A stretch of DNA of 32,000 nucleotides, taken from Polynucleobacter necessarius (lineage in GTDB: Bacteria; Pseudomonadota; Gammaproteobacteria; Burkholderiales; Burkholderiaceae). Below, piece by piece: positions 1 to 32,000 of this stretch (within the stretch, counting starts at the first letter, position 1; each line of letters begins with the position of its first letter). The notes under the pieces were generated by a model. The model was given only the letters and a program-made list of their open reading frames with translations, was not told where the DNA came from and did not search any database. The position numbers and the translations under genes are program-made. The stretch spans positions 1,131,946-1,163,945 of the forward strand of contig NZ_LT606950.1 in the NCBI RefSeq assembly GCF_900095195.1, in the 5' to 3' direction.

Positions 1-1006
1 GACCGGCATACGAGATTTCTGCTTCAGCCAACCAGCCCCCATCTATACAGATATTTGCCTTCAGGTTATTGGGTTTTGGATGCCCCCGAACTCCAGTCAC
101 TTGCACCCGATCGTTTCCCTGATCATGTATCTGCACTTGAGTTATATCCGCCACGACATCTGGGGTGAAATACTGCGCAGGATCATGCAACTCATAAAGC
201 AATTGCTCAGTCACGGTCATACGATTCACTACACCGCCAGTATGCATGGGCTTCGTAATGCAAATATTTCCATATTGATCCACCTCGGCAATTGGAAAAC
301 CAAGATTACTTAAATCCGGCACCTCCTTCAATCCAGGATCCGCAAAGTAACCGCCTGTGACTTGTGCTCCGCACTCCAAAAGGTGGCCAGCCATGGTTGC
401 TGCCCCCAAGAAATCCCAATCTTCCCAACTCTTTTGAAAATGCGCCATTAAAGGGCCAACGGTTAGTGCGGGATCGGCTACGCGCCCCGTCACGACCACT
501 TGCGCTCCAGCAGCTAATGCAGCGGCAATTTCTTGCGCTCCTAAATAGACATTAGCACTTACTAAATGGCTATGCGATAACGTCATTTGGTCTTTCGCCG
601 AAAGACATGTATTCAGGACATCTCTAAATTGTGGAGCGGAAATATCGTCCCCATCAACCACTGCAATTTTGATATGCGAAATACCTTGTTTTTTTGCAAT
701 GTCGGTTATTAACTGAGCGGCAGCTTGTGGATTGGCAGCACCAAAATTGCCGACTATCGGAATTCCAGCTTTGACGCAATTCACCCAAATGGGCTCAACC
801 ATCTCCCGAAGCAATGGTTCATATCCCAACTGTTCGTTTTGTAGACGCTCTAATTGCGCTAGCGCCAAAGTTCTTTCTGCCAATCTTTCAAAGATGAGAC
901 ACATTGGCCCACCCAAACCTATCAGATCATTGACTAGGGGTTTTGCAACACCCAGTCGATCGCCCGAAAATCCAGCAGCACACGCGACACGATAAATATC
1001 AGGCAC
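1..1006 (-). CDS. DUF1446/AtuA-like family protein (N-terminal ~335 codons; 3' end lies beyond the left edge)
   Basis: Absent from the ORF track because it has no stop inside the window. My minus-strand translation from GTG 1006-1004 is open to base 1: (M)PDIYRVACAAGFSGDR...IVGNFGAANP...VVVTGRVADPALTVGPL...MAGHLLECGAQVTGGYF...EQLLYELHDPAQYFTPDV. There is an in-frame upstream TAG at 1024-1022. The motifs match my memory of DUF1446 (AtuA) proteins. Confidence 0.75.
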   Translation of the reverse strand, partial: MPDIYRVACAAGFSGDRLGVAKPLVNDLIGLGGPMCLIFERLAERTLALAQLERLQNEQLGYEPLLREMVEPIWVNCVKAGIPIVGNFGAANPQAAAQLITDIAKKQGISHIKIAVVDGDDISAPQFRDVLNTCLSAKDQMTLSHSHLVSANVYLGAQEIAAALAAGAQVVVTGRVADPALTVGPLMAHFQKSWEDWDFLGAATMAGHLLECGAQVTGGYFADPGLKEVPDLSNLGFPIAEVDQYGNICITKPMHTGGVVNRMTVTEQLLYELHDPAQYFTPDVVADITQVQIHDQGNDRVQVTGVRGHPKPNNLKANICIDGGWLAEAEISYAG

Positions 1007-1011
1007 AATGA

Positions 1012-1374
1012 TTATTGTTGACTACGATTTGGGGAATCTTGAAAACCATTTGAACGGAAGGTTAAGACCAATGTATCACGATATCCATAGTCTACCAATG
1101 GCCGTATAGGAGTGGATTCATGAATCATGCGCTCGTCATTCATGAGAAGTGGCGACCAGGGCTCTGTAAGAGTAAATCGCAACCCTGCAAGATCTATGCG
1201 CATCAAAAATGCGCGTTTCACCACCCTTGATGCCCACTCGATTCAATAAAATACAGCCACAAAATCAACGCCGTCACGATGCGCACCTTCGGTGGTGGGT
1301 CGTCCAATTCCATCCGTTGTATCGATTCGAAATTGGTGAACCTCAACAAACCAAGTCGTAACGGGTTTTAAGAT
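1012..1374 (-). pseudogene. 2OG-Fe dioxygenase-family (PF10014-like) remnant: N-terminal part deleted, in-frame TGA
   Basis: One minus-strand frame reads ...VEVHQFRIDTTDGIGRPTTEGAHRDGVDFVAVFY, then TGA (1245-1243), then IEWASR...FTLTEPWSPLLMNDERMIHESTPIRPLVDYGYRDTLVLTFR. The HQxRI..PTxEGxHRDGxDFV and DERxxHxxTPI..RDxLxxxF blocks resemble that dioxygenase family. About 100 N-terminal residues expected for the family are missing. The remnant is read through from the upstream Bug-family frame (ORF 1243..2013). Confidence 0.5.
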
Positions 1375-2273
1375 ACTCAATTTTGCTGGCGGCACAGGCG
1401 ATAGGTCTAATCCTTGAGCGATTAACTTTTCGCGAACATCGGTCTTAGCCATAGTTTTATCCATAGCCGATTGAATTTTCTTAATGGCGGCATCTGACGA
1501 TGTGCCAATTGGCGAAAATAAAGCTACCCAAACCTCCCCAACGCAGTCTGGATAGGTTTCTGCAATCGTTGGAATTTCTGGTGCTGCACTTGAGCGCTTC
1601 GCAGAACTAATCGCTATAGCTTGTAATTTGCCCGCTTTAATGTAATTTAAGACGGAAGGAAGACTCGCAAAGGCGAGCGGAACTTGACCTCCCAATACAT
1701 CATTAATAGCAGGCGCAACCCTTTTATAGGGAATGTGTTGCATCTCAATACTCGCACTCGTATTCAGCATGGCTCCAAGTAGATGACTAATGGTTCCATT
1801 ACCCGCAGATGCGTATGAAAGCTCACCAGGCTTCTTCTTTGCAGCAGCGATCACATCCGCAAGCGTTTTATATGGTGATCCTGGTGGCGAAACCAAAACG
1901 TACGGTGTCGCACCGATATAGTAGAGCGGAACAAAATCATTGATAGGGTCGAAGCCTGGGTTTTTATATAGCGCAGGATTAATTGCTTGCGCACTATTAA
2001 TTGTGACCAGCAATGTGTACCCATCTTTTGGTGATCGCGCACACTCTGAGTGCCAATATTGCCACCTGCACCAGGTCGATTTTCAACCACAGCAGATGTC
2101 CCAATAGCATCCCCAAACGCTGGAGCGATTAAACGCGCGACAATATCATTGGTACCACCGGCGGCTTGGAGAACTACCAAAGCAATCAGTTTACTTGGAT
2201 ACGTTTGCCAAGACCACGGTCGAGAACAAAGCGCATGACAGAAATACCGCTTTAGCGGTTATTTTTTATACAT
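1375..2273 (-). pseudogene. Bug/TctC-family tripartite tricarboxylate transporter substrate-binding protein, three frameshifts and 3' truncation
   Basis: ATG at 2273 follows a GGAGG. Three blocks lie in different frames: the signal peptide MYKK/ITAKAVFLSCALFSTVVLA; then YPSKLIALVVLQAAGGTNDIVARLIAPAFGDAIGTSAVVENRPGAGGNIGTQSV; then ARSPKDGYTLLVTINSAQAINPALYKNPGFDPINDF...IAQGLDLSPVPPAKLS. The shifts fall at the T6 run 2262-2267, at ~2200-2208 and at ~2040-2046. The family C-terminus is replaced at ~1375-1385 by the 2OG remnant. Confidence 0.8.
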
Positions 2274-2285
2274 AGTTGCCTCCGT

Positions 2286-3587
2286 TTATGAATATAAATG
2301 CTTTAAGCGTGCGCGTACATCTCCCACATGCTCCTTCAAGCCATACAATTCTTTTGAATCCATCATCGATACTTTGATCGTATTCACACGTCTCTCAATA
2401 CCCTCAAGATCTTTAAAGTTACGATCCCTTAAATCAGGATTAATCGCATTTTCTCAATCTCTCTAAGTTCGGCATACACCTGCGCAAGCTTAAGTCGTAA
2501 TAAAAAGTTTTTAGCGGAGGGAATATACGCAAACAATGGGATGAAGATTACTAACAGTGGAATAACAATTTTAACAAAACGCCCTACCCACAGGGCAGTC
2601 CAAAACGGAAGATGTCGATGTAAAAAAGATGGGCCATCTTTTAAATAAATCTCAGCATCAGTGTGCAGCGGGAAATCGATTCCCATGCTCGACGGAAATT
2701 CTCCAGGATTTTGCAGTCGAGAGTACGACTTCAAAATGTCATACGAGGCACTCAATAACAATGAAATCATGGCAGGACTAACATTATCTTGCGTTACCAA
2801 AGTTGCTGTTGGCGCAATCACCTGTATATCCTGACGTGGAACATCATGCCCAATACTGAGAAGGCCTCGCGGAACATTAACCTTTGATAGGTATGGTAAG
2901 TTTCGCGTGTAAGCATCTGCTTGATCAAAACTCATCAAACGAATACCCGGCACCTCATAAAACTTTTTTAAGATAGGTGTTTCAATGGCTGCAACAATAA
3001 ATACGGCATCCAAATCTCCGCTACTCAGTTTGGCTAGCGCCTGATCAGGCTTCAATCTTTCTGCGCGAATCTCGCTTTCTGAAATACCGCTAATTTTTAA
3101 TAACGAGTACTTAAGGGAGAGTACCGCTGCCCTCGTTGCCAATCGCTACACGCTTATTCTTTAGTTGATTTAATGCCTGAAGGTGGCCGCCATCATTTTT
3201 GAAGGCAGACTCGCGATACCAAACCCATAAGGTTTCATAAAACAGACCAGCAATGGATACTAAATTGGGATACTTTTCCATATCGCCAACACCACCTTGA
3301 ACCATTGCAAACTTCACACCTGATTTTGGGTCGCCCAGTAACGCCAAATTATCAATGGTTCCACCTGTCGTTTTTACTTGTAATTCCACCCCATCCTGTA
3401 TGAGCTCTTTCTTTAAACGCTCACCGAATTGGTAATATAACCCTGTTGGGAAACCAGTGGCCATTTAGATGGTTTTTGGCGGGGGTGGAACCAAAATCCA
3501 GAGAACCGCAAAGATCGAAATTAATAAAACACAAAAGCCAATCGCAATTGCATAAGGGTTGTAGATGTGTTTTTTTAGAGAATGCAT
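2286..3587 (-). pseudogene. TAXI-family TRAP-type solute receptor-like protein with N- and C-terminal TM segments; nonsense plus two frameshifts
   Basis: ATG 3587 gives MHSLKKHIYNPYAIAIGFCVLLISIFAVLWILVPPPPKTI, then an in-frame TAA (3467-3465), then MATGFPTGLYYQFGERLKKEL...RVAIGNEGSGT. A frameshift at ~3114-3122 leads into LSLKYSLLKISGI...PFWTALWVGRFVKIVIPLLVIFIPLF...AELREIEK. A second frameshift at the T4 run 2449-2452 leads into NAINPDLRDRNFKDLEGIERRV...RARLKHLYS and a stop at 2288-2286. Confidence 0.7.
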
Positions 3588-3638
3588 ATGACCTCTAGAT
3601 TTTTCACATGGGACTTACATCGTCCCATCTTCTATTTA

Positions 3639-4853
3639 TTACCGAACTTGGTTTACCAAAAGCTTCACTTGCGTCGCGCCAACCTGAACAGTTTGCATCG
3701 CAGATAAAAGGTCACCCACTTCCGCTTTTACCATACCTGTTTTGGATATTCTAGCTTCAATGGTCACTTCTGACAGCTTAGATATCAGATTGTTTGGATT
3801 CATCGCTAAAGCATCTGTCAGATTAAAACGTACCGGAAAATCCGTTGCGGGAACTTTTAATACTGCCACGGGCATCCGCTCGCCAGGCTGACGTGCAATA
3901 ACCATCAACACATCACCTGGATGGATTTTAGATTTCAGATCGGATGACAGCTCAATGGTCCCACCAACACTCTTACCTAAAGGCATGGGGTTGACCGAGG
4001 AAGGGGGAGAACTTAAGCCACTTTTTGATTTCGCCTCTGCAATCGAACCCTCGATAGCACGAGCTTCCTCAGAGTTTGGCGGCAATTGTTGTGCAATTTT
4101 TTGCCAATTCTGCACCGCAGATTTGTAATTACCACCATTAAATGCTGCTGAGCCCGATAACCAGAGAGCCAATAAATTATTGGGGTCTAATTTCAGTGCT
4201 TGGTTTATCAACTGAAGCGGCTTACCTGAAAAATTACCATTCGCAACCGCAACCAAAGCATCTGCGTACTCAGCCAATAACTCTGGGGCATTATCGATAA
4301 ATGTTCCAGCACGGCTATAGGCATTTGCAGCATCTGCGTAGCGCCCCAAAATTCGATAAGAACGGCCCAGCATTGCCCAACCCTGAAGGTTACTTGGGTC
4401 TTTCTCCATCTTTTGCGCAAAGTCAGACATCATCTGCTCAACGCCCGCCTGGGTCATCGGCTGTTGCTGTTTCTGTTGTGCAACGCGCGCAATATCACCC
4501 AAGTAAAAGTAAAGACCAGAGGATAGAAGAACTATAAAAATAGACAAGCCAATGATCACTTTTTTGGTTGAACCCATCACTGCTTTATCGTCTTCCTCAT
4601 TCGTGTCTTGAAAAAGTCGTTGTCGCATTTCGGAGCGACTCATTTCGTACTCTTGAACATTAATTCTACCTGCGGCATGCTCAGCAGCCAACCTATCTAA
4701 TTCATCACGATAAATCGCAGCATTCATCTGACGACGCGAAGTACCCCCTTCTTTGCCCAAGAAAATAAATGGTCTTAGCAATAAAACCAAAACCAAAACG
4801 AGCAATAGGAAGGCGGCAATGAAAAAACTAGCCATGCATTCCATCCCGCTCAT
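3639..4853 (-). CDS. ccmI: cytochrome c-type biogenesis protein CcmI (TM plus TPR domain)
   Basis: Intact 404-aa ORF and the last gene of the ccm cluster. It has an N-terminal TM, a second TM and TPR-like repeats (GWAMLGRSYRILGRYADAANAYSRA...). The true start may be an internal Met (MASFF, ~4835), which would shorten the overlap with ccmH. Confidence 0.8.
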   Translation of the reverse strand: MSGMECMASFFIAAFLLLVLVLVLLLRPFIFLGKEGGTSRRQMNAAIYRDELDRLAAEHAAGRINVQEYEMSRSEMRQRLFQDTNEEDDKAVMGSTKKVIIGLSIFIVLLSSGLYFYLGDIARVAQQKQQQPMTQAGVEQMMSDFAQKMEKDPSNLQGWAMLGRSYRILGRYADAANAYSRAGTFIDNAPELLAEYADALVAVANGNFSGKPLQLINQALKLDPNNLLALWLSGSAAFNGGNYKSAVQNWQKIAQQLPPNSEEARAIEGSIAEAKSKSGLSSPPSSVNPMPLGKSVGGTIELSSDLKSKIHPGDVLMVIARQPGERMPVAVLKVPATDFPVRFNLTDALAMNPNNLISKLSEVTIEARISKTGMVKAEVGDLLSAMQTVQVGATQVKLLVNQVR

Positions 4854-5313
4854 TTTTATTGAGCATATTCAATAAGGCATCTATTTTTTGATTATCTTCA
4901 GCACTTAAGGTTTTAATTTGAGCAAGCGTGTTTCGGCGTCGCAAATATGAAAACAGAAAAGCAATTCCAATCAGCAGTATTACGAAGGGTCCGAGCCACA
5001 ATAACCAAGTAATGGGCTTCACTGGTGGTCGATAGAGTACGAAATCCCCATAGCGTTCCACCATAAAAGCGCGAATTTGATCATCGCTCTTTCCCTCTTT
5101 AATCAGCTTCCGAATTTCTCTACGCAGATCATTCGCCAAATCTGACCGAGAGCCCGCTAAAGACTCATTTTGACAAACTAAGCAACGCATTTCTTCAGAG
5201 ATACTAATTAAACGCTGCTCTGTTATTGGATCATCTACCAGTGGAGCGGCATCTTTTGCAAAAGCCGTATGCATGCAAAGTACAGAGGCAAGCGCTATCA
5301 AAATGCGTTTCAT
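4828..5313 (-). CDS. ccmH: cytochrome c-type biogenesis protein CcmH
   Basis: 161-aa ORF with a signal peptide, the LRCLVCQNESL CXXC motif and a C-terminal TM. Its start overlaps the ccmG stop by 4 nt. Confidence 0.88.
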   Translation of the reverse strand: MKRILIALASVLCMHTAFAKDAAPLVDDPITEQRLISISEEMRCLVCQNESLAGSRSDLANDLRREIRKLIKEGKSDDQIRAFMVERYGDFVLYRPPVKPITWLLWLGPFVILLIGIAFLFSYLRRRNTLAQIKTLSAEDNQKIDALLNMLNKNERDGMHG

Positions 5314-5840
5314 GATTTTTTAAGCTCTGACAACATTGGATAGATCTTTTGATTCAAAATCTCTAGCGTAATGGGGCCAATATGCTTGAACCGAATCACT
5401 CCAGTTTGATCAATCACATAGGTTTCGGGGACCCCATAAACACCATAATCGATACCTACGCGCCTATTTTCATCAAACGCGGAGAGCACATAAGGATTGC
5501 CTTGTCTATTTAGCATTGCTAGCGCATCTTCGCGCTTATCCTTGTAGTCCAAACCAATTAACGGTGCCTGCCCTGATTTGGCTAATTCAACCAATACCGG
5601 GTGCTCCTCACGGCATGCCACACACCAAGAAGCCCAAACATTCAAAATCCAAACCTGGCCTTTCATGCTGGCAGGCGAGAATGTTTTATTCGCTTGAGCC
5701 AACTGCGGAACCTCAAATGCTGGAGCAGCCTTATTAATCAGCGGTGAGGGCACTTCACGAGGGTCGCGATTGAGGCCAACAGCCAAAAAGCTAACCAACA
5801 CTACAAACAGCACCAAGGGAATTAAAAATTTGGCTTTCAT
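5310..5840 (-). CDS. ccmG: thiol:disulfide interchange protein DsbE/CcmG
   Basis: 176-aa ORF with an N-terminal TM anchor, the thioredoxin motif WASWCVACREEHP and GVYGVPETYVID. It overlaps ccmF by 4 nt. Confidence 0.9.
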   Translation of the reverse strand: MKAKFLIPLVLFVVLVSFLAVGLNRDPREVPSPLINKAAPAFEVPQLAQANKTFSPASMKGQVWILNVWASWCVACREEHPVLVELAKSGQAPLIGLDYKDKREDALAMLNRQGNPYVLSAFDENRRVGIDYGVYGVPETYVIDQTGVIRFKHIGPITLEILNQKIYPMLSELKKS

Positions 5841-7756
5841 GAAACCGCCTTCTTTAATTTCATCCGATAACGCTTATCGGAAATAGCCAGAATACCGCCC
5901 AAAGCCATGAACAAACATCCGCCCCAAATCCAATCAACGAAGGGTTTGTAATAGACCCTGACTGCCCATGATCGATCGCCAAGCTCTTCACCGAGCGATA
6001 CATAGATATCACGAGTCAATCCAGCATCAATTGCAGCCTCTGTCATCGGCATCGTCGATGAAAAATAGTTACGCTTTTCTGGGTAAAGAGTCGCTTGAGC
6101 ATTGCCATTTTTCAACAATAAAAATGTGCCACGCATAGCTTCATAGTTCGGGCCTGGAACCTTAGAAACATCAATCAACTTGATTTGATACCCACCAACA
6201 TTAACGGTGTCACCCGCAAGCATGCGCACATCTTTTTCTTCTTGGTAAGCGCCAACCATAGTAATGCCAATAACAAAAATGGCTATACCAAGATGAGCAA
6301 ATTGCATACCCATAAATGAGCGGGTAGGTTTACCCTGCTTTACTTGTCGAAGAATTTGCAAGCATCCTGAGACAATGATCCAAAATGCTAATAAGAAACT
6401 TAATCCGGCCAGCCAAGTAAATTGCCCCATGATGAGCGGTATTGCGATTCCAGCGACCGCGGCTATAAAACCAGCGAGCCATAAGCGCTTGATGACAGAG
6501 CCTAAATCCGTATTTTTCCATTGGGCCAATGGACCTATCCCCATTAGCATTAAAAGCGGAACCATGATCGGAACAAACACACTATTAAAGTAAGGTGGCC
6601 CTACAGAAATTTTGCCAAGATGCAATGCGTCAATCAGTAGCGGGTAGAGAGTGCCCAGCAATACTGAACCCGCCGATACCACCAAGAAAACATTACCGAG
6701 CAAAATGAATATCTCTCTGGAACTTAAACTAAATTTACCCCCCAAGGTATTTTTGGGTGCGCGCCACGCATAGAGAACCAGCGAAGAACCCACAACAATT
6801 GTTAGCAAAATTAAGATAAAAATGCCGCGCCTGGGATCGGTAGCAAACGCATGTACTGAGGTCAACACACCAGAACGAACCAGAAATGTTCCCAATAAGG
6901 AAAAGGAGAACGCGGTAATCGCCAGCAAAACTGTCCAGCTTTTAAAGCCACCGCGCTTTTCAGTAACCGCCAAAGAATGTAGCAATGCCGTTCCGACCAA
7001 CCAAGGAATGAACGAGGCATTTTCTACGGGGTCCCAAAACCACCAACCGCCCCAACCGAGTTCGCAATAAGCCCACCATGAGCCCAATGCGATACCGAGC
7101 GTTAAGAAAATCCAAGCGGCCGTAGTCCAAGGTCGCGACCAACGCGCCCAAGCAGCATCCAATCGCCCCGACAATAAGGAGGCGATAGCGAACGCAAACG
7201 CAACTGAGAAACCGACGTAACCCATATACAACATCGGCGGATGAAAAACCAATCCAGGATCTTGTAATAAAGGATTTAGTGATCGACCATCTTGAGCGGC
7301 CGGCAAAAGACGCTCAAACGGATTGGAAGTTGTTAAGATAAACAACAGCAGACCGTTAGTAACCAACCCGAGAACACCAATCACTCGGGCAACCATAAAT
7401 TCATCTAATGCCTTGGAGAGTTGAGCAACCAGAATCGTCCAGGTGCTCAATAAGAAAATCCAGAGCAAGAGCGATCCCTCATGACCACCCCACACTGCAC
7501 CCAAGCGATAAATTACTGGCAACTGCGAATTGGAGTGCTCGGCAACATAAAGGACTGAGAAATCATTAACGTAAAAACTCCACGCCAAAATGACAAATGC
7601 AAGCGCAATCAGCAAAAAAGAAACTTGGGCGGTTGGCCTTGCGATCACCAACAATTCACGACGACCATAATGCGCGCCGAGTAATGGCAATACCCCTTGA
7701 ATCAATGCAATACAAAATGCCAATATCAGGGCGTAATGACCAAACTCAGGAATCAT
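5837..7756 (-). CDS. ccmF: cytochrome c heme lyase subunit CcmF
   Basis: Uninterrupted 639-aa polytopic membrane ORF. It carries a W-rich motif (WGGWWFWDPVENASFIPW) and a conserved order of TM segments. Confidence 0.92.
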   Translation of the reverse strand: MIPEFGHYALILAFCIALIQGVLPLLGAHYGRRELLVIARPTAQVSFLLIALAFVILAWSFYVNDFSVLYVAEHSNSQLPVIYRLGAVWGGHEGSLLLWIFLLSTWTILVAQLSKALDEFMVARVIGVLGLVTNGLLLFILTTSNPFERLLPAAQDGRSLNPLLQDPGLVFHPPMLYMGYVGFSVAFAFAIASLLSGRLDAAWARWSRPWTTAAWIFLTLGIALGSWWAYCELGWGGWWFWDPVENASFIPWLVGTALLHSLAVTEKRGGFKSWTVLLAITAFSFSLLGTFLVRSGVLTSVHAFATDPRRGIFILILLTIVVGSSLVLYAWRAPKNTLGGKFSLSSREIFILLGNVFLVVSAGSVLLGTLYPLLIDALHLGKISVGPPYFNSVFVPIMVPLLMLMGIGPLAQWKNTDLGSVIKRLWLAGFIAAVAGIAIPLIMGQFTWLAGLSFLLAFWIIVSGCLQILRQVKQGKPTRSFMGMQFAHLGIAIFVIGITMVGAYQEEKDVRMLAGDTVNVGGYQIKLIDVSKVPGPNYEAMRGTFLLLKNGNAQATLYPEKRNYFSSTMPMTEAAIDAGLTRDIYVSLGEELGDRSWAVRVYYKPFVDWIWGGCLFMALGGILAISDKRYRMKLKKAVS

Positions 7757-7778
7757 TTACCACTTTCATTTTTTGAGC

Positions 7779-8204
7779 TTACTCAAAAGCATGTTTCGCC
7801 TCAGGTGGCATGTAATTTTCATCGTGCTTAGCAAGAACTTCACTTGCTGTAAATTCACCGTTAGCATTCAAGCGTCCCTGAATAACTGCGCCCTTACCTT
7901 CCTTAAATAAGTCAGGCAAGATACCGGTATAAGAAACGGGAATGTCTTTTACAAGGTCGGTAATCACAAAATGTACGGTTAATCCATCGCGCTTTAATGA
8001 GCCATCTTTCACCATACCGCCAATTCGAAATGCCTGCCCCTGAGGTGCTTTACCAGCAGCCACGTCACTTGGCGTGACGTAAAGTGCAATATTGCTATTT
8101 AATGCATTCAGAATTAACGTTGCGGCAACCCCAATCACCACTAGGGCAGCAACAATAATCAATGCACGCTTATGTCTTGGCTTCACGGCTACTTTCCACA
8201 TCAA
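7779..8204 (-). CDS. ccmE: cytochrome c maturation heme chaperone CcmE
   Basis: 141-aa ORF with a TM anchor, FRIGGMV, and the C-terminal [13 protein letters not shown] heme-binding His region. The start is uncertain: ATG 8204 or GTG ~8186 (VKPRHKR). Confidence 0.88.
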
Positions 8205-8370
8205 ACTGCTCAGCGATACGCTCTTGCTTTATTCTCTGAATAATCACTTTGTTGCGCATTCGTATGCTCAAAGGCTCAATCAATAAAACGAGTGCACAAA
8301 CACCAAAACTGCTCCACACATAAAGTGCGTAGCCACCCATTGCAAAAAACTCTGCAGGACTATTCCACAT
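8170..8370 (-). CDS. ccmD: heme exporter protein CcmD
   Basis: Small single-TM protein, [33 protein letters not shown].... I chose ATG 8370 because it shares one base with the ccmC stop (TGATG). The ORF track extends it to 8403. Confidence 0.75.
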
Positions 8371-9140
8371 CAGTTCTTTACCTCGTCCAATTGTCTCACC
8401 CAATCCGTATGTCCTTCACGCTCCAAAATAATGGTGCGTACTCGCATCAATCCGACTGCAATCGAATACATCCAGAAGCACAGGGCCATTAATAACATTC
8501 CTAGCAACATGGTCTGTGCCATAGCCGGTGCTTTTGTCAGCGATACGGAGGCGCCTTGATGGAGCGTATTCCACCATTTCACCGAGAAATAAATAATGGG
8601 CACATTCACGACGCCCACTAAAGCCAAAATAGCACCCGCCTTATCAGTACGACGTGGATTATCAATGGATGATTGGAGTGCGATAAATCCCAAGTAGAGA
8701 AACAGCAGAATGAGTTCGGAGGTAAGGCGCGCGTCCCATACCCACCAAGCGCCCCACATGGGCTTACCCCAAAACGCACCCGTCCATAGGGAAAGGAATG
8801 CCATCCATGCGCCAATCGGCGCTAGTGCCTGCGCCGTCATGGCCGATAATCGAGTGTTAAACACTAACCCAAAGCCCGCCCACATCGCCATCACCAAATA
8901 AATAAACATCGACATCCAAGATGCAGGCACGTGAATAAAGATAATGCGATAACCCTGTGCTTGAACAGCATCCACCGGGGCAACAAAAAAACTTACCCAT
9001 AGGCCAGCAATACCGAAGGCAGCTGCCAACACCCAAAAAACAGGGATGAGTTTGCCCGCTACTGGATAAAAGGTGCTTGGGCTGGATAATTTAAACCAAT
9101 TCACCGAACGATTTTTTGAAAATGTATTGTTATCTGTCAT
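8370..9140 (-). CDS. ccmC: heme exporter protein CcmC
   Basis: 256-aa membrane ORF with the WGxxWxWD tryptophan-rich motif (WGAWWVWDARLTSE). It overlaps ccmB by 4 nt. Confidence 0.92.
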   Translation of the reverse strand: MTDNNTFSKNRSVNWFKLSSPSTFYPVAGKLIPVFWVLAAAFGIAGLWVSFFVAPVDAVQAQGYRIIFIHVPASWMSMFIYLVMAMWAGFGLVFNTRLSAMTAQALAPIGAWMAFLSLWTGAFWGKPMWGAWWVWDARLTSELILLFLYLGFIALQSSIDNPRRTDKAGAILALVGVVNVPIIYFSVKWWNTLHQGASVSLTKAPAMAQTMLLGMLLMALCFWMYSIAVGLMRVRTIILEREGHTDWVRQLDEVKN

Positions 9141-9802
9141 TCAATCGCAATCTTTACTGCCTGGGCACTGACCCAGGGTACAAATGCTAAAGCCAAAATC
9201 AATAAAGCGCCCAATACAGAAAAATGGCCACTGGCATCTAAACCCACACTAGTCGCGTACACTGCGCCTGCTCCAAAAATCAATACGGGAATATACAAAG
9301 GTAGTATTAATAAGCTTATCAACACGCTACCCCCGCGAACACCTAAAGTTAAGGCAGCGCCTATTGAACCCAGCAGCGATAAAACAGGTGTTCCCAATAA
9401 CAAGGTTCCCATCAGCACATTCATAGCACTGCCATCTAAATCAAATTGAATGCCAATAATGGGTGCCAGTATGACTAGCGGAAGTCCACACACAATCCAG
9501 TGAGCAATGATTTTCCCAGCAATTAATAGTACGAAGGGTTGCGGCGATAGAAGCAACTGCTCTAGGGTGCCATCGGCGTAATCCGCAGCGAACATGCGAT
9601 GCAACCCCAATAAAGTAGCTAGTAGAGCCGACACCCAAATGACTCCGGGGGCGATCTTACGTAGTAAAGCTGCGTCAGCTCCAATGCCAAGTGGAAACAA
9701 ACTCGTTACGACAATAAAGAAAAATAAGGCAGTAAGCACTTCGCTCTTGCGGCGCATCACCAAGAGGAGATCTCGCTGAATCACAGCAAATAAAGCGCTC
9801 AT
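9137..9802 (-). CDS. ccmB: heme exporter permease CcmB
   Basis: 221-aa six-TM-type ORF positioned between ccmA and ccmC. It overlaps ccmA by 4 nt. Confidence 0.88.
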   Translation of the reverse strand: MSALFAVIQRDLLLVMRRKSEVLTALFFFIVVTSLFPLGIGADAALLRKIAPGVIWVSALLATLLGLHRMFAADYADGTLEQLLLSPQPFVLLIAGKIIAHWIVCGLPLVILAPIIGIQFDLDGSAMNVLMGTLLLGTPVLSLLGSIGAALTLGVRGGSVLISLLILPLYIPVLIFGAGAVYATSVGLDASGHFSVLGALLILALAFVPWVSAQAVKIAIE

Positions 9803-10446
9803 AGATCCAGTTCTCGTAAGCCAGGCAGGTCAACAGGCTGATGGCTCGTCAATATCACCATACCTCCAACGGCAAGATGTCCCTCAATCAGCCCCTCTAA
9901 CTCAGCAGAGGCATGAACATCCAATGCATTAAAAGGCTCATCCAAAATCCAAAGACGCGCACCACGTATCAACATACGCGCCATTAACACACGCCGTTTC
10001 TGCCCAGCAGATAAACAATGCACCGGCAAATACTCACGGCCACGCAAACCAAAACGTACTAAAGCAGCGATAGTAACCTCAAGAGGAAGTTGCACATCAT
10101 CAATCGCCGCATACATTTGTAAATTCTCTAAAGCCGTTAACTCTTCTTTCAATGCATCGCGATGCCCCAAGAACAACAGCTCGCGATGATATGCCTTGAT
10201 ATCGGAAGAAATGGGTTGCTTACCCCAATGAATAGTGCCAAACTCCGGTTTCGATAGGCCAGACAAAAGACGTAACAGGCTTGTTTTACCAACTCCATTC
10301 TCGCCTCGCACATGCAAGCACTCGCCTGCATTAACCTCGAGATTCAAACCAGAAAATAAAGTGCGCTCGCCTCGCGCACAATTGAGTGCTTGAGCTTCAA
10401 GCTTTTGGCTGATCGGACTAAAGGAGGGAGAAATAGGGCTTGTCAT
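9799..10446 (-). CDS. ccmA: heme ABC exporter ATP-binding protein CcmA
   Basis: 215-aa ORF with Walker A GENGVGKTSLLR, the ABC signature LSAGQKRRV and Walker B LWILDEP. Confidence 0.9.
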   Translation of the reverse strand: MTSPISPSFSPISQKLEAQALNCARGERTLFSGLNLEVNAGECLHVRGENGVGKTSLLRLLSGLSKPEFGTIHWGKQPISSDIKAYHRELLFLGHRDALKEELTALENLQMYAAIDDVQLPLEVTIAALVRFGLRGREYLPVHCLSAGQKRRVLMARMLIRGARLWILDEPFNALDVHASAELEGLIEGHLAVGGMVILTSHQPVDLPGLRELDL

Positions 10447-10580
10447 CGGTGTTTTGGCATGAATCTAACCGCCAAACGCATTGGCCAAGAGCCCCCGAGG
10501 ACTGTCAAACCAACGAAACCGGTTTTTTGAGAATATTCTCTTTAAATTCAATTGCTTACGAAATTATAGACCAGACGCTG

Positions 10581-10612
10581 ACCAAACAAAAAAACCACCC
10601 GAAGGTGGTTTT
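10581..10612 (-). terminator. rho-independent terminator downstream of the WrbA-like remnant and upstream of ccmA
   Basis: The minus strand reads AAAACCACC-TTCG-GGTGGTTTT followed by TTTGTTTGG. This is a perfect GC-containing stem followed by a T tract. Confidence 0.7.
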
Positions 10613-10648
10613 CATGGACTTACTGCCCGCCTGGGAAATCTGACCACA

Positions 10649-11053
10649 CTATTTGAGGTGGTTTGTGATTTCTGCAATACGTTGACCATACAGTCTGGCG
10701 GTCTCAAGGTCTCCGGGATTCACTTCATCCGCACTAGCATCAGATGGTGTTGTCATCATGGCACCCGAAGAGGATCCAACGTAATTCACATCGTCGCGTT
10801 TGGCGGTTTTTGAATTAGACGGCATTAAACCCGTTCCAACCCACAAGCCCGAATGTTGCATAGCCAGGGTGAAGAAATAATGCAAGGTGGAATGTTTATC
10901 GCCATTCATGGTTGCAGAATTAGTCAATCCGCCAAATACCTTATCTTTCCATTGCTGAGTAAACCATTGTTTTGAATTTGCATCAGCAAATTTTTTAAAT
11001 TGCCCACTTACCGTTCCCATATACGTTGGTGAGCCAAACACAAATACCATCAA
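10649..11053 (-). pseudogene. WrbA/flavodoxin-like NAD(P)H:quinone oxidoreductase, N-terminally truncated (~70 aa missing)
   Basis: The 134-aa ORF starts at VFVFGSPTYMGTVSGQFKKFAD...GLWVGTGLMP..., which aligns to residue ~75 onward of E. coli WrbA ([22 protein letters not shown]). The N-terminal strand and phosphate-binding loop are absent. The ORF abuts or overlaps the stop of the upstream MBL gene. Confidence 0.6.
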
Positions 11054-11908
11054 AACTGAACAACTTCCCCCTCGGTCATTGGGATGACCTTGATATTGCT
11101 ACCCTTCATTGCCGCCTGGAATTCTGCCAAAGTACCTTTAGCCATTGGATTTGAGTTGTAGTGCATTGGGATCACCATCCTCGGCTTAATCCAAGTTTTC
11201 AATGCAAATGCCGCATCATCTGGAGCCATTGTGAAGTTGCCACCAATAGGAATTAATACCAAGTCTGGTTTGTAGTGTTCGCTGATAAATTTCATATCAC
11301 TGAACAGGCCGGTGTCACCCATGTGCCAAATCTTGAAACTATTTTCCAACTCAATGATGTAACCCATCGCCTCACCGGCAGGATGAGCTTCCATTTTTTC
11401 TGTCGCAGGGTTTTTCCATACTAACAATGAGGAGTGCTCTGCTTGAACAGCAGTAACCTTGATACCAAGGCAGCGGGTTTACGCGACCTGTTTTGTTAAA
11501 TCGCCAACCCAGATCGGCAGGCAAGATACCTAAAGTTGTTAACGGGGTCACCATGTCTGCAGGGCCATAGAGCTTAATGTTGTTGGACTTGGCAACAGTT
11601 GGTGCATCACCAATATGATCAGCATGTGCATGGGTTACCAAAAGGAGATCAATTGGGCCAATCGTGGTCAAGTCATTTTTGTATTGCGGTGGAGTCTTAG
11701 GGCCACCAGTAATCCAAGGGTCAATCAAAGTCATCTTGCCCTCAGGGGATTTGATCCGAAAGCCATCCTGGCCAAACCACAGAAGCTCTGTTTTTCCTTT
11801 TGCAGTGGCTGCAGCTGTAGATTGCGCTGACACATAAGCGCTTGAGGTTGCTAGAAATGCAAAGGAAAATGCGTAACTAATAGCACTTCTTAAAAATGTA
11901 GATTTCAT
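11050..11908 (-). pseudogene. secreted MBL-fold metal-dependent hydrolase, single frameshift
   Basis: A signal peptide is followed by LLVTHAHADHIGDAP (HxHxDH) in ORF 11372..11908. The continuation GIKVTAVQAEHSSLLVWKNPATEKMEAHPAGEAMGYIIE...WHMGDTGLF...IPMHYN is in another frame (ORF 11050..11427). The shift lies at ~11462-11470. Confidence 0.75.
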
Positions 11909-11949
11909 ATCCCCGTCTCCTGTAATTTATCTATTTAGTTGAAAAACGA

Positions 11950-12360
11950 TTACTTCCAAAATAGCGAAATTTTTTGCGATGAATTCGCTTTTACGCTAAT
12001 GAACCGTTGTTGACTGACGCCTTGATAGCTAGCGTCAATCACATACTTACCCGCATCAAGATTGATGAGCATGTAGGGACCATCTGCCTGAGCGTCAAAT
12101 AAAAGTTGCCTCTTCCCATTCAGAATTTTGATTCTGACACCAAAAATCCAGACGCCTCTACCATTTTCAATTTGAGATAGCTCAAGCAATAAAGGCCATT
12201 GCTTTGCCTCAGCCAGGATCGCAACCGTCTCTTCCTCTCCAACCCCACCAGAGATATACGAGATTCCATTCGAGTGTTGGGTAGACGGAATTTGCGCCCA
12301 AGTAACCGCACCCAGCAAGAGGCAGGCTGCGGCGATTGACCATTTAATAAGTTTTTTCAT
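11950..12360 (-). CDS. hypothetical exported protein (signal peptide; beta-rich, family not recognised)
   Basis: Intact 136-aa ORF with MKKLIKWSIAAACLLLGAVTWAQ as a signal peptide. A terminator hairpin lies upstream. No confident family assignment can be made from sequence alone. Confidence 0.5.
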   Translation of the reverse strand: MKKLIKWSIAAACLLLGAVTWAQIPSTQHSNGISYISGGVGEEETVAILAEAKQWPLLLELSQIENGRGVWIFGVRIKILNGKRQLLFDAQADGPYMLINLDAGKYVIDASYQGVSQQRFISVKANSSQKISLFWK

Positions 12361-12385
12361 TACTTGATTCTACTTGTCATAGTGC

Positions 12386-12414
12386 CGATAAAAAAGCCCC
12401 GCATCGCAGGGCTT
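12386..12414 (-). terminator. rho-independent terminator after the qor pseudogene
   Basis: The minus strand reads AGCCCTGCGATGCGGGGCT followed by TTTTTTAT. It lies 20 nt downstream of the qor stop (12437-12435). Confidence 0.55.
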
Positions 12415-12434
12415 CTGGCAAAGAGCGGGAAGCA

Positions 12435-13447
12435 TTATGGGATCAGCACAATCGCTCCGGAGACTTGTCTAGCCTCTACTGAACGGTGCGCATCAGCGGC
12501 TTGCTCCAAGGGGAACTTTGCTCCGATCTCAATTTACCCGCCCTTTTGCAATCGCCCCAAAGACAGCCTTGACATTCTCTTGCAAAAGAGTATGCGTTGC
12601 ATTGTGCGGGAAAACCGAAGGTCTGGTTAGGAACAAGCAACCCTTCTTATTCAAAATTTCAGGCTGAATCTCTGGAGCTGGCCCTGAAGCCGCACCAAAA
12701 AGCGCAACCGTACCAAACGGAGCAGCGCACTCCAAAGAACCTAAGAAGGTATCTTTTGCTACAGAATCACAGACAACATTTGCTTTTTTCCCGCCAGTCG
12801 CTTTGATAACTTCCTCAACCCAATTGGGTTGCGAATAATCTATGACGGCATCGCAACCAGCAGCCTTCGCTGCGACAACCTTAGCTTAGGAGCCCACGGT
12901 ACCCACCACAAACGCACCAAGCGCTTTTGCTCAGCTGGCCAATATCTGACCCACGCCTCCAGCAGCTGCATGAACCAATACGATATCGCCAGCTTTTACC
13001 TTGTATGTTTTTTGAACTAAATATTGTGCTGTCATCGCTTTGAAGAAAGCGGCTGCCGCTACTTCATCAGAAATATTGCTAGGTACTGGGACAAATTTGT
13101 CTTCAGCAACATTGCGGGCACTTGCATATGCACCAATACCAGCATTCATGTACATGACGCGATCACCAATTTTTAAACCAGTAACACCTTCGCCTAGAGT
13201 ATCAACTACGCCCACAGCCTCATGACCAAGTCCCGTTGAACTCTAAAGGGTAGACCCCAGAGCGTTGGTATATGTCGATGAAATTAAATCCAATTGCCGT
13301 TTGACGAAGCTGAACTTCACCCTTCGCTGGGGGTGGCAACTCTTCATCAACGATTTGGATACTAGAATGGTTGCATTCAATAAATCCGATTAATGGATAG
13401 GCCCTTGAAAGCGTTTTACTCTGATCATTTCGTTCTGCCGCTACCAT
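12435..13447 (-). pseudogene. qor: NADPH:quinone oxidoreductase (zinc-type ADH superfamily, Qor-like), two frameshifts plus two in-frame stops
   Basis: The pieces, in order:
- ...EVQLRQTAIGFNFIDIYQRSGVYPL, ending at a frameshift at ~13225.
- GLGHEAVGVVDTLGEGVTGLKIGDRV...VHAAAGGVGQILAS, ending at TGA 12933-12931.
- AKALGAFVVGTVGS, ending at TAA 12888-12886.
- AKVVAAKAAGCDAVIDY...FGAIAKGRV, ending at a frameshift at ~12530.
- IEIGAKFPLEQAADAHRSVEARQVSGAIVLIP, then the stop.
The 5' end is uncertain; the track ORF start at 13447 is probably over-extended. Confidence 0.8.
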
Positions 13448-14303
13448 CAGGGCATCGCTTTCCTATGGCAAAGTATTCACAACTGCGGGATTTGGTAGGC
13501 AAGCTTCCCAAGGTTGAGTTGCTTGAGGCCCCCCAGCCACGGATACCCAAATCCTGTTTGCTCACGATCCGAGTTATCTGCTGAAAGTCATTGAGGGCAA
13601 ACTCAGTCCTGACGAACAAAAGGAAATTGGCTTTCCATGGAGTGAAAAAATGGTTGAACGGTCAAGACGCTCTGCCGGCGCAACAATCGCTGCTGCTAAA
13701 ACGGCCATGCGAGAAGGTATCTCTGGAGATTTAGCAGGCGGCACGCACCATGCCTATCGCAATATTGGTAGTGGCTTCTGCGTATTTAATGACTCTGCAA
13801 TTGCAGCGCGTAGCTTACAAAAAGAAATTAATGCCAAACTCAAGGTTGTTATTGTCGATCTCGATGTACACCAAGGCAACGGCACCGCGTCGATCCTGCA
13901 GCATGACTCCAGCATTTTTACGCTATCCATTCATGGCGAGAACGACTTTCCCTTTCAGAAAGAACATAGCGATCTCGATTTAGGTCTGGCTGATGGCTGT
14001 GATGACAAAACCTACCTAAAAGCACTAACAAATTCATTGGATCAACTGGAGTCACGTTTTCATCCAGACTTTGTTATTTACTTAGCGGGGGCAGATCCGC
14101 ATGAGGGGGATCGCTTAGGTCGACTAAAAATCACTAAGGAGGGTATGAAATTGCGCGATGAAACAGTATTCCAATATGCGCTCGATCGACAGATCCCAGT
14201 AGCATTCTCCATGGCCGGCGGTTATGGCAAGGAAATGAAATCTACTGTTGAGATTCATTTCCAAACTATTCAGACCACCTTACATTTTCAAGGATGCTAC
14301 TGA
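13393..14303 (+). pseudogene. histone deacetylase-family (HDAC/AcuC-like) protein, one frameshift in a C6 run
   Basis: MDRPLKAFYSDHFVLPLPSGHRFPMAKYSQLRDLV...LLEAP runs up to the C6 run at 13529-13534. The frame then shifts to ATDTQILFAHDPSYLLKVIEGKLSPDEQKEIGFPWSEKMVERSRRSAGATI...LAGGTHHAY...GFCVFND...DLDVHQGNG. Apart from the single indel the gene looks intact, so a sequencing error is a live alternative. Confidence 0.7.
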
Positions 14304-14325
14304 GGGCATGGTAACCTACCAAACC

Positions 14326-14873
14326 CTATCTCTTCTTAGAAGAGCTCTTACCAGACGTTAAATTTCCCACGCTTTCGACGCTTTTCTCAAAGTTCGCAAA
14401 TGAATCTGCCATAGTAGCGCGAACTAATTCAAAATTTTGCAAAGCGTTATTAAACGATGTTTTAAAAATTGAGACGTAGGCTTCGCTACCCACTGGCGCG
14501 TTATCGGTCGCATCGTTTACAAAGTGGATAAATCCGCCTTTGAATCTTGAATCATGACTTCTGCAATATCGGATAACTCTTTATTGCCACTTTTTAATAC
14601 ATCGAGTAATTGCTGGTGATAATGCGCCACCTCTTTTGCGGCATCTTGAAGGACTTCTGCGTGCACATATTCAAATGCTGTCTTAGGGTCCTGAGTTTTC
14701 ATGAGCTCGGAGACACGCTTCTGAATTAGCTCCGCAAAATCTTGAGCAGCTTTTTGATTGATTTGCGCAATGGCTTGAGCACTTCCCATAGCAACTCTAC
14801 CAACCGCCCTGCTCGCATCTACTGCTTTTTGCTGATTATTAGATACAGACTCATTCAATGATTTTTTGCCCAT
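14326..14873 (-). pseudogene. phasin-family (PHA granule-associated) protein, frameshift removes the C-terminal ~60 aa
   Basis: The likely start is ATG 14873 (MGKKSLNES..., preceded by GGAAAGGGG). The frame stops at 14519-14517 after ...DSKADLSTL. The expected continuation (F)VNDATDNAPVGSEAYVSIFKTSFNNALQNFELVRATMADSFANFEKSVESVGNLTSGKSSSKKR is open in another frame down to 14326. The shift is at the A3/T3 run ~14521-14523. Confidence 0.65.
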
Positions 14874-14996
14874 AACAACCCCTTTCCAGATGAGATGTCG
14901 GGCTGGTATTGCCAGCCCCATGACATCAATCTACTCTCGTTATGAGGTGTTGCTATAGAGAAATACCAGTAGAGTCAAAATCATGACTCTACTGAT

Positions 14997-15647
14997 TTAT
15001 TTTGCAGGAGTGGATTTTTTGGGCAAGCTATTGAGAGTGCCCACAGCATTAAGCTGCTGATCCACTAAAAATAGTGCCCCGCCGTAATTTACTTGCAAGT
15101 CGTAGCCCGAGAGGCCAACGGTATAGAAGGTAATGCTGGGGTTAAATGAACGGATGGTTCCATCTGAACCCGCGGAGAAATTGGCTTCAACGTCTAGGCC
15201 GCCCTGCTCGCCATCAATTGAGGCCATCAAAAACTGATCGATTGCAGAGGTCGTTTTAAAGATGATGATTTGATATTGGGTCTGATAGCCTGCTCCTAAG
15301 CCTTCACCCGTTTTTACATCCTGCATAAAAACAGGCTCTTTTCGGCGCTTGTCATACAAAACACCTTCGCCACGTGCCACCCACCAATAAAACAGCATTC
15401 ACATTGGTTGTATTAAAGACTGCGTACCAGCCGCTTTGTCGATTTCTTTTTTAACCTTGGGGGCCTGCTTAATCAATGCATCCAAACCGGTTTTGGCCAT
15501 TTGAATAGTGGCTTCACGTTTTTGCATAATTTCTGCTTGCGTTAAGGGTTTGCCGTCTTTGCCGGTTGACTGACAGCCTGCTAGCACCAGAAGTACGCTG
15601 CCAAGAGCGACCGCAGTGCGAAGAAAAGTCATGAATATGGTGGTCAT
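14997..15647 (-). pseudogene. lipoprotein (lipobox LAGC), possibly SYLF/YSC84-like; paired frameshifts create an in-frame TGA
   Basis: The signal plus lipobox is MTTIFMTFLRTAVALGSVLLVLAGC. ORFs 15399..15647 and 14997..15398 share one frame and are separated by TGA 15401-15399. Between ~15428 and ~15380 the conserved-looking peptide YAVFNTTNVNAVLLVGG is encoded in a different frame. This implies two opposite-sign indels. Confidence 0.6.
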
Positions 15648-15806
15648 AAATGGGTTCTTTAGTGGCTACGTAAATTGTTCATTATGGTTATTTACCGTGA
15701 TTATCCTGATTTCCAGCAGGCTCAGCATAATTATTGATTTTTTAGATTATTTACATCTAAATTATTCATTATACAAATAATTAGATAGTCCCTAGAATGG
15801 AATCCG

Positions 15807-15835
15807 TTGTCAAAACAATATTGAATAAATCAAAT
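15807..15835 (+). promoter_or_regulatory. candidate sigma70 promoter of ahpC
   Basis: TTGTCA (15807-15812), a 17-nt spacer, then TCAAAT (15830-15835). This is followed ~30 nt later by the RBS GAAGGAG and ATG 15868. The match to consensus is weak and was judged by eye. Confidence 0.3.
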
Positions 15836-15867
15836 TCTATTAACCAACTTATTAGCGAAGGAGCACC

Positions 15868-16431
15868 ATGTCCATCATTAACACTACCGTAGCCTCGTTT
15901 AAAACCGAAGCGTTCCATAACGGCAAATTTGTCACTGTTACCGATGAGAGCATCAAGGGTAAATGGTCCGTTTTCATTTTCATGCCAGCAGCATTCACAT
16001 TTAACTGCCCAACCGAAATTGGAGACGCTGCTGATAACTATGCAGAATTCCAAAAGCTTGGCGCTGAAGTCTACATCGTGACAACCGATACACATTTCTC
16101 TCACAAAGTGTGGCACGAAACTTCACCAGCTGTTGGTAAGGCAAGGTTCCCATTGGTTGGCGATCCAACCCACACATTGACCAACGCATTTGGCGTACAT
16201 ATTCCAGAGGCTGGTTTGGCATTGCGTGGCACTTTTGTTATCAACCCAGAGGGCGTCATCAAAACTGCAGAAATTCACTCCAACGAAATCGCTCGTGACG
16301 TATCTGAAACATTGCGCAAACTCAAAGCTGCGCAATATACAGCCGCTCACCCAGGCGAAGTTTGCCCAGCAAAGTGGAAAGAAGGTGCTGCAACCTTAAC
16401 CCCATCTTTGGACCTCGTAGGCAAGATCTAA
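15868..16431 (+). CDS. ahpC: alkyl hydroperoxide reductase subunit C (typical 2-Cys peroxiredoxin)
   Basis: Intact 187-aa ORF with a strong RBS. It has the peroxidatic Cys motif FTFNCPTE, the resolving Cys GEVCPAKWKEG and an LDLVGKI C-terminus as in AhpC. Confidence 0.93.
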   Translation: MSIINTTVASFKTEAFHNGKFVTVTDESIKGKWSVFIFMPAAFTFNCPTEIGDAADNYAEFQKLGAEVYIVTTDTHFSHKVWHETSPAVGKARFPLVGDPTHTLTNAFGVHIPEAGLALRGTFVINPEGVIKTAEIHSNEIARDVSETLRKLKAAQYTAAHPGEVCPAKWKEGAATLTPSLDLVGKI

Positions 16432-16447
16432 TAGATTCTCGCCTTAC

Positions 16448-16478
16448 CCAATCAGACTCTCTTCGGAGAGTCTATTGG
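16448..16478 (+). promoter_or_regulatory. ahpC-ahpF intercistronic stem-loop (attenuator-like; no U tract)
   Basis: CCAAT(C)AGACTCTC-TTCG-GAGAGTCTATTGG forms 13 bp with one bulge and a TTCG tetraloop. It lies 17 nt after the ahpC stop. Confidence 0.45.
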
Positions 16479-16533
16479 AGAAGACTGGATCCTGCCCAAT
16501 AGACTCACAGAAATGAATGAAAAGGAAGTCATC

Positions 16534-18114
16534 ATGTTAGATGCCAATATCAAAGCCCAATTAAAAACCTACTTCGAGAAAATCGTTTCACCTATTACGC
16601 TCACTGCAACATTGGATGAGAGTCCTGCCTCCGCCCAAATGCTCGAACTCTTAAATGAAGTGGCTGAGCGGTCAGACAAGATCACCGTTAAAACGGATGG
16701 AAATGCACAAAACGTACCAAGCTTTACTGTAAGCAAGAACGGCGAAGATTCATGCATTACGTTTGCTGGCTTGCTCATGGGCCATGAGATGACTTCGTTC
16801 ATCTTAGCTATATTGCAAGCGAGCGGATATCCGCCTAGAATGGAACAGGGGATCATTGATCGCATACAAAAAAGTTGGATGGTAAGTTCCATTTTCAGAC
16901 ATTTATTTCTTTGTCTTGCCACAACTGCCCAGACGTTGTTCAAGCATTGAACCTAATGTCTGTCCTTAATCCAAATATTCAACATGAAATGATTGACGGC
17001 GCCCCCCTTCCAGGGCTTGGTTGATCAATATCAGATTATGGCTGTGCCAACCGTCATCCTGAATGGCGAATTTTGGCTCTGGTCGTATGAGTGTCGAGGA
17101 GATTATTGCCAAGTTAGATACTGGCAATACAGAAGAAGCTGCAAAGCTCAATGCCAAAGAGAGTTACGACATGTTGATTATCGGCGGCGGTCCAGCCGGT
17201 TCTGCGGCAGCAATCTATGCCGCTCGCAAAGGAATTCGCACGGGAATAGTGGCCGAGCGATTTGGTGGCCAAGTTATGGATACCTTGGGAATCGAAAACT
17301 TCATCTCTGTATCTCATACTGAATGGCCTAAGCTGGTTCAAGCATTGGAGCAGCACGTCAAAGACTACGAAGTAGACATCATGAATCTACAACGTGCTTA
17401 AGCCCTGCGTAAAACGAATAGCGGTATCGAGGTTGAAATAGCAAATGGCGGGGTATTAAAGAGCAAATCTGTCATCATCAGCACCGGTGCTCGTTGGAGA
17501 GAAATGAATGTTCCTGGTAAGCAAGAGTATCGCAACAAAGGAGAGTTGCCTATTGCCCACACTGCGATGGCCCTTTATTCAAGGGCAAGAGAGTCGCTGT
17601 GATTGGTGGTGGCAATTCTGGAGTAGAAGCTGCAATTGATTTAGCAGGCATTGTGAGTCATGTCACCCTGATCGAATTTGATAGCCATTTACGTGCGGAC
17701 GCGGTGTTGCAATCAAAGTTATTTAGCCTGCCCAATGTCACGGTCATTAAGAGCGCATTAACCAAGGAGGTTTTAGGTGATGGCAGCAAAGTAAATGGCC
17801 TACGTTACGAGGATCGCACCACCAAAGCAGAGCACATAATTGAGCTTGAGGGAATCTTTGTCCAAATTGGCTTATTACCCAATACAGAATGGCTTAAAGA
17901 CACCATCGATCTGTCGCCGCGTGGCGAGATCATTGTGGATGCAAAAGGCGAGACTTCTGTCCCTGGAATATTTGCCGCAGGCAACTGCACCACCGTACCC
18001 TACAAGCAAATTATTATTGCTATGGGCGAGGGTGCAAAAGCCTCACTCGGTGCATTTGATTACCCCATACGTCACTCGGTTCCGGAGGAAGAACCTAGCA
18101 AGATTGCTGCCTAA
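16534..18114 (+). pseudogene. ahpF: alkyl hydroperoxide reductase subunit F, four frameshifts plus one in-frame stop
   Basis: MLDANIKAQLKTYFEK... is colinear with E. coli AhpF. The lesions are:
- frameshift at the A6 run 16868-16873 (before [22 protein letters not shown])
- frameshift at the C6 run 17002-17007 (IDGA/PFQGLV)
- frameshift at the T4 run 17071-17074 (NGEF/GSGRMS)
- in-frame TAA at 17399-17401 (QRA*ALRK)
- indel at ~17541-17546 (before [30 protein letters not shown])
The remaining sequence reads through to 18114. Confidence 0.9.
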
Positions 18115-18166
18115 TAAAACAGGAAAAGCAAACGTTATTGGAGCGCCCTAACGCTGCAATCAAGAA

Positions 18167-18196
18167 CCCTAGAAAAATTTCTGGGGCTTTTGATTT
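18167..18196 (+). terminator. putative rho-independent terminator after ahpF
   Basis: CCCTAGAA-AAAT-TTCTGGGG (8 bp including one G-U pair) followed by CTTTTGATTTC. Confidence 0.45.
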
Positions 18197-18202
18197 CTCA
18201 TG

Positions 18203-18750
18203 CTAGCGCTTATAAAAACTCAAAGTGACTTCGCCCAGATTAATACCAAATTTACTCATTTGGGCCTTATTGATTATCACTTTGGGGGTAACCAAATACA
18301 TCCAATCGTCAAACTGCACATGGTAAATCGTGCCATCAACGGGAAGCGCTAAGGTATAAGCCCAATTGAGCGCATTACCTGCAGAGGCGCCATTAGATTC
18401 GCCCACGACATCATCCGCTTTCCCAATATATTTGCCGGGAGAAACCTCAGTCAATGTCCAGATACGCTTCTGCTTAGTGCCATCTGAATATTCAAAATTT
18501 CATCCAATGTACCAACTTTCTTGCCATCAATGGTTTTCCAATGGCATTGAATCAATACCGTGAACCGCTTGACAACCTCACCACTGCGATTGGTAAAGAT
18601 TCCATAGGCATCAACCGTTCCAGAAAAATACTCACTCAAATCCAGAGCTGGTTTCTCATTGGCGTATTGCGATATGGTCGGACTCGAACATCCAAATAGC
18701 AGAATTGTCGATGCGAACAGTGTGATGAACTTAGCAATCAATTTACTCAT
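18203..18750 (-). pseudogene. DUF3833-family lipoprotein, one frameshift
   Basis: MSKLIAKFITLFASTILLFGCSSP...YFSGTVDAYGIFTNRSGEVVKRFTV...GKKVGTLDEI runs up to a shift at the A4/T4 run 18494-18497. The frame then continues as FEYSDGTKQKRIWTLTEVSPGKYIGKADDVVGES...YHVQFDDWMYLV...LSFYKR. Confidence 0.65.
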
Positions 18751-19070
18751 GAACTACATACCTCTTGAAATATCGGTGGAGGGCAATGCATTCCCAACAA
18801 TTGCTCTCGCAACTTTGGCGCACTGGTTTTAGGGTCTAACCAAATCCCAAAAAATGCCTTGGAAAAATCTGCTCCCGGAATTTGCGCAATAGCTTTACCA
18901 TCGTAGTAGAACGTCGTTCCCTGCTTCGGAAGGTAGATTGCTGTAATGTTTTGACCAGGCTCAACATTGGGCAAAAATGAGGCTAATTCCTTGCCCCATA
19001 TCTGAGCCTTGCTTTCGGGCACGCCCAATTTCTTCATCCCTTCGACTGTGCGTTCAGCAATAGCGTGTAA
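18747..19070 (-). pseudogene. chalcone-isomerase-like family protein remnant (5' half deleted)
   Basis: The C-terminal ~100 aa read ...[88 protein letters not shown]. The upstream part of ORF 18747..19136 is antisense to the SDR remnant and is not homologous sequence. There is no signal peptide and no N-terminal domain. Confidence 0.5.
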
Positions 19071-19599
19071 AGAAAAGTTTGGACGCATTGATGTGCTCTT
19101 TAATAATGCCGGTATAGGCGCGCCCGCAGTTCCCATGGAAGAGCTGACTTACGAACAATGGATGAATGTTGTCAATGCCAATTTATGTGGTGCATTTTTA
19201 TGCTCACAAGAGGCGATGCAGATGATGAAAGCTCAATCCCCGCAAGGAGGTCGCATTATCAATAATGGTTCGATCTCTGCGCATGCACCTGGGCCAATGT
19301 CGGCACCCTACACCAGTACCAAGCATGCTATCTCAGGACTGACGAAATCGATTGCTTTAGATGGGCGGCCTTTCAATATTGCGTGCGGTCAAATTGGTAT
19401 CGGCAACGCCGCTACTGAAATGACAGAACGTATGGCAGCCGGAATCATTCAAGCCGATCATTCCATCAAGGTTGAGCCCCGCATGGATGTGGATCATGTT
19501 GGTCAAGCGGTCCTGCACATGGCTCAGTTGCCACTCGAAAGCAATATTCTCAATATGACCATTATGGCTACAAAGATGCCATTTGTTGGTCGCGGTTAA
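19050..19599 (+). pseudogene. SDR-family oxidoreductase remnant (Rossmann N-terminus, ~70 aa, deleted)
   Basis: Recognisable sequence starts at ...[22 protein letters not shown] (NNAG motif). The catalytic S...YTSTK (YxxxK) is present. There is no TGxxxGxG and no plausible start or RBS. The 5' end meets the CHI-like remnant head-to-head at ~19050-19075. Confidence 0.7.
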
Positions 19600-19988
19600 A
19601 GCAGTTCGCTGATTTCGATTAAATTTTGATCGGGATCGCGAACATAGACTGAATTAATTTTTGCAGTCGCTCCCGTTCGAACGACAGGGCCCTCAACTAT
19701 AGGCCAACGCTCCCGATCAAGAATGGCTATCACCTCGACTAGCGGGCGATCCGCGATAAAACAAAGATCCAATGATCCAGGCGTTGGAATGTTGGCCTTT
19801 GGCTCAAACTCCTTGCCTTTAATATGCAAGTTTATTTTTTGATTACCGAACTTAAAGGCTTTACGCTCTACCGGCGGAGTTCCACCAATAAAGGACTCAA
19901 GTTTCATTCCCAATACGCGAGTATAAAAATTAACGCAAGCCATCTCATCGGTTGTTGTTAATACCAAATGGTCTAAATGATCAATCAT
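19596..19988 (-). CDS. VOC-family (glyoxalase/bleomycin-resistance/dioxygenase fold) protein
   Basis: 130 aa from ATG 19988: [33 protein letters not shown]...[18 protein letters not shown]. An alternative ATG lies at 20009. The 228-aa track ORF is over-extended into the HMG-CoA lyase pseudogene in a wrong frame. Confidence 0.7.
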
Positions 19989-19995
19989 GTTCACC

Positions 19996-20924
19996 TCATC
20001 GAAGTTCATTAATCGAGGCTGGTGCTGGATGCAAATCACATGTTCGGCCTGCTTTAGCAACCTGCCCCGGAACAGCATGTCCAACAATAGTCGGCAACTC
20101 ACGTGCCAATACCAACAATTTAGGGAGATCAATACCCGTGTCGTAACCCATTGCATCGAGCATATGAATCGCATCCTCACTGGAAATATTGCCGCTAGCG
20201 CCAGGTGCATACGGACAACCACCCAAACCGCCAAGCGAGCCATCAAACCGAACAATCCCTGCCTGCACAGCAGCCAACACATTGGCTAAGCCATACCTCT
20301 AGTATTGTGAAAATGCATTGTGAGCTGCGTTTGTGGAAATTTTTTCTGCAGCGATTCGGCAATACGTGTGACTTGGGCTGGGTTGGCCATGCCCGTGGTG
20401 TCACAAATGATCAGTCCTCGCACTCCCAAATTCACAAAACGTTGGGCAAACTGCTCCACCACTTCCTGCGAAACATCACCCTCCATCGGACATCCAAAAC
20501 AAGTGGATAAGGAAACATTGATTGGCGCCCCACCATTGACATATTGAATAACTTCAGCCAAACCTGCAAAACTTTTTTCTCGTGTCATCCGAAGATTGGC
20601 AAGATTATGCGTTTCGGAAGTGGACATTACCAAATTGAACTCGTCTGCCTTTGACTCTAATGCGCGCTCTGCTCAGCGCAAATTGGGAACGAGAACGGTG
20701 TATTCAACGCCAGAAACTCGTCGTATTTTCCCCATGACTTCTTCCGCATCCCTCAGCATTGGAATAGCCTTTGGAGAGGTGAATGAAGCGACTTCAATTT
20801 TAGCAAAACCGCAGTCACTCAAACCATTAATCAGCCTAACCTTGTCTTCGGTAGGAATAAAGTTGGGCTCAATTTGAAAGCCGTCACGCGTTACTACGTC
20901 ATTGAAATATATTCTAGTCATCAT
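19996..20924 (-). pseudogene. hydroxymethylglutaryl-CoA lyase (HMGL-like), in-frame stop plus frameshift
   Basis: MMTRIYFNDVVTRDGFQIEP...VLVPNLR is followed by TGA 20675-20673 in frame. It continues AERALESKADEFNLVMSTSETHNLANL...MHFHNTRGM up to a frameshift at ~20283-20290. It then reads GLANVLAAVQAGIVRFDGSLGGLGGCPYAPGASGNISSEDAIHML... to the stop at 19998-19996. Confidence 0.85.
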
Positions 20925-21510
20925 ATTTTCTTATTGAGTAAATGCCACGCAACGGTCAAGGCATGGAGCTTTAAGAGTGGTTTAAGTTCACGCAGCAAGG
21001 TGATCATGCCGCCGGCATCATGGAAGTTCTCCATATAATGATCGCCTGATAGCTTAAGATCTAACAAGACAGGGGTTTCATCACCCATTTTGTCTAATGC
21101 ATCGAGATCAATCTCTAGACCCATGCGACCCGCTATGGCAGCTAGGTGCACAATACCGTTAATAGCCAGTAAGACACGCATCGCATTCTCAAAAGCATCA
21201 GCAGTGAGAATCTTGTCAATCGTCAGACCATCCTTGGCCATCTGCACGGCCCTGGCGCCCGTCTCCTCTGCAACCCGAATACGATCAGCAGTCACTGCGG
21301 GCGGCGATGCACCACCTGGCACTGTCATTCCTAATGCTTCAGCAATACACGCCATCGTGCTGGCTGTTCCCATGACTGAACAGGTACCACACTGGCTACG
21401 AGTTGATCGTTCACTTCATCTTTTTCAACGTCATCAATTTCACCTGCGCGAAATTTTCCCCAATATCGACGACAGTCTGTACAGGCACCCACACGCTCAG
21501 AGCGATGTGA
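20921..21510 (-). pseudogene. IlvD/Edd-family dehydratase remnant (internal ~200 aa only)
   Basis: ...GACTDCRRYWGKFRAGEIDDVEKDEV...S(frameshift)CGTCSVMGTASTMACIAEALGMTVPGGASPPAV...AFENAMRVLLAI(N)GIVHLAAIAGRMGLEIDL...TPVLLDLKLSGDHYMENFHDAGGMITLLRELK. The GTCxxMGTASTM and AEALG blocks are typical of the sugar-acid dehydratase branch. Both the N-terminal ~150 aa and the C-terminal ~200 aa are missing. The 3' end runs into the HMGL start (ATGA overlap). The 5' boundary is uncertain. Confidence 0.6.
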
Positions 21511-21529
21511 TCCACATTATTTGCCCCTC

Positions 21530-22125
21530 CAACAAAAGAGCTATGAATTTGGCTATCGTTATAAGCAGTGGTTTGTGCCACTACATCAGCCAAGGCGCCC
21601 GTTGTTGATGGAGGCAACGGCGGCATTCTCCTAATAGCATCGGCTGGTTTTGCAAATTTCAGCCGATGTCTTTCAACCTACTGCCGAAACTGTGTGTATA
21701 TATTTGGCATATTCTTCAAATCAAAAGGAAGATCGTGAGGATCCAACATGCTGGATTGCCAGAGATTGAGCACTTCAAATCCTGCTGCACCTAATTTTTT
21801 AATTTGCTCGACTTCTTCGGGGGCCTCTATTTGCTCGCACAAACTGCGGTCGAAGTTTTTCGAAGATTTCTAGAACATCCCCTTTAAATTCAACTAGCTC
21901 AGATCCCAATGCCTGAATCTGCGACCTCAAATCCTCAATCGATTCTTGCAAAAAGTTTCTTCGGTGCCGACTTACCCTCTCAAATCCCCACTGAGTTTTA
22001 GCCCCCAAGGCACTTTCGTGAATATAGATTGGCAATAACGATCCAGCATGCTGACAAGCCAACACCAATGCTGGATTATCTTCAATACGAAGATCATTTC
22101 TAAACCAATAAATGGCAGGAGTCAT
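21530..22125 (-). pseudogene. cryptochrome-DASH/photolyase-family remnant (N-terminal ~200 aa; frameshift, in-frame stop, FAD-binding domain deleted)
   Basis: MTPAIYWFRNDLRIEDNPAL...GFERVSRHRRNFLQESIEDLRSQIQALGSELV runs up to a frameshift at ~21835-21845. It continues CEQIEAPEEVEQIKKLGAAGFEVLNLWQSSMLDPHDLPFDLKNMPNIYTQFRQ, then an in-frame TAG, then VERHRLKFAKPADAIRRMPPLPP...SSFVGG. The spacing from FRQ to FVGG (50 aa) matches the Synechocystis Cry-DASH FRK..FQGG spacing (51 aa) as I recall that sequence. Nothing downstream corresponds to the FAD domain. Confidence 0.7.
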
Positions 22126-23547
22126 TAATTGTTAATTTCTGCGGAATTGATTATTGATTTACCATGGATTGGTATTACGCCCCTTTTATGTGATCCAGCT
22201 AGAGCTTGTCGCAGAATCTTATAAATATCAAAATCGAATTCCGCATCTCCAGACTCAGACAGCTCATAAAGTTCATCCTCATTAATGGCTGTTCCAAGAT
22301 AACACCATTGATCCACAACAATCATCTCTCCGCCCTCTCTAATTGCGATCTGGCCTGAATATGGCCAAACCTGAACTTTAAAGAACTCTAGAGCAGTTTT
22401 TAATTGCAAGTTATGAAAGCTATCGGGGTTTGATTGATGCATGCGCCACCGCATTGCTTGACTTGGTATCCAAAGCAAGGTTTACCAATCACCCTCTTTT
22501 CAAACCCCAGAAGAGCCTCGCACAGATGATATTTCTTTGCAATTGCTTTTAAATATCGATGGGCCTCTCGCTTGCTATAAAAGAGTCCGTATAAGTTATC
22601 TTGCAGTCCAGGGGCCAATTGGTGATGCGTCACCAATGTAGGGACCAACACTTTAGCGTCACCCTCAACCAGACTCCAACCACAAAGATCCTTAGACCTT
22701 CGTAATTTAATATTCATACTGGGCATGCGCTCCTTAATCAGCCTAGACTCTAGTATCAGAGCACCCAATTCTCCACTAGTTTCAATCCAATCAATATCAC
22801 GCACTTGCATAGAGAGCTTCATCTCTTTACGTTGAGTTAATGCCCCTTGAAAATGACCCATCACTCTACTACGCAAAGAAATGCTCTTACCGATATAAAG
22901 GGGGTTTTATTTTCTCCATAAAAAATGTAGCAACCAGGGCCATCGGGGATCGAATCAATGAGTTCTTTGTCAATATTTGGCGGCAAACTGGGATTTCCAA
23001 CAAGGTGATCAATCGCCTCTACCAATCTCTTTTTTCCAAATTTTTCTGCGCAAACCTGCCAAAACTGATACAACAGGTCTGCGTCTCCAAGCGCTCGATG
23101 ACGCGCATTGACCTGAAGTTTGTGCGCTTGAATAATGGTATCGAGATTATGGCAAGACTGCTCTGGAAAAAGCATTCTTGAAAGCTTTACAGTGCACAGC
23201 ACCTTGGGCTTGAAATCAATGCCGATCCTTCTAAAGGAGGCCTTAATAAAGCCATAGTCAAATCGAGCATTATGGGCAACGAAGATTTTGCCCTCTAACT
23301 CACGTTTCAAATCTTCCGCAATCTCTTCAAAACTGGGCTGACGATCCACCATTTGAGGCGTGATGCCGGTAAGTCGTTAAATATTTTTCGGAATAAAGGT
23401 TTGCGGGTTAATTAGGCGTTCCCATGTATGAATTCCATTTTTTGAAAGCGTTTTTATGCCAATCTCAGTGATGCGATCACGATCAAAGTGAGAGCCCGTA
23501 GTTTCGATATCTACGAAAGCCAAATCAGAATATGGGGTGTTTTCCAC
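22125..23547 (-). pseudogene. DnaQ-like 3'-5' exonuclease fused to a GIY-YIG/UvrC-like (Cho-type) nuclease; in-frame stop plus two frameshifts
   Basis: GTG 23547 gives VENTPYSDLAFVDIETTGSHFDRDRITEIG...FIPKNI, then TAA 23379-23377 in frame. It continues RLTGITPQMVDRQPSFEEIAEDL...VAHNARFDYGF...ALGDADLL...PGCYIFYGENKTP up to a frameshift at the G5/C5 run 22900-22904. It continues LYIGKSISLRSRVMGHF...CFGYQVKQCGGAC up to a frameshift at ~22425-22440. It ends ...FHNLQLKTALEFFKVQVWPYSGQIAIRE.... Confidence 0.8.
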
Positions 23548-23673
23548 AGAATTACGAAGTTTTATATGGGACGCCTAGAGATGAATCCCAATATTGACAC
23601 AAGCAAAATAACTTTGCACATTCAATGGCTATTTAGGAGCTAAAACATTTAAGCTATAAATGTGTGAGGTACT

Positions 23674-23710
23674 CTAAAGACAAAACCCCCACCATTACTG
23701 ATGAGGGTTT
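23674..23710 (-). terminator. putative rho-independent terminator after the tRNA
   Basis: The minus strand reads AAACCCTCATC-AGTAAT-GGTGGGGGTTT (11 bp including 2 G-U pairs) followed by TGTCTTT. Confidence 0.4.
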
Positions 23711-23717
23711 GTGCTTC

Positions 23718-23794
23718 TGGTGGGCCCACCAGGACTTGAACCTGGGACCAAAGGATTATGAGTCCTCTGCTCTAACCAACTGAGCTATAGGCCC
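23718..23794 (-). tRNA. ileX: tRNA with CAU anticodon, most likely tRNA-Ile2 (lysidine type) rather than elongator Met
   Basis: The minus strand reads GGGCCTATAGCTCAGTTGGTTAGAGCAGAGGACTCATAATCCTTTGGTCCCAGGTTCAAGTCCTGGTGGGCCCACCA (77 nt, encoded CCA). It folds as a cloverleaf with a 7-bp acceptor stem and a CT-CAT-AA anticodon loop. It is close to E. coli ileX as I remember it, including the C4-G69 and C5-G68 pairs. Its position just downstream of rpoD matches E. coli. Confidence 0.9.
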
Positions 23795-23807
23795 GTTAGT
23801 CTTTGGT

Positions 23808-26444
23808 TCAACCTTCCTCAAGGAAGGTCTTGAGTTTATCGCTACGGCTTGGATGACGCATCTTGCGAAGAGCCTTCGCTTCAATCTGACGAATACGCTC
23901 ACGAGTAACATCAAACTGTTTACCAACTTCTTCAAGAGTGTGGTCTGTGCTCATCTCAACACCGAAGCGCATCCGCAATACTTTTGCCTCGCGTGGCGTC
24001 AATGAATCCAAAACATCCTTCACCACATCGCGCATAGAGTCGTGCAATGCCGCTTCTGCTGGGGCCAAGGTGTTGCCATCCTCAATAAAGTCACCCAAAT
24101 GGGAATCTTCATCATCGCCAATTGGCGTTTCCATAGAAATCGGCTCTTTCGCAATTTTCATGATCTTGCGAATCTTATCCTCAGGAATCTCCATCTTCAG
24201 CGCCAAGGTTGCAGCATCTGGCTCATGACCAGTTTCTTGCAGAATCTGACGGCTGATACGGTTCATCTTGTTGATGGTCTCAATCATGTGAACGGGGATG
24301 CGGATCGTACGTGCCTGATCAGCAATCGAGCGGGTAATTGCCTGACGGATCCACCATGTTGCATAGGTAGAGAACTTGTAACCACGACGGTATTCAAACT
24401 TATCTACCGCTTTCATCAAGCCGATATTGCCCTCTTGAATTAAGTCCAAGAACTGCAAACCACGATTGGTGTATTTCTTTGCAATCGAAATCACCAAGCG
24501 CAAGTTGGCTACGGTCATCTCACGCTTTGTTTCACGAGCCCGCTTCTCACCCGCAATCATTTGCTTGTTTACTTCTTTTAATTCCGGGAGCGGAATCACG
24601 ACATTCTTTTGAAGATCAATTAATTTCTGTTGTAGCTCTTGAATTGCAGGTACATTGCGTTGCAAGAGAGCACTGTAAGGCTTGCTCTCTTTTAGCAACT
24701 TATCAGTCCACTCTAAATTCATGGACATCTTTGGGAAGTCTTTTAATACTTCATCACGATTCACGCCAACCTTATCCACTAACAAGCTAACAATGCCACG
24801 CTCTAGTTTCCATACTTGGTCTACTTGTGCGCGCATGGTGTCGCACAACTTCTCAACACTCTTCACAGTTAAGCGGAAACCGAGTAATTCAGCGCGAATG
24901 GCATTTTGTGCCTTGATGTAGGCGGGACTGTTATAACCATCCTTGTCAAAAGCGCGACGCATCTTATCAGCTTGGGTTCGTACGATGGCGAACTTTTGCA
25001 ATGAGATTTGTTTCAACTCTTCAAGCTGTTTAGCATTTGCTGTTGCAGCGCCACCGCCGCCTTCGTCATCAGCCTTATCTTCGCCTTCATCGGCATCTTG
25101 GTCGATCTCTGGCTCATCGGGCCCAAGCTTGATGTCTTCCGCATTAGGATCGACAAGGCCATCAACAAATTGGTCGATCTCCAGCTCACCAGCAGCAATC
25201 TTGTCAACGTTACTGAGGATTTCCGCAATTGTTACTGGGCAAGCAGACAATGCCATCACCATATCTTTGAGGCCAGCCTCAATCTTCTTGGCAATAACGA
25301 TTTCACCTTCACGCGTTAACAAATCAACAGTACCCATTTCGCGCATGTACATACGCACAGGGTCAGTAGTACGACCGAATTCAGAATCCACTGTTGAAAG
25401 AGCTGTTTCAGCCTCTTCCTCCGCTTCCTCTTCAGAAACTGCGGCTGCCGTGTTGTCTGACAAGATTAATGTTTCTGCGTCAGGAGCCTGTTCGTAAACC
25501 GTAATACCAATATCGTTTAACAAGCTAATCAGTGTTTCCAATGCATCAGCATCAGAAAGCTCATCTGACATCACGTCATTCATTTCGCCATGAGTCAGGT
25601 AACCCTTGGACATACCCATCTTGATCAATGTCTTCAGACGAGCACGACGCAATTCTTGTTGCTCTTCAGTACCCAACTGCTGAGCTGCGAACTCCTTTAA
25701 GAGCGCTTTTTCTTTCGCCTTACGCTCGCGAGCTTTTTGACGATCTGTTAATACCGGTTCAGGAGCATCTGCTGGGGCATCATCTGCCTTAGCTTTACGA
25801 CCACGTTTTTTCTCTTCTTCAGGCGCCGCAACTACTTCTGCGACTTTACCTTTTTTGCCCTTTAAGTCTTTTGCGTCTTCAACCTTTACAGCAACCGCTT
25901 TGCCTTTTTTTACTGGCTCCACTTTTACTTCAGCTTTGGTGGCTTTCGCTGGCTTAGCCAACTCCTTAGCAACAACCTTTCCTTTTGGCGCAGGCTTCAC
26001 AACTGCTTTGACAGTCTTAGCTGGAACTTTAGCTACTGCCTTTGCCTTTTGTACTAGCTTTGCAGTCACCTTAACGGATTTAGATGGTGTCTTTGCCTTT
26101 GGCGCTGGCTTTGCAGGAGCCTTGGCAACCACTTTTGTCTTTGGCGCAGGTTTGGCTGGTGCTTTCGCTTTTGTCACCGGCTTTGCAGGGGCCTTAGTTC
26201 TTGCAATAGGTTTGGCTGGAGCTTTAGCAACAGGCTTTGTCTTAGAAACCGGTTTTGCAGGCGCTTTTGCTTTTGCCTTAGCGACTGGCTTCGCAGGAGC
26301 TTTGGTTTTTGCAGCAGGCTTTGCAGGAGCTTTGGTTTTTGCAGCAGGCTTTGCAGGAGCTTTGGTTTTTGCAGCAGGCTTTGCAGGAGCCTTGGCAACG
26401 GTTTTTACTTTTGGAGCTGGTTTTTTGGTCTTGGAATTCGGCAT
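23808..26444 (-). CDS. rpoD: RNA polymerase sigma factor RpoD (sigma70) with a ~260-aa lysine/alanine/proline-rich N-terminal extension
   Basis: Uninterrupted 878-aa ORF. From ~residue 269 it is colinear with E. coli RpoD ([11 protein letters not shown]..., [101 protein letters not shown]). Residues 1-205 are KAP/KPA repeats. Confidence 0.95.
26293..26390. repeat. perfect 30-bp tandem repeat (3.3 copies) inside the rpoD 5' coding region
   Basis: The unit gcaggagctttggtttttgcagcaggcttt occupies 26293-26322, 26323-26352 and 26353-26382 identically, with a partial copy to 26390. It encodes [10 protein letters not shown] x3 in frame. Degenerate copies of the same motif extend across ~26100-26420. 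Confidence 0.9.
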
Positions 26445-26680
26445 TTATTAGCACTTACTCACATTACTGTTGTTGAACAGGACTGATCTGATTAAGCACA
26501 GCCCCGCAATTTACTTACCCTCTTACCCTGAATTTCAAGAAAATCAAGCGCAAGTGACTGAATTAATTCGTTTTTTTCTTGGGAAAAGAGGATTATAGTC
26601 GATTGCGACTTTTTAAGCCCCCAATTACCTAAAAATATGGGGTAATTTCAGCCGATTTCCAGGGATGTTTCAGTAAATTC

Positions 26681-28621
26681 TTAAGAGAATTTGAGTTTTT
26701 CGCCCAGTTCCCGATAGCGGGCTTTGTCTTGCTCAGTTACCGTGCTGCCCCCAATCTTTTGAGCAATTTCCGTCATTTCCTGTTTCAAGTTGGCAATCTC
26801 CAGCTTTTTAAATGCACCCTCTAGATCAGCCATTGCCACATCAAGATCCAGATCGGATCCCAAAATACGCTTTCGCAATACTTCATACATTGAAGCAAGA
26901 TCACTGCGAGACAGTTGATCCTGGAATAACGCAAAAGCGCCAGCACCTACCGTTTCGGAATTGCTGTTGGCATCAGCAGACAATTCCACCTGATCACATT
27001 GCGCAAGCAAATCTTTCATCAAGGTAAGCGCATTAGCTGATCTCTGCTCTGCTGCCTTGAGCGCTAGGTTACGACGATGGCTGTCGAGCGCTTTACCTAA
27101 ATGTGGAAACTGGATGAGCACTCGTAATAATTGTTCTGCTAAATCCATTGGCGCTTTTGGAGGCTCAATGTTTTGAGTTGCAACACGTTTGGCGGCCTGC
27201 CATGGCGCACCTTGTCTGTTACTAGTGTTGGCATGCGCTGTCTGTGCATTCATACCACTTTGCGATTTGACGGCTTTTGCTTGATAAGCCGCTTGAGGCG
27301 CAGGCACAACGGTTAAACCGCAAAATGCCTCAAGCTCTGCTGGTGTAGTGTTTGTGCGAATAGCGAGTTCACGAAGTATCTGGGTGCGTAGGGCAATCGG
27401 CGGCATCGACAGCAATAACGGCTTTGCGGCGTGATGGGTGTGGGCCCTGCCTTCTGGGGTGGTGAGGTCATGTCTATCGCTAGCCACTTTGAAGAAAAAA
27501 CTCGAGATCGACATAGCCTCTTGAATAACTTTTTCAAAGGCTGTCTCGCCATACGCTCTGACATAACTATCGGGATCGTGTTCGGCAGGTAGGAATAAGA
27601 ACCGAATTTCTTTATCGTCTGACATGAGCGGTAAGCATGCTTCAAGCGTACGTTGCGCAGCGCGCTGTCCCGCAGAGTCGCCATCAAATGAAAAAACGAC
27701 CTTATCGGTTTGGCGCAAGAGCATGCGTACGTGGTTCGCAGTGCAAGCGGTGCCCAAAGTTGCTACTGCGTTTGGGAATCCCAATTGCGCCAGTGCAACC
27801 ACATCCATGTAGCCCTCACAAACTAAGACATACTCTTTTGCACGAATCGCTTGGCGTGCCTCAAACAAACCGTAGAGAGTATTGCCTTTTGAAAAAAGCG
27901 GAGTCTCTGGAGAATTCAGATACTTTGGCTCACCTTGGTCTAAGATGCGACCCCCGAAGCCAATCGTTTGTCCCTTTGGATTACAAATCGGGAACATAAT
28001 GCGATCTCGGAAACGGTCATAACGTTTCGCAGGAGCACCTTCAGCCTGCTCACCCTGAATCACCAGACCGCCTTCCACTAAGGCTTTCACCGCTTCGTCA
28101 TTGGTATATGGCCCAAATACGGCCTCTAGACCCTGCCAGCCATCGGGGGCGTAACCAAGCGCGTAGCGTTTCGCAATCTCGCCAGTAAGGCCGCGCCCCT
28201 TTAAGTAACCAATTGCGCGCAGACTGTTTTTCAGTTGTTGGCGATACCAATCAGCTGCAGAACTCATCACTTCACTCAAAGCCATCGTCTGCTGTTTCTT
28301 GGCAATGTCATTAGCATTGCGCTCTTCACGCGGCACATCTAAACCAGCAGACTGCGCTAGCTCCTCAATTGCATCAACATAACCCAACCCGGAATATTCC
28401 ATCAAAAAACTGATAGCCGATCCATGCGCGCCACATCCAAAGCAGTGATAGAACTGCTTGGTTGGCGAAACTGAAAATGACGGGGATTTTTCAGAATGAA
28501 AAGGGCACAAACCTTGATAGTTTGCACCTGCTTTTTTTAACTTTACGTGTTGCCCAACCACATCAACGATGTCAACCCGATTTAACAGATCGGCGATAAA
28601 GGATTGTGGGATGAGCGCCAT
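26681..28621 (-). CDS. dnaG: DNA primase
   Basis: Intact 646-aa ORF. It has the zinc-ribbon CPFHSEKSPSFSVSPTKQFYHCFGCGAHG, TOPRIM motifs (VLVCEGYMDV; FDGDSAGQRAA) and a C-terminal DnaB-interaction-type helical domain. Confidence 0.93.
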   Translation of the reverse strand: MALIPQSFIADLLNRVDIVDVVGQHVKLKKAGANYQGLCPFHSEKSPSFSVSPTKQFYHCFGCGAHGSAISFLMEYSGLGYVDAIEELAQSAGLDVPREERNANDIAKKQQTMALSEVMSSAADWYRQQLKNSLRAIGYLKGRGLTGEIAKRYALGYAPDGWQGLEAVFGPYTNDEAVKALVEGGLVIQGEQAEGAPAKRYDRFRDRIMFPICNPKGQTIGFGGRILDQGEPKYLNSPETPLFSKGNTLYGLFEARQAIRAKEYVLVCEGYMDVVALAQLGFPNAVATLGTACTANHVRMLLRQTDKVVFSFDGDSAGQRAAQRTLEACLPLMSDDKEIRFLFLPAEHDPDSYVRAYGETAFEKVIQEAMSISSFFFKVASDRHDLTTPEGRAHTHHAAKPLLLSMPPIALRTQILRELAIRTNTTPAELEAFCGLTVVPAPQAAYQAKAVKSQSGMNAQTAHANTSNRQGAPWQAAKRVATQNIEPPKAPMDLAEQLLRVLIQFPHLGKALDSHRRNLALKAAEQRSANALTLMKDLLAQCDQVELSADANSNSETVGAGAFALFQDQLSRSDLASMYEVLRKRILGSDLDLDVAMADLEGAFKKLEIANLKQEMTEIAQKIGGSTVTEQDKARYRELGEKLKFS

Positions 28622-28648
28622 AAAGCTAAGAGTATGCGAGGAGTTCTC

Positions 28649-29095
28649 TTATTTTGCGAGGGCAGCTTTTACCAAGCCGGATACCTTACCCATATCCGCC
28701 TTACCAACCAACTGACCCTTGAGAACACCAATCACTTTACCCATGCCTTGTGGGCCAGCTGCGCCAGTGGATGTCACCGCAGCTGCTACGGCAGCTTGTA
28801 TTTCCGCATCTGACATTTGCGCCGGCATATACGCTTGCAAGATCACCATCTCGGCAGATTCCACAGCAACGAGATCATCGCGCCCAGCTTTTTTAAATTG
28901 GGAAATGGAATCTTTACGCTGCTTAATCATTTTTTCTATGGTGGAAATGATGGCAGCATCATCGATTACAATGCGATCATCCACTTCACGCTGTTTGATG
29001 GCAGCCAACAAAAGACGGATTGTGCCAAGTCGTGCAGTCTCTTTTGCACGCATAGCAGATTTCATATCTTCGGTAATTTGATCTTTCAGACTCAT
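28649..29095 (-). CDS. GatB/YqeY domain-containing protein
   Basis: 148-aa ORF reading MSLKDQITEDMKSAMRAKETARLGTIRLLLAAIKQREVD...GKVSGLVKAALAK. It is typical of the YqeY family and sits between rpsU and dnaG. Confidence 0.85.
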   Translation of the reverse strand: MSLKDQITEDMKSAMRAKETARLGTIRLLLAAIKQREVDDRIVIDDAAIISTIEKMIKQRKDSISQFKKAGRDDLVAVESAEMVILQAYMPAQMSDAEIQAAVAAAVTSTGAAGPQGMGKVIGVLKGQLVGKADMGKVSGLVKAALAK

Positions 29096-29137
29096 GGTGT
29101 GATCCTAGTTTTCTGATGTTGAATGTAGTCTAGCGAC

Positions 29138-29180
29138 TAAAAAGCAAAAACCCGCTGCGTATCACCGTCAGCGGGTTTCA
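29138..29180 (-). terminator. rho-independent terminator/attenuator between rpsU and yqeY-dnaG
   Basis: The minus strand reads AAACCCGCTG-ACGGTGATACG-CAGCGGGTTT followed by TTGCTTTTT. It lies 33 nt downstream of the rpsU stop. Confidence 0.65.
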
Positions 29181-29212
29181 AAGCTTCTTCGGTGAAGAGA
29201 GCTTTAAATTTT

Positions 29213-29425
29213 TTAGTAAAGCTTCTTTGGCAACATTTGGCTGCGGATACGCTTATAGTGGCGCTTAGCTGCAGCAGCCTTTTTGCGCTTACGCTCAGCC
29301 GTTGGCTTCTCGTAAAACTCGCGGGCACGCAAGTCTGTCAAAAGACCATTTTTCTCAATGGTGCGCTTGAAACGGCGCAAAGCCACTTCAAATGGTTCGT
29401 TTTCGCGGAGGCGGACTGTAGTCAT
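29213..29425 (-). CDS. rpsU: 30S ribosomal protein S21
   Basis: 70-aa ORF: [59 protein letters not shown].... This is a canonical S21. Confidence 0.95.
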
Positions 29426-29501
29426 ACTTATTTAACTCGTATATGCTCGATAGATATCGAAAAATTAACTGAATTGTAATTCTAGCACGACCAAGAAAAA
29501 A

Positions 29502-30575
29502 ATGATTGTCTTAGGCATAGAAACCTCCTGTGACGAAACTGGGGTGGCTTTATACAACACAGCCCCCTGGGAAGCAGGAAAACCGGCATTTCAGGGTATT
29601 TTGGGCCAAGGGCTGCACTCTCAGATCGCCATGCACCGGGATTATGGCGGGGTGGTGCCCGAACTCGCTTCCAGAGACCATATTCGTCGCGTTTTACCCC
29701 TTTTGGACCAGTCTTTAGCCCAATCTGGCCTGAAATTGGCCAATATTGACGCGGTTGCCTTCACACAAGGACCTGGCTTGGCTGGAGCCCTCTTAGTCGG
29801 CAGTGCGTTTGCCAAATCTTTAGCCCAGGGTCTCAATTTACCCTCCATTGGGGTGCACCACCTTGAGGGGCACCTGTTATCCCCCCTGTTGGGTCAAACT
29901 GCGCCCCAATTTCCCTTTATCGCCCCCCTTGTGTCTGGTGGTCATACTCAGCTCATGAAAGTATCTGGCATTGGCCAATATGAACTATTGGGCGAGAGTT
30001 TGGATGATGCGGCGGGAGAGGCATTTGATAAAACCGCCAAATTACTCGGGTTGGATTATCCCGGTGGTGCCGCAATTTCTAAATTAGCCGAGCAGGGTAG
30101 ATCGGGAGTATTTGATTTGCCAAGACCGATGCTTCATTCAGGCGATTTGGATTTTTCGTTTTCAGGATTGAAAACTGCGGTGCTGAATCAAGTAAAGAAA
30201 TTTGAAGGATTAAACATTTCCGATCCTCAAGCGGTTGCTCAATTTCATGCAGATCTAGCACGAAGTTTTGTCGATGCAATTATTGCCGTCTTAGTTAGTA
30301 AGTCAGAAAAAGCGCTGAAGCAAACTGGCTGCAAACATCTGGTGCTTGCGGGTGGCGTTGGCGCAAATACGCAATTGCGTACCGCACTAAACGCCAGCGC
30401 TTTGCACAATCGCTTTGAGGTTCATTACCCACCCCTAGATCTGTGCACAGACAATGGCGTGATGATTGCCTTTGCTGGAGCACTACGCTTGTTAGCTAAA
30501 AATAATGGCGCCACGACTTCTGGCGCCTTCGACATTAAACCCCGCTGGGATTTGCAAAGTAATAATCTGATTTAG
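29502..30575 (+). CDS. tsaD: tRNA N6-adenosine threonylcarbamoyltransferase TsaD
   Basis: 357-aa ORF: [18 protein letters not shown]...VPELASRDH...[12 protein letters not shown]...LVSGGHTQL...[21 protein letters not shown]. It is divergent from rpsU, as in E. coli. Confidence 0.93.
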
Positions 30576-30589
30576 AGCTGATTAATGCC

Positions 30590-31414
30590 CTATTTTTGGT
30601 GGCTAATACGCGCAAATGCATGTGATTGCGAATAGATTCGAAGTTCTCCGCCTCGACCACAAAAACTGAATACGCTGATCTGCCTTGAGGTTGCCAGCGA
30701 CGTCACGGACTAAATCCTCTACAAACTTTGGATTACTGTAGGAGTGCTCGGTAACCCATTTCTCATCCGGCCGATTGAGTAAACCCCAGAGTTCGCTAGA
30801 AGCTTCGCTCTCTGCTGCGGCAACTAAATCTTCTACGGTCATTTGCGTTTTGGAATCTAACGTGACAGTCATGGTGACATGTGAGCGTTGGTTGTGAGCG
30901 CCAAACTCAGAAATCTCTTTTGAGCAAAGGCAAAGACTCATTACTGGCACTTGCGCTCGCAAACCCAACTCTACTTCGGCACCACCGGAAGCATTTTGTT
31001 TGACATGCGCCATCCAAGTTACTTCGTAATCCATCAAACTTTCCACGCCTGAAACAGGGGCTGCTTTTTAACGAAGTGGGTATAGGTGAATTGAACATGA
31101 CCTTCCTTAGCATCTAACAAAGGAAGCATTTCTTTTGCTAAGGCAACTACCGTGGCGCTATCAACCGCCTGATCTTGTTTTTGCAGGAGCGCCATGAAAC
31201 GTGACATGTGCGTGCCCTTCACATGTGCAGTCCACCTTGGATGAGCGCGCATTGCCTATTGAGCAAGTCGGTATTCGTGGTGTGCGTCATCCGTTAATTA
31301 TTCGTAGCGCAACCGGTAACTTTCCATCGGTCGGTACATTTGAGATGGATGTCGCCCTACCTGCACATCTGGCATAGCGCTTGCTTTGAGAAAGGCGGGG
31401 TTCATGTCATTCAT
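30590..31414 (-). pseudogene. folE2: GTP cyclohydrolase FolE2 (type IB), internal 130-bp inversion plus at least three frameshifts
   Basis: ATG 31414 gives MNDMNPAFLKASAMPDVQ. The next 43 codons are encoded on the opposite strand (31231-31360). The gene resumes with PAHVKGTHMSRFMALLQ...[10 protein letters not shown] frameshift at ~31060-31070 leads into [16 protein letters not shown]...[29 protein letters not shown]...[26 protein letters not shown]...DQRIQF. A frameshift at the A5/T5 run 30661-30665 leads into [11 protein letters not shown] further shift at ~30615-30630 leads into [11 protein letters not shown] and the stop at 30592-30590. Confidence 0.85.
31231..31360 (+). other. inverted segment of folE2 (codons ~19-61 now on the plus strand), flanked by the 8-bp inverted repeat ATGTGCAG (31223-31230) / CTGCACAT (31361-31368)
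   Basis: The plus-strand frame tcc acc ttg gat... translates as STLDERALPIEQVGIRGVRHPLIIRSATGNFPSVGTFEMDVAL. This is the conserved FolE2 N-terminal block expected between DVQ and PAHVKGTHMSRF of the minus-strand gene. Confidence 0.8.
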
Positions 31415-31439
31415 AGCTCTATTTTCAAGCAAAACGATC

Positions 31440-32000
31440 TTATTTGCCTGAAATTACCGAATTTGCCATCAATACTGCCGGAAAACGCTTCTTAATCGAG
31501 TTGGTAATACCTTCGACATCCAGGCCACACTTGGTCATTAGTAATTGATAGTCGCCATGTTCAATGAATTCATCTGGAAGACCTAACTGCAGTAATGGCT
31601 TATAAATGCCCAATGATGAGAAGGCTTCAAGACAGGCGCTTCCGGCGCCACCAGCAATTGCACCATCTTCAATCGTCACAAAATAATCGTGCGTTTCCGC
31701 CAATGATTTAATGAGATCAACATCCAGCGGTTTTACAAAACGCATATTTGCAACTGTCACATCCACTCCCTCAGCAGCTTCTAATGCAGCGTATAACAAA
31801 GTACCGAACGCTAGAATTGCGACACGCTGTCCAGCAGGCGCGTTCGACTTGCGACGAATTTCCCCTTTACCTAACGGTAAAGTGCGCAACTCTGTGGATG
31901 GGGTAGCGCCTACACCAGAGCCGCGCGGATAACGAACGGCCGTTGGATGCGGTTGGTGAAATGCAGTAGTCAATAAATCTCGGCATTCCGCCTCATCCGC
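31440..32000 (-). CDS. dxs: 1-deoxy-D-xylulose-5-phosphate synthase, C-terminal part (5' end beyond the right edge)
   Basis: The frame is open to base 32000: ...[29 protein letters not shown]...[10 protein letters not shown]...[10 protein letters not shown]...[17 protein letters not shown]...[20 protein letters not shown].... This is the typical Dxs transketolase C-terminal domain. The stop is at 31442-31440. Confidence 0.9.

Follow-up and report, generated by a model that had tools for sequence, protein, structure and literature searches.

A 130-bp inversion between 8-bp inverted repeats of native coding sequence in a folE2 pseudogene of Polynucleobacter necessarius

The stretch of DNA analysed here (hereinafter, the window) is 32,000 nucleotides long and belongs to Polynucleobacter necessarius (assembly GCF_900095195.1, contig NZ_LT606950.1). 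Close to its right end, a gene is found whose coding sequence changes strand twice: it begins on the minus strand, continues on the plus strand, and is then resumed on the minus strand. The question raised by this locus is whether the middle part of the gene has been turned around in place and, if so, by which route this might have occurred and what has become of the gene. The initial annotation had proposed that 130 bp of folE2 were inverted between the two copies of an exact 8-bp inverted repeat. In the following, the restored folE2 is the sequence in which positions 31231-31360 were flipped in silico and three deleted bases were put back, and the matches of the gene to protein families refer to this form. 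The features of the locus are the following:

29502-30575, plus strand: tsaD, intact, the convergent neighbour of folE2; its ORF of 357 aa has the length seen in relatives, with 92-94% identity
30590-31414, minus strand: folE2 (GTP cyclohydrolase IB) pseudogene, from the ATG at 31414-31412 to the TAG at 30592-30590; restored product 88-92% identical to intact Polynucleobacter FolE2 over residues 1-276
31223-31230 (extended, 31220-31230): inverted-repeat arm ATGTGCAG, read on the gene strand as CTGCACAT, part of the Pro-Ala-His codons
31231-31360, plus strand: inverted block of 130 bp, encoding FolE2 residues 19-61 (STLDER...DVAL) on the wrong strand
31361-31368 (extended, 31361-31371): inverted-repeat arm CTGCACAT, read on the gene strand as ATGTGCAG, part of the Asp-Val-Gln codons
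31440-32000, minus strand: dxs, represented by its 3' part; it lies upstream of folE2, is read in the same direction, and is open and colinear up to the end of the window

Starting from the ATG at 31414, the minus strand encodes MNDMNPAFLKASAMPDVQ, followed by 20 antisense codons (VGRHPSQMYRPMESYRLRYE) and by a TAA stop codon at 31298-31300; the frame had been described as running straight into stops after ...PDVQ, a wording that has to be corrected for these 20 codons. On the opposite strand, the ORF spanning 31201-31377 reads ...HVQSTLDERALPIEQVGIRGVRHPLIIRSATGNFPSVGTFEMDVALPAHLA and alone matches PF02649 at profile positions 4-52 (E = 6e-7), and the minus-strand frame of folE2 picks up again at about 31230, proceeding downward, as ...AHVKGTHMSRFMALLQ.... 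When 31231-31360 is reverse-complemented, a single continuous frame is obtained (...AMPDVQSTLDER...DVALPAHVKGTHMSRF), exactly as the initial annotation had anticipated. The restored conceptual product (276 aa) covers positions 1-257 of the 260-position profile PF02649 (E = 2.1e-79, 267 bits). With 241.6 bits, it also exceeds the cut-off of 215 set for the NCBIfam FolE2 equivalog NF010200, and it is colinear with the solved FolE2 structures 8g6c and 3d2o over residues 1-273 (E = 1.8e-84 for 8g6c). A homologue scan with one genome per species yielded 490 relatives, the best 80 of which, almost all Polynucleobacter, harbor an intact folE2 whose product shares 76-92% identity with the restored protein across residues 1-276. 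The gene order tsaD/folE2/dxs is common to the window and to three relatives, referred to as L081 (the free-living genome CP061311), L082 (a metagenome contig), and L083 (the 1.7-Mb genome LT615227.1, with split genes). The gene is a pseudogene of the FolE2 family, orthologous to the folE2 of Polynucleobacter and devoid of an intact ORF.

The comparison with the relatives places both ends of the block to within a few nucleotides. When the unmodified window was compared by blastn with L081, L082, and L083, each of them returned three HSPs in the orientation +/-/+, i.e., 23756-31230 on the same strand, 31225-31368 on the opposite strand (E = 1e-41), and 31362-32000 on the same strand again, the last one being an ungapped HSP of 639 bp that covers the dxs part. 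Adjoining HSPs have 6-8 bases in common, and these lie only inside the arms (31225-31230 and 31362-31368). With respect to all the 74 loci with a match at the DNA level (L081-L083 and 71 further ones), the block is reversed relative to its flanks; all the 74 DNA-comparable relatives are non-inverted, and the inversion is seen in the window genome only. Once flipped, the window sequence runs gap-free through both junctions in alignments to 12 relatives. Compared with the ancestral arrangement, the segment has been reverse-complemented exactly, no base having been gained or lost, and the HSP lengths agree with this. The block is 79-85% identical to its orthologues, similarly to the flanks, and contains neither extra DNA nor a duplication. 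That the block is inverted, that the breakpoints fall within the arms, and that the arms are of native origin is what these alignments demonstrate.

As had been reported, the two arms (31223-31230 and 31361-31368) are exact reverse complements located 130 nt apart, and 10 of 11 positions match when they are extended to 11 nt. In the ancestral orientation, they correspond to GAT-GTG-CAG (Asp-Val-Gln, residues 16-18) and CCT-GCA-CAT (Pro-Ala-His, residues 62-64). The same codons occur in relatives with intact genes, where 4-8 of the 8 arm positions match (5-7 in most of them) and where every difference falls on a synonymous third position (CAA/CAG, GCG/GCA/GCC). Two loci with an intact folE2 (L019 and L034) even possess the identical exact repeat (8/8) with its 10/11 extension, in the un-inverted state. 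These data bear out the view that the arms are native DVQ and PAH codons and not the ends of a mobile element. Pairs of 8-bp inverted repeats with spacers of 20-300 nt are common, there being 197 of them in the window (about 1 per 160 bp) vs. about 142 in shuffled sequences, so that the repeat is by itself unremarkable; its exact coincidence with both breakpoints defined by homology has, for a given pair of breakpoints, a chance of roughly 1e-4. The repeat is a chance substrate, and it is the inversion event that is rare. Synonymous sites are saturated between the restored folE2 and its relatives (dS 1.3-1.9); the arms of the direct ancestor may have matched at 8/8 positions, or at 7/8 and then have been homogenised by the inversion itself.

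The inversion is not the only lesion of the gene. The three frameshifts that the initial annotation had placed at about 31065, at 30661-30665, and at about 30620 all turned out to be single-base deletions, in agreement with its statement that the gene is dead, and they are accompanied by three replacements at conserved residues:

31065-31069, minus strand: 1-base deletion in an A-run, A6 in relatives and A5 in the window (alignment to 7-9 relatives), with a frameshift after ...THFVKK
30661-30665, minus strand: 1-base deletion (CAGT^TTTT), CAGTCTTTTG in relatives and CAGTTTTTG in the window; second frameshift
30620-30621, minus strand: 1-base deletion, CACAGCGC in relatives and CACATGC in the window; third frameshift
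30927-30929, minus strand: P163L, a Pro-to-Leu change (codon CTT) within the invariant CPCSK motif
30774-30776, minus strand: K214N, a private change at a residue invariant in 70 relatives
30628-30630, minus strand: H263R, in SIHNHS, a private change at a residue invariant in 70 relatives

The three shifts add up to -3, which brings the final ten codons, together with the stop codon TAG at 30590-30592, back into the original frame. Because of the 130-bp inversion, the three 1-bp deletions, and the replacements P163L, K214N, and H263R, folE2 is not a functional member of its family. At 150 protein columns, each conserved in at least 97% of 70 relatives, the window shows three private replacements and lacks one residue because of the third deletion, as compared with a median of 0 in the relatives; none of the private replacements at conserved columns falls within the inverted block. 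The dN/dS of the restored folE2 vs. eight relatives ranges from 0.019 to 0.055 (median 0.032), a value close to that of the intact relatives compared with one another (median 0.034), and its DNA identity to the relatives is 81-83% (median among relatives 81%). Since these values are like those of intact genes, the gene was under normal purifying selection for nearly its whole history, and the substitution pattern shows that folE2 died recently relative to the divergence from the known relatives.

The remainder of the window offers a context for this loss. The genes rpoD, dnaG, and yqeY are intact and maintain the same order as in the relatives, and the ccm operon for cytochrome c maturation is intact at 3.6-10.4 kb. 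On the other hand, scans of individual ORFs revealed that the regions at 10.6-23.4 kb and 1.2-3.5 kb contain almost only gene remnants with partial matches to Pfam domains, such as:

11053-11908: metallo-beta-lactamase remnant, split in two
13650-14300: Hist_deacetyl remnant, profile positions 78-291 of 298
20924-21373: ILVD_EDD_N remnant, profile positions 162-310 of 316
1246-2013: chimeric ORF combining TctC and 2OG-Fe_Oxy_2
photolyase remnant, profile positions 1-83 of 164
RNase_T remnant, profile positions 63-161 of 164

One gene, ahpC (15868-16431), is intact and adjoins a broken ahpF-like reductase. The reductase is distributed over at least two ORFs (region 15868-18114), with positions 1-70 of Pyr_redox_2 at 17063-17398 and positions 148-291 at 17599-18111. 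A rearrangement of another kind can be observed in the region 12436-19080, where the segment 18204-19080 is displaced, in the same orientation, with respect to the syntenic metagenome contigs L085 and L088; in these contigs, its counterpart sits between the matches of 12436-13344 and 13405-14973. Furthermore, about 2.5 kb and about 4.8 kb of the L085/L088 reference sequence are absent from the window.

The alternation of remnants and intact housekeeping genes is typical of a young reductive genome, and a symbiotic lifestyle may be surmised solely from the load of gene remnants. The picture resembles that of P. necessarius living in Euplotes, an endosymbiont for which 269 pseudogenes have been reported (PMC5632650): intact housekeeping genes are found among frameshifted and truncated remnants, and folE2 is still near full length with small lesions. 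In recently established endosymbionts, however, the usual inactivating lesions are frameshifts, stops, and deletions, and an in-place micro-inversion like that of folE2 is unusual among them. In L083, a reduced-looking Polynucleobacter, the FAD_binding_2 and Rieske dioxygenase genes close to the locus are split and folE2 is intact, with 275 aa, which implies that the loss of folE2 is not common to all the reduced lineages. In Polynucleobacter sp. UB-Piko-W3 (L014:3001-4001), about 176 bp from the 3' end of an intact folE2 are repeated in tandem immediately behind the gene (...ARISHKK*).

As to the origin of the inverted segment, the fact that it is an exact reverse complement lying in its original place, with breakpoints inside the repeats and without gain or loss of bases, points to an inversion mediated by the short inverted repeats. 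We consider it likely, with a probability of roughly 0.8, that a genuine micro-inversion occurred in vivo between the 8-bp repeats in a dispensable folE2 of a decaying lineage, and that template switching is the likeliest route. According to this model, the 130 bp enclosed by the two 8-bp inverted repeats (10/11 when extended), both belonging to coding sequence, would have been inverted inside folE2 by an inter-strand switch during replication. The nascent strand would leave its template within one arm and re-anneal to the complementary arm on the opposite strand; the spacer would then be copied backwards, and a switch back would take place at the second arm. By putting residues 19-61 on the wrong strand, the inversion alone is sufficient to destroy folE2, and it would have been tolerated because folE2 was dispensable in this lineage. 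Inter-strand template switching is indeed documented to invert the spacers of inverted repeats (PMC5453318, PMC8604942). In the restored single strand, the two arms pair with each other in the MFE fold of the DNA and also in the centroid fold. The region as a whole gains no stability over shuffled sequences (z = -0.96), and nothing structural marks out the site. One of the arms (31223-31230) lies within a locally self-complementary patch at 31204-31235, comprising the palindrome CACATGTG and the repeat ACATGTG at 31204-31210 and 31220-26; judging from its letters, this patch might favour mis-annealing.

A different molecular route to the same, equally real inversion is break-and-join recombination between the 8-bp arms, either by a reciprocal intramolecular exchange or by a double-strand break whose repair through microhomology-mediated end joining put the fragment back the wrong way round. 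It would yield the very product expected from template switching, the breakpoints again lying inside the arms, and no sequence footprint sets it apart from the latter. RecA-mediated exchange usually needs a homology far above eight base pairs, and the folE2 arms fall far below this requirement. Schofield, Agbunag, and Miller (1992, cited in PMC4272514) reportedly obtained inversions of a segment of about 800 bp in the lac region of E. coli between inverted repeats of 12 and 23 bp, in an engineered and selected system and with a dependence on RecA and RecBC. These inversions, like that of folE2, are chromosomal and took place between short, non-specialised inverted repeats; the arms (12-23 bp vs. 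8 bp) and the segment (about 800 bp vs. 130 bp) are, however, larger than in folE2. The length of the folE2 spacer, 130 nt, is atypical for short-range template switches (PMC8604942), and slightly favours either break-and-join or a rare event. On balance, we regard break-and-join as a possible but rather unlikely route. The earlier suggestion of recombination or template switching between very short repeats thus stands as far as a documented mechanism for such events is concerned, even though the two routes are inseparable at this locus.

A much less probable explanation is that the inverted orientation is an artefact of sequencing or assembly, arising as a chimera from strand-displacing whole-genome amplification, which links inverted sequences through short complementary stretches, or as a mis-join during finishing. 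Uncultivable symbionts are often sequenced after amplification, and the inverted orientation is known from one assembly. Among 5.8 billion proteins, there is no near-identical lineage that could provide an independent assembly, the best match of TsaD being 94%; exact look-ups of the window TsaD and of the 58-aa ORF spanning the junction retrieved no match in the assembly collection. Nevertheless, two precise chimeric junctions would have to dominate the consensus, repeats of 8 bp are not collapsed by assemblers, and, apart from the inversion, both the block and its flanks are colinear and gap-free. Moreover, a gene with three frameshifts and three radical substitutions is one in which a neutral inversion in vivo is unproblematic. 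The correctness of the assembly is an inference, as is the molecular route proposed above, i.e., template switching.

The idea that the segment is a programmed invertible element, such as an inverton or a phase-variable switch under the control of a site-specific recombinase, can practically be dismissed: the only point in its favour is that the segment is bounded by inverted repeats, whereas the 8-bp arms are conserved codons found in the same place in intact orthologues, un-inverted in 74 out of 74 cases, there is no recombinase gene within about 8 kb (where rpoD, dnaG, yqeY, rpsU, tsaD, and dxs are located), and the frameshifts make the gene irreversibly dead, so that any switching would be without output. 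An IS or MITE insertion is rejected because the block is native folE2, with no foreign DNA and no target-site duplication, and an alternative functional gene model common to the relatives is rejected because all the 74 comparable relatives are un-inverted.

Template-switch inversion belongs to a class of mutations that has been described by the Ripley model and by the four-point template-switch model of Löytynoja and Goldman 2017 (PMC5453318). The initial annotation had considered such events to be rarely caught; this view has to be tempered, since examples have been published from E. coli, yeast, and human/chimp. The folE2 case shares with this class the reverse-complemented segment between short inverted repeats, the breakpoints within the arms, and the fact that the arms are ordinary sequence. 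In yeast coding genes, the inversions that Abraham and Hazkani-Covo (2021; PMC8604942) attributed to template switching have arms of no less than 9-10 bp around spacers of 2-5 nt, whereas in folE2 the spacer is 130 nt and the arms are 8 bp (10/11 when extended), and the mechanism is here read from the sequence alone. The spacers in yeast coding genes would be short because long inversions are selected against in live genes; by the same reasoning, the long and frame-destroying inversion of folE2 would have survived because the gene was dead or dispensable. A closely similar bacterial event is the 24-bp intragenic inversion between 8-bp inverted repeats that was fixed in an evolved E. coli KLY clone, where it disrupted an antitoxin gene (Goldberg et al. 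2014, PMC4272514). Both inversions are bacterial, non-programmed, and intragenic, have arms of 8 bp, and inactivate the product, the KLY event being also homogeneous and non-switching. However, the KLY inversion measures 24 bp and arose in the laboratory, under selection, as an adaptive change, while that of folE2 measures 130 bp and is natural, in the course of an apparently neutral decay.

It might be asked whether micro-inversions recur in this genome. Within about 15 kb of comparable sequence, blastn and tblastx disclosed no segment in the opposite orientation other than the folE2 block; this sequence comprises about 8.3 kb (23.7-32 kb) compared with L081-L083 and about 7 kb of the region 12.4-23.5 kb compared with the metagenome contigs L085, L086, and L088. 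One inversion in about 15 kb, in spite of the abundance of 8-bp repeat pairs, suggests that the process is rare and gives no sign of an elevated rate, nor does micro-inversion show up in this window as a frequent way of decay. A reference-free scan, in which segments between inverted-repeat arms of at least 6 bp were flipped and the restoration of an ORF was evaluated, gave 48 hits, mostly frames open on the antisense strand, and was too noisy; it missed the folE2 inversion because the start of the gene is only 46 bp from one of the arms. It seems improbable, though conceivable, that chance micro-inversions on the 8-bp scale are a recurrent and overlooked gene-killing lesion in the early decay of endosymbionts, with the folE2 inversion as a possible first hit. 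If this were true, pseudogene callers would score such inversions as "truncated" or "frameshifted", and the rate of micro-inversion might be raised by the loss of replication or repair functions.

The folE2 inversion is a well-resolved example of an already documented class of mutations and entails neither a new mechanism nor a new system. As a natural in-place inversion, it is unusually clean: each breakpoint is placed with a precision of 8 bp, the arms consist of native codons, and 74 un-inverted orthologues are available for comparison, while its spacer of 130 nt is much longer than those surviving in live genes. Annotation pipelines may mislabel inversions of this kind as truncations. The pathways to folate and to queuosine/7-deazaguanine precursors start with the reaction catalysed by FolE2; the recent loss of this enzyme is documented here in the lineage of the window, and in LT615227, also a reduced Polynucleobacter genome, the gene is still intact. 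Pseudogenes of young reductive genomes can, as this locus illustrates, keep types of mutation that are normally removed by selection.
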